Counted from the first letter of the stretch, positions 1 through 51,382 are shown. The stretch is 51,382 nucleotides of DNA from Planctomycetota bacterium (GCA_963580005.1 CAUZJR010000001.1:1-51382); one strand, 5' to 3'. Program-made: numbers and translations. Notes: a model not told the origin generated them from the sequence alone.

Positions 1-6
1 GTCATT

Positions 7-48
7 CCTAGCGAGACGGTGGTCGGGCCTAGCGAGACGGTGGTCGGG
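7..48. repeat. Perfect 21-nt tandem duplication (cctagcgagacggtggtcggg x2) spanning the stop codon of the 29..1168 gene
   Basis: Direct reading: 7-27 and 28-48 are identical. On the minus strand each copy encodes ...RPPSR-stop. Confidence 0.9.
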
Positions 49-1168
49 AGGTCGGTTGGGACTTGCTGCCCCGTCCCGAAGCGGGACCGGCAGCCGGCGC
101 GGCCCCGGCCTGGGACTGGGACTGGGCCTGTCGGATATGCCGGATGAACTCGTCGGTGATGTCCTGGACCCGAACACCCGGATCGGGTTTGAACGCGAAG
201 GAGGCATCGGCGAGCGGCGCGTTGACCTGGACACTGCGGAATTCGAGGCTGACCATCGGCCGCAGCACGCCGCGTTTTTCGGCCCGCTTGAGATACACGA
301 TCCGGTGCGGGAACTGGGTGGCGGTGTCGATGTAGATGCGGACCCGGTCGGGTACATATTCGGGCAATTCGTCGCTGGAGTCCTGGTCGTCGTCGGTGAG
401 CGTTTCCAGGAACGTGGCGTTCCAGGTCCCTTCGATGATGGTGAACGGTCGACCCTGGAACGTCTGTTCGCGACGCTGAGTGAAGCTCATCGACTGTTCG
501 AGTGATCCGAGCAGTGCGTCGAGTCCTCCGAGTCCGAGGTCGGCTTCGAACTGGTCGGGCCGCGGTCTCGGTCCGGAGGCCGAGGCCAGCTGTTTCATTT
601 CCTTGAGAATCTTGGGCACGTTTCTGCGGGTGGCCTGCACGATCAGGCCGATCTTCTGTTGAGTGAACAGCGTGGTGCCGTCGCAGACCTGCACCAGCGA
701 ACCCTTGGTGCGTCCCACCTCGAGTTCGAACTCGAGCCTCAGCTTGTTGCCGGCTCCCTGCATGTACTTGCCGGCGGCGCGGAACTTCTTGCCGCGAACG
801 ACGATCGTCTCAACGATCTCGGCCTGAAACGGGACGAGGTCCTTGAGTTTCGCGCGGGCCTGCCGCAGAGCATCCGCAGGTCTCTGACGTTGCGTGGCCG
901 CTTTCTTGCCCTTGGCCCCAGCGGCCTTCTTCGCGGCCTTCTTCGCGGTCTTCTTCGCGGTCTTCTTCGCGGTCGGCTGCGACGTCTTCTTGACTGCCTT
1001 CCGGGTTGTCTTTTTAGCGGTCGCCTGGTCCTGGGCGGTGAGTGCGATGGGGGCGGCGACGATCAGGCAGGCGGCCAGCAGATTGGCCAGGGTCCTGAGG
1101 GATGAGCGGGCATGGGTCATGCGAGTCGTCTCGATGTAGCGATTAGAGAAGCTGCGGGGTGTGTTCAT
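29..1168 (-). CDS. Secreted protein with a Lys/Ala-rich repeat and a LolA-like (lipoprotein-sorting fold) C-terminal domain; hypothetical
   Basis: 379-aa ORF. Hydrophobic signal-like segment LANLLAACLIVAAPIALTAQ. AKKTAKKTAKKAAKKAA repeat. A ~250-aa domain (LVPFQAEIVETIVVRGKKF...RIYIDTATQFPHRIVYL...ASFAFKPDPGVRV) resembles LolA-fold proteins by eye only. The start may be Met17 (1120). Confidence 0.55.
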   Translation of the reverse strand: MNTPRSFSNRYIETTRMTHARSSLRTLANLLAACLIVAAPIALTAQDQATAKKTTRKAVKKTSQPTAKKTAKKTAKKAAKKAAGAKGKKAATQRQRPADALRQARAKLKDLVPFQAEIVETIVVRGKKFRAAGKYMQGAGNKLRLEFELEVGRTKGSLVQVCDGTTLFTQQKIGLIVQATRRNVPKILKEMKQLASASGPRPRPDQFEADLGLGGLDALLGSLEQSMSFTQRREQTFQGRPFTIIEGTWNATFLETLTDDDQDSSDELPEYVPDRVRIYIDTATQFPHRIVYLKRAEKRGVLRPMVSLEFRSVQVNAPLADASFAFKPDPGVRVQDITDEFIRHIRQAQSQSQAGAAPAAGPASGRGSKSQPTSRPPSR

Positions 1169-1383
1169 GTTGTCCGGAAAATACGGAAAATGCCAAAGAT
1201 CCGGACCTGTATTGGTCGAAACCAGAGTTGGACACAGGTCAAAAGAGGCACGGTCCGGATTCGTTCCGCGAAGCCGGGCCCTGTGATCAGGTTGACCGGT
1301 AGCCGTTTCCGATTCTGGACCATTCTAGGGACATCCCGCCGGACCCGTCGATGGGAATTCGGGCGAGTCACGAGGACTCTGCA

Positions 1384-2559
1384 ATGAAATACTACTTTCT
1401 GGCACTTGGCACTTTTCTGGTTGTTTGCGTGGGTTGCCACGTCGACGGTCGCAGTTTCGGCGACAGTGGAGATTTCCACGGTCCGCCGGCTCATTCGATG
1501 CAGCGTCCCGGACCGATGGTCGACGGACCTGGTCCGGGCGTGATGCCGGCGATGATGCAGGGGGGTGCCCCCCGAGCGTTTTCCACCCGGCGGACGCAGC
1601 TGCGATTCATCCGCCCGGTGGGGATGAAGGTTGGCTGGAAGGTGGGCGCCGTCTACGCCGACAACCAGCGGGTGATTCCGACGACCTACGACTTTGTCCA
1701 GGGCGCGACCTACCGGCTGAAGCTGACCGAGATTTCCGGCCGCGAGGGCATGACGCTTTATCCGACCATGCAGGTCTACCCGGCTCACGCCACGACCGAT
1801 GCCTACCTGGCTCACAACAGTGTCCCGCTGGAGTTGACCGACGAGGACCTGGACCAGATCCAGAGCAACAACTTCGTGACCAAGGTGATCTATCTGCCGG
1901 ATCCGCAGCACCAGGAGCTGGCGGTAGCCGGAGTCGAGATGTTGGTCTCGACTCGGCTGGACCCCGGTGTTGATCCGGTCTCCGAAGCCGATCGTCGCGG
2001 GACGATCATGGTGGTGCTGCGGGTTGGCAACATGGATCTCGAAACGGCCACCAGCGGTCTCGGTCCTGCCGGAGGTGCGGCGATGCTGATGCCTGGTGGA
2101 ATCCGGCCGGTGGCCTTCCAGGCCGCCGTGGGTCCCGATGGTGCCAAGGGCCAGTTCGTGCCGCCGACACCGATTGCGATCATGGACCAGGGAATGCCGG
2201 GCATTCCCGGGCCACAGCTGATGGGAATGCCGGGCGGACCCGGTATGCCGGGCATCAACCCCGTGGCCGGTACCGGTGGCACGCCCCAGTGGGGAATGCC
2301 CTGGACCCCGACCCCGATCGGGCTCCCCGGTCCGCCGCACCTGCCCCTGGGCGGACCTGCTGGTCTGCAGAGCTACACGGTCAAGAACAACACTCCCGTC
2401 GAGCGGCACGATCCGGTGAAGGATTTCCGGGTGGTGATCAAGCACGAGCCGGGCATCCGGACTCCCAAGCCGGTCAACGAGGTGATCTACACCGAGAAGC
2501 ACCCGACGTTTGCTCCGGGAACGCTGAGTCAACCTGCGTGGGCGGGACCCCGGCGATAG
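1384..2559 (+). CDS. Lipoprotein with an unnamed conserved domain and a Pro/Gly/Met-rich C-terminal half (paralogue of 2642..3523)
   Basis: ATG at 1384 gives [18 protein letters not shown] (lipobox-like VGC). The domain [27 protein letters not shown]...[13 protein letters not shown]...FVTKVIYL...[17 protein letters not shown] is shared with the next gene. [22 protein letters not shown] low-complexity stretch follows. Confidence 0.7.
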
Positions 2560-2641
2560 GTAGCCTCTGTTCCCGACCTCCCCTGCCACTTCAACCTCCA
2601 CCCCGCGCCACTGGGACCGACCCGTCGAGACTGCATCAGCC

Positions 2642-3523
2642 ATGCTCCAGGGCTTCCTGAAGACAATCGTGATTCGCGGTGCGATGGTGGTGCTGGTGCT
2701 GCTGTTCTCGTGGACGGTGCCCACGTCGGCCCAGCCGCCCTCGGGCCAGGCGGCCTACTCGCCGCTGAGTGCTCGCATGCCGCCGGGCGTGGTCGGCAGC
2801 TGGTCGGCCCAGGCCGGCCGATCCGGATCGCCTCGGCAGATGTACTTCCAGCCGGTGGAGGTGAGGTTGGTCGAGACCGGTCCCAGCGGAGGCGGCCGCG
2901 TGACCTGGTTCGCGATGGGGCGAGGCCGCAGTGGGAGCGTCAGCGAGGCGGCTCCGCATGCCGCGGGTCTGATGGTCGGAGCCACCTACCGGGTGGGGAT
3001 CAGTGACATGCCCGAGTTTCCCGGCGTGACGGTTTATCCGACGATCGAGGTCATCGATCGCCTGCATCCGCCCCTGGGGCGACGCTACGAGTTCCCGATC
3101 CCGGTCGAGTTGACCGGTGAGGACATCCGGCTGGCTCTGCAGGGCAAGCTGGTGACTCGCGTGGTGTTTCTCGAGGAGCCCAGGCTCGCCGCGGGCAACG
3201 AGCAGACTCGACCCATGATGGTCCACGACCTCAACCCTCGTGCCAACGCATTGTCCGAGGCCGACCGGGTGGGTCGCCCGATGATCATCCTGAGACTGGG
3301 AAGCCGGACGGCTCCCATCGAGGGGTCTCCCGAATCAGTCAACTTCTTCAACATGGGCCGACAGCCGATCGAGCTTACGCGGCCGGCTATTTCGAAGGCC
3401 GTGTCACGAATCGGGACTCGGAGTCAACGCGGGGCTCTGCGGATCTCGGGCACGGCCAGCGGTACGGTCAGGATCCGTTCAACCGGCCGCCCGATGCTGC
3501 AGGTGGCGGGAGGTGCCCGGTGA
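2642..3523 (+). CDS. Secreted protein, tandem paralogue of 1384..2559 (same unnamed domain)
   Basis: The ATG ORF has a signal-like N-terminus (VVLVLLFSWTVPTSAQ). GATYRVGISDMPEFPGVTVYPTIEVI...IPVELTGEDIRLAL...LVTRVVFL...SEADRVGRPMIILRLGS aligns colinearly with the preceding protein. Confidence 0.7.
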   Translation: MLQGFLKTIVIRGAMVVLVLLFSWTVPTSAQPPSGQAAYSPLSARMPPGVVGSWSAQAGRSGSPRQMYFQPVEVRLVETGPSGGGRVTWFAMGRGRSGSVSEAAPHAAGLMVGATYRVGISDMPEFPGVTVYPTIEVIDRLHPPLGRRYEFPIPVELTGEDIRLALQGKLVTRVVFLEEPRLAAGNEQTRPMMVHDLNPRANALSEADRVGRPMIILRLGSRTAPIEGSPESVNFFNMGRQPIELTRPAISKAVSRIGTRSQRGALRISGTASGTVRIRSTGRPMLQVAGGAR

Positions 3524-4794
3524 GACTGCCGGTTGCTGCTTTTTGTCATCCCGAGCGAAGCGAGGGATCTCATCGGCGTGGACTGAAGTTACTGAGCATA
3601 CTCGTGCCGCTGGTTGCCTGCGGATGCGCCTCGGTCCCGTTCAACACCCAGTCGCCGGCGGTCGAAGAGACATTGTCGGCAGGCGAGTTCAGCACAGGGT
3701 CGGAGACAGGCACAGTTCGCATAGCAGCCACCTCGGTCGCGGCGGCGGCTGCACGGATCCGGCCGGTCCACTTGCCTGCGCTGCCGCGACAGCAGCAGGT
3801 CGATCCGGCCGGGCCGGGTGGTCCGGATCCGGCCGTGGTCGAGGAATTCCCCGACGAGTTCGTGATTGACGGAGGCGACCGGGGGAACCCGGTGCACTAC
3901 CAGTCGTACCTACGGTACGGGGTTGAGACCGAGGACACGATTGCCGAGTACACCGATGATGAGGGCAACAATCACATTCTGCCGAGCAACCGCGTGGCGT
4001 TGTATGCTCCGAGATTTGCGGCGGTGAGGACCGTGCAGTTGCCTGTTGCGGGGTTTGGGATCGAGCGGATGGCGGCATCGCATCGGCTGTCGCGCGAGAT
4101 CCGTGTGACGACTCGCGAGAGCCCCCAGCAGCACAAGCAACAGGAAGGTGCGGTGGGTGCGAGGGTGCGGTCGCGGGCCAGCGGGTTGTTGGTCGACGCG
4201 GGTTCGGCCGGAGTGTCGCGGCTGTTGCACAGCGGTGAGCACGTGAAGTTGATCAACGTCTTTGGCGACACAGGCGACCTGGTGGCCGGGCGGATGGACC
4301 ATGCCGACATGGCCCGCTTGGCCCGGTCCCTGGAGAACGCCGCGGCGTGGGCCGGTGACGAGTCGCCCAGGGCCACCGCATCGACGGCGGCCGGGCAGTC
4401 GGTCCAGTCGACGCCCTGGGTCAATTCCTACAGCGGTGTGGAAGTCAAGCACAAGGAGATCGGGGAGTTGAAGATCGTCAAGCTGGCCGATCGCGATTCG
4501 GCCCGGTCTGACGACGTGGTACTGTTCACCCTGAGATTCGACAACGTGGGCGAGCGGCCGCTGTCACAAGTCCGCATCATCGACAATCTCTCGCCCCGGC
4601 TCGACTACATCGAGGACAGTGCCACGCTGGGGTTCACCGACGAGGACGAGAAGACTCCTGCGGACAAGGCCCGCGGGGGCCGGATCACCGTCGACGACAA
4701 CGAGCAGGGCAGCATGGTGCTGGTCTTCGAGTTGGACGAGCCGTTGCCCGGTGGAGTGGGTGGCGTGATTACCTTCAAGGCACGAGTTCGCTAG
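3520..4794 (+). CDS. Lipoprotein with a C-terminal DUF11-like (conserved repeat / Ig-like) domain
   Basis: The GTG start overlaps the upstream stop (GTGA at 3520-3523). Lipobox-like LLSILVPLVACGC. The C-terminus ELKIVKLADRD...VVLFTLRFDNVGERPLSQVRIIDNLSPRLDYIEDSAT...GGVITFKARV matches the DUF11 pattern by eye. The exact start is uncertain. Confidence 0.6.
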   Translation: MRLPVAAFCHPERSEGSHRRGLKLLSILVPLVACGCASVPFNTQSPAVEETLSAGEFSTGSETGTVRIAATSVAAAAARIRPVHLPALPRQQQVDPAGPGGPDPAVVEEFPDEFVIDGGDRGNPVHYQSYLRYGVETEDTIAEYTDDEGNNHILPSNRVALYAPRFAAVRTVQLPVAGFGIERMAASHRLSREIRVTTRESPQQHKQQEGAVGARVRSRASGLLVDAGSAGVSRLLHSGEHVKLINVFGDTGDLVAGRMDHADMARLARSLENAAAWAGDESPRATASTAAGQSVQSTPWVNSYSGVEVKHKEIGELKIVKLADRDSARSDDVVLFTLRFDNVGERPLSQVRIIDNLSPRLDYIEDSATLGFTDEDEKTPADKARGGRITVDDNEQGSMVLVFELDEPLPGGVGGVITFKARVR

Positions 4795-4865
4795 GGCCCG
4801 CCTCCAGGCCGCCCCAGCCCAGCCCGGCCTTGCCTTCCTCGACCGATTCGCCTGCAATCGGCGGC

Positions 4866-5993
4866 ATGTTCCAGGTCTGTGACGCCACCTCCGTCGGACT
4901 CGATCCTCGCCGCTGGGAGACTGTCTCCCGATTGGCCGAGACATTGTGTGCCTCCCAGGCGGTGCCCTCGATCGGGATCTTCGTCGCCCGCGGAGATCGC
5001 ACCACCGGGACGATGCTGTTTGGCCGTCAACGACTCGATGACGAGTCTCACCGCACGATCCGGGATGACGCGATCTTCCTGATCGCCTCGATCACCAAGC
5101 CGATCGTGGCGATGTCGGCGATGCTCCTGGTTGAGAGTGGGGAAGTGCGTCTCGATGATCGGGTCAGCCGCTACCTGCCGGAATTCGCCAGCCAGGGCAA
5201 GAACGGGATCCGCATCCGGCACCTGATGACTCACACCTCGGGGTTGCCCGACATGTTGCCGGAGAACCGGGAGTTGCGAGAGGCGGGTGCGGGGCTGGAG
5301 GAGTTCGTGGCTGGGACCTGTGCGATCGAGCCGGACTTCAAGCCGGGCCACCGCGTGCAGTACCAGAGCATGGGGTTCGGAGTCCTCGGCGAGTTGATCT
5401 CACGGGTGACCGGTCAACCGTGCGCCGAGTGGCTCAACGCCCGGGTGCTGACACCCCTGGGTCTCGAGTCGACTCGACTGGGGGCTCCTGATGACTGGTT
5501 CGACGGGGACGCTCGGGTCGTGGATCGGATCGCCGAAATTCGGACCCCTTCCGAGCAGCAGGGGGTCGACTGGAACTGGAACCAGCGTTACTGGCGTCAA
5601 CTGGGGTCACCGTGGGGAGGCCTGTTGACGACTCCGCGTGAGTTGGCGGTGATCGGCCGCATGCTGCTCGAGGAGGGTCGCGGCGTGCTGTCTCCGGCGA
5701 CGGTAGCTGCGGCGACTCGGAACCAGCTGGTGGCGATGCCCGATGTGCCCGAGTCGGACCGGAGGTGCAAGCCGTGGGGGTTGGGCTGGCGCTTGAACTG
5801 GCCGGCGACCAGTGCGAACTTCGGAGACCTGCTGGGTCCGGAGACCTACGGTCACTGGGGGGCGACCGGGACGCTGATGTGGATCGATCCCGAGCGGGAC
5901 ACGGTGTGCGTGATCTTGACGACCGAGCCGCAGGAGCCTCATGGTCGGGAGATCGCGAGGTTGTCCAATGCGATTGCGGCGTCGTTGGTCTAG
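4866..5993 (+). CDS. Serine hydrolase, beta-lactamase/PBP4*-like family
   Basis: S-x-x-K motif in FLIASITKPIVAMSAMLLVESG. The later YQSMGFGVLGELI and HWGATGTLMWIDP segments are typical of class-C beta-lactamase-fold esterases. The ORF is open from 4830 (TTG); the first ATG is at 4866. Confidence 0.75.
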   Translation: MFQVCDATSVGLDPRRWETVSRLAETLCASQAVPSIGIFVARGDRTTGTMLFGRQRLDDESHRTIRDDAIFLIASITKPIVAMSAMLLVESGEVRLDDRVSRYLPEFASQGKNGIRIRHLMTHTSGLPDMLPENRELREAGAGLEEFVAGTCAIEPDFKPGHRVQYQSMGFGVLGELISRVTGQPCAEWLNARVLTPLGLESTRLGAPDDWFDGDARVVDRIAEIRTPSEQQGVDWNWNQRYWRQLGSPWGGLLTTPRELAVIGRMLLEEGRGVLSPATVAAATRNQLVAMPDVPESDRRCKPWGLGWRLNWPATSANFGDLLGPETYGHWGATGTLMWIDPERDTVCVILTTEPQEPHGREIARLSNAIAASLV

Positions 5994-6059
5994 AGCGGCC
6001 GGGGGTCTTCTTGAAGGCATCGCCGGCATTGCTATACTGTCCCTCGCCAAACGGTTTCT

Positions 6060-6145
6060 GCGCAAGTGGCGGAATTGGCAGACGCGCCAGGTTGAGGGCC
6101 TGGTGGGCCTAACGGCCCGTGGAGGTTCGAGTCCTCTCTTGCGCA
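6060..6145 (+). tRNA. tRNA-Leu (anticodon GAG), long variable arm
   Basis: Acceptor stem GCGCAAG/CTTGCGC plus discriminator A. Anticodon stem CCAGG/CCTGG with loop TTGAGGG (GAG). Long variable arm TGGGCCTAACGGCCCGT. T-loop GGTTCGAGTCC. Confidence 0.9.
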
Positions 6146-6201
6146 CTTCAACTTAGCTCAAGACCAGGACCGCCGACCGCTGTCCGGGGGTCTTCTGTTG
6201 G

Positions 6202-7692
6202 CTAGTCGGACAACTCGTACGGGTCGCCCAGCCGTTTCATTTCCCGCCTCAGCAGTTCCTCGAGTTCCTTCCGCTTGGCGGCGTGGCGGGGGTCGTCGGC
6301 GAGGTTGACCTGCTCGGGCTTCGGCTTGTGGTCCAGCAGTCCGGCGACCGCATCGGCATGGTGCTCGACCAGGAATTCACGCGGGTTGGCCTTGAGATCG
6401 AACAGTTGGGTGCGGCGGACCTTGCCGTCGAGCACGTCGTACTTGATCAGCTTGAACTGACCCGTCTTGATCGCCCGCATCCCCGGCTTGGTGCCTCCGG
6501 TGTAGGCCCCGTACAACGAAGTCCTCACCGCCTGCTTCTTCCCCTCGAGCACCTCTCTGAAGCTCCGACCCTCGACCGTCTCGGGCGGCGTGATCCCGGC
6601 CAGGTCGCAGAAGGTGCGAAGCACATCGAGCAGGTAGATGTAGCCCGAGGCCCGGGACCCGGGCTTGATGCCGGGGCCGGTCACGATGAAGGGGACCTTC
6701 CAGGTGTGTTCGTAGAGGTTCTGCTTGCCGGTCAATCCGTGTCGTCCCACGGCGATGCCGTGATCGGAAGTAAAGACCACGTAGGTATTCTCGAGTTCCC
6801 CGATCGCCTCGAGCCGCTTGATCACTCGCCCGACCTGGTTGTCGATGTTCTCGATGCAGGCGTATTCGCGACCCAGTTCATTTCGGATCGTGGCCGGGTC
6901 GCGTCGTTTGAGCACGCCCTGCACCTTGACCTCGTCCCTGAGTCCGGGATGTCCGTGGTGGAAGGGGTGCGCCGGCAGGTAGTTGACCGGCAGCGGAGGC
7001 GACTTGGGGTTGACTGTTTTGCCGGGCCCGCGGTTGCTGGCTCCGTACTTGCGTGCGAGGTCTTCGGGGGCGTTCCTGGGGTCGTGCGGGTGCGAGAAGC
7101 CCATGTAGACCAGGAAGGGTTTCTTACCGAGTTCGTCGGCCTGGCTGCGTCTGTCGAGGAATTCGACGACCCGGTCGCCGTGCCATCGGCTGCCGGTCAT
7201 CGCGCCTCCGCCTCGCCGCGTGGCGTCGTGGTGTTCGGTGAACAGCTGGTTGGCTTCGCGGAAGCTGTTGCCCTGCTTGCAGGTTCGAAAGGTGGCATAG
7301 CCGGCGCGGTTGAAGATCGCCGGCATACTCTGGCGAGCCGCCTGTTGACGCAACGCGCGGTTGCGGGTCAGGCCCGGTCCTCGGGCTCCGGGGATCCGCC
7401 AGACGGTGCGGCCGGTCATGATCATCGTCCGCGAGGCGGTGCAGACGGCTCCCGACCAGGCTCCCATGTGGTGGGCGTCATCGAGCACGATGCCTCGGCG
7501 GGCGAGGCGGTCGATGTGAGGCGTCTGGCAGACGGTGTTGCCGTAGCACGAGAGGGTTTCCGGCGACTGGTCGTCGGTGATGATGAACAGGAAGTTGGGC
7601 CGCCTGGCGGCCAGGGCCACGTGCGAGGTCGACGGGGCCAGGCTGAGTGCGGCGATGAGCAGTGTGAGTGTCGAGCGGGATGGAGAGCGCAT
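6202..7692 (-). CDS. Sulfatase (formylglycine-dependent, arylsulfatase A family), secreted
   Basis: Signal peptide. PNFLFIITDDQSPE metal-binding motif. CTASRTMIMTGR (C-x-A-x-R formylglycine motif). FTSDHG motif. Confidence 0.9.
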   Translation of the reverse strand: MRSPSRSTLTLLIAALSLAPSTSHVALAARRPNFLFIITDDQSPETLSCYGNTVCQTPHIDRLARRGIVLDDAHHMGAWSGAVCTASRTMIMTGRTVWRIPGARGPGLTRNRALRQQAARQSMPAIFNRAGYATFRTCKQGNSFREANQLFTEHHDATRRGGGAMTGSRWHGDRVVEFLDRRSQADELGKKPFLVYMGFSHPHDPRNAPEDLARKYGASNRGPGKTVNPKSPPLPVNYLPAHPFHHGHPGLRDEVKVQGVLKRRDPATIRNELGREYACIENIDNQVGRVIKRLEAIGELENTYVVFTSDHGIAVGRHGLTGKQNLYEHTWKVPFIVTGPGIKPGSRASGYIYLLDVLRTFCDLAGITPPETVEGRSFREVLEGKKQAVRTSLYGAYTGGTKPGMRAIKTGQFKLIKYDVLDGKVRRTQLFDLKANPREFLVEHHADAVAGLLDHKPKPEQVNLADDPRHAAKRKELEELLRREMKRLGDPYELSD

Positions 7693-7882
7693 TGAGGGAG
7701 CCTCGCGAGTCGTCTCGGATGCAGGGACTTTGAGATGTGTGAAGGAGAATCACGTATCGGGGACTCGGGGTCAACCGGCCCGTTGGCGGCGTCAGAATCC
7801 AGACGCTATTGTTGCTCGTTGACCCTCGGCTGCTCAATCGCCCCGCCCCGCCCCCCCCGATCCCTTTCAAACGCCTGCCGCC

Positions 7883-8698
7883 ATGCGACGCCGGATTCCG
7901 TTGTTCAACACCGACTCGGAGCGTGAGGGTCTGCGTCGGGCGTCCCGGTTCAACGCCGAACTGCTCGACCACCTGCGGCCGCACGTCGTGGCCGGCACGA
8001 CGACGGCGGAAATCGATCGGCTGGCCTACGCCTACACGCTGCAACACGGTCACACTCCCGCCTGCCTCGGCTATCCCGGCGACCTGGTGCCTTATCCCAA
8101 GAGCATCTGCACGAGTGTCAACGAGGTGGTCTGCCACGGCATCCCCGATGAGCGGCCCCTGGCACCCGGCGACATCGTCAACGTCGACCTGACGACGATT
8201 GTCGACGGCTGGTTCGGTGACCAGAGCGAGATGTTCTTGATCGGCGAGGCCGACGAGATCAGCGACGAGGCCCGGCATGTGGTGCAGGTCGCTTTCGACA
8301 GCCTGTACCTGGGCATCCGGGCGATCGAGCCGGGCGGTCCGGTCGATGCGATCAGCCGTGCGATCTACGACTTTGCCCGCGGCGAGGGAATGGACGTGGT
8401 CCGCGAGTACCAGGGGCACGGGATCGGTCGCCGGTTCCACCAGGAGCCGGGGATCTCGCACGTGCCCTCGCAGCCACCCAACCGCACGCCGATCCATCCG
8501 GGGACCTGCTTCACGATCGAGCCGATGATCAACACCGGTACGTGGCACACGAATCGAGTGGAAAGCGATGGCTGGACCGTCCGCACCCGTGACGGAGGTC
8601 TCTCGGCCCAGTGGGAACACACGGTGTTGATGACCGAGGAGGGGCCCGAGATCCTGACTCTGACCCAGAACGGCCCCCAGGAAGGCCAGCACATCTAA
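7883..8698 (+). CDS. map: Methionine aminopeptidase, type I
   Basis: [58 protein letters not shown] and [17 protein letters not shown] are hallmark MetAP-I segments. Confidence 0.92.
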
Positions 8699-8893
8699 TT
8701 GTCTTGTCATCAGGGACAGGCTCAGCCCCCCGTCCACCCCCACCCCACTCCACCCCTCCCCCTCTCTCCCCAGAAAACCGATCTTGTCACATCAACCCGG
8801 TGGCAGGTACACACGGCTCGGACTGTGCGATTCTGGCGGTGTTCTGCGGACCGCACCGATCCGTCCTCATCCTGTACTCCCGCACCCGGATCG

Positions 8894-9709
8894 ATGCCCG
8901 CATCGGCTCCCGACCTCGCGACTCGATCACTGGCCGCTCGGATCGACGGTCCGGTGGTGTTGATCGGCGACGTGCACGGTCAGCTCGATTTACTGGACCG
9001 GTTACTGGATCGGTTGTCACGTCGAGCGGACTTCGCTGACCGCTGGATCGTGTTCCTGGGCGACCTGGTCGACCGTGGTCCTGATCCTCGAGGCGTGCTC
9101 GAGCGGGTGCTCGAGTTGATGGCCTCACATCCGCGTACGACCTCGGTCTGCGGCAATCACGACCTGGCGATGGCCGGTTCCCTTGAGCTGGTTCCGGTGC
9201 CGGCCGAGGCCCAGTGGGCCAGGCGGTGGCGGCGTGGGTACCAGTGCGAGACGACGTTTCGGTCTTACGGCGTGGAGCCGTTTGATTTCGAGTCGTTGGC
9301 CAGGGCGGTGCCTGAAGATCACGCGAGGCTGTTGTCGGCGTTGCCGTGGGTGGTTGAGCATCCCGGTGTGATCTGCGTGCACGCGGGTCTGACTCGCGAG
9401 TTGCCCACGTCGACGCAGTTGAAGATCCTCCGCGAACGCGACTTCACTCTGCACCGGCCTGCGTGGCTGTGTCGGCAGGACCTGGACCAGAGTGTTGCGC
9501 CGGCGGACTGTCGCGTTCCGGTGGCTTCGGGTCATGTTGCGAGACCGAAGCCGTACGTCGATTCGACTCGCATCCTGCTCGATTGCACCGGTGGTGAGGG
9601 TGGCGAGCTGACCGGGTTGTTGTTGCCCGAGTACGAGCTGGTGACATCGCATCGCGATGCGTATCCGGTCCGCCGTCGCTGGTGGCCGTTCGGCCGACGG
9701 GCTGCTTAG
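8894..9709 (+). CDS. Metallophosphoesterase (PPP-family Ser/Thr phosphatase / ApaH-like)
   Basis: LIGDVHGQ, FLGDLVDRGPD and GNHD motifs in the canonical order. The ORF is open from 8699. The first 65 codons are a Pro/His/Thr-rich translation of a poly-C tract, so the ATG at 8894 is preferred. Confidence 0.75.
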   Translation: MPASAPDLATRSLAARIDGPVVLIGDVHGQLDLLDRLLDRLSRRADFADRWIVFLGDLVDRGPDPRGVLERVLELMASHPRTTSVCGNHDLAMAGSLELVPVPAEAQWARRWRRGYQCETTFRSYGVEPFDFESLARAVPEDHARLLSALPWVVEHPGVICVHAGLTRELPTSTQLKILRERDFTLHRPAWLCRQDLDQSVAPADCRVPVASGHVARPKPYVDSTRILLDCTGGEGGELTGLLLPEYELVTSHRDAYPVRRRWWPFGRRAA

Positions 9710-9728
9710 TGCGCCGCGTCAGTCCCGG

Positions 9729-11198
9729 TCACTTCAGGCGGCCCGGCGGTCGCACTCCGGCCCCGGCCTGCTTGGTCGCCGAGTCGCCGAGGTCGGCACG
9801 AGCCTTCTCGGCGAGCTTCTTCAACCGGGCCACGACGTCTGAGTGTTTTGCGATCACGTTGGTCGTCTCACCGATGTCTTTCTTGAGGTCATAGAGTGCC
9901 AGGGGCGTCCGCTTCTGTTGGTAGCGGACCGGCTTTCCGCCGGTCCCTCCCTTGCGTCCTGCGAGGCTGCGGTAGGCGTGAGGGAAGTGCAGTTTCCAGC
10001 GTCCGCTGCGGATCGCCTGCAGGTGTCGGCCCCAGTAGAAGTAGTAGGCCTCGTGCGGGCTCGTGGCGTTCTTCTGCCCCGAGATCAGCGGCCAGATGTT
10101 GTGGCCGTCGATCTTGTGTTTTTGCGGCAGCTTCTTGATGCCGGCTAACCTGGCGAGGGTGGGCAGGATGTCGATCGTGCCGGCCACCTCGTTGCAGACG
10201 GTCCCTTCGGGGATCTGGCCGGGCCAGCACATCACGGTCGGTTCGCGTTGCCCGCCGTCCCAGCTGGTCCCCTTGCCCTCGCGCAGCGGCAGTGCGCGGC
10301 CGGAGTGCGTGCCGTAGTTCAGCCACGGGCCGTTGTCGGAGGTGAAGATGACCAGGGTGTTGCGTTCGAGGCCGTGTTTCCTGAGTGCCTCGACGATCTG
10401 GCCCACCGACCAGTCGATCTCCATGATCACGTCGCCATAGAGGCCTCGCTGAGACTTGCCCTGGAACTTGGAGCTGACGTAAAGCGGCACGTGAGGCATC
10501 GAGTGGGGGACGTAGAGAAAGAACGGCTGGTCCTTGTTCTTGTCGATGAAGCGGACGGCTCGTTCTGTGTACCAGGTGGTCAACTGTGCCTGGTCCTTGC
10601 CGGTGACCATCGGGTTGACGATGGTTTCCTTGTCGATGAGCGGCAGGTGGGGCCACCGCTTGAGCCGTTCGGCCAGCGGCAGGTGGGCGACACCGGGGTG
10701 GAAGGGCCACATGTCGTTGGAGTAGGGCAGTCCGAAGTAGTCGTCGAAGCCGTGTCGTGTGGGCAGGAACGGTTTGTGGTGGCCCAGGTGCCACTTGCCG
10801 TAGATCGCGGTGGCGTAGCCTCGAGTCTTGAGCACTTCGGCGATGGTCCATTCGCTGGAGTTGATCCCGTGTCGGGATTTCGGTCCCAGTGCGCCCTGGA
10901 TGCCGATACGGTTGGGGTAGCAACCAGTCAGGAGTGCGGCTCGGGAGGCCGAGCAGACGGCCTGTGCCGAGTAGAAGTCGGTGAAGCGGGCGCCGGTCTT
11001 GGCGAGCCGGTCCAGGTGCGGGGTCTTGATGTCGGGCGAGCCGAAGCAGCCGAGGTCCTCATATCCCTGGTCGTCGGTGAAGACGACGACAAAGTTGGGC
11101 CGATCGGTGGCCGACCTCTCAGCAGCACAAAGCGGGTTGCCGAGTATGCAGAAGAAGAGAACTGTGTTGAGGAGGATCCGGGATGCGGTGCGAATCAT
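9729..11198 (-). CDS. Sulfatase (formylglycine-dependent), secreted
   Basis: [36 protein letters not shown] and FTSDNGPW motifs. The start at Met21 (11198) gives a normal signal peptide ([25 protein letters not shown]). The ORF extends to 11258. Confidence 0.88.
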
Positions 11199-11310
11199 TG
11201 AAGGGGCTCGGTGTTGGGATGAGCGAGGCTGCAGTGGCTTGGATGCGGCGGCATGCATGCTACACCACAGTCGCCTTGGTGTTCTCGTGCGGCCCGCCTC
11301 CGTTCAACCC

Positions 11311-11338
11311 TTGACAGCCCGTGCCCACTTACCGTAAT
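11311..11338 (+). promoter_or_regulatory. Putative sigma70-like promoter (TTGACA-N16-CGTAAT) upstream of the redoxin gene
   Basis: TTGACA at 11311-11316 and CGTAAT at 11333-11338, about 30 nt upstream of the ATG at 11369. This is a pattern match only. Planctomycete promoter consensus is not established here. Confidence 0.25.
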
Positions 11339-11368
11339 CCGAAACCATGAACTGATTGAGACTCTTCG

Positions 11369-12019
11369 ATGACGAGCAATTCCCACCAGCCCCTCTACCA
11401 GCAGATGACCGAACACCGGGGCTTCAGCATCCTGGTGGTCGGATTCATCGTGCTGGCAATCACGCCGCGGTTATCCGCCGGCAAGTTCAACGCGGTGCTG
11501 AAGATCGGCGATCCGGCTCCGGCATGGACGGGGCTACTGGGCGTGGACGGCAAACGTCACTCACTCGGTGATCTCAAGGACGCCCGCGCCGTGTTGCTCG
11601 TTTTTCTGTCGAACCGCTGCCCGATGACCCGGGCGTATGAAGCCAGGCTGAAGAAGCTGGCCCTGGAGTACCGCAAACGGGGGCTGAAGGTGGTGGGGGT
11701 CAGCATCGGGCAGGCTCGAGCCGATCGGCTCGAGAAAATGATCGCTCGTTCGGCGATGTCCAAGTACAACTTCCCCTACTGCATCGACCTGACCCAGCAA
11801 CTCGGACGCCGCTACGGCGCCACCTGTACGCCTCACGCCTTCCTGCTCGATGCCAAGCGACGAGTTGCCTACATGGGAGCGATCGACGACAACGTGGCAC
11901 CGGCCAAGATCGAATTCCATTACCTGCGGGATGCGGTCGCTGCGGTCTTGGCCGGGAAGCGGCCCGAGGTGACCGAGACGCTGCAAAAAGGCTGCGAGAT
12001 CAAGTACGTCTCGAGGTGA
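11369..12019 (+). CDS. Thioredoxin-fold redoxin (AhpC/TSA-like) protein with an N-terminal membrane/signal segment
   Basis: The pattern VLLVFLSNRCPMTRAYE...VVGVS...TPHAFLLD is typical of the redoxin/TlpA-like fold. Hydrophobic N-terminus FSILVVGFIVLAI. Confidence 0.7.
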   Translation: MTSNSHQPLYQQMTEHRGFSILVVGFIVLAITPRLSAGKFNAVLKIGDPAPAWTGLLGVDGKRHSLGDLKDARAVLLVFLSNRCPMTRAYEARLKKLALEYRKRGLKVVGVSIGQARADRLEKMIARSAMSKYNFPYCIDLTQQLGRRYGATCTPHAFLLDAKRRVAYMGAIDDNVAPAKIEFHYLRDAVAAVLAGKRPEVTETLQKGCEIKYVSR

Positions 12020-12660
12020 ACGCCGTGTTCCTGTCTGATCCTGTCGCGGTTGCGATTGCCGGAGCCTGCGTGCTGGGGTTGGGCGTGCTGCTGGGTGTGC
12101 TCGTCGGGCGAGCCTGGGGCGTCAAGCGGATGGTCCAGTCGGTTCTCCGTGACGCGGAAGTCACCGCACGGACTGACATGCAGACCGGTCTCTGGAATCG
12201 GCAGGGGTTGGGGGAGCGATACGAGCAGAATCGAGACGGGCGGCGCAAGGCCGACTGGCCGGTGTCGCTGCTGTTCCTGGACGTCGACCACTTCAAGGCC
12301 GCCAACGACACGTACGGTCACCCGGCCGGAGACCTGGTCATCGGCTGCGTGGCGCATCTCTTTGGCGAGAGTCTCCGGGAAGGAGACACCGTGGCACGGA
12401 TGGGAGGCGACGAGTTCGCTGCGCTGCTTCCGGGGGCGACCCTGGCCGAGGCGGTGGAGGTGGCCGAGCGGATTCGAGCGGATGCCGAGTCGATGAGTGT
12501 TCCGACCGGGGGAGAGGAGAACTGGAACGGCACGGTCAGTATCGGGGTGATCGAGATCACTCGGGGCGAGGAACTGGACTCTGCTCTGAAACGAGTCGAT
12601 CTGGCCCTGTACGCGGCCAAGCACGCGGGGCGCAATCGTGTTGAGACGGGCGAAGTGTGA
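12016..12660 (+). CDS. Membrane-anchored diguanylate cyclase (GGDEF domain with RxxD I-site)
   Basis: One TM helix (VAVAIAGACVLGLGVLLGVLVG), then LLFLDVDHFKAANDTYGHPAGD and REGDTVARMGGDEFAALLP (RxxD five residues before GGDEF). The GTG start overlaps the upstream stop (GTGA). Confidence 0.85.
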   Translation: MNAVFLSDPVAVAIAGACVLGLGVLLGVLVGRAWGVKRMVQSVLRDAEVTARTDMQTGLWNRQGLGERYEQNRDGRRKADWPVSLLFLDVDHFKAANDTYGHPAGDLVIGCVAHLFGESLREGDTVARMGGDEFAALLPGATLAEAVEVAERIRADAESMSVPTGGEENWNGTVSIGVIEITRGEELDSALKRVDLALYAAKHAGRNRVETGEV

Positions 12661-12701
12661 TTCGGCGGTTGGTCGACCCCCCCGTCGGCCGGGGCCACGG
12701 C

Positions 12702-13781
12702 CTACAACTCATCCAGCTCGATCCTCGGGCAAGTGGTCTCTTCGATCATCCGCTCGACGGAGTCTTCGTCCTTGAAGCCGCTCCCGGTGACCAGGCAGAC
12801 GATGGTCGCGTTGCGGTCGATGCGTCCCATTTCGACGGCCTCCAGGCAACCGGCCAGCGCCGTCGCTCCGGCCGGTTCGCTGAAGACGCCCTCCTCGGTG
12901 GCCAATCGCCGTTGCACGTCCCAGACGGACTCGTCGCTGACCAACTGACCCAGGCCCCCGGTCGGTTTCAGTTCCTGGACCACCAGGTGACCGTCGTTGA
13001 TGTTGGGCACCTGCAGGCCGCTGATGTGAGTGGTGCAGGTGACCGCTTGGGCCTGAGTGGCGCCGGCCGAGAGGGCCGAGGCCATCGTGTCGTTGCCCTG
13101 CGGCTGCACGCATTCGATCGCCGGCGATGCAGCCAATCGACTCTCGGTGACCAGCCGCCGGAAGCCGCGGCAGACCGCCACGCACAGGCCGCCTCCACCA
13201 GAGGGGCAAAAGACATGGTCGATGGGCCGCTCGAGTTGACTCTCGGCCTGCTCGGCCAGCTCGAAACTGATCGTCTCGACCCCGGTCATACCCGGGACGC
13301 TGTAGATGTATGAGCTGACCTGCAGCCGTGCAGCGGGGGCGTCGCCGCGAGCGGTCAGGATTTCAAATGCCCGGGCCGAGATCTCGGGGTCCAGCCCGAA
13401 ACCCCTGATGCGGTAGACGTTGGCCCCGTAGGCCATCATCTGCCGGAGCTTTCCCATCGGGGCGGTTTCGACAACGGCGATCTCGCACTCCAAACCGGCC
13501 GCGGCACAGTAGGCGGCGACCGCCGAACCGGTGTTGCCGCTGGAGGTGGCAATGCAGCGGGACTGGTCTTCGGCTTTCATGGCCGAGATCGCCGCGGCCC
13601 CGAAACGGTCCTTGAACGAACCGGCCGGGTTGACCGATTCGAGCTTCAACCACAGGTTGTCGAGCCCCGCGGCGGGGCCGATCGAGTTGGAACGGACCAG
13701 CGGCGTGTTGCCCTCGCCCAGGGTCGTGCGGTGCTGCTCGGGGACCGGAGTGATCCAGTCGGCCCATCGCCAGATGCTCAT
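12702..13781 (-). CDS. PLP-dependent enzyme, threonine-synthase-like (Trp-synthase beta superfamily)
   Basis: GEGNTPLV, NPAGSFKDR (PLP lysine motif), SSGNTG and a GGGG loop (PSGGGGL). Confidence 0.75.
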   Translation of the reverse strand: MSIWRWADWITPVPEQHRTTLGEGNTPLVRSNSIGPAAGLDNLWLKLESVNPAGSFKDRFGAAAISAMKAEDQSRCIATSSGNTGSAVAAYCAAAGLECEIAVVETAPMGKLRQMMAYGANVYRIRGFGLDPEISARAFEILTARGDAPAARLQVSSYIYSVPGMTGVETISFELAEQAESQLERPIDHVFCPSGGGGLCVAVCRGFRRLVTESRLAASPAIECVQPQGNDTMASALSAGATQAQAVTCTTHISGLQVPNINDGHLVVQELKPTGGLGQLVSDESVWDVQRRLATEEGVFSEPAGATALAGCLEAVEMGRIDRNATIVCLVTGSGFKDEDSVERMIEETTCPRIELDEL

Positions 13782-13827
13782 CTCAACGGTTCCCGGGCAG
13801 ACGGTGGGCGGAAGTGCAGCGGAGGCC

Positions 13828-14757
13828 TCAGTCGACGTCTTCCATGACGACGATCACCGAATCGGTTTCATGGACTCGCGGGTAGGTGCGGATGGCCAGC
13901 ACCCAGCCGGTCTGAGTGCTGATGATCTCGCGAGTGTCACCGCCGGTGACATCGGCGACGTGTCCGAGCAGGTCGCCGGGTGCGACACGTTGTCCGAGCG
14001 TCACGGTGGGTGTGAACTGGCCGGTGATCGGTGAGGGGTTCTGGAGCTGCATGTGGCCGGACCCGTCACGAGGATCCTCGATCACCAGCTCGACCTGCGA
14101 GGGGGGTTGTTCTCGATCGAGCATCCCCAGCTCGGCCATCACGTTCAGGCAACCCTCGAAGTAGGCGTCGGTCCCCTCGGGTGAGCAGCGGCCCGATCCG
14201 AGGTATTCGGTGTAAATGGCCGGGACCCCGGCATCGCGGGCGACCGACAGCGAGCGACCGTCGAGGTTGCCGCAGGTGCCCCAGATGACCGGCAGGTTCA
14301 GCGCCCTGGCCATCCGACGCTGGATCTCGAGCCGGTCGGGGTCGTCGCACATTCCGTAGCCCGACATCGGCCAGACATCCATCCTGATGCCGCCCGAATG
14401 CAGGTCGATGTAGTAGTCGGCCGATTGGATGAGTGCCGCGAGTGCCACGGCGGTGCGGAGCGTGACGCTGCCGTCGGCGTCGCCTGGGCAGACGCGGGCC
14501 AGGTCGAGTCCGTCGTCGGCGGTGCGGTTGCCGTTGAGGAAGGCGGCCTCGTTAACAACCGGCACCAGCGTCAGCCGACCGGTCAGCTGATCGGCCGGCA
14601 CCCCGTCGGCCAGGCGGCGGATTGCCGCCATCGACTCGAACTCGTCCCCATGCACGCCTCCGGTGATCAACAGGTGAGGTCCCTGATCGGCTCCCGGTGA
14701 GGTGCCAATGATCTCGATTCGCTGTAGTTCGATGGTCTGGCTCATGATGGGTGGCAT
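13828..14757 (-). CDS. Succinylglutamate desuccinylase/aspartoacylase (AstE/AspA) family zinc deacylase
   Basis: LLITGGVHGDEFES (H-x-x-E zinc motif), DLHSGG, and a C-terminal beta domain ending ...VIVVMEDVD. The ORF is open to 14853. Met33/Met37 (14757/14745) are preferred because the divergent gene starts at 14825. Confidence 0.7.
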   Translation of the reverse strand: MPPIMSQTIELQRIEIIGTSPGADQGPHLLITGGVHGDEFESMAAIRRLADGVPADQLTGRLTLVPVVNEAAFLNGNRTADDGLDLARVCPGDADGSVTLRTAVALAALIQSADYYIDLHSGGIRMDVWPMSGYGMCDDPDRLEIQRRMARALNLPVIWGTCGNLDGRSLSVARDAGVPAIYTEYLGSGRCSPEGTDAYFEGCLNVMAELGMLDREQPPSQVELVIEDPRDGSGHMQLQNPSPITGQFTPTVTLGQRVAPGDLLGHVADVTGGDTREIISTQTGWVLAIRTYPRVHETDSVIVVMEDVD

Positions 14758-14824
14758 AGTATAGGCTGCCCGCTGGCGAGGGAAACCAGACCGGCCGATT
14801 GGCCGACAACAGCCGGACGAGACG

Positions 14825-15493
14825 ATGAGCGACGCGGTGCCCGAGACGATCACGATCCCGATGATGCGCGAGTCGCTGTACGCGGCGGTGGTCTGCGACG
14901 CCCTGGACGGACTGGGCTACAAGAACCAGTCGCCCAACGTGCCGCTGCCGCCGTTGACGACAGAGACCACTCTTGTGGGTCACTGCAAGACGACGCTGTG
15001 GGGCGACATGTATCACCAGGATCCCAGCCCGTATGAACTGGAATTGAAGGCGGTCGACGAGTGCAGGCCCGACGATGTGCTGATCGCCGCGGCGGGCGGT
15101 TCGGACCGATCGGGGATCTGGGGCGAGTTGCTCTCGACAGCCGCCAGCAATGCCGGCTGCGTGGGCGTGATCGTCGACGGAGCGGTCCGGGACATCCGCC
15201 AGATGGCCGAGATGGGCTTTCCCGTCTTTGCCCGCAGCCGCAATATCTACGACAGCAAGGACCGCCAGCGGGTCGTCGACATCGACGTGCCGGTGGAAAT
15301 CTGTGGAGTGCGATTCTGCCCCGGTGACCTCGTCTTCGCCGATGTCGATGGCGTGGTCGTGGTGCCCTCGGAGGTCCGCGACGAGGCGATCGGGGCGGCG
15401 TGGCAGAAGGTGCATGCCGAGAACATCACCCGGGATGCGATCCGCGAGGGGATGAAGGCAACCGACGCCTACGAAAAGTACGGCGTCCTGTAA
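14825..15493 (+). CDS. RraA-family protein (4-hydroxy-4-methyl-2-oxoglutarate aldolase / oxaloacetate decarboxylase-like)
   Basis: GELLSTAASNAGCVGVIVDGAVRDIRQMAEMGFPVFAR and GDLVFADVDGVVVVP are typical RraA/HMG-aldolase segments. Confidence 0.8.
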   Translation: MSDAVPETITIPMMRESLYAAVVCDALDGLGYKNQSPNVPLPPLTTETTLVGHCKTTLWGDMYHQDPSPYELELKAVDECRPDDVLIAAAGGSDRSGIWGELLSTAASNAGCVGVIVDGAVRDIRQMAEMGFPVFARSRNIYDSKDRQRVVDIDVPVEICGVRFCPGDLVFADVDGVVVVPSEVRDEAIGAAWQKVHAENITRDAIREGMKATDAYEKYGVL

Positions 15494-15497
15494 GGGA

Positions 15498-15610
15498 CAG
15501 GCAGGCAACAGGCAGACAACAGGCAGACAACAGGCAGACAACAGGCAGACAACAGGCAGACAACAGGCAGACAACAGGCAGACAACAGGCAGACAACAGG
15601 CAGACAACAG
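15498..15610. repeat. 11-nt tandem repeat caggcagacaa: 9 perfect copies, one degenerate leading copy (caggcaggcaa) and a partial
   Basis: Counted directly: perfect units start at 15509 and recur every 11 nt to 15607. The unit contains no T. It lies between the stop at 15491-15493 and AGGAG (15611-15615) / ATG (15622) of the next gene. Confidence 0.95.
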
Positions 15611-15621
15611 AGGAGCGTGAG

Positions 15622-16974
15622 ATGGCGACAACGCATGCACAGGCCGGTGGTCGAGTGGCCAAGTCGATGGAGATGTACGAGCGGTTGCTGGAGCTGATCC
15701 CGGGTGGGACGCAGTTGATCAGCCGTCGTCCCACCCGGTTCGCACTGGGTGTCAGCCCGGTGGTGGCCACCCGTGGCAAGGGATCGAGGATCTGGGACGT
15801 CGACGGGAACGAGTATATCGACTGGGTCAGTGCGATCGGCTCGGTGATCCTGGGCTACTGCGACCCGGTCGTCGACGAGGCGGTCAAGGCCCAGATCGAT
15901 CGCGGGACCAACTTCTCGATCACCCACGAACTGGAACTCGAGTTGGCCGAGTTGCTGGTCGAGCGGATCCCGTGTGCGGAGATGGTCCGCTATGCGCGGG
16001 GCGGAGGCGACGCGTGTGCTGTGGCGGCTCGGATCGCCCGGGGCACCACTGGCCGCGACCGGATCCTGTTTTGCGGATACCACGGCTGGCACGACTGGTA
16101 CCAGGCCGCCAACCACACGAGCGACGAGAATCTCGACGAGCATCTCTTCCCCGGCATCGAGCCGATCGGTGTCCCCAAGGCGTTGGCCGGAACGGCGATC
16201 CCCTTTCCGTATGGTGACCTCGAGGCCCTGGCCGAAACGCTTGACCGGTACAGCGGCGAGGTGGCGGCGGTGATGATGGAGCCGATGCGGAGCGAACTGC
16301 CCGAGGAGGGATATCTCGAGGGTGTTGCCAGCCTGTGTCGTGACCGGGGCGTGGTACTGATCTTCGACGAAGTCTCGACCGGCTTCCGACCCTCCGACGC
16401 CGGCGTACAACCGGTACTCGGCGTCGAACCCGACATGGCCGTCTTCGCCAAGTCGATCTCCAACGGCTACGCCATGGGTGCGGTGGTGGGTCGTCGCGAG
16501 GTGATGGCTCCGGCCGAGCAGATGTTTGTTTCGAGTACCTACTGGGGCGAGGCGGTCGGGTTGGCTGCGGCCGTGGCCACCCTGACGGAACTCAGGAAGC
16601 GGAATACCTCCGAAACTCTCGCCCGCAACGGAGCGAACCTGAAGGATCGGCTCAACGCCGTCGCCGCCGACGTGGGAGTGGCGATCCGCTGTACCGGGAT
16701 CGACTATCATCCCCATCTCGAATTCCCCGCCGAGGACCCGGTGCTGGGCAACAAGCTGGAGACACTTTACGTGCAGGAGATGGCCAAGCGGGGCCACCAC
16801 GGATACACCTCCTTCTACCTCAACGAAGCCCAGGGCGAGGTGGAGATCGAGATGGCGGCCGATTCGGCTCGCGAGGTGTTTGCAATGATTGGTGAGACGA
16901 TCGAGGATGGGCGGATCGACGAGCGGCTCGAGGCCCAGGAACGCCAGGAATTCTTCAAGCGATTGGTTACATGA
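15622..16974 (+). CDS. Class-III aminotransferase, glutamate-1-semialdehyde aminomutase-like
   Basis: AGGAG lies 6 nt upstream of the ATG at 15622. GSRIWDVDGNEYIDWVSAIGSVILGY, LIFDEVSTGFR and AKSISNGYAMGAV (PLP-Lys region). The ORF track start at 15400 reads through the 11-nt repeat and is rejected. Confidence 0.85.
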   Translation: MATTHAQAGGRVAKSMEMYERLLELIPGGTQLISRRPTRFALGVSPVVATRGKGSRIWDVDGNEYIDWVSAIGSVILGYCDPVVDEAVKAQIDRGTNFSITHELELELAELLVERIPCAEMVRYARGGGDACAVAARIARGTTGRDRILFCGYHGWHDWYQAANHTSDENLDEHLFPGIEPIGVPKALAGTAIPFPYGDLEALAETLDRYSGEVAAVMMEPMRSELPEEGYLEGVASLCRDRGVVLIFDEVSTGFRPSDAGVQPVLGVEPDMAVFAKSISNGYAMGAVVGRREVMAPAEQMFVSSTYWGEAVGLAAAVATLTELRKRNTSETLARNGANLKDRLNAVAADVGVAIRCTGIDYHPHLEFPAEDPVLGNKLETLYVQEMAKRGHHGYTSFYLNEAQGEVEIEMAADSAREVFAMIGETIEDGRIDERLEAQERQEFFKRLVT

Positions 16975-17759
16975 TCGACGACGCGACAACACTCGCCACC
17001 GCCATCGCCGTGGACGACTACACGCAGTACCGCGACGACTACCTCCGTGATGGGTATCTCGTCATCCGGGGCTTCTTCGCAGGTGCGGGGTTCGACGAGC
17101 TGGTCGGGGAACTGGACCGCTATATCGCCGAGGTGGTGCCGACGCTGCCCAATTCGGACGCGTTCTTCCAGGACCGCAAGTCGCCCGAGACGCTCAAGCA
17201 GATGCAGCACATGGTGGATCCGTTTTTCGAGGAGTACGGCAAGCGCGAGCCGTTTGTGAGCCTGGCCGAGGCGTTGATGGGTGAGCCAGTTCGGGCGCAG
17301 CGACCCGAGTGGTTCAACAAGCCGCCCGGGACCGACCATGCCACTCCGCCGCACCAGGACAACTTCTACATCAATCTCGATCCTCCCCCGCTGACCATGT
17401 GGTTGGCGCTGGACCCGGTCGATGAAGAGAACGGTTGCCTGCGGTACTGTGCCGGCACGCACCGCGATGGGCTCAGGCCTCATGCTCGAACACAGGTCCT
17501 GGGCTTCTCGCAGGGGATTTCCGACTACGGCGAGGCGGATCGGGGCAAGGAGCAGCAGGTGTTTCTTGAGCCGGGCGATGTGGCGGTGCATCACGGAGAG
17601 TTGATCCACCGGGCCGAGCCGAATCGCAGTGCGGATCGGCAGCGTCGGGCGTTTGCGATGGTGTATTACGCCGGCTCGGCGGTGCGGGATGTTGAGGCAC
17701 AGCAGGCGTACATGCAGCAGGTGAATCAGCAGCACGAGGTGATGGGGTTGGAGAACTAG
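16971..17759 (+). CDS. Phytanoyl-CoA dioxygenase (PhyH) family Fe(II)/2-oxoglutarate dioxygenase
   Basis: YLRDGYLVIRGF, the H-x-D facial-triad motif in PPHQDNFY, and the distal HHGELIHRAEPNRS. The start overlaps the upstream stop (ATGA at 16971-16974). Confidence 0.8.
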   Translation: MIDDATTLATAIAVDDYTQYRDDYLRDGYLVIRGFFAGAGFDELVGELDRYIAEVVPTLPNSDAFFQDRKSPETLKQMQHMVDPFFEEYGKREPFVSLAEALMGEPVRAQRPEWFNKPPGTDHATPPHQDNFYINLDPPPLTMWLALDPVDEENGCLRYCAGTHRDGLRPHARTQVLGFSQGISDYGEADRGKEQQVFLEPGDVAVHHGELIHRAEPNRSADRQRRAFAMVYYAGSAVRDVEAQQAYMQQVNQQHEVMGLEN

Positions 17760-17793
17760 GGGGGCAGGGACTGGCTCTGACGCCGCAGGCGGA

Positions 17794-17840
17794 GGTGCCT
17801 GTCCCGGGCGAAGAGCTGTTCGGTCTTCGGGACAGGCACC
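17794..17840. terminator. Strong hairpin (12-bp perfect stem ggtgcctgtccc/gggacaggcacc plus inner 6-bp cgaaga/tcttcg) between convergent operons
   Basis: The inverted repeat was verified base by base. It sits 35 nt after the PhyH stop and 109 nt after the oxidoreductase stop. There is no U-tract, so its function as a terminator is inferred. Confidence 0.4.
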
Positions 17841-17852
17841 CCCGCGACAGCC

Positions 17853-17905
17853 GTGACTGCGGGGTGACTGCGGGGTGACTGCGGGGTGACTGCGGGGTGA
17901 CGCGG
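17853..17905. repeat. 11-nt tandem repeat gtgactgcggg x4 plus an imperfect fifth copy
   Basis: Units at 17853, 17864, 17875 and 17886, then gtgacgcgg at 17897-17905. Intergenic. Confidence 0.95.
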
Positions 17906-17948
17906 CTGAGGGGCCGGTGAGCCAGTCCCCGGGGGTCCGTCCTGGCTG

Positions 17949-18950
17949 CTAGACCTCAACCCAGACCTGCGAATCGGCTGCTTGCATGATCGCCAGGTTG
18001 CATCTCAGAGTCTGCAAACCCTCGTCAAACCTGCACAGCGACTCGGCCTCGCCGGCATGGTAGTCCAGGAACCGGTTGGCCTGGCGCACGAAGATGTCGT
18101 CACGCTCCAACGGGTCCAACTGATGCACCGTCCAGGGTGTCTCGGGCTCAGAGACCTCCTGCCAACGCATCAGGTCGGCCTCTGCCCGGATCGTCCCCCG
18201 CTCGCAGATCACCATCATCAGGCCCTCGTTGGGGGCTTGGTGCTGGTTCATCGAGTAGTTGACCATCACGTTGCCGTGTCGGGCGATGACGTGCACCGAG
18301 TCTTCGATGTCGACGCCGGCCAACGCCAGGTGATCGCAGTCGGCGGCCACGCGGGTCATCGGCCCGACGATCCATTCGACACAGTTGACCACGTGAGTCA
18401 GCCCGTCCTGGATCACTCCCCCACCGGTCGCCCGGTCGGTGTAGTAGATCTCGCGGTAGGCCGGCCGGTAGTGCGGGAAGTGCTGACCCGAGACGACCAC
18501 CACCTCCAGCGGTCGTCCCAATTCGCCGGAACGGACCCGGTCACGGACCTCGATCCACAGCGGGTGAGCCCGCAGGGGGTAGGCCATCGAAAACCGTGCC
18601 CGGGCCGTAGAACTCAGCTCGCCCAGACGCTCGGTGCTGTTCAACGAGGTCGAGAGCGGTTTTTCGCAGAGCACACCGATGCCGGCTTCGAGCAACCCGA
18701 TAGCCATGTCGACGTGCAGGTGAGCCGGAGTGCAGACGACGGCGACGTCAGGCGGGTCGGCGATGGCCGATTCGAGATCGGCGTGAGCGGTCCTCAGGGC
18801 GTAACGCGAGCTGATATCCGAGCGGAGCTCGGCGTTGATCTCGCAGATCGACACCTCGCAGCGACCTGTCTCCAGGAAGCAGCGAGTGTGTCGTTCGCCG
18901 ATCGAGCCGGTGCCGATGACCAGCACATGAGGGATGTCGTGCCCGGCCAC
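17949..18950 (-). CDS. Gfo/Idh/MocA family NAD(P)-dependent oxidoreductase
   Basis: N-terminal Rossmann VLVIGTGSIGERH, the EKPL motif (VLCEKPLS), and a C-terminal alpha/beta domain. Confidence 0.85.
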   Translation of the reverse strand: MAGHDIPHVLVIGTGSIGERHTRCFLETGRCEVSICEINAELRSDISSRYALRTAHADLESAIADPPDVAVVCTPAHLHVDMAIGLLEAGIGVLCEKPLSTSLNSTERLGELSSTARARFSMAYPLRAHPLWIEVRDRVRSGELGRPLEVVVVSGQHFPHYRPAYREIYYTDRATGGGVIQDGLTHVVNCVEWIVGPMTRVAADCDHLALAGVDIEDSVHVIARHGNVMVNYSMNQHQAPNEGLMMVICERGTIRAEADLMRWQEVSEPETPWTVHQLDPLERDDIFVRQANRFLDYHAGEAESLCRFDEGLQTLRCNLAIMQAADSQVWVEV

Positions 18951-18951
18951 G

Positions 18952-20328
18952 TCAGTTCAACTCGCCCAGCACCTCGACCATGCTCCGCTCGAGGATTTCC
19001 AGCATCTGGTCGATCTGCTCTTCGGTGACCGTCAGTGGCGGTCCCAGCGCGATCCAGTGCGGATCGAAGCGGGTGATCAGTCCGTTCTGCAGCGCCCTGC
19101 GGCCGATCGCTTCGCCGATCGGCGGGTCGAACTGTCGTTTGGTCTGGGGGTCGGCGACCAGTTCGATGCACTGCATTAGTCCTTTGCCGCGGATGTCGCC
19201 GATGATGCCGTGCTTCTTGAACGATTCGAACCCTTCTCGCAGCCGCTGTCCCTGGGTGCGGACGTTGGCACAGAGATCGCGTTCGAGGATTTCCAAGAGC
19301 GTGGCGAGTCCGGCGGCCGAGGAGATCGGGTTGCCCTCGAAGGTGTGTCCTTCGACAAAACCCGGGTTCGATTCCGGGTCGCCCCAGAAGGTCTCGGCGA
19401 TGTGCTGCCGGCACAACAGTGCGGCGATCGGTGCGTAGCCGCCCGAGAGTCCCTTGCCGAGGCAGAGCAGGTCGGGGGTGACGCCGAACGTCTGGGCGGC
19501 AAACATTTCTCCCGTACGACCCATGCCGGTGATGATCTCGTCGAAGATCAGCAGCACGTCGTGCCGGTCGCAGTACTCGCGCAACAGCGGCAGGTACTCC
19601 TCGGGCGGGTCGATGATCCCGCCGGTGTGACCGATCGGTTCGACGATCACCGCGGCCACGCTGTCGGGTTCTTCGAGATCGATCACGTCGTTGACCAGAG
19701 ATGCACAGGTGATCTCGCAGTCGGGGTACTGCTTGTCGAAGGGGCAGCGATAGCAGGTGGGGGGGAAGACGTGGATGAAGCCGGTGGCCAGGGGCTCGTT
19801 GACGGAGCGGCGGGACTTCAGGCCGCCGGCTGAAAGCGAGCCCATGGTCGAGCCGTGCCAGGCGTGGTAGCGGCCGATGATCTTGTACTTGGAGGCGTTG
19901 CCCTTGAGGCGGTGATACTGCCGAGCCATCTTGATGGCGGCTTCTGTGGTTTCGGAGCCACCGGAGAAGAACTTGACGGCCCCCATGTCGTCGGGGGCCA
20001 CCTCGACCAGCTTGTTGGCCAATTGCACGGCCACGGGGTTGGTGCCGTGCATCACCGGCGAGAAGGTCATCGTGTCGAATTGCTGCTTGATCGCATCGAT
20101 CACTCGGCGGTTGTTGTGGCCGACGCTGACGACGTAGATGCCCGAGAGTCCGTCGAGGTACTGCTTGCCGTTGACGTCCCAGTAGTGCACTCCGTCGGCG
20201 CGGGACATGATCAGCGGATCGGCGGCGAAGGACTTCATCTGCGAGCGGACCATGATCTGCCGCAGGAATTTCTCCTCGGTGGTCTGGGCATCGGAGATGA
20301 TGTCGGTCGTGCTGGTTTCGGTTGTCAT
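18952..20328 (-). CDS. Class-III (omega-type) aminotransferase
   Basis: SGGSETTEAAIKMARQY, LLIFDEIITGMGRTGEMFAAQ and CLGKGLSGGYAPI (PLP lysine). One nt separates it from the downstream gene. Confidence 0.88.
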   Translation of the reverse strand: MTTETSTTDIISDAQTTEEKFLRQIMVRSQMKSFAADPLIMSRADGVHYWDVNGKQYLDGLSGIYVVSVGHNNRRVIDAIKQQFDTMTFSPVMHGTNPVAVQLANKLVEVAPDDMGAVKFFSGGSETTEAAIKMARQYHRLKGNASKYKIIGRYHAWHGSTMGSLSAGGLKSRRSVNEPLATGFIHVFPPTCYRCPFDKQYPDCEITCASLVNDVIDLEEPDSVAAVIVEPIGHTGGIIDPPEEYLPLLREYCDRHDVLLIFDEIITGMGRTGEMFAAQTFGVTPDLLCLGKGLSGGYAPIAALLCRQHIAETFWGDPESNPGFVEGHTFEGNPISSAAGLATLLEILERDLCANVRTQGQRLREGFESFKKHGIIGDIRGKGLMQCIELVADPQTKRQFDPPIGEAIGRRALQNGLITRFDPHWIALGPPLTVTEEQIDQMLEILERSMVEVLGELN

Positions 20329-21290
20329 GAACGGTTCTCGGTTTCGTGGATCAGCTGGGGTCCACCTCGATGGGCGGCACCCTGTTGGACCTGTTTGCGG
20401 ATGTCGATTTCGACCAGTCGGTCCCAGGCGGTCATCAGTTGATCATAGACCGGCCCGGGTTCGCCACTGCCGACGTCAGAGTCGTTGAACCGCGTGACCG
20501 GTCCCAGGCAATAGGGAGTACTGGCCAGCAGCGCCTCGTCGGCTTCGGCGAGGTCATTGGGCCACAGGTCCTTGCGGAGGAATTCCAGTCCGGTCTCGAG
20601 GCACAGTTCCTCGACCACGCCGGAGCTGATGCTCCCCAGCACGCCGGCGGTCGGGGGTGCGATTACCTGCCGGTTTCTGACCAGCAGCAGGCTGGCGGCG
20701 GCGGTCTCGGTCAGCCGGCCCTGGTTGTCGAGCAGTACGGCTCGGGCGCCCGGCGCGATGCGTGAGGCCTCGAGATCGGCCAGGTAGTAATGCAACCGGC
20801 TGCGGTGCTTGATCGCCGGGTCGATCGATGTCTCGGGCAACTGGCGGACCGACGGCGTGACCAGGTGTAGCCCCTGGTCCTGCATCGTGGCCCACAGTTC
20901 AAAGGGCAGGGGAAAGGTGTGACCGCACAGGGTGGGTCCGGCTGCCGGCGAACCGGCGGGCTGGCCCGAGTAGGTGGCGTAGGGGCCGGCGGTGGCGAAG
21001 AGGACCAGTCCGAGGTCGTCCTCGGCGTCCAGGGCGACACAGTTGTGAGAGACCAGGTCGTGGCAGATGCCGGCGAGTTCGCTGGATCCCAGGCCGATAT
21101 CGAATCCTACGGCTGCCAGCGAGTTGGTGAATCGATCGAGGTGCAGGTCGAGCCGGAACACCTGGTGCCCGAAGGTCCTCAGGTTCTCGGCAACACTCAC
21201 ACCCTGGACCACTCCCGCGTCGAAAACCGGCAAAACAGCCTGGTCTGCCGCGACCAGTTCTCCGTTGAGGTAGGCGAGGGGCTGTGGCAT
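20325..21290 (-). CDS. Class-IV aminotransferase (branched-chain/D-amino-acid aminotransferase or ADC-lyase fold)
   Basis: YLNGELVAADQAVLPVFDAGVVQGVSVAENLRTF N-terminus, the later KHRSRLHYYLA and LTETAAASLLLV segments. The stop overlaps the next start (ATGA at 20325-20328). Confidence 0.75.
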   Translation of the reverse strand: MPQPLAYLNGELVAADQAVLPVFDAGVVQGVSVAENLRTFGHQVFRLDLHLDRFTNSLAAVGFDIGLGSSELAGICHDLVSHNCVALDAEDDLGLVLFATAGPYATYSGQPAGSPAAGPTLCGHTFPLPFELWATMQDQGLHLVTPSVRQLPETSIDPAIKHRSRLHYYLADLEASRIAPGARAVLLDNQGRLTETAAASLLLVRNRQVIAPPTAGVLGSISSGVVEELCLETGLEFLRKDLWPNDLAEADEALLASTPYCLGPVTRFNDSDVGSGEPGPVYDQLMTAWDRLVEIDIRKQVQQGAAHRGGPQLIHETENRS

Positions 21291-21429
21291 GTTGGAGCGG
21301 GAGCCTGGTTCTTGCTGGTCGAGGGCGCGGGCGTCCGGCTATCGTATCGGTTCCCCCGGCAGGGAACAAAGTGTCCCGGCCCCGTCTGCGGCGGGTTGAG
21401 AATGTTGGAGCGACTGGAGACGACGTGAC

Positions 21430-22218
21430 GTGGATCCGTTTCAGGCCATCACTGCGCTGCTGACGCTGACCGCGATGGAGATCGTGCTGGGGATCGACAA
21501 TGTGGTCTTCATCGCGATCCTCTGCAGTCGATTGCCTGAGGACCAGCAGCCTCTGGGTCGACGGCTGGGTCTGGCCGCGGCGCTGGTCACGCGGTTGATG
21601 CTGTTGTGCCTGCTGTTCTGGATGCTCGATCCGAACAACAATTTGTTCATTCATCCCCTGGTCAACCTGACCGAGGACATTGGGCTTCCCGCCGAGTGGC
21701 TTCAGGACCGGGCGGGTCAGTTGCAGGATGAGATCAACGTCTTCACCGTCCAGGACCTGATCCTGTTTGTGGGCGGGTTGTTCTTGATTGGCAAGAGTGT
21801 GCACGAGGTGCACGATACGCTGGAGGGTGAAGAGGAGTCGCAGGAGTCGGGCAAGCCGGTGAGTTTCAGGAATGTGATGATCCAGGTGGCATTGCTCGAC
21901 ATCGTCTTTTCGCTGGACTCGGTGATCACGGCGGTGGGGATGGCGGAGGAATTGTGGGTGATGGTGACGGCGATCATCATTGCGGTGGGTGTGATGCTGG
22001 TCTTCGCCGATGCGATCAGTGGTTTCATCGAGGCGAACCCGACGGTGAAGATGCTGGCGTTGAGTTTCCTGATCCTGATCGGCGTGATGTTGACGGCCGA
22101 GTCGATGGGGATGCACATCAAGAAGGGCTACATCTACTTCGCGATGGCGTTCGCGGTGCTGGTGGAGGTGCTCAACATGCGAGCCCGCCGCAAGCGCAGT
22201 AGGTCAGGCTCCGCCTGA
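21430..22218 (+). CDS. TerC/Alx-family integral membrane protein
   Basis: MEIVLGIDNVVFIAIL and LLDIVFSLDSVITAVGM repeated motifs with multiple TM helices. GTG start preceded by GGAGA. Confidence 0.85.
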   Translation: MDPFQAITALLTLTAMEIVLGIDNVVFIAILCSRLPEDQQPLGRRLGLAAALVTRLMLLCLLFWMLDPNNNLFIHPLVNLTEDIGLPAEWLQDRAGQLQDEINVFTVQDLILFVGGLFLIGKSVHEVHDTLEGEEESQESGKPVSFRNVMIQVALLDIVFSLDSVITAVGMAEELWVMVTAIIIAVGVMLVFADAISGFIEANPTVKMLALSFLILIGVMLTAESMGMHIKKGYIYFAMAFAVLVEVLNMRARRKRSRSGSA

Positions 22219-22229
22219 CTGACCTTTAC

Positions 22230-22293
22230 CCAAGCCTTGATCCAAGCCTTGATCCAAGCCTTGATCCAAGCCTTGATCCAAGCCTTGATCCAG
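22230..22293. repeat. 12-nt tandem repeat ccaagccttgat x5 plus a partial
   Basis: Units at 22230, 22242, 22254, 22266 and 22278. It lies between convergent stops (22218 and 22322), just after a small hairpin (gtcagg/cctgac, 22203-22219). Confidence 0.95.
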
Positions 22294-22321
22294 TCGGAGC
22301 GTCTGGAAATCGGGGTGAGCG

Positions 22322-23440
22322 TCAGGTTTCTTCTCGATACCGGTGGAGTTGTTCACGGTCCAACTCGACTCCCAGCCCGGGGCCCTCGGGCACGGTGGCG
22401 ACTTCGGGGCCGAGATTCAATGGCTCGGTGATCAGGTCGGCCTGGTGGTACAGCGGGCCGATCAGGTCGGCCGGGTAGCGTTCGCTGTCGATGGTCGGGT
22501 CGGCCATTGCCAGGTGCAGCATCGCCGCGGTGGCGATGCCCAGTTCCAGGTTGCTGCCCATCGCGCAGACGATCCCTGCTTCGCGAGCCACCTCCGTGAT
22601 GCGACGCGTCTCGGTCAACCCGCCGTGCTTGCCCGGGTAGACGGCCAGGATGTCGGCGGCGTCGTGACGCGTCAACTGGATGGCGTCGGCCACCGTGAAA
22701 CAACTCTCGTCGGCCATGATCGGGATGTCGGTCTGCTGCCTGAGTATGGCCAACGCCTGGGGATCACCGGCGGGGATCGGTTGTTCGGCAAACAGCACGT
22801 CGAATGCGGTCAGCGTCTCGAGCATCTCCGGAGCCGTCTCAGCCGACCAGCCGCAGTTGGCATCCAGGCCGATCGGCACGTCCGGACCGGCCACCTCGCG
22901 CACCGCCTGAAACCTGGCGATGTCGGTCTCGGGGTCCAGGCCCACCTTGACCTTCAGCGTCCGCACGCCCCAGTCGAGAAACCTCTGCGCCAACCCCACC
23001 GCCTTCTCGACCTCAAAGGCCCCCACCACCATCTTGATCGGTGCCGATTGGCGGACCTTGCCCCCCAGCAGGTCATGGACCGGTGCGTTTTCGGCCTTGC
23101 CGGCCAGGTCCCAGATGGCCATCTCCACGGCCGCCTTCGTGAACGGGTTGAAGCGAATCACTCCGTCGATCCTCTGCCACACCACAGCGATCTCGCGGGG
23201 ATCCATGCCGAGGATGGCCGGGCCGATCAGATCGTCGATCACCGCCAGGCACCCGGTGCGGGTCTCGCCGCTCCAGCGAGGTGCCACGGTCGCTTCGCCG
23301 TAGCCGAGCAGCCCCGTGTCGGTTTCGACCTCGACGATCACATACGGCGAGGTGATGTGTTCGCCGTGAGCCGTCTTGGTGGTCAACTCGGGGATCAGCG
23401 GCACGTGAATCGGTGTCGCGGTGATTCGCGTGATCTTCAT
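22322..23440 (-). CDS. Enolase-superfamily enzyme, muconate-lactonizing (MLE) subgroup (dipeptide epimerase / N-acylamino-acid racemase-like)
   Basis: KVKVG (KxK), LDANCGW, FAEQP, MADES and YPGKHGG catalytic/metal motifs in canonical order. The ATG overlaps the upstream stop (ATGA). Confidence 0.85.
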   Translation of the reverse strand: MKITRITATPIHVPLIPELTTKTAHGEHITSPYVIVEVETDTGLLGYGEATVAPRWSGETRTGCLAVIDDLIGPAILGMDPREIAVVWQRIDGVIRFNPFTKAAVEMAIWDLAGKAENAPVHDLLGGKVRQSAPIKMVVGAFEVEKAVGLAQRFLDWGVRTLKVKVGLDPETDIARFQAVREVAGPDVPIGLDANCGWSAETAPEMLETLTAFDVLFAEQPIPAGDPQALAILRQQTDIPIMADESCFTVADAIQLTRHDAADILAVYPGKHGGLTETRRITEVAREAGIVCAMGSNLELGIATAAMLHLAMADPTIDSERYPADLIGPLYHQADLITEPLNLGPEVATVPEGPGLGVELDREQLHRYREET

Positions 23441-24897
23441 CAGTCGGTGTCCTCGGCCTTCTCGATATTTTCGGGAGTCTCGTCATCCGATGAGGAGACT
23501 GCGGGCGGGTCTTCGGGAGGCTCGGTCACCGGTCGGTCGGGGATCCGCACCGGAACAAAGGCGAGTGCCGCACAGAGATAGAATCCGGCGTGGACCATGA
23601 TCAGGAATTCCCAACCCGTGCCGTTGATCGTGATCACATGCACGAGTTTGCCGACCAGGATTGAGACCACGAAGACGCCCAGTCCTCCGACCATGTTGGA
23701 GGCTCCCGAAATCACCGCCGCCTTCTTGCCTCCCAGGTCGATCAAGCCAGCCCAGACAGCCGGACTCGCCATACCGGAGAACGTTGTGCCCAGCGTGATC
23801 AGGACCACCAATTGGTGGGGTGTTGCGGCGTAGGCCGAGCAGGCGGTCAGCACGGTGGTGATCAGCAGCGCAACACTGCTGAAGCCACTGCGGCTGATCG
23901 TGCGGTTGTTGGTCAGTTTCTGCAGCATGTCGATGACGGCGCCCCCGATCAGACCTCCGACGATCACGCCCAGGAGTGGCCAGGCGGTCAGGTTGCCCGC
24001 GTCGATCTTGCTCAGGCCGTACCCCTGCTGGAGCAGTTGGGGGAAGAACGTGACGAACAGGGCGTATCCCGCGGCGCGGAATGGAGATTGGATGCACATC
24101 CAGAGGATCGGACCTCGAGAACACAGTCTCCAAAGTCCCGGCCCGGCCTCGGGGTTCTCGTGGGCCAGGTCGGAGGCAGACTTCCCCTGGGATGTCTCGC
24201 GGGGGGCCGAATGACGGAGATCGGTGGCCGCCGTGTCGGTTGGCTCGTCGCCAGGACTGCTCACCTTGGGGTGCTGCTCGGGCCGCGTGCGGAAGACCAA
24301 CCAGAAGATGACCGCCCAGGCGATGCCGACCAACGAGTAGACCTGCACGATCTCTCGCCATTCCCATTCTGCCTCGAGCAACCAGGTGGTCAGGCGGATC
24401 GTCGCCACGCCGCCCAGGGACATGGCCACGCCGATCATCGCCGAGACAGATCCGTGCAGCCGCGAGGGGAACCAGTCCTTGATCACCTGGGCGGTGTTGG
24501 GGACCAGCCCGGCCTGAGCGATTCCGAATGCCAGGCGACTGATCAGCAGCGGAATAAACGACGTGACCAGCGATGTCCAGACGGTGATCACGGACCACAA
24601 CGTGCTGAACAGCGGCAGCGATTGACGGGTACCGATCTTCAGACCCACCACTCCGCTGGGGATCTGAAAGATCGCGTAGCTCAGCGAGAAAGCTCCGAAC
24701 ACGTAGCCCATGTCCTGGCTGTTGATCTTCAGTTCCTCCTGGATCGTGGTATTGACCACGGTCAGGAAGTGGCGAGTGAGGTAGGCGCTGCTGGAGGCAA
24801 ATGCGACGAGCAGCAGCACGGTGATCCGCAGAGACCGTGGCACGCTGGAGCGGGCGGATTCGCCGTCGGACAACGAAGCCGGCTCGCTGTCGCTCAT
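23440..24897 (-). CDS. MFS transporter (anion:cation symporter-like) with an inserted hydrophilic loop and an acidic C-terminal tail
   Basis: About 12 hydrophobic segments. GYVFGAFSLSYAIFQIPSGVVGLKIGTR motif region. The ATG overlaps the upstream stop (ATGA at 24894-24897). Confidence 0.85.
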   Translation of the reverse strand: MSDSEPASLSDGESARSSVPRSLRITVLLLVAFASSSAYLTRHFLTVVNTTIQEELKINSQDMGYVFGAFSLSYAIFQIPSGVVGLKIGTRQSLPLFSTLWSVITVWTSLVTSFIPLLISRLAFGIAQAGLVPNTAQVIKDWFPSRLHGSVSAMIGVAMSLGGVATIRLTTWLLEAEWEWREIVQVYSLVGIAWAVIFWLVFRTRPEQHPKVSSPGDEPTDTAATDLRHSAPRETSQGKSASDLAHENPEAGPGLWRLCSRGPILWMCIQSPFRAAGYALFVTFFPQLLQQGYGLSKIDAGNLTAWPLLGVIVGGLIGGAVIDMLQKLTNNRTISRSGFSSVALLITTVLTACSAYAATPHQLVVLITLGTTFSGMASPAVWAGLIDLGGKKAAVISGASNMVGGLGVFVVSILVGKLVHVITINGTGWEFLIMVHAGFYLCAALAFVPVRIPDRPVTEPPEDPPAVSSSDDETPENIEKAEDTD

Positions 24898-26438
24898 TCC
24901 AGCATGCCCCGAAGTGCGTTGGCGGTCACCGCGCTGACACCCTCGTCGATCGCGATCGAGAGCGTCCAGCAGAGTGATCCGACCGAGAAGACTCGACCAC
25001 CCGACTCGGTGTCGTAGGCCACCAGGTCGGCGCCCGAATCGCCGGGGTTGGTCCCCTTGGCCAGGTGACGGATGCCGGCGGGTGAGTCGGGGCTGATCTT
25101 GTCGAGTTCGTGGCCCGAGGCGCCTCCCGGACAGCGTTCGTGCAGGCTGCGGTGGCCGAACAGGTCTCCGGCACCCAGGCCGGTGCCGTCAAACACCGGG
25201 TCGTCGGCATCGAGCACGCGGTAGGGAGCACCCGACTGGAATCCCGAGTGGGTGTAGGCCAACCCCAGCAACTGGGCTTCCGACTCGCCCCTCAACGAGT
25301 GTTCTCCCTCGCGACGACACAACATCGTCTTTTCGTCGGGGAATTCGACTTCGGCATACAGGCCGCATCCGGCCAGGTACATCAACCGCCCGCCGTCGTT
25401 GTGCACCCAGTTCTTGACCCGCTGGTACATCTGCGGCGACCAGTACTCGGGGTGAGTGTTCAGGACCAGCACGCGGTACTTCTCGAGCGGCACGCGGTCA
25501 AAGTGCAACTCGGTTTCGCTGTACAGGTCGTACTCGAATCCCTCGCGTTCCATCCATCCCAGCAACCGCCATTCGCCGGGCGCCAGCGCCGATCCCATCC
25601 GGCCTCGGATCGGAGAGGTGATCGTGTCGGATTCGGGGATGACACAGGCGGGTGCCGGCCGGTCGAAGGACAACGGGGCCGCGGTCTCTTCAAACGGCCA
25701 GGTGTCGGGGCGGAGGTAACGGCCCAGGTCCTGCCGCGAATTGACCACCGGCTCGGCCGTCAGGCCCTCCTGGCTGAAATAGTTGCTGCGACCGCCGAAC
25801 TTGTTGTACGCGTTCCAGGTGATGGTGGAGGCCAGGACACAGATGTCGGAGGCCGGGGCCCTCGGTGAGACGATCCAGGGGAAGCAGGTGAAGCGGCCGC
25901 CGAGGGTGGTGGCGTGCAGGAAGTAGAGTCCCGAGCGGTCCGGTGCGGTCAGGCCGTGTTTCTGGAACTCGAGCGTGTAGCCGGTACGGTTCCAGCCGAC
26001 GCCGCTGCCGGTGTAGTCGCCATCGGGGGTGATCTGCATCATCGCCCGGTGACCGTGCTCGTCGCACCAGCCGTAACTGGTGATGAACTCCCTGGTCCAA
26101 CCGTAACGGAACAGGTCGAGCCGGAACTGCTCGACCGAATGGACCCGGTACTCGGCCGTCTCGCCCGAGCGGCACCAGCCCGGCCCCATGTAGCCGAGGA
26201 ACCCGTCGGAGAGCAGCCGGAACAGGTGGGGCCGGCCGGGGGTGATGGTGAGTCGAGTTCGTTTGGAGCCGAAACCCGGGGCGGCCACGATCGCCTCGTA
26301 GTCGCCCAGCTCGAGATCCCCGTAGAGGGCACCGGAGGGTGCGGCTGCCAGCGTCCAGGCGCGGTCGGCCTGGCGGAATTCGACCGTGGCGCAGCTGACG
26401 GCCGAGTGGTTTTCGTCGCTGACGTATCCGATGAGCAT
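24894..26438 (-). CDS. N,N-dimethylformamidase beta-subunit-like (DUF6605-type) protein with an N-terminal carboxypeptidase-regulatory-like beta domain
   Basis: N-terminal VEFRQ...YEAIVAAPGFGSKRTRLTI beta-sandwich pattern. LASTITWNAYNKFGG and LNTHPEYWS segments resemble DMFase large-subunit homologues as I recall them. The family call is tentative. Confidence 0.5.
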   Translation of the reverse strand: MLIGYVSDENHSAVSCATVEFRQADRAWTLAAAPSGALYGDLELGDYEAIVAAPGFGSKRTRLTITPGRPHLFRLLSDGFLGYMGPGWCRSGETAEYRVHSVEQFRLDLFRYGWTREFITSYGWCDEHGHRAMMQITPDGDYTGSGVGWNRTGYTLEFQKHGLTAPDRSGLYFLHATTLGGRFTCFPWIVSPRAPASDICVLASTITWNAYNKFGGRSNYFSQEGLTAEPVVNSRQDLGRYLRPDTWPFEETAAPLSFDRPAPACVIPESDTITSPIRGRMGSALAPGEWRLLGWMEREGFEYDLYSETELHFDRVPLEKYRVLVLNTHPEYWSPQMYQRVKNWVHNDGGRLMYLAGCGLYAEVEFPDEKTMLCRREGEHSLRGESEAQLLGLAYTHSGFQSGAPYRVLDADDPVFDGTGLGAGDLFGHRSLHERCPGGASGHELDKISPDSPAGIRHLAKGTNPGDSGADLVAYDTESGGRVFSVGSLCWTLSIAIDEGVSAVTANALRGMLE

Positions 26439-26497
26439 GGGCGGGTTCTGTGCTCTGATCGGGATGACTCCGGCAGCCGGGCCTGTTCAGCGGCCTG

Positions 26498-27118
26498 CTA
26501 GAGTTCCTTGACCTTGATGTTCCGGAAGTGGATCGGAGCACCCTCGGACTGCAGCCCAATCGGGCCCTTGCGGTTGATGTAAGGACCGCTCTTGGCGATC
26601 AGCACGCCGTTGAGCTTGGCGGTCAGCACTCCGTTCTCTGAAATGACTTCGAGCTTGTTCCATTCGGTGTGCGGCTTGCGGGCCTTTTCACGGGCGGCCT
26701 TGTCGCCGTTGTTCCGCGGACCCTTGGCTCCACCCATCGCGAAGATCATCGCCAGATTGTCGTAGTGACCCTGCACCTCGACGCACGCCGGCCAGATCTT
26801 GTGATCGCCCGCGATGTAGTTCAGCACTCCGCTGTTGCCCTTCTGCTTGGGGTAACGGAACTCGAAGCTGAGGATGTAGTTGGTGTAGCTCTTCTTGGTG
26901 CAGATGTAGCCGTTGGGCTTGCCATTGCACTCGATCACCCCGATCGCTGACTGAGTCCAGCTCTCGGCCTTGCCGGCGGCGACGAAGAAGTCCTTCTCGA
27001 GACTCTTGAGGGCCACGAAACCCTTCTTCTTTTCGGCGGCGGTGCTGTCGGTGGACTGCAGGCCAACGGAGATCAGCAGTGCGGCGACAATCGCCACGGG
27101 GAGAATACGTCTGATCAT
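26498..27118 (-). CDS. DUF1080 (3-keto-disaccharide hydrolase-like) secreted protein
   Basis: Signal peptide, SFEFRYP...GNSGV, and terminal GPIGLQSEGAPIHFRNIKVKEL typical of DUF1080. Confidence 0.8.
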   Translation of the reverse strand: MIRRILPVAIVAALLISVGLQSTDSTAAEKKKGFVALKSLEKDFFVAAGKAESWTQSAIGVIECNGKPNGYICTKKSYTNYILSFEFRYPKQKGNSGVLNYIAGDHKIWPACVEVQGHYDNLAMIFAMGGAKGPRNNGDKAAREKARKPHTEWNKLEVISENGVLTAKLNGVLIAKSGPYINRKGPIGLQSEGAPIHFRNIKVKEL

Positions 27119-27176
27119 GGTGTGTGTTCCCTGGAGAGAATGTGAATTGGCGAGTTGAGTTTCGTGAGCGAGAGTC

Positions 27177-28667
27177 TCAGGCGAGGATCGGTTCGATGAC
27201 GTTACCGGCCACGTCGGTCAGACGAAAGTCACGGCCCTGGAACGGGAAGGTCAGTTTCAGGTGGTCGACCCCCAGCAGCCTGAGCATCGTGGCGTGCAGG
27301 TCGTGGACGGTGACGACGTGTTCGACGGCGTTGTAGCCCAGTTCGTCGGTGTTGCCGTAGGAGGTGCCTCCCTTGATGCCGCCTCCGGCCATCCAGATCG
27401 AGAAGCCCTTGATGTGGTGATCGCGTCCGCTGCCCTGGGCCATCGGAGTGCGACCGAACTCGCCGGCCCAGACGACCAGCGTATCCTTGAGCATGTCTCG
27501 TTTCTTGAGGTCGGCGATCAGTGCGGCGGCGGGCTGGTCGACCAGCTTGGCGGTCCGGGCCGAGGCGGCCTTGATGTTGCCGTGGTGGTCCCAGCCACGG
27601 TGGTACAACTGCACGAAACGGACACCTCGTTCGACCAGCCGCCGGGCCAGCAGGCAGTTGGCGGCGAACGAGCCGTCGCTGCCCTGTGTGCCGTAGAGAT
27701 CGAGCACGTGCTTGGGTTCATCGGAGATGTCGATCAGCTTCGGCACGCTGGCCTGCATGCGGAAGGCCATCTCGTACTGGCTGATCCGGGTTGAGATCTC
27801 CTGGTCCTGGACCAGGTCGTTTCTGAGCTGGTTGAGTTTCTGGACGGCGGTGATCACGTCACGTTGCCGGTCGCGGGTGACTCCGGCGGGGTTCTTGACA
27901 TAAAGCACTGGGTCGCCCTTGGAGTGGAAGTGGACGCCCTGGAAGCGGCTGGGCAGGAATCCGCTGTGCCATTGCCTCGAGGCGATCGGCTGGTTCTGTC
28001 CGCCACCGACCGACGTCAGCACGACGAATCCCGGCAGGTTGTCGGTTTCGGCTCCCAGCCCGTAGGTCAGCCAGGCACCCATCGATGGGCGTCCGCTGAT
28101 CGTGGTGCCGGTATTCATGAAGGTGTGAGCCGGGTCGTGGTTGATCGCGTCGGTCTTCATCGAGCGGATGATGCACATCTCGTCGGCGACACCGCCCAGG
28201 TGCGGAAAGATGCTCGAGAAGTTCTGGCCACTCTCGCCGTACTTCTTGAATTCGTGCTGAGGGGCCAGGCAGGTCAGCTTCTTGCCCTGCAGCTGCGCGA
28301 TCGGTTGTCCCTTGGTATACGAGTCGGGCATCGGCTTGCCGTTCATCTCGGCCAGCTTCGGCTTGTGATCCCACGTCTCCAGGTGGCTGGCTCCTCCGGC
28401 CATGCACAGAAAGATCACTCGCTTGGTCCTGGCCGGGAAGTGCAGATTCTTGAGTGACCCGGTCCACCTGGGGACTCGGACCGCCTGGTCGGCGGCGGGG
28501 GCCGACCCGGCGAGCTGGTCAGCGAGCATCGAGGCGAGCGCGAGGCCGCCGATGCCCGCGGCCGAGCGGCCCAGGAAGCAGCGACGGGCCAGCGGCACGG
28601 ACGTCTCGGGCAACATCGCGGAATCGGAGGAGGTTGCGTGGCGAGTGAGATCGGACATGTGAGTCAT
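27177..28667 (-). CDS. DUF1501 protein (sulfatase/alkaline-phosphatase-like fold) with a Tat signal
   Basis: Twin-arginine ARRCFLGRSAAGIGGLALA, then GRDHH, WAGEFGRTP and GRDFRLTDV segments characteristic of planctomycete DUF1501. Confidence 0.88.
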   Translation of the reverse strand: MTHMSDLTRHATSSDSAMLPETSVPLARRCFLGRSAAGIGGLALASMLADQLAGSAPAADQAVRVPRWTGSLKNLHFPARTKRVIFLCMAGGASHLETWDHKPKLAEMNGKPMPDSYTKGQPIAQLQGKKLTCLAPQHEFKKYGESGQNFSSIFPHLGGVADEMCIIRSMKTDAINHDPAHTFMNTGTTISGRPSMGAWLTYGLGAETDNLPGFVVLTSVGGGQNQPIASRQWHSGFLPSRFQGVHFHSKGDPVLYVKNPAGVTRDRQRDVITAVQKLNQLRNDLVQDQEISTRISQYEMAFRMQASVPKLIDISDEPKHVLDLYGTQGSDGSFAANCLLARRLVERGVRFVQLYHRGWDHHGNIKAASARTAKLVDQPAAALIADLKKRDMLKDTLVVWAGEFGRTPMAQGSGRDHHIKGFSIWMAGGGIKGGTSYGNTDELGYNAVEHVVTVHDLHATMLRLLGVDHLKLTFPFQGRDFRLTDVAGNVIEPILA

Positions 28668-28704
28668 TTCACAGGGGTGATGCGGGGGGAAGAGCCATGC
28701 GGGT

Positions 28705-31700
28705 CTAGGAGCGGGTGATGGTCTCGTGCAGGTTGAGCAGGATCCTGGCCATCGACATCCAGGCGGCTCGCCGGGTCACGTCGTCGTCGCTGGCGTCCTT
28801 CGGGGGGCTCAGTCGCCCGGCGGTCAGGGCGGCACGGGCGGCGGCCGGGTCGGCCTTGTAGTCGGCCAGGTGACTGTCGAAGACCGACTGCAGGATGCGA
28901 GTCTCCTGGGGACGCGGTCGCCTGGAGAGCACCTGGCGAAACGCCCATGCGAGTCGCGGGGCAAAGCCGACGGCCTGGGAATCGACGATCCGCCCGGCCA
29001 GCGCGGCTGCCGCCTCGACATAGGTCGGATCGTTGAGCAGCACCAGGGCCTGCTGGGGGGTGTTCGAGCGAGGCCGCTCGACCGTGCACTCCTCGCGACT
29101 GGGAGCATCGAATGCCAGCAGGCTGGGGTGCAGGAACATCCGCTGCCACCAGGTGTAGAGTCCGCGGCGGTAGACCGAGGTACCGGCCGAGGACTTCCAG
29201 GATCGGGCCGGGAAGTTCATGTGACGCCAGTAACCGGCCGGCTGGTACGGCTTGACGCTGGGTCCGCCGATCTCGGTGACCAGCAGGCCGCTGACGGCCA
29301 GGGCGTTGTCGCGGACGATTTCAGCATCGAGCCGGAAGCGGGACTGGCGGGCCAGGAGCTGGTTGTAGGGGTCGCGCTGTTTCAGGACCGGGTCGACCAG
29401 CGACTGCTGGCGGTAGGCACCCGAATCGATCATCAGCCGGACCATGTGCTTCACATCCCAGCCACTCGAGATGAACTCAACCGCCAGCCAGTCGAGCAGC
29501 AGGGGGTGAGTGGGCCGAGAGCCCTGGGCGCCCAGGTCGTCCAGCGGAGTGGCCAGGCCGTGGCCGAAGTAGAGTTTCCACAACCGGTTGACGAAGGCCC
29601 GTGCCGCCAGGGGGTTGTCCTTGCGGACGATCCAACGAGCCAGGTCGAGTCGATTGGGTCGCCGCTTCTTGACTTCGAGAGTCGGCAGGAAGCCCGGCAC
29701 GCCCGGTTCGACCACAGGTCCCGAGTCGTCCATCCAGTCGCCTCGAGGCAGGATGCGGATCGGACGGGGCTTGACCGAAACGGTCATCAGGGTCTTGGGC
29801 AGGCCCTTCTCGAGGTCCACCTTTTTCTTCCGGGCTGCCGCCAGGCGGACGCGGAGTGGCTTCAGGGACGGGGCGATCGAGCGGTAGTGGGCGGCCAGCA
29901 GTTTCTTCTGGGCCGCATTACGCTTGTCGGCAGGCAGCTTGAGTGCCGCGAGCACCGGTGCCGGCAGAGAACTCTGCAGGGCACGGAAGTAGAACGCGTA
30001 TCCGCCGCCGCCGTTGACCACCTTCAGCAGCAACTGGTTCTCACCGGCGGAGAGATCGAGCGTGGCCTTGTCCTGGTTGGGGCCGACCGCTCGCAGCACC
30101 TTCTTTTCGAAGGCGAGTTTGCCGTTGAGCCACAGCTTGATGCTGTCGTCGCTGCCGAGTGAGACGACCAGCTTGCGGGGCTTGGAGGTGGTGATGGTCC
30201 GCAACAGGTAGGTGGCACAGTTCTGGCCGGACAGGTTGTGAGGTTTGCCGTCCACGAGTTTCGGGGCGGCGGCCCATTTCAGGCCGTCGTGAGTCTTCTT
30301 GAGATCGGAGTCGGTCTCGGGGCCAAACGCCTTGGCGTGGGCCTGCTCGAAGTCCGCCGCCGGGAACGGGCCGATCCTGGACCAGGCAGAGAGCGATACG
30401 CTGGCGGTGGCCTCGGCCGCCAGGCCCGTCTCCCACTTCAGCTGCTGTGCGACGAGCGTGGGGGTGGAGGTGGCCAGGGTCTTGACGAGGTCGGTGATCT
30501 GGGCTTCGACGGTCCGGATCGACTTGTCGAAGCTGCCGGTGCGGACCGGGTAGGCGGTGGGATTGCCCACTCCCCGTTCCTGGATGTCAGAAAAGAACGA
30601 GGCGAAGCGGTAGAAGTCCCTGGAGGTGAACGGGTCGTACTTGTGGTCGTGACACTGAGCGCATCCGAGCGTGACGCCGAGGAAGATCGAGCTGGTGTTG
30701 CGGACGCGATCGGCTGAGTACTTGGCGAGGTATTCCTTGGCCTGGGCACCTCCTTCGCTGGTCGTCTGCAGCAGCATGTTGAAGCCCGAGGCGACCTTCT
30801 GGTTCACCCTGGCCTGGGGCAGCAGGTCACCGGCAAGTTGCTCGGTCACGAACCGATCGAACTTCATGTTGCTGTTGAAGGCCTCGATCACGTAGTCGCG
30901 GTAGGGTGCGATCTGTCGGGCTTCGTCTGAGTGGTAGCCGTTGCTGTCGGCGTAGCGGACGACATCCAGCCAGTAGATCGCCATCCGTTCGCCGTAGTGT
31001 TTCGAGCCGAGCAGCCGATCGACGAGCCGCTTCCAGGCCCCGGGCCGATTGTCGCCCACAAACGCGTCGACCTGGTCGGGGGTGGGGGGCAGGCCGAGCA
31101 GGTCGAGCGAAACTCGGCGGATCAGCGTCAGGCGATCCGCGGGCCTGGACGGGACCAGCCCTTCCTTGTAGTGACGCTCGAGCAGGAAGCGGTCGACCGG
31201 TGAGCGGACGAAGTCGAGGTAATCGGCGGGCGAGGGAAGTGGGGGCCGGGTGGGGGTGACCCACGCCCAGTGTTCCTGCCACTGGGCTCCTGAGGCGATC
31301 CATCTCCGGATCAATTCGATCTGCGGCTTCGAGAGCGGCTTGTTGGCATCGGGGGGCGGCATCCGCTCGTCGGCCGACTCGGCCGTGATCCTCCGGAACA
31401 GCTCGCTGTTCTGCGGCGCTCCTGCGGCAATGGTCTTGTGGCCCTTGCGGGGTGCCAGAGCACCCTGGCGGGTGTCCAGTCGCAACTTGGCCTCGCGTTT
31501 GCCGGAGTCCGGTCCATGGCAACCGAAGCAGTGTGCTGAGAGGATGGGTCGGATCTGCCGATTGAAGTCCACCTGTGCGTTCTGGTCGGCGGCCGGCAGC
31601 TGGCCGGCGCACAGTCCGCTGAAGATCACCGCGGCGGCGAGCACTCCGATCCGCCGCTTCGGGCTGAGTTGTCTGACCTGGCTGGCGGTTGTCGGTTCGT

Positions 31701-31725
31701 GTCCCACCATCGGCGTCGTCTCCAT
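28705..31725 (-). CDS. PSCyt1/DUF1549/DUF1553 (planctomycete cytochrome-c and PSD) protein
   Basis: Heme motif CFGCHGPD with KLRLD, MPPPDANKPLSKPQIELIRRWIASGAQW, GCAQCHDHKYDP and FDAPSREECTVERPRSNTPQQALVLLNDP are family hallmarks. It also has an inserted beta-sandwich-like module. Confidence 0.9.
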   Translation of the reverse strand: METTPMVGHEPTTASQVRQLSPKRRIGVLAAAVIFSGLCAGQLPAADQNAQVDFNRQIRPILSAHCFGCHGPDSGKREAKLRLDTRQGALAPRKGHKTIAAGAPQNSELFRRITAESADERMPPPDANKPLSKPQIELIRRWIASGAQWQEHWAWVTPTRPPLPSPADYLDFVRSPVDRFLLERHYKEGLVPSRPADRLTLIRRVSLDLLGLPPTPDQVDAFVGDNRPGAWKRLVDRLLGSKHYGERMAIYWLDVVRYADSNGYHSDEARQIAPYRDYVIEAFNSNMKFDRFVTEQLAGDLLPQARVNQKVASGFNMLLQTTSEGGAQAKEYLAKYSADRVRNTSSIFLGVTLGCAQCHDHKYDPFTSRDFYRFASFFSDIQERGVGNPTAYPVRTGSFDKSIRTVEAQITDLVKTLATSTPTLVAQQLKWETGLAAEATASVSLSAWSRIGPFPAADFEQAHAKAFGPETDSDLKKTHDGLKWAAAPKLVDGKPHNLSGQNCATYLLRTITTSKPRKLVVSLGSDDSIKLWLNGKLAFEKKVLRAVGPNQDKATLDLSAGENQLLLKVVNGGGGYAFYFRALQSSLPAPVLAALKLPADKRNAAQKKLLAAHYRSIAPSLKPLRVRLAAARKKKVDLEKGLPKTLMTVSVKPRPIRILPRGDWMDDSGPVVEPGVPGFLPTLEVKKRRPNRLDLARWIVRKDNPLAARAFVNRLWKLYFGHGLATPLDDLGAQGSRPTHPLLLDWLAVEFISSGWDVKHMVRLMIDSGAYRQQSLVDPVLKQRDPYNQLLARQSRFRLDAEIVRDNALAVSGLLVTEIGGPSVKPYQPAGYWRHMNFPARSWKSSAGTSVYRRGLYTWWQRMFLHPSLLAFDAPSREECTVERPRSNTPQQALVLLNDPTYVEAAAALAGRIVDSQAVGFAPRLAWAFRQVLSRRPRPQETRILQSVFDSHLADYKADPAAARAALTAGRLSPPKDASDDDVTRRAAWMSMARILLNLHETITRS

Positions 31726-32044
31726 CCTCTAAAGTCAGTCACAGCAGGACCGGTCCGAGGTCCCAGCAGGGGCACCATCGGGCCGGACAACCCTCATAAT
31801 ATGAGTCACCATCGCGATCGGTGACAACCCACGCGGGTCGGTGGTCGCCGGATCCGCTGACCCATTGATCGACCCGTGCGGGCCGGTGATGATGGAAGCG
31901 GCGTTCCCGGTCGGTTCGCGGCCCGTTCCCGGCCCGGTGGCGTCGTGTTTCAGCTGGAGTCTTCACGTGCCCGATTCTGTGAGACCGATCCGACCCGAGC
32001 CCTGTCCCGGCTGGCAAGTTCCATTCCGATGGACCGAGTACGCG

Positions 32045-33163
32045 ATGCAGTGGGTGGTGTACGCTCTGGCCGGTTCGGCGACAGCCAAGGTGGCCTGCGG
32101 CCTGGCGGTGATGGGGCTGGCCTGCATCCCGCTGGTCTACCTGATGGAGGCTCCCGATCGGCAGCGGGCTCGCGAGCAGCTGCAGTGGCTGGTGCTGGTG
32201 GATGCCGGCAGTCGGCCCGGTGGCGGCGGTGCCATCCGCGGGATCCTCGAGGAAATCAACCAGCGGGGTTCGAAGTCGCTGGCCGGCCTGCGTCTGCGAG
32301 ACAAGAACCTGGCCGGAGTGCAGCTGCCCGACTCGTACCTGGCCAAAGTCGACTTCTCGGGCACCTCGCTGGCTGGGGCCAACTTCCAGCGAGCCGATCT
32401 CACCGGAGTCGTCCTCGATGGCGGAAACCTCAACACCGCCGACCTCTCACACGCTCGGCTCCCCGGAGCCCGCGGCCGCAACGCCGATCTCAGGCAGGCC
32501 AATCTCTCGCATGTGGACGCCCGCGAGGCGGATTTCAGTGGAGCTGACCTGCGAGGTGCTCAGCTCGAGGAGGCTCATCTCTACATGGCCCGTTTCCGAG
32601 CCGCAGATCTCACCGGCCTGCAGCTGGGCATGACGCTGGCCGCCGGAGGCGGCTACCGTGGGACGGGCATGTCGGCTGCGACGAGCGGTGGGCCGGACCT
32701 GAGGCTGGCTGATTTTACCGAGGCCAAGATGTCCGGCGTCGATCTCACCGGAGCCTCGCTCGAAGGAAACCTCTTCACCTCAGCTGTGCTCAACGGAGCA
32801 CGGCTGCGAGGCGCACAACTCAGGCGAGCCGATTTCTCGGGCGCGCAACTCAAAAACAGCGACCTCACTCAAGCCCAGCTCAACGGCAGCATTCTCCGAG
32901 GGGCCGACCTCCGCGGCGCCACGCTCACCGCCGCCGACTTCAGCGGAGCCGACCTCACCGGAGCACGACTCGAGGACGCCATCGTCGGACGCGATGACTG
33001 GTTCGATTGGCTCGCCGAACTCGCTCTGCCCCCGGTGCGCATCACCGAGGTCGCCCAGGAATGGCAGGTCGTCCAGGACCAGGCCGACGACGGACAAACC
33101 CGCTTCGTGATCCAAGCCACCACCCAGCAGCCCCCACCGCAGCCCCCACCCAGTTCTCCCTAG
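32045..33163 (+). CDS. Membrane-anchored pentapeptide-repeat protein
   Basis: TM segment VACGLAVMGLACIPLVYL followed by more than 40 A(D/N)LxG-type pentapeptides (ADLTGVVLDGGNLNTADLSHARL...). The upstream in-frame extension to 31841 lacks features. Confidence 0.8.
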   Translation: MQWVVYALAGSATAKVACGLAVMGLACIPLVYLMEAPDRQRAREQLQWLVLVDAGSRPGGGGAIRGILEEINQRGSKSLAGLRLRDKNLAGVQLPDSYLAKVDFSGTSLAGANFQRADLTGVVLDGGNLNTADLSHARLPGARGRNADLRQANLSHVDAREADFSGADLRGAQLEEAHLYMARFRAADLTGLQLGMTLAAGGGYRGTGMSAATSGGPDLRLADFTEAKMSGVDLTGASLEGNLFTSAVLNGARLRGAQLRRADFSGAQLKNSDLTQAQLNGSILRGADLRGATLTAADFSGADLTGARLEDAIVGRDDWFDWLAELALPPVRITEVAQEWQVVQDQADDGQTRFVIQATTQQPPPQPPPSSP

Positions 33164-33224
33164 ACCCCTCCCACCACGCGACTTTCTCCTCTTCCCATTT
33201 TCCTCTTCCCCTCGGAACCCCATC

Positions 33225-34133
33225 ATGGCGATCGACCTGGCCGTCGTGCCTGTCGCAGGGCAGGGCACTCGGCTGTTGCCTTCGACCAAGAGTCAGCCCA
33301 AGGAGATGTTGCCGGTCGGCCGCAAGCCGGTGGTGCAGTATGTCGTTGAGGAGCTGGCCAACTCGGGCATCCACCGCTTGATGTTTGTCACTGGACCGGG
33401 GAAGGCCTCGATCGAGAATCATTTCGATACGAACTGGGAGTTGATCACGTTTTTGCGTGAGACGGGGCGTGAGGAGTTACTGGAGGAGCTGGATTTCGAG
33501 CGGCAGAGCCTCGAATACTTCTACACGCGACAGCGTCGTCAGTTGGGCCTGGGCCATGCCGTGCTGTGTGCACGTCCTTTGGTCGGCGACCAGCCGTTCG
33601 TGGTCGCACTGGGCGATTCGATCATTGGTGTCAACGCCCAGTCGGACATCGTGGCGAGGATGGTCGAGCGGTTCGAGTCCGAAGGTGCCGACGTGGTGGT
33701 GGCGTTCGAGGAGGTGGCGTTGGAGGACGTGGTTCGTTACGGGATCGCCCGGCCGGAATCGGGCGAGTCGGAGGCTGAGGTGGGCGAGGCATTCGAGCTG
33801 GCCGACCTGGTCGAGAAGCCGTCGGTGGAGGAGGCTCCGAGTCGATTGGCGGTCGCCGCCCGCTACGTACTCTCGCCGAGGATCTTCGATGCGTTGTCGC
33901 GGACCGAGCCGGGCAAGGGGGGTGAGATCCAGTTGACCGACGCGATCCGCAGCGTGTTGGCTGACGGGGGCCGTGGGATCGGGATCCGGCTGCGTCCTGA
34001 TGAGCGGCGATTCGACATCGGCAACTTCGGCAGTTACTTCCGGGCCTTCACCGAGTTCGCCCTGGCCGACCCTCGTTACGGCCCGGATCTTCGAGACGAA
34101 CTCCGGCGGCTGCTCGATGGCGGCACGCTCTGA
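33225..34133 (+). CDS. galU: UTP--glucose-1-phosphate uridylyltransferase-like sugar-1-phosphate nucleotidyltransferase
   Basis: AVVPVAGQGTRLLPSTKSQPKEMLPVGRKPVVQYVVEE is the GalU N-terminal signature. GLGHAV, VEKP and GEIQLTDA follow. Confidence 0.8.
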   Translation: MAIDLAVVPVAGQGTRLLPSTKSQPKEMLPVGRKPVVQYVVEELANSGIHRLMFVTGPGKASIENHFDTNWELITFLRETGREELLEELDFERQSLEYFYTRQRRQLGLGHAVLCARPLVGDQPFVVALGDSIIGVNAQSDIVARMVERFESEGADVVVAFEEVALEDVVRYGIARPESGESEAEVGEAFELADLVEKPSVEEAPSRLAVAARYVLSPRIFDALSRTEPGKGGEIQLTDAIRSVLADGGRGIGIRLRPDERRFDIGNFGSYFRAFTEFALADPRYGPDLRDELRRLLDGGTL

Positions 34134-35146
34134 TGCGGCTGATCCGACAACGAGCCACGGCGAGGGCCGGCCTGCTGGGCAACCCGTCTGACGGCTACCA
34201 CGGCCGGACGATCTCGCTGGCGCTGGAGAACTTCTGGGCCGAGACGATTCTCTACGAATGGGACCGGGTGGAGATCCTGTTGAGCCAGGAGGACCAGAGT
34301 CGATTCGCATCGGTCGGTGACCTGGTCGAGGACGTTCGTCTGCACGGCTATTACGGCGGTGTGCGGCTGGTCAAGGCGACGATCAAGACGTTTGTCGAGT
34401 ACTGCACGGGTCGTGGACTGGAACTGCACGACCGCAACTTTGCCGTCCGCTACACGTCAAACATTCCTCGAGCCGTCGGCCTGGCCGGTTCCAGCGCGAT
34501 CATCGTCGCCACCTTGCGGGCGTTGATGGAGTTCTATGCGGTGGAGATTCCTCGACGCGTGCAGCCATCTCTGGCGTTGGCCGTGGAGACCGGGGAACTG
34601 GGGATCACCGCGGGGCTGCAGGACCGGGTGATCCAGGTCTTCGGCGGGGTGGTGGCGATGGACTTTGGGCACGAGAGGGTCGAGAGTTGCGAGGGGTACT
34701 TGTGCGGGGATTACGTGAGGCTGGATCCCGCCGGGCTGCCCAGGCTCTACGTGGCCTATTCGAGCGACGCGGGGGAACCGACCGAGGTGTTCCACAACCG
34801 GCTCCGCGAGCGGTACGAGCAGGGTGAGCCGGAGGTGCTTGAGGCGATGGGTCGGTTTGCTGAGTTGACCTCTGAGGGAATCGAGGCCTTGGCCGGCGGT
34901 GATGCAGAGCGGTTGCACGAGCTGCTGGACGCCAACTACGACCTGCGGGCCTCGATCTGCCAATTGCCAGCGGAGCACGTGTCGATGATCGAGGCGGCTC
35001 GATCGGCCGGTGCCAGTGCCAAGTTCGCCGGCTCGGGTGGCGCGATCATCGGCAGCTGCCTGGACGATGCGATGTACCAGCGGCTCTGCCAGGCCCTGGC
35101 CGGCCTGGGCTGCGAAGTGTTCACGCCGCGGATTACGGGATGCTGA
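34133..35146 (+). CDS. GHMP-family sugar kinase (glucuronokinase-like)
   Basis: RAGLLGNPSDGYHGRTISLALENFWA N-terminus and the GHMP motif II GLAGSSAIIVATLRAL. The start overlaps the galU-like stop (TGATG). Confidence 0.7.
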   Translation: MRLIRQRATARAGLLGNPSDGYHGRTISLALENFWAETILYEWDRVEILLSQEDQSRFASVGDLVEDVRLHGYYGGVRLVKATIKTFVEYCTGRGLELHDRNFAVRYTSNIPRAVGLAGSSAIIVATLRALMEFYAVEIPRRVQPSLALAVETGELGITAGLQDRVIQVFGGVVAMDFGHERVESCEGYLCGDYVRLDPAGLPRLYVAYSSDAGEPTEVFHNRLRERYEQGEPEVLEAMGRFAELTSEGIEALAGGDAERLHELLDANYDLRASICQLPAEHVSMIEAARSAGASAKFAGSGGAIIGSCLDDAMYQRLCQALAGLGCEVFTPRITGC

Positions 35147-37022
35147 CCGATTCGTCGGAGCTGCCGACGTCGCCGGAATTCGTTCCGAACGGCTGAAGCG
35201 TGAAGGTTCCGGTGCTGGTGTTTCGCAGGTCGTAGTTGATCAGGTCCGCGGGCAACCTGTTGCTGCTGGAATTCCGGGTCAGGATCAGCGCCAGCGACCC
35301 GGTCCCCGAGTTGGTCAGGATGGCCTCGGTGCCGTTGCCGAGGTTGGTTCCCGAGAGCGAATTGCCGGTCACGGTCCAGGCCGACGCGGCGGTGCCGGTG
35401 GCCTCGAGCTGAACGGCCCGCGTGGCCGCGTCCAGGACCGAGTTGTCGGTGAACACGAGATCGAGCGTGGTGCCGGTTGCCGAAATCCCGATGTCGCCAC
35501 CGGAGATCGTGTTCTGGGACACTGTGATCGGGTTCCCGCCGTTGTCGATGTTGGTCAGCGAAATGCCGGCCTGGGGCGCGGTTGGGCTGATCAGGTTCTT
35601 CGACAGCGTGACATCTTCGACCTCGTCACCGATCACCTGGCCGTTGATCTGGAACCCGTCTACCCGGGTCTTGTTGGCCAGCGTGATGTCGCCGTTGAGA
35701 ATTGTGGCCGGGGTCATCCCGGATCGTGGCAGCAGGCGTCGGCCGCCCTGGGTTGCGACACGGTGCTGGTTGACGCTCGAGATCAACTCGGTGCCACTTT
35801 TCAGCGTGAAGGTTTCGGTAAACGTGCCACCCTGGGGTGTGTAGACGCGGCTTCCCGAGGCTCGAGAGTCTGCCATCGCATCCTCAAACGTGCCGAAGGG
35901 GGCTTCGATCGAACCGTTACCGATTCCATCCGGGACCACGTGCAGGAAGGAGAGCAGGGCTCCGGTGGCCGGATCTGCCGCTACGCGTTCCTGGCGGTGG
36001 ATCATGATATTGCGAAACCGCCGGGTCGGCTCGGAGAGGCGGCCGGCGACGTGCGACTGGTCCGATGGTGCGTCGGAGCGGGCCATGCTGTCAAAGGTGG
36101 GCCATGCCGGAGCCGGGTGTGAGGGGGCGACGGCCTGCAACGAGTGGATCGTGATGCCCACGGTGATGGTTCGCCCGAACAGGTCATCGTCCTGGATTCC
36201 GAGATTCACCCACATGCGATTGGTCCATTCCAGCTCGGTCCTGTGCCGCCAGCCCCACGTGTCGGGACTGCCGGTGGCACGCAGGAAGTAGCCGCCGGCG
36301 TAGCTGCGGGTGACGATGTCGCCGAAGGAAACCAGCGATGTGCCCGCTTCCAGGTCGACGGCCGTCATGGCCGCTTCGTCGGCGATGACCAGCTGGTTGC
36401 CCGAGAAGTAGTTTCGGTCGGGATTGGGCAGGCGATCGTCGCCCACGTCGGGGATGTAGATGTTGGACCTGACGTCGAGATGTTCTCCGAGCGTCTCGAA
36501 GCCGATCGTCATCTGGTGAAACCAGTTCTCGCGGGTTTCGCGGAAGTCGTACCAGGCGAAGACGCCCCAGGTGCGATTGGCGTCGGCGTCGTAGACCCGC
36601 TGTCCGAAGCCCAGGTTGCCTCCGACAGCGGACCGGTTGTTCATCAGCAGGTGAACATCAGCAAACAGCAGTCGACGCTCGGCTTCTTCGATCAGCGGGA
36701 TGAAGTTGCTGAAGTTTGAAAACCCGCTGTCGTAGCCCACTCCGTCTCCGATGCTGTGACCCAGCCCCGAGCGGACCACATAGGTCTCGGCCGGGTCGTC
36801 GGATCTCAACACGTCAACCAGCGAATCGGTCAACTCGCCGCCGTTGGCCGGGGCAGGCAGCAGCCCCAGTGCGGACATCAGCACGACCAGGAACCGTGCG
36901 GGTCTCGGATACGAAATGCAGCCCACGATTGCAGATCCTCGTTTCGACCTCGCCGATCCGGTCGGGAACCGGCTGGTTGGCGGTGGAACACTCACGGCAG
37001 GCAACTGAAGGCAATCAGCCAC
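35133..37022 (-). CDS. Inverse-autotransporter-like outer-membrane protein: N-terminal beta-barrel plus C-terminal parallel beta-helix passenger
   Basis: GGNLGFGQRVYDADANRTWGVFAWYDFRETRENWFHQMTIGFETLGEHLDVRSNIYIPD and ...WVNLGIQDDDLFGRTITVGITIH resemble the intimin/invasin beta-domain pattern. The C-terminal half has NxxSG/TxxN beta-helix-type repeats (VSQNTISGGDIGISATGTTLDLVFTDNSV). The start is uncertain. Confidence 0.5.
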   Translation of the reverse strand: MADCLQLPAVSVPPPTSRFPTGSARSKRGSAIVGCISYPRPARFLVVLMSALGLLPAPANGGELTDSLVDVLRSDDPAETYVVRSGLGHSIGDGVGYDSGFSNFSNFIPLIEEAERRLLFADVHLLMNNRSAVGGNLGFGQRVYDADANRTWGVFAWYDFRETRENWFHQMTIGFETLGEHLDVRSNIYIPDVGDDRLPNPDRNYFSGNQLVIADEAAMTAVDLEAGTSLVSFGDIVTRSYAGGYFLRATGSPDTWGWRHRTELEWTNRMWVNLGIQDDDLFGRTITVGITIHSLQAVAPSHPAPAWPTFDSMARSDAPSDQSHVAGRLSEPTRRFRNIMIHRQERVAADPATGALLSFLHVVPDGIGNGSIEAPFGTFEDAMADSRASGSRVYTPQGGTFTETFTLKSGTELISSVNQHRVATQGGRRLLPRSGMTPATILNGDITLANKTRVDGFQINGQVIGDEVEDVTLSKNLISPTAPQAGISLTNIDNGGNPITVSQNTISGGDIGISATGTTLDLVFTDNSVLDAATRAVQLEATGTAASAWTVTGNSLSGTNLGNGTEAILTNSGTGSLALILTRNSSSNRLPADLINYDLRNTSTGTFTLQPFGTNSGDVGSSDESVSIP

Positions 37023-37387
37023 ACGAGCCAGATTGGGTCATCAGTTAGTTTGTATCGGTTATGCGGGTATTTCCGAGTGAACGATTCTCGGATCTCGTCT
37101 GTAGCCGCGGGAATCGTCGTCCGAGGAAATCTCGAGCTTCCAGCCGTTTTTTTTCGAAACTTTGCCGGAATTCAGGTGTTTAGGCTTCTCGGAGAGCCAT
37201 CCGAGAGGGCGGCTCACCACTTCCGGGGCGGCCTCCCGGAGCCCCCACTCCGGGGGGTCCGTCCCTACTTGTCCTGATTCTGTATAAGTGATAAAACGAA
37301 AACTGCTCGATTTACGGCGGATTCCAGGCTGTGTCGAGCGAGTTGTAAGGCCGATTACGAGACATTCTCTACCAGGAGTCACGAAAC

Positions 37388-38359
37388 ATGTTGCGATCCC
37401 TTACTTGGCTGCGTGGACTGACCGCCGTGGTGGCGGTGTCGCTGCTGGCTGCTTCGGTTGCTGAGGCACAGCAGAAGAAAGAGCAACCCAAAAAGAGCCA
37501 GCGTGGTCAGCGGGGCCAGCGACAGCGTGGTGGCGGGTTTGGTGGTTTTGGCGGTGGTGGTCGGGGCGGAGGGGCTCCGGGTGCACTGCAATTGATCGGC
37601 CGCGAGGAAGTTCGCAAGGAACTGAAGATTTCCGAAGAGCAGCAGGGGATCATCCGCGAACTGTCCCAGTCGGCTCGCCCCGACTTCCGTGCTCTGTTTG
37701 GTGGCAATTTCCGCGATCTGTCTCCTGAAGACCGAGAGAAGAAGTTGGCCGAGTTGCGTAAGACCTCGGAGAAGAAGTCCAAGGAAGCCGAAGCGGATCT
37801 CTATGGCCTGATTCTCGACGAAGCCCAGTCCAAGCGTCTCAAGCAGATCGTCCTGCAGCAGAAGGGCAACCGTGCCCTGACCGAGCCTGAGGTCGCCAAG
37901 GCCCTGGGTCTCTCGGCCGCCCAGATCGCCAAGATCAAGATGACCATGGAAGCTAGCCAGAAGAAGCAGCAGGAGCTGTTTGCGGGTCTGGGCGGCGGAT
38001 TCGGTGGTCGTCGTCCTCAGGGTGCCAAGGGTGCCAAGGGTGCCAAGGGTGCCAAGGGTGCCAAGGGTGCCAAAAAGACCGAGCGGAAGCGGGCTTCTCG
38101 CGAGGAAATCCAGAAGCGGTTTGCCGATCTGCGGACCAAGGGCGAAGCGATTCGCACCGGGACCGACAAGGCGATCGCCGCGGTCCTGACCGCTGGACAG
38201 AAGACCAAGTTCGAAGCCCTCAAGGGACCCAAGTTCGAACTCGCCCGTCGTTCGCCCACTCGCAGCCGAGGCGGCCGCGGTGGCCAGGGCAAAAAGGGCC
38301 AGGGTGGTCGCCCGAAGCGACCGACGCGGCCCGGCGCCAAGAAGAAGGGTGTAGCCTAG
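37388..38359 (+). CDS. Secreted LTXXQ-like (CpxP/Spy-like motif) protein with RGG/FG and GAK low-complexity segments
   Basis: Signal peptide MLRSLTWLRGLTAVVAVSLLAASVAEA. Four helical L(S/T)xxQ-type motifs (ELKISEEQQGII, LDEAQSKRLKQIVLQQKG, LGLSAAQIAKIK, LTAGQKTKFEALKG). RGQRGQRQRGGGFGGFGGGGRGGG stretch. Confidence 0.7.
   Translation: MLRSLTWLRGLTAVVAVSLLAASVAEAQQKKEQPKKSQRGQRGQRQRGGGFGGFGGGGRGGGAPGALQLIGREEVRKELKISEEQQGIIRELSQSARPDFRALFGGNFRDLSPEDREKKLAELRKTSEKKSKEAEADLYGLILDEAQSKRLKQIVLQQKGNRALTEPEVAKALGLSAAQIAKIKMTMEASQKKQQELFAGLGGGFGGRRPQGAKGAKGAKGAKGAKGAKKTERKRASREEIQKRFADLRTKGEAIRTGTDKAIAAVLTAGQKTKFEALKGPKFELARRSPTRSRGGRGGQGKKGQGGRPKRPTRPGAKKKGVA
38021..38074 (+). repeat. In-frame 9-nt tandem repeat ggtgccaag x5 plus one imperfect copy (encodes GAK x6)
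   Basis: Counted directly. It lies inside CDS 37388..38359. Confidence 0.95.
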
Positions 38360-38553
38360 GACGGGCCGCCTTCACGGGTTTCGACCGAGTCGATCTCGCG
38401 AAATTCGGTGATCCATCCGAGCGGCGGGCCAGGGAATGGCCCTCGGTCGGATGAATTCCTACAACTGCGGCGCGGGGATTTGTGCTGCGGGTGAGTGTGA
38501 GCCGGTCGTGGCCGGTTCAGGCTCTCTGAAATGAAGAGAATGCGAGAGGAATC

Positions 38554-40311
38554 ATGACGCTTGGTTCACAATCTTGGCGGCGGATGCTGGCCCTGTTGAT
38601 CGCCGGACTGATCACCATGGGGACCCCTTCGGCCGTTCGAGCCCAGGACGACGAGGCCGATGACACCGACAGGTCGGCTGCCGTGCCGCTGGTCATCATC
38701 AACGTGGCCAGCGTCGACCGCCTGCTCGGCGATGTGAAGTACCTCTTCGAGACCGCGGGACAGTCGCAGATCAACGAGATGATCGACGGCGGCCTGTCGA
38801 CGGTCAACAACCTCAAGGGGGTCGACCGCAAGAAGCCCTTGGGCGTGATGATTTTCCTGGCCCCGGGGTTCCCACCCCGTCCGATCCCGGTCGGGTATCT
38901 GCCCGTGGAGAGCATCGACGAGCTGACTCAGACGATCGGCGGCGGCACCACCTCTCTCAAGCCGGTCGACGGCGAAGAGAACCGTTACGAGTTGGTCGGA
39001 CCTCGCGGTCGCCAGCAGATCCTGCTGCGAGGCGGTTACGCGTTCATCAGCACCGACGCCGAAAATCTCGATCAGAAATTCCTCGACCCCGCCAAGCTCA
39101 CCGGTGGCCTCTCGGCCCGCCACGACCTGGCGGTCACCCTGCGGCTGGACACGGTTCCCGACGCGGTCAAGACGACCCTGCTGGGTGTGCTGAGGGGTCA
39201 GTTCAATGCCAACATGCAGCAGCGTGACGACGAGCCTGACGGCCCCTACCAACTGCGGCGTGCCAACGAATCGAACATGCTGGAGTTCATCGAGTTGCTG
39301 CTGGCCGAAGGCGACCGGATCACGCTGGGCATCAACGCTTCGAAGGAGGACAAGGACGCGGTCATCGAGTTTCAGTTCGAGGCCAAGCCCAACGGCAAGT
39401 GGGCCAAGGCGCTGGCCAAGATCGATTCGCGGCCCAGCTATTTCGCCCCGCTGCTCGACGAGAAGGCTCCGCTGAGTTTCTCGCTGTCGTGGAAGATGGA
39501 CGACCGCGAGCAGGGCAACACGACCGAGTTCCTCCGCGTGATCGAACCTCAGATCATCTCTCAACTCGAGCCCGTGGCTCCGGCAGTCCGCAGTCTGTTT
39601 GCCGCCCTGAACAAGACGGCCGAGACGGGTCATGCCGATGCGTTCTTCCAATACAAGGTGTTGCCGCCGGAGCGGATGGCGCTCTACGGGGGACTCAAGG
39701 TCGAAGACGGCCAGAAGATCTCCGCCTCGGTCCGCTCGATCATGGCTCAGCTGAAGCAGAACCCCGAGGTGGGCGAGATGGAACTTGATGTTGACTCGCA
39801 CAAGGGCGTTTCGTTTCACCGGATCGGGAGTCGCGAGAGTGCTGTGAGCGCGTTGAACCAGCGGATCTACGGTGGCAAGCCGTCGGTCTATATTGGCACC
39901 GGACCCAACGTGGTCTGGTTCGCCCTGGGCGACAGCAGTTCTTTGGAAGCCACCAAGACGGCGATCGACGAGTTGGCTGCCGCACGGGCGACCGTGGGCA
40001 AGCAGAAGCGAGGTGCTCCCTTCCAGTTCGTGCTCAACATGTCCAGTTGGCTCGACAAGATGGACGCCCAGCGGCCCTTCGCCGCGCGGGCTCGTACGGC
40101 TTTCGCCGGAGGAGGCGACCGGTTGCAGGTCGACATCCGACCCTCGGAGAACGGCATGCGGTTCCAGCTGAAGGTCGAGGAGGGCTACCTGAAGATGCTC
40201 GGAGCGGCCATCGGCGGCGGCATCCAGCGTCAGCGGCAGCGGGCCGAAGAGAGGCGGAAGCGGCGACTGGATGAGACGCCGGGGTCGACCCGGAAGCGTC
40301 AGCAGCGCTAG
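38554..40311 (+). CDS. Secreted hypothetical protein (585 aa), basic C-terminal tail
   Basis: Signal-like MLALLIAGLITMGTPSAVRAQ. Globular-looking composition throughout. The C-terminus is QRQRQRAEERRKRRLDETPGSTRKRQQR. I recognise no motif. Confidence 0.6.
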   Translation: MTLGSQSWRRMLALLIAGLITMGTPSAVRAQDDEADDTDRSAAVPLVIINVASVDRLLGDVKYLFETAGQSQINEMIDGGLSTVNNLKGVDRKKPLGVMIFLAPGFPPRPIPVGYLPVESIDELTQTIGGGTTSLKPVDGEENRYELVGPRGRQQILLRGGYAFISTDAENLDQKFLDPAKLTGGLSARHDLAVTLRLDTVPDAVKTTLLGVLRGQFNANMQQRDDEPDGPYQLRRANESNMLEFIELLLAEGDRITLGINASKEDKDAVIEFQFEAKPNGKWAKALAKIDSRPSYFAPLLDEKAPLSFSLSWKMDDREQGNTTEFLRVIEPQIISQLEPVAPAVRSLFAALNKTAETGHADAFFQYKVLPPERMALYGGLKVEDGQKISASVRSIMAQLKQNPEVGEMELDVDSHKGVSFHRIGSRESAVSALNQRIYGGKPSVYIGTGPNVVWFALGDSSSLEATKTAIDELAAARATVGKQKRGAPFQFVLNMSSWLDKMDAQRPFAARARTAFAGGGDRLQVDIRPSENGMRFQLKVEEGYLKMLGAAIGGGIQRQRQRAEERRKRRLDETPGSTRKRQQR

Positions 40312-40317
40312 GGCTAC

Positions 40318-41112
40318 TTACTGGCCCTCCAGCCACCGCTGGTAGTCTTCGCGGAGTTCGTCGGAGGCGTCTTCGTCGGGTGAGAACTTGGCCGAGAGTT
40401 CATCGAGCTGCGATTGCGTCAGTCCCTGGGCTCGCCACCAGTTGGCACCGCTGAAGTCGGCATCGACCAGCCGGACTCCGTCCATCACGGACAGCGAGAG
40501 ATCGGTGTCGCGGAAGATGGCTGCTTCGAGGTTGGCGTCGCGGAGATTGGCACCGGTGAAGCTCGACCCGGTGAAGTCGGCCATGTAGAGGTAGGCCTCA
40601 GAGAGGTCGGCCCTGGCGAACTGGGCCTTGTGAGCGTGGACCTGTTCGAGCGAGGCGGAGCGAAGGTTGGCTTCGAAGAACTGGGCCTCGTCAAGCCTCG
40701 CTCTCAGCGCCAGAATCTCCTCCATCTGGGCCCCCACCAGCGAGGCCTTGCGAAGATCGACCGTCTTGAGACTCGCCTGCAGCAGGTCGGTTCGCATCAG
40801 CTGCGCATCGACCATCCGGCTTCCATCCAGGATCGCACCGGCCAGGTAGGTCCCGGCCAGGTCGACTCCATCGAGGTCGAGTTTTTCGAGTCGGGCGGAG
40901 GTCCAGATCGAGTTGCCCGCAGCCACCAGCCCCAGGAAGGCCTCCTTGCGACTCTGGGGAGTCCCTCCGTCGTGACAGAGGACCCAGAAGAGATGCTCTT
41001 GGGAGGACAACGACTGCTGCTCGATGTGGCGGGTGGTCAGCCACGCATTGAGACTCAGCAGCACCAGTAGTCCCGCCACGCCCATTCGCAGCAGCAGGTG
41101 ATCCCGTTTCAT
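40318..41112 (-). CDS. Membrane-anchored pentapeptide-repeat protein (architectural paralogue of 32045..33163)
   Basis: The ATG at 41112 gives MKRDHLLLRMGVAGLLVLLSLNAWL (TM), then pentapeptide repeats (ANLRSASLEQVHAHKAQFARADLSEAYLYMADFTGSSFTGANLRDANL). The 5' extension of the ORF to 42009 is Arg/Pro/Gly-rich shadow sequence. Confidence 0.75.
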   Translation of the reverse strand: MKRDHLLLRMGVAGLLVLLSLNAWLTTRHIEQQSLSSQEHLFWVLCHDGGTPQSRKEAFLGLVAAGNSIWTSARLEKLDLDGVDLAGTYLAGAILDGSRMVDAQLMRTDLLQASLKTVDLRKASLVGAQMEEILALRARLDEAQFFEANLRSASLEQVHAHKAQFARADLSEAYLYMADFTGSSFTGANLRDANLEAAIFRDTDLSLSVMDGVRLVDADFSGANWWRAQGLTQSQLDELSAKFSPDEDASDELREDYQRWLEGQ

Positions 41113-41271
41113 CGCAGTGGGCGAGTTCGTTGCAGTTGCGGGGGGTGGTTGCTGAAGTTCTTTACCGACCGGGTGTGTCATGCTAGGCTCCGCGAGCGAC
41201 TCCCTCGTTTCCCGGCCGTCGGTATAGCCCAACACCGGGCCGATTGACAGCCCCATCCCGTTGTCCGTTCG

Positions 41272-43197
41272 ATGGCCGCTCCTCAATCCCCGGTCCCCGA
41301 TCCCGGTGCTCCGGGCACGTCCTCCAGCGGCCGCGGGCGTCGCCGCGCGTTCCGCCTGTTGACGGTCTTTCTGGCACTCTGCCCCTTCGTGGTGCTGGAA
41401 ACTGTGCTGTGGGGCCTGGATGTCGCCGATCCCTCGCTGGCCGATGATCCGCTGTCGGGGTTCAACCGCTCGGGGCGGCTCTTCGAAGCCGACACCCGGG
41501 ACGGCGTTTATCGGACGGCTACGGCACGAGGCGTGTTCTTCGGTGATCAGGAGTTCGCCGCGGTGAAGCCCGAGGACGGATTTCGGCTGTTTTGCCTGGG
41601 GGGATCCACCGTACGAGGACGTCCCTACACCACCGAGAGTTCGTTCACACGCTGGTTGGGGCTGGAACTGGCCGAGCGATCCGAGGGGCGAACGATCGAA
41701 GCGGTCAACTGCGGAGGACTTTCCTATGCCAGCTACCGCCTGAGGCCGATCGTGGCCGAGGTGCTCGGGTATCAGCCCGACCTGCTGGTGGTCGCCACCG
41801 GTCACAACGAGTTCCTGGAAGACCGCAGCTACCGGGGTCTGAAGGACCGCAACCAGGCGATGGCCTGGCTGGAGGACACGGCGATGTCGCTGCGGACGGT
41901 GACGCTGTGCCGGAGGTGGCTGGGAGGTGACCCCGAGCCGGTCTCCGAGGACGGCCCGTCGGAGGTCGAAGCCCGTCTCGACCATCAACGCGGGTTCGCG
42001 TCGTATCAACGCGACCTGCCGTGGCAGGACGAGGTGGTCGAGCAGTACGGGCGATCTCTGGAGACGATGATTTCAGCCTGTCGTGAGGCCGGGGTGCCGC
42101 TGCTGCTGGTTCGGCTGGGTTCGAACCTGCGGGACTGCCCCCCGTTCAAGTCGCAGCACCGCGACGGGTTGAGTGTCAAGGAGGCTGCGTTGTGGCAGGC
42201 GGCGATGGATGAAGGAAAACTGCGATCCTCGCAGCGGGAGTTCGAAGCGGCGTTGGCTGCCTACCGCAGGGCCGCGGAACTCGACAACCAGCATGCCCTG
42301 GTTGCCTGGAGGATCGCTCGAACACTCGATCGACTCGGACACGCCGAACCCGCGGCGGTTGCCTACCGTAGGGCCCGCGACCTGGACGTGTGTCCCTTGA
42401 GAATGATCGGGCGGCTGGATCGGGTGCTGACTGCGGTGGCAAAGGCCACCGCAACGCCCCTGGTCGATGCCGCCTTGGAGATCCGCAACGGGAGTCCCGA
42501 GGGACTGCCGGGATCGGACTGGTACGTCGATCATGTCCACCCGACCCTGCAGGGGCACCAGGAAATCGGCAGGCTGCTGGCCGAGGCGGTGGGGCGGGAG
42601 GGGTGGTTGAAACTCGATGCCCCGATGGACGCCGCGCGGTCGCGGCGGCACCGACGTCGACAATTCCGGAGACTGGGACCGGTCTTCCTGGCCAACGGGG
42701 CACGGAGGTTGGGATGGCTCGAGAGCTGGGCCCGTCGGCAGAGGCTCGATCAGGAGATCCGGCCGGTTTCCACCAGTGAGTACGCACGAGCCGGCTGCCG
42801 GGCGGTCGATTTCGGAAAATGGGACGACGCCTGGACCGCCTACGCCCAGTCGCTGGCCGTTTCCAAGGATGCCGTTCCCGCCGTGTTGATGATCCTGCAG
42901 CATGCTCGACGGCTGTTTCAGCAGGGTCGATCCTCGGACGCCCGCGACCTGGTCGATCGGCTCGGAGAACTGCCCGATGCCCAGCAGGGAGCCCTGGCCC
43001 CCTCGTGGTCCCGGGCGGCGCTGGTGCTGGCCGTCGAGCGAGGTGACCGCGAAGCGGCCAGCGAGCTGCTCGACCGATACGAGCGACTGCTGCAGACCAC
43101 CACAGAATCAGCCGCGGTCACAAGCACCGGGTGGCTGGAGGTGATGCCCGATGTGCTCAAACGAGCCAGGCGCCTGGCTGGCCGGGGTGGCGACTAG
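41272..43197 (+). CDS. SGNH/GDSL-like hydrolase with a C-terminal TPR-like helical region, N-terminal membrane anchor
   Basis: FRLFCLGGSTVRG (block I Ser), a GxND-like ATGHNEF block, DHVHPT (block V D-x-x-H), and helical repeats (AALAAYRRAAELDNQHALVAWRIARTL). Confidence 0.65.
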   Translation: MAAPQSPVPDPGAPGTSSSGRGRRRAFRLLTVFLALCPFVVLETVLWGLDVADPSLADDPLSGFNRSGRLFEADTRDGVYRTATARGVFFGDQEFAAVKPEDGFRLFCLGGSTVRGRPYTTESSFTRWLGLELAERSEGRTIEAVNCGGLSYASYRLRPIVAEVLGYQPDLLVVATGHNEFLEDRSYRGLKDRNQAMAWLEDTAMSLRTVTLCRRWLGGDPEPVSEDGPSEVEARLDHQRGFASYQRDLPWQDEVVEQYGRSLETMISACREAGVPLLLVRLGSNLRDCPPFKSQHRDGLSVKEAALWQAAMDEGKLRSSQREFEAALAAYRRAAELDNQHALVAWRIARTLDRLGHAEPAAVAYRRARDLDVCPLRMIGRLDRVLTAVAKATATPLVDAALEIRNGSPEGLPGSDWYVDHVHPTLQGHQEIGRLLAEAVGREGWLKLDAPMDAARSRRHRRRQFRRLGPVFLANGARRLGWLESWARRQRLDQEIRPVSTSEYARAGCRAVDFGKWDDAWTAYAQSLAVSKDAVPAVLMILQHARRLFQQGRSSDARDLVDRLGELPDAQQGALAPSWSRAALVLAVERGDREAASELLDRYERLLQTTTESAAVTSTGWLEVMPDVLKRARRLAGRGGD

Positions 43198-44084
43198 CGT
43201 CGAGACGGGAAGGCGGCCACGAAGCCCGCTTCGTCGATCGGCAGCTTCATCTTCACCTTCTTCTTGTTGAAGCTCTCGCGTGTCCGCTTGCTCTGGCTCC
43301 ACTCCTGGGCACTCAGCGAGCCGTCCTTGTCCTTGTCGAGTGCCTTGAAGGTGTACTTGGCGATCCGGACCAATCCGGCGTCCTTCTTCGAAGCCGCCGG
43401 AGCGGCTGCTGCCGAAACGGTGATCGTTGTCGAGGGGGCCGCCGTGGTGGAGGCCGCAGTCGGATCGGCGGAGGCTGCCGCAGGAGCCGCCGTTGCGACT
43501 GCTTCGGTACTCGAACCGGCAGACAGTTCACGCGGGGTCAGGAATCCGTCGCCGTTGGCGTCGAGTGTTCGGAACTGGGCGATCGCCGCCAGCTTCCATT
43601 CGTAGAGACCCAACTGCCCATCCTTGTCCAGGTCCAGACCGGCGTACTGCTCGGGCAGGTCCACGGTGACTCGCACCCTGGGCTTCGGCTTGCTCTGTTC
43701 CTTCGAGGAACCCCCGCGCCGACCTCGGTCGCTTCCCTCGCGGCCACCCCTGCTGCTACCACCCCTGCTGCTGGTGCCGCGTTCTCCGCCTCGCATCCGG
43801 GAAAAGAACGACTGCATCTGCTGGCGGCGGTCGTCGGGAGACGCGTTGCTGGAGCGCATCTGAGAGAAGAAACTCCGCATCCGCTCGCCGCGATCATCGC
43901 CACCTCCGCCACCCCGCTGCGTCATCATGAAGCTCATGCCGCCGCGTTGACCGTTACCGAAACGGATCGTCTGGGCCGATAGGGTGGCCGGGCAGGCCAG
44001 CAGAGTGGCCAGGGACAGCAGCAACAGTGCCAACTTACTCGAGTGGGCAGAGCAGGCTGCCAAGAGCACGCGTGACAGAGTCAT
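43194..44084 (-). CDS. Secreted EF-hand calcium-binding protein with an RGG/SR-rich low-complexity centre
   Basis: Signal peptide LLLLSLATLLACPATLSA. Three DxDxDG loops: LDLDKDGQLGLYEW, LDANGDGFLTPRE and LDKDKDGSLSAQEW. Confidence 0.8.
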   Translation of the reverse strand: MTLSRVLLAACSAHSSKLALLLLSLATLLACPATLSAQTIRFGNGQRGGMSFMMTQRGGGGGDDRGERMRSFFSQMRSSNASPDDRRQQMQSFFSRMRGGERGTSSRGGSSRGGREGSDRGRRGGSSKEQSKPKPRVRVTVDLPEQYAGLDLDKDGQLGLYEWKLAAIAQFRTLDANGDGFLTPRELSAGSSTEAVATAAPAAASADPTAASTTAAPSTTITVSAAAAPAASKKDAGLVRIAKYTFKALDKDKDGSLSAQEWSQSKRTRESFNKKKVKMKLPIDEAGFVAAFPSRR

Positions 44085-44317
44085 CAGAAATCTCCCATTT
44101 TCTCCAGTCTGAACACCGCTCGGCGGGGTTTGTTCCTCTAGAATAGCCCCAAAACCGTCCGAAGGGAAACAACCAGTTGGAGGTGTTATCGGAGTAATCG
44201 GAATCTCCGCCAGATCGCCTCACAGTTTCTCACGTCCCCCCCGACCCAACACCAGTCCATTCCGACCTGTTCGGTGTGGGCGAACTAGACTGCTGGAAAT
44301 ACGATCTCCTAACCGTA

Positions 44318-44407
44318 CAAGACCAACAAGACCAACAAGACCAACAAGACCAACAAGACCAACAAGACCAACAAGACCAACAAGACCAACAAGACCAACA
44401 AGACCAT
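44318..44407. repeat. 9-nt tandem repeat caagaccaa x9 plus one imperfect copy (caagaccat)
   Basis: Units every 9 nt from 44318 to 44398, with the last copy at 44399-44407. T-less unit. It lies in the 394-nt divergent intergenic region, 72 nt upstream of the ATG at 44479. Confidence 0.95.
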
Positions 44408-44478
44408 TGGTCCTGTCCTCCGAGCCGCCTGTCGCGGCTCACTGGCAGGGAGCCTGACTTGGCATGGAAGTATTGATC

Positions 44479-47400
44479 ATGAAGAGCTTGAATCTCAACA
44501 GCCTGTCACGACTCGCCGTCGCCGTTGCGGTCCTGGCGGGAGCCCTGGTCGACACGGCCAGCACAGAGGCTCAGCGAAGCCGCCGAGGACGTGGTGGAGA
44601 CAGCTTGCTGGACATGGCCCGGGATGAGGACATCCGGGCGGAGTTGAAACTGACCGATCAGCAGGCCGATTCGATCAGCAAGATCCGCGACAGTTTTCGG
44701 AGCAGTTTCGAGAAAGCTCGCGAGTTCGGGCAGCGGATCCAGGAGGCGAAGGACGACGCCGAGCGGACCAGGATCGAGGCCGAGCGGCAGACGTTCTTCG
44801 ACACGCAGCGGAAGGCTGCCGAGGCCGAACTGGCCAAGGTGGTTTCCTCCGAGCAACTGCGTGGTCTCAGAGTCCACCAGCTGAAACGGCGGGGAACCGG
44901 GGGGCTCGGTGCCCAATGGGTCGTCGCCGAACTCAAGCTGACCGACGACCAGAAGACGAAACTGAAGGCGATGCTGACAGGACATGATCAGCAGAAGCGG
45001 GCGTTGGACGCGGCGAGGATGGCGGTGTTCCGCAACCGGGAATTGCCTCGCGACGAACGCGAGACGAAGTTCAAGGCCCTCGAGACCCAACGCGAACAAC
45101 TCGGGAAGCAGCGTGACCAGGCCGTGCTGGGCCTGCTGACCGCGACCCAGAAGACCAGCTTCCAGGCCCTGGCCGGCACCTCGGCCGAGGGGACTCCCAA
45201 GCCGGTCGCCGATACCAAGCCCGCCACCACCACAACCAAACCTGCAACCGCGCCCGCAACGGCCCCGGCAGCCGATCGGGGTGCCCGGGTGGTGGGTGCC
45301 GACGGCAAGCCGGCCACCGCGACGGTTGTGGCCTCGTTTGGTGCCCAGGCCGGTGCGAGGTCTTCCCAGCCGGTGAAGTCGCTGAAGTTCAACTTTGTCC
45401 AGGCTCCCTGGTCGGACGTGCTGAAGATGTTTGCCGACGCGGCCGCTTTGACCTGGGACCGGGAAACCGTGCCTCCGGGGACATTCACCTACTTCGACGA
45501 CAAGGAATACACCCCGACCGAAGCCCTCAACGTGCTCAACGGAGCCTTGCTGCAGAAGGGCTTCATCCTGCTCCGTCGCGATCGCTTCGCGGTGGTCGTC
45601 AACGTCGACGACACGGTGCCGCCCAACCTGGTGCCGACCGTGGCGATTGCCGATTTGCCCGCTCGGGCCAGCAATGAACTGGTGCGGGTGGTGATGCCTC
45701 TGGAAGGCAAGGACGCGGCCAAGGCGGCCACCGAGGTGGCAGACCTGCTGGGCCCTCAGGGCAAGGCCACCGCACTCTCGGTCGCCAACTCCCTGGTCGT
45801 CACCGGCCTGGCCAACAACGTCGCTGAGATCCACGCGGTTCTCAAGAGCTACATTCCCGAGGAAAAGAAGGACGTGACGTACGAGGCCTTCGTGCTGCAG
45901 AACGTCTCGGCACTCTCGGCCGAAAAGATGGTCCGAGACCTCTTCGGGCTGCAGGCTCGTGGTGTCCAGAACGTCAGTGCGGCTTCCGGAAGCGGAGGCA
46001 GCAGCGGAGGCAGCAGCCGGGGCAGCAGCCGGGGCAGCAGTCGAGGCAGCAGCCGGGGTGGCTCGGATCCTCGCAGCCGCTTTGCCGCGATGTTTGGCGG
46101 GAGCCGGGGAGGCTCGCGTGAGTCCAGCCGACAGCAGAGTTCCGGTCGTGGCGCTTCGGCCGGCGGCAGCGTTTCGGTGACCGTCGATGAACGGACCAAC
46201 ATGCTGCTGGCGATGGCTCCGCCGGCGCAGATGGAAGTGATCCGCAAGGCGATCGAGACGATCGACATTCCCGCCGGTGACACCCCGAATCGGTTCGCCG
46301 AACAGGACCAGGACAACGAGCCGTACCTCGAGGTCTACAAGGTCACTTCGGCCGATACGATGGAAGTTACCAAGACACTTGACGTGCTGTTCCCCGGTGC
46401 GGTGATCAACGAGGACGGGCGGTTCCGCACGATTCACGTGATGTCCAACAAGCGGGGGCACGACGAAATCCAGCGGATGATCCGCAAGCTCGACGGGCAG
46501 GGCGGTGGCCTGACCACCACCGCGATCATCCCCATCCGGCAGGACCCGGCCACGCTGACCGCCACCCTGCAGGGGCTCTACTCCAAGGACATCGAAAATG
46601 CACCCTCGGTGATCGCCAATCCCGGCTACCTCGTCGTCCGCGGCAGTGCCGAGCAGATCGCCGAGATCAAGCAGATGGTCACCCAGCTCGACAGCGCCAT
46701 CGGAGTCTCGATGGCCACCGGAGGTGGACCGATCCGCACCATCCCGCTGGGCGGCCGCGATGTGAACTCGCTGCTGAGACTGCTGCAGTCGGTGACACCC
46801 AACCCGATCCGAATCAGTACCCCGTCCTCGGAACGCGGACCGATTCGTGAAGAACGAGTGCCCTCGGCCGACGATCCCCGGGTGAGACCCGAGACCGGTG
46901 CGGCCGGTGGTGGAGCCGGTGGCGCGGCGGCCGGTGCCGATCGCAACTCGGCCAACTTCAGCGTGCCACCTCTCAGACAGGCTGGCAACGGGGCTGGCAA
47001 CGGGGCTGGCACTGGTGGAGCACCCGAGACACCCGCCGTTGACGACGTTCAGCGGCACCGCAGGCTGGCGACTTTCGTGTTCCAGAACCTCGACGCCGAC
47101 AAGGACGGCAAGTTGACCCAGGTCGAGTGGTCGGCGAGCAAGCGGACGCGTGAGTTGTTCGAGGCCCGCAAGATCTTGCTGAAGTTGCCCGCCGACAAGG
47201 CCACGTTCCTCAAGGCCTTCGTCCTGCTCTCTTCTGCGCCCGAAGCAGGCGGCGGATCCGATGAGGCTCAGCCGACAACTCCCCAGGCTCCCGCGTCCGC
47301 GACGGCCCGGCCGCCGCTGCGGCCCGATCCCGAGCCGGCTGCGGCGGGAGACGAGCCGCTTGCGGAAATCGTGATCGAGATCCGCGACGGCAACCTGGTC

Positions 47401-48522
47401 CTGATCTCCGACGACGAGGAGGCTCTGGACCGGCTCGAAGCACGGTTGCAGTCGCTGATGGCTCACATGTCACCCAAGACGACCTGGACCATCTTCTACC
47501 TTCGCTCGGCCGACGCGACCGAGGCGGCCCTGATGCTCGAGAGGCTCTTTCCTCAGAGCTCGGTGTCGGCCACCGCCAGCGGTTCCGGCGGCAGTCTCTT
47601 CGGCGACCTCACCGGAGGACTCTCGTCGATGGGCAGCAGCCTGATGGACATGACCGGCATCAACTCACTCGCCAATGGTCCGATGTCGTTGCGGATCATT
47701 CCCGAGACACGATCCAACGCTCTGTTTGTTTCGGGTCCGGCCGACCAGATCGCGGATGTCGAGAGCGTCCTGAAGATCCTGGATGCCGCCGAACTCCCCG
47801 CACAGCTCCGCAGCCGTGCCCCTCGGTACATCACCGTCGAGCATGCCGACGTCAACGAGGTCGCCCAGATCGTTCGCGACGTCTACAAGGAAGAACTCAC
47901 CGCCAGTAGCCGCTCGGGCGGCAACGCGAGCCAGGCGATGGGCGGCAACCCGCTGGCGATGCTGATGGGTGGTGGTGGCGGCAGCAGCCGCGGCCGCAAC
48001 TCCCGCGGTGGCGGCAACAGCCGCCAGAGCGGTGTGAAGATGACTCTCGGCGTCGACAGCCGCACCAGCGCCCTGGTGATCTCGGCCAGTGACTCGTTGT
48101 TCAAGCAGGTCGAGGCTCTCGTCAACACGCTCGACACCGCGGCCAAGGAGGCCAAGCGGACCGTGAGGATTGTGACCCTGGAAAACACCGATTCGACGGC
48201 GATCCAGCAGGCCGTCCAGGCCCTGCTGCCCAAGACGACCGTCAGCACCGGCGGCGGGGCGAGTGGTCCGACCGGGTTCGGTCCCTCCTCGAGCCGAGCG
48301 AGCAGCCGCGGCGGCAGCGGCGGCACCGACCAGGCCGCGCGGATGCGGCAATTCATGGAAATGCGGCAGCGACAGGGGCGTGGCGGATCGACCGGCGGTC
48401 GCACCAGCCGGGGATCCAGTGGCGGATCTCCCTTCGGCGGCCGCACCGGCGGTTCGTCTCGAGGCGGGTCCTCAGGCGGCCGCTCACCGTTTGGCGGCCG
48501 TGGCTCGAGCCGAGGGCGGTAG
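44479..48522 (+). CDS. Giant GspD-N-domain (secretin N0/N1-like repeats) protein with an LTXXQ-like N-terminal module, an internal EF-hand module and G/S/R-rich tails; no recognisable secretin pore domain
   Basis: Signal peptide [25 protein letters not shown]0-like [23 protein letters not shown]. Seven secretin_N-type endings (e.g. [86 protein letters not shown]). It lies immediately upstream of gspE/gspF. The C-terminus is purely G/S/R-rich. Confidence 0.8.
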
Positions 48523-48527
48523 CCGCC

Positions 48528-50210
48528 ATGGACATTGAATCCATTCTGCAGCAGCGCGGGCTGGTCAGCGAGGACCAGTGGCGCGAGGCCCGGGCACAGG
48601 CCGGCGGCCGCCGGATCGACAGCGTGTTGGTCGAGATGGGGCTGTTGAGCGAGGAGCAGGTGCTGGGGGCGTTTGCCGATGAACTCGGAATGGAGTTCAT
48701 CGAACTGGGTGACTTCGAGGTCGACACCGAGTTGATCAGCCAGTTCCCCACCGCGGCCATCTTCCGACACGAGGTGCTGCCGCTGGATCGCGATAACGGC
48801 AGCGTGAGGGTCGCCACCAGCGACCCCTTCGATCTCGAAGCTCTCAGCGAACTCTCCAGCCTCTCGGGACTCGAACTCGATCCCGTCCTCGCCCGCCACG
48901 AAGACATCGTGGAGCTGATCAAGGCCAACCTGGGCGTCGGTGGTGATACGATCACCGAGCTGGTCCAGCGCCAGGCCGACGATGGAGTCGAACTGCTCGA
49001 GGACATCGACGACCTCGACGGGGACCTGGCCGAGGAGGCCCAGGCGGCGTCGGTGATCCGGCTGGTCAACGAGCTGTTGATCGAGGCGTTGGAGCTCAAC
49101 GCGACCGACGTGCACATCGAGCCCCAGGAACACGGCCTGAGGGTCCGCTATCGCATCGACGGGATGCTCAGACCCCAGCCGGTGCCTCCCGAAATCAACC
49201 AGTTCTATACCTCGATCGTCACGCGGCTGAAGATCATGTCGCGGCTGAATATTGCCGAGCGGAGACTGCCTCAGGACGGCAGAATCAAGCTGCGGATCCG
49301 TGGTCGTGAAATCGACGTGCGGGTCTCGATCATCCCGATGATCCACGGCGAAGGAGTCGTGCTCAGGCTGCTCGACAAGAGCAAGATGGTCTTCGACCTG
49401 GTCAACGTCGGCCTGCCGCCGGAGATCATCGCGGTCTTCAACGAGCTGATCCAGCTGCCTCACGGCATCATCCTGGTCACCGGACCCACCGGCTGCGGCA
49501 AGACCACCACCCTGTACAGCTGTCTCAACGAATTGAAGTCAACGACCACGAAGATCATCACGGTCGAGGATCCGGTCGAGTACCAGACCGAGGGGATCAA
49601 CCAGATCCAGGTCCACACCAAGATCGGCCTCACGTTCGCTCACGGGCTCCGCAGCATCCTGCGGCACGACCCCGACGTGATCCTGGTTGGCGAAATCCGG
49701 GACAGCGAAACCGCCAACGCCGCGATCCAGGCCTCCCTGACCGGTCACCTGGTCTTCAGCACCCTGCATACCAACGACGCCGCGAGTGCTTTCACTCGGC
49801 TGATCGACATGGGTGTCGAGCCGTTCCTGGCTTCGAGCACGGTCGAGGGCGTGATGGCTCAACGGCTGATCCGTCGCTTGTGCAAGGAATGTCGCGAAGC
49901 GTACACGCCGGTGGACTCCGAGCTGCCGGCCGATTTCCCGCGGCCGTTGCCCGAGGTGCTCTATCGGCCGGTCGGCTGCCGGGCCTGTCGAGACACCGGG
50001 TTTTCGGGCCGGACCGGGATCTTTGAATTGCTGCGGACCGACGAGGGTGTCCGCGACCTGTGTGTCGAGCGAGCCAGCTCGAGCCGGATTCGTCAACACG
50101 GATTGGAAAACGGAATGACCACGCTGCGGGATTCAGGCTGGTTGAAAGTCGCAGCGGGAGTCACGGATGTCGAGGAGATTGCACGGATCACCAAGGGAGA
50201 CCTGGTCTGA
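48528..50210 (+). CDS. gspE: Type II secretion / type IV pilus assembly ATPase (GspE/PilB family)
   Basis: N-terminal T2SSE_N-like domain. Walker [11 protein letters not shown]. Asp box VEDPVEY. Walker B ILVGEIRD. His box [10 protein letters not shown]. Tetracysteine CKEC...CRACRDTG. Confidence 0.92.
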
Positions 50211-50310
50211 ACCAGGCTGCTCCAGGCAACCCCAAGCCCCATCCTGAAACACGTTTCCCTGTCTCTGAACCATCCTCTCGGCAGCAATGCCGGCGGAGCC
50301 GAGTGATCCG

Positions 50311-51382
50311 ATGGCCGAATTCCAGTACACAGCCAGAGAGCTGACCGGTCGCGAAGTGACCGGTGTGCTGAACGCTGGCAGCCAGGGCGAGGCGGCCAGT
50401 TCGCTTGCCGGCCAGAGCCTCTTTCCGCTCTCGATCGTGCTGGCTGACGAGGAAGTTCGGCAGCAGAAGTACGCCGGGCGGAAGGTCAAGTCGCGGCTGC
50501 TGGCCACCTTTTTCAGCCAGCTGGCCGACCTGCTCCGCTCGGGTGTCCCGCTGTTGAGATCACTCGATCTGCTCGACCGACAGATCAAGGTCGGCTCTCT
50601 GAAACTGGTGCTCGGCGAGGTGCGGAACCGGGTGGCCGACGGGACCCCGCTGGCCACCGCGCTGGGGCAGCACCCCAGGGTCTTCAACGACCTGGTCGTC
50701 AGCATGGTCCGCGCCGGCGAGGAGGGCGGGTTTCTCGAGGACGTGCTCAAGCGGATCGCCACCTTCACCGACCACCAGGAAGATCTCAAGGGACGCGTGC
50801 TCGGAGCGATCGCCTACCCCGCCTTCCTGGTCGTCACCGGCTTCACGGTGGTCACGGTGATGATCGTCTGGTTCGTGCCCAAGTTCGAACCGATCTTCGA
50901 CCGGCTCAAGACCCAGGGCGAATTGCCCTGGGCCACAACCACGTTGCTGGGGATCAGCGGATTCCTGCAGCAGCCCCTGGTCGAGGGCAGCGGGGCACAG
51001 GCCTGGATGCTGATCCTGCTGGCCGTGGTGGGAATCGGGTTTGGCGGCATGATGTGGTCTCGCACCGAGGCGGGACAGTGGTTGACCGACCGGTTGCGTC
51101 TGAAACTGAATGTGATCCGCAGCTTGGCCACGGCGCGGTTCTGCCGCATCCTGGGCACGCTGCTGCACAACGGAGTCCCGATTCTCAATTCGCTGAGGAT
51201 CGCCAAGGACGCCTCGGGCAACATGGTGCTGGCCGGAGCCATCAACACCGCGGCAGACAGTGTCCAGGACGGCAAGTCGCTGGCCGGACCCCTGGGTGCC
51301 AGTGGAGAATTCGCGGATGAAATTGTCGAGATGATTGCCGTGGGCGAGGAATCCAACAACCTCGAACAGGTCCTGATCAACA
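50311..51382 (+). CDS. gspF: Type II secretion / type IV pilus platform protein (GspF/PilC family), 3'-truncated by the window end
   Basis: My own translation from the ATG at 50311 reads MAEFQYTARELTGREVTGVLNAGSQGEAASSLAGQSLFPL... It continues FFSQLADLLRSGVPLLRSLD...MVRAGEEGGFLEDVL... then TM segments, and a second repeat FCRILGTLLHNGVPILNSLRIA...MIAVGEESNNLEQVL. The frame is open to position 51382. An in-frame ATG also exists at 50287. Confidence 0.88.
   Translation, partial: MAEFQYTARELTGREVTGVLNAGSQGEAASSLAGQSLFPLSIVLADEEVRQQKYAGRKVKSRLLATFFSQLADLLRSGVPLLRSLDLLDRQIKVGSLKLVLGEVRNRVADGTPLATALGQHPRVFNDLVVSMVRAGEEGGFLEDVLKRIATFTDHQEDLKGRVLGAIAYPAFLVVTGFTVVTVMIVWFVPKFEPIFDRLKTQGELPWATTTLLGISGFLQQPLVEGSGAQAWMLILLAVVGIGFGGMMWSRTEAGQWLTDRLRLKLNVIRSLATARFCRILGTLLHNGVPILNSLRIAKDASGNMVLAGAINTAADSVQDGKSLAGPLGASGEFADEIVEMIAVGEESNNLEQVLIN

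Follow-up and report, generated by a model that had tools for sequence, protein, structure and literature searches.

Secretin N-domains stack as periplasmic rings, and in Thermus thermophilus PilQ six stacked rings (N0–N5), 350 Å long, are interpreted as spanning a wide periplasm (D'Imprima 2017, PMC5745081). In the rhizobial T3SS, a pore-less N-domain remnant, RhcC1 (NolW), is thought to have been kept to bridge the inner-membrane ring and the separate secretin, RhcC2 (Abby & Rocha 2012, PMC3459982). The periplasm of planctomycetes is enlarged and variable (PMC5394234). Here, we analyzed a stretch of 51,382 nucleotides from a Planctomycetota bacterium (CAUZJR010000001.1:1-51382; hereafter, the window), in which the gene at the classical gspD position—i.e., directly upstream of gspE in an apparently complete T2SS-like operon—encodes an exported secretin-like protein with ring-building domains and without a membrane pore. 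We call this pore-less secretin paralog GspD-N. The operon's genuine outer-membrane secretin is a separate gene, X, with N0, six to seven N-domains, and a PF00263 pore, which lies at the operon 3' end, except in some genera in which it is unlinked. No published account of the pore-less family was found in the literature searched.

Like RhcC1, GspD-N is pore-less and has PF03958 N-domains only, its gene holds a conserved place among the core machinery genes, and the pore comes from a separate secretin gene at a variable distance (PMC3459982). However, RhcC1 is short, belongs to a T3SS, and is described as keeping no more than an N-terminal part that carries the first N-domain, whereas GspD-N, which sits in a T2SS-like operon, combines N0 with seven modules and additional domains. 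Similarly, RhcC2 is a Tad-type secretin without N0, while X is of the GspD type; since X itself carries a full N0 and N-domains, GspD-N and X form a paralog pair rather than a simple split. Membership of GspD-N in the RhcC1/NolW family of the non-flagellar T3SS was rejected on its gspE/F/G–K context, its best match to GspD, and its match to SctC (TIGR02516) at E 1e-5 only. The relationship to RhcC1 is, thus, analogous.

With canonical GspD/PulD/XcpQ, GspD-N shares the signal peptide, an N0 that precedes N-domains of the beta-alpha-beta-beta-alpha type, and the place upstream of gspE, but it has neither the secretin beta-barrel/gate nor the S-domain, carries seven N-domains after N0 instead of three, and alone possesses a helical N-terminal domain and a Gly-rich tail. 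Of the features of the secretin superfamily (GspD/PilQ/SctC), whose members form 12–15-mer outer-membrane rings, it has N0 and PF03958 but not the PF00263 domain, and its best NCBIfam match, GspD TIGR02517, scores 141 bits against a cutoff of 351, the best-scoring stretch spanning only model positions 31–231 of 600. Thermus PilQ and GspD-N both have long arrays of ring-building N-domains with long loops or inserts between structural elements; PilQ, however, is a single polypeptide with its own pore in a T4P/DNA-uptake machine, whereas here the array is split over two proteins, one of them pore-less. Other Planctomycetota extend secretins inside one chain (25–50 N-domains). These giant Secretin_N-repeat proteins (e.g., Phycisphaerae HUU10639.1; P0200), which phmmer retrieved with N6–N7 at E values down to 1e-111, have the same repeat type and begin with N0, but they reach 2,700–5,500 aa with 22–50 repeats per chain, and, unlike GspD-N, at least one of them (P0200) has a C-terminal PF00263 pore.

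Architecture of GspD-N and the absence of a pore

The ORF was called at 44464..48522 (+; 1352 aa). Because homologue alignments begin at Met6 of this call, we favor the start at 44479. An earlier reading of the window, made from the sequence only, had described an exported 1347-aa protein ahead of gspE and gspF, comprising an N0-like segment, seven Secretin_N modules, and then nothing but a G/S/R-rich tail; the ORF is real, and profile searches and structure prediction bear out this description. Its features are as follows:

44479..48522, + strand: pore-less secretin paralog GspD-N (1347 aa; 1352 aa from the alternative ATG at 44464)
44479..44571, + strand: Sec-type signal peptide, an h-region then ...STEA/Q, read from the sequence by eye
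44596..45183, + strand: N-terminal domain, entirely helical, with two LKLTxxQ motifs and a weak likeness to LTXXQ/Spy/CpxP
45379..45603, + strand: N0 domain (AF2 pLDDT >90)
45646..46704, + strand: Secretin_N modules N1–N4 (Pfam PF03958 stretches; AF2 beta-alpha-beta-beta-alpha elements)
45646-45852, + strand: N1
45877-46263, + strand: N2, with a G/S/R-rich insert
46324-46491, + strand: N3
46516-46704, + strand: N4
46732..47466, + strand: N5, interrupted by an insert of ~180 aa (AF2 strands and helices on either side)
about 47062-47220, + strand: EF-hand module inside the N5 insert (BLASTP match to the neighboring EF-hand gene)
47485..48150, + strand: N6 and N7, each with a Gly/Ser-rich insert, strongly conserved (AF2, alignment)
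47485-47787, + strand: N6
47821-48150, + strand: N7
48151..48519, + strand: half module, Ser-rich linker, conserved amphipathic helix, and Gly-rich SPFGG/GGR tail ending RGR

Pfam detected Secretin_N (PF03958) in six stretches of the ORF (E 8.8e-52). AlphaFold2 (AF2), which modeled the protein as a monomer with one third of the chain predicted to be disordered, placed N0 and seven complete beta-alpha-beta-beta-alpha modules within residues 300–1352, and after them a half module, a single helix, and a tail without order. The top Foldseek matches of this model were the N-domains of PulD, XcpQ, and GspD (E 1e-9 to 1e-6), and its N0 matched the N0-N1-N2 crystal structures of XcpQ and GspD. In the family alignment, the A-x-A-Q signal peptide site is nearly invariant, and N0 carries 8 of the 25 invariant columns of alignment A1.

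No pore was detected. Pfam found no PF00263 in the ORF, even at E ≤ 1; a search for a hidden pore by hhalign, comparing the family profile with the secretin-domain profile, returned a probability of 0.14%; and the AF2 model contains no beta-barrel after N7. The last ~95 residues consist of 30% Gly, 20% Ser, and 15% Arg. Beyond the absent domain, nothing speaks for a truncated pseudogene or for an assembly or frameshift artifact of a normal gspD, and this explanation is almost certainly wrong. The same protein with the same end point is encoded on six independent contigs from different samples, and that end recurs in over 100 homologues from Planctomycetaceae, whose identity falls as low as ~31%. 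The C-terminal tail is itself conserved: a helix motif (D..R..F.QRMR.R.GGG) is kept in the family consensus, the Gly-rich SPFGG/GGF sequence is conserved in character, and the last three residues are RGR in 30 and GGR in 23 of 112 full-length homologues. Moreover, gspE starts 5 nt past the GspD-N stop codon, leaving no space there for a pore domain, and no six-frame ORF in the whole window matched a secretin profile. Together, these observations refute the pseudogene or artifact explanation.

The homologues lack the pore as well. Among the matches listed, at least 120 proteins of ~1200–1400 aa carry PF03958 only, and such homologues were found in Gimesia, Alienimonas, Schlesneria, and Planctomycetaceae MAGs. 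A phmmer search with the N6–N7 region returned 365 clusters at E ≤ 1e-30, and all non-giant matches (~1000–1450 aa) among the best 150 of these end with the same tail.

The operon and its separate secretin

Two operon genes follow GspD-N within the window:

48528..50210, + strand: gspE-type ATPase (PF00437 E 3e-133 plus MshEN; TIGR02533 608 bits against a cutoff of 630)
50311..>51382, + strand: gspF-type platform protein, cut at the window end (PF00482 E 2e-43; TIGR02120 273 bits for the partial sequence)

The GspD-N gene is probably cotranscribed with gspE. A complete gspF (407 aa) is present in contig L001, which is 99.79% identical to the window across 12.9 kb. Past gspF, L001 continues with gspG-H-I-J-K, followed by one PilM/GspL-like and one Ig-domain gene; X begins after these, ~11 kb past the GspD-N stop. 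We assessed the locus by the TXSScan-style components of a T2SS (secretin, GspE, GspF, GspG, minor pseudopilins, and GspC/L/M). GspE, GspF, and GspG are present, the last with PF08334 at E 3e-14 and TIGR01710 at 85 bits against a cutoff of 88.9 (L001). The minor pseudopilins GspH-I-J-K, with N_methyl motifs, matched XpsH/GspH, GspI (E 4e-8), GspJ/T2SSJ, and, for GspK, NF037980 (E 3e-22) and T2SSK_1st (E 6e-12); X supplies the pore-forming secretin. A 529-aa protein with one TM segment showed weak PilM/GspL-like similarity (TIGR01175 E 1e-7), and a 599-aa protein carries Ig domains and, at its N-terminus, a TM segment. The latter matched neither GspM nor GspC, and no match to GspC (HR domain/PDZ) was found among all operon proteins. 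Since E, F, and G score slightly under their equivalog cutoffs, we term the locus T2SS-like.

For the window's own strain, only the first 184 codons of X are available (L001), while the gene has at least 1307 codons and whole X proteins measure ~1310–1370 aa. X orthologues (L009, L010, and L012) contain PF00263 (E 1e-40 to 1e-43) plus six to seven Secretin_N domains (PF03958), their best NCBIfam match is GspD TIGR02517 (337–394 bits), and the VPWLGDIPLVG motif is present. The sequence-only reading had supposed that pseudopilins and a separate pore might follow beyond the truncated gspF, as is now found. It had also spoken of a "GspD" without a pore: The missing pore holds, but the protein is a pore-less paralog and not the pore-forming GspD of the system. 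GspD-N and X are only distant paralogs, with an identity of 31–38% in N0 (38% for the GspD-N of the window) and about 20% over the remainder.

The gene order, from a divergent EF-hand gene through GspD-N, E, F, G, H, I, J, K, L-like, and Ig to X, is maintained across loci L001–L029. An X-type secretin closes the operon in 12 of the 18 loci in which that region is visible, counting one Pirellulaceae locus (L023) whose X-type secretin is more distant. In Thalassoglobus, the GspD-N gene still adjoins gspE and X is at an unlinked locus; X is also unlinked in Planctomicrobium-type loci; and in Schlesneria, the GspD-N gene stands alone, apart from gspE/F. These arrangements would suit a protein that acts without X, either in a process not crossing the outer membrane (e.g., a periplasmic pseudopilus) or in another machine, such as a crateriform-structure or fiber apparatus, the gspE linkage being regulatory only. 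Crateriform structures, whose composition is unknown, do connect the outer and cytoplasmic membranes (PMC5394234). Nevertheless, we consider an X-independent role very unlikely, given the X-type secretin at the end of the same operon in most visible loci and the occurrence of X orthologues also in the genera where X is unlinked.

Possible roles in the periplasm

We lean toward the view that GspD-N cooperates with the long secretin X, serving in the periplasm as a ring-stack adaptor or extension; two proteins probably make up the periplasmic channel of the T2SS-like system. Once exported, GspD-N would oligomerize, with N0 and the seven modules building a stack of rings in the periplasm. Set between the N-terminal rings of X and the GspE/F/L-like platform of the inner membrane, this stack would serve as adaptor or extension. 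Two proteins would then form a trans-periplasmic conduit, whose length would suit the wide periplasm of planctomycetes. Two conserved regions would be the likely docking surfaces, namely, N0 and, at the C-terminus, the half module with its helix and tail, and the conserved EF-hand protein encoded next door would be a likely Ca2+-dependent partner. In favor of this reading are the ring stack of Thermus PilQ, the proposed linker role of RhcC1, the enlarged planctomycete periplasm, the EF module fused into N5, and the single-chain lengthening of secretins in other Planctomycetota. A periplasmic scaffold and a link to the planctomycete envelope had already been suggested from the sequence, and both remain inferences. 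Counting against an adaptor, X has its own N0 and six to seven N-domains, so that an extra ring stack is not obviously needed; the distant paralogy of the two proteins and the position of the Schlesneria gene are further points against it.

The full N-domain set of X would suit an assembly factor or peripheral scaffold located off the channel axis, which would chaperone, pilot, or surround X, with the Spy/CpxP-like helical domain and the N-domains templating or stabilizing X multimers as they cross the periplasm. TsaP around PilQ and the pilotins are the comparison cases, and the conserved C-terminal helix of GspD-N recalls pilotin-binding S-domains. Some homologues are annotated by JGI as "Spy/CpxP family protein refolding chaperone," and the helical N-terminal domain (pLDDT >95 for residues ~50–236) weakly resembles Pfam LTXXQ (E 0.0011) and the CpxP and Spy NCBIfam models (E ~0.005). 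However, the Pfam match is under the cutoff, and Foldseek returned nothing significant from the PDB (E > 0.6; best Spy match E ~1.5). Eight ring-building domains would also be large for a chaperone, and N0, which contacts inner-membrane components in known systems (PMC3459982), is among the best-conserved parts here. We regard an assembly factor as fairly unlikely.

Another role would be that of a periplasmic gate or selectivity filter, in which Gly/Ser/Arg- and FG-rich inserts and tails mesh the ring lumen, possibly under Ca2+ control through the EF-hand partner. In the AF2 model, low-complexity inserts occupy the alpha1-beta2 loops of N2, N5, N6, and N7, in addition to the tail, where at least three FG/GF occur in the last 70 residues of 44 of the 112 homologues. 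The EF-hand neighbor and the EF insert in N5 would fit such control, and Thermus PilQ offers a precedent in its second periplasmic gate, "gate 2," which is built of loops (PMC5745081). Yet the proposal is speculative, the low-complexity sequence differs widely among homologues, and we judge a gate decidedly unlikely; it would be compatible with the adaptor model and not exclusive of it.

The EF-hand neighbor and an intergenic repeat

Upstream of GspD-N, we recorded two further features:

43194..44084, - strand: exported EF-hand protein, 296 aa, divergently transcribed (Pfam EF-hand_5/1/6/7, E 2e-14 to 4e-9)
44317..44406, no strand: tandem repeat of 9 nt, ACAAGACCA x10, perfect throughout, between the divergent genes ahead of the operon (TRF 10.0 copies, 100% match)

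An EF-hand homologue adjoins the GspD-N gene wherever the flank is visible, namely, in the window clade, Gimesia panareensis (L007), Thalassoglobus, Planctomicrobium, and one further Planctomycetota MAG. The C-terminal EF module of the neighbor is 55% identical to the N5 insert (BLASTP E 3e-16), an insert found in 11 of 121 sequences, all from the close clade of the window. This apparent fusion of the neighbor's EF module into N5 is a Rosetta-stone sign that hints at an association between the two proteins.

The copy number of the intergenic 9-nt repeat varies between loci, with 9 whole CAAGACCAA units in the window, 11 in L001, 6 in both L002 and L003, and 7 in L005. The window and L001 align with a single 18-nt gap, which this difference in copy number explains.

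A pore-less secretin paralogue at the gspD position

The D-like gene, directly upstream of gspE, is the single long ORF of its region (44464..48522, + strand, 1352 aa); since homologue alignments begin at ORF residue 6, a start at 44479, giving 1347 aa, is likelier. gspE starts 5 nt past its stop codon and is followed by gspF, which is cut by the window end. The Secretin_N family (PF03958) matched the D-like protein in six stretches (whole-protein E 8.8e-52), while the secretin pore family (PF00263) gave no Pfam match in the ORF even at E ≤ 1. The NCBIfam GspD model, TIGR02517, scored 141 bits against a cutoff of 351, and its match was confined to the N-terminal part, the best stretch being model positions 31-231 of 600. 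AlphaFold2 predicted, with high confidence, N0 and seven complete beta-alpha-beta-beta-alpha modules, with disordered Gly/Ser/Arg-rich inserts breaking up four of them. The seventh module was followed by half a module, a single helix and a disordered tail, and no beta-barrel was found in the model of residues 300-1352 (alignment of 80 sequences). The top Foldseek matches in the PDB were the N-domain parts of PulD, XcpQ and GspD (E 1e-9 to 1e-6), and hhalign of the D-like family alignment against a genuine secretin-domain profile returned a probability of 0.14%. A cryptic or degenerate pore domain is ruled out by the Pfam, hhalign and AlphaFold2 results. The D-like protein therefore has the N-domains of a secretin and, because it is without a pore, lacks the defining feature of one; in every detail checked, the sequence-only reading had described this ORF accurately.

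Residues ~45-236 form a confidently predicted all-helical domain with two LKLTxxQ motifs. Its likeness to LTXXQ/Spy/CpxP proteins was weak and under every Pfam and NCBIfam threshold, and Foldseek gave E > 0.6, so that a Spy/CpxP chaperone identity was not established. An antisense ORF of 986 aa (44506-47466, - strand) overlaps the D-like gene; it is less likely to be a gene than a side effect of high G+C content and codon bias.

We then considered whether the missing pore could reflect a frameshift or an assembly error. The same gene with the same end point was present in six contigs from different metagenomes, one of which (locus L001) was 99.79% identical to the window across 12.9 kb. A database search returned 148 homologues, and all of the ~120 listed carried PF03958 and none PF00263; most were 1200-1400 aa long, and cultured Gimesia, Alienimonas and Schlesneria were among their sources. 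When the last two modules plus the tail were searched with phmmer against 1.8 billion representative proteins, 365 clusters were recovered at E ≤ 1e-30. Among the best 150 of these 365, every match of ~1000-1450 aa aligned up to its own C-terminal end, and no listed relative had a pore after N7. Since independent contigs and homologues end at the same point, a frameshift or assembly artefact is ruled out, and a reading of the D-like gene as a pseudogene or artefact is excluded.

The C-terminus of the D-like protein follows a plan that is kept across the family, namely a Ser-rich linker, an amphipathic helix (consensus D..R..F.QRMR.R.GGG) and a Gly-rich SPFGG/GGF/GGR stretch, usually terminating in RGR or GGR. 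In the window, its conserved part is:

48328-48519, + strand, conserved helix and Gly-rich tail at the C-terminus of the D-like protein

At least three FG or GF dipeptides were found in the last 70 residues of 44 of 112 homologues. We consider it improbable that the D-like protein serves as a disordered-mesh gate. In composition, the tail recalls FG-type disordered meshes.

Among the same best 150 phmmer matches, ~45 were giants of 2,679-5,532 aa with 22-50 Secretin_N repeats after N0 (for example P0142-P0145, P0184, P0200 and P0234), all of them from outside the window. P0200 combines 35 Secretin_N repeats with a PF00263 pore in 3423 aa; P0234, from a Phycisphaerae MAG, is annotated as partial. 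No description seems to exist of secretins with dozens of ring modules.

The separately encoded secretin X

Locus L001 reaches beyond the window end and shows the rest of the operon. There, gspF and gspG precede three more genes of the prepilin type, H-, I- and J-like, and then a gspK-like gene, so that the pseudopilins suggested to lie downstream of the window are indeed present. Next come genes for a PilM/GspL-like protein of 529 aa, which has a single TM segment, and for a protein of 599 aa that combines Ig domains with a TM segment at its N-terminus; the final gene, called as 1307 codons, extends beyond the end of the locus. Using the GspK-like protein as an anchor, we gathered 21 loci from species-representative genomes, in which the order "EF-hand gene | D-like-E-F-G-H-I-J-K-L-like-Ig-X" was recurrent in Gimesia and many Planctomycetaceae MAGs. 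In three loci, X carried 6-7 Secretin_N domains plus PF00263 (E 1e-40 to 1e-43); GspD was its top NCBIfam model (337-394 bits), and it contained VPWLGDIPLVG, the signature that had been looked for in vain in the upstream D-like gene. X is thus a real secretin.

An X-type secretin ended the operon in 12 of the 18 loci with this region visible, the copy in the Pirellulaceae locus L023 being more distant. In Thalassoglobus and Planctomicrobium-type loci, the operon was not closed by X; in Thalassoglobus, an X orthologue (47% identical) lies at an unlinked locus and the D-like gene still adjoins gspE, and the D-like gene of Schlesneria is on its own. No secretin was found elsewhere in the 51-kb window when all six-frame ORFs of at least 80 aa were searched with an HMM of the X secretin region. 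The exact X of the window's strain was not recovered; low-complexity repeats overwhelmed the search, in which the best match shared 66% identity with the 184 N-terminal residues present in L001. We therefore relied on L001, which gives the start of the gene (184 codons seen; called as 1307 aa), and on its orthologue in locus L009, which is 82% identical over these codons and has a full pore domain. E, F, G-K and a secretin, by which a T2SS locus is recognized, were all found. Of the assembly-platform proteins, GspL is only weakly suggested by the 529-aa protein, the 599-aa protein matched neither GspM nor GspC, and GspC had no match among the operon proteins.

Long low-complexity repeats are a feature of the X secretins (L009:10485-14519 and orthologues), with QPK/AQPK in a linker and GEKP at the C-terminus. 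In X orthologues of the window's clade, PF02983 (alpha-lytic protease prodomain) matched inside an N-domain (E 7e-12), which is probably a fold resemblance. After the unlinked X of Thalassoglobus lie genes (L030:12145-13855) for a 286-aa protein without a Pfam match and a BON-domain protein, which are possible candidates for secretin-associated factors.

Between the D-like protein and X, the N0 domains were 31-38% identical and the other modules about 20%. Since N0 alone aligns well, the paralogy must be old, and a recent duplication of X followed by pore loss is not supported. The D-like gene is an old pore-less paralogue at the classical gspD position, and not the pore-forming GspD of the system. 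The idea of a secretion-type locus without a pore accordingly holds for the D-like gene but not for the operon, whose pore is encoded by X, and the suggestion of a scaffold paired with a separate downstream pore finds support in the genomic data. This leaves an architecture of two secretin paralogues in a T2SS-like operon, conserved and so far undescribed. It is also a warning for annotators and secretion-system detectors, since what occupies the gspD position is not the pore and both genes share one generic NCBI/PGAP name, "secretin N-terminal domain-containing protein."

A proposed periplasmic ring stack

In the textbook view, T2SS secretins are single-protein channels. In the full-text literature searched, we found analogies only; neither a pore-less GspD paralogue nor planctomycete T2SS architecture was described there. 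Secretin N-domains build rings, and the rings are stacked to make a channel in the periplasm; in Thermus PilQ six of them form a 350 Å complex across a wide periplasm (PMC5745081). In the rhizobial T3SS, the core genes still include one for RhcC1, an N-domain protein with no pore, while RhcC2, which supplies the pore, is encoded at another place; RhcC1 is proposed to connect the inner-membrane ring with the new secretin (PMC3459982). The planctomycete periplasm is enlarged and variable, and the envelope is spanned by complexes whose composition is uncharacterised (PMC5394234). The RhcC1/RhcC2 pair is the nearest concept to D-like/X; however, that pair is part of a T3SS and its pore-bearing member is without N0, whereas the D-like protein and X are both GspD-type with complete N-arrays.

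By analogy with the Thermus PilQ rings and RhcC1/RhcC2, and given the enlarged planctomycete periplasm, we propose, as the likeliest reading, that the D-like protein would form a stack of periplasmic rings, which would bridge the inner-membrane platform and the N-terminal rings of X and so lengthen the conduit. This is consistent with N0 being among the most conserved parts of the D-like protein, with its conserved C-terminal half module, helix and tail, with the lack of a GspC match, and with the single-chain secretins of other Planctomycetota, which are lengthened to 25-50 N-domains. Against the ring stack, X already has a full set of N-domains, and the D-like gene is at times unlinked from T2SS genes. 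Among the rival readings, we regard a D-like protein acting as a peripheral scaffold or assembly chaperone as unlikely, and a function independent of X as still less probable than the mesh gate.

In its most elaborate form, the ring-stack proposal would be a two-tier trans-periplasmic T2SS conduit of Planctomycetaceae with ~8 D-like rings under an ~8-ring X, on the order of 60-70 nm (estimated by analogy with Thermus PilQ ring heights), involving Ca2+ through the EF-hand partner and an internal gate of disordered Gly/FG-rich inserts; it could be, or be part of, the envelope-spanning crateriform structures tethering the outer and cytoplasmic membranes. We put this forward as a tentative picture that is itself unlikely to hold in full. 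More generally, a second secretin paralogue, pore-less and conserved in the operon, would mean that two gene products can jointly make up the T2SS periplasmic conduit in a modular way. It widens the "split secretin" idea of RhcC1/RhcC2 from T3SS to T2SS and suggests, in a concrete form open to testing, how a T2SS could cross the enlarged and variable planctomycete periplasm. The D-like protein, X and the EF-hand partner are candidate parts of the uncharacterised envelope-spanning structures of planctomycetes.

The EF-hand neighbor and the upstream region

The gene for a 296-aa EF-hand protein (43194..44084, - strand) adjoins the D-like gene across genera, wherever the flank is visible. Its C-terminal EF module shares 55% identity (E 3e-16) with an insert in module N5 of the window's D-like protein:

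47062-47220, + strand, EF-hand module insert in N5, inside the D-like ORF

This insert was limited to 11 of 121 sequences, those of the window's close clade. A fusion confined to one lineage in this way suggests that the D-like and EF-hand proteins act together, possibly in a Ca2+-dependent manner, and makes the EF-hand protein a probable partner of the D-like protein. That EF-hand orthologues share the C-terminal helix motif of the D-like protein is not claimed, as this motif was seen by eye in the window's EF-hand protein only; a regular expression for it had no match in five orthologues and missed the query's own motif too.

The divergent intergenic region contains a perfect 9-nt tandem repeat, ACAAGACCA, in 10 copies (44317-44406), ~70 nt upstream of the D-like start codon. 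Its copy number varies among near-identical contigs from other samples, with 9 complete CAAGACCAA units in the window, 11 in L001, 6 each in L002 and L003, and 7 in L005, and the repeat may serve the operon as a phase- or expression-variable element.

Farther upstream lies one more gene:

38554-40311, + strand, exported 585-aa protein with no Pfam match

In Gimesia panareensis, a 654-aa homologue (28% identical) occupies the same relative place upstream of the EF-hand gene, and the 38554-40311 gene may be a member of the same gene neighborhood.
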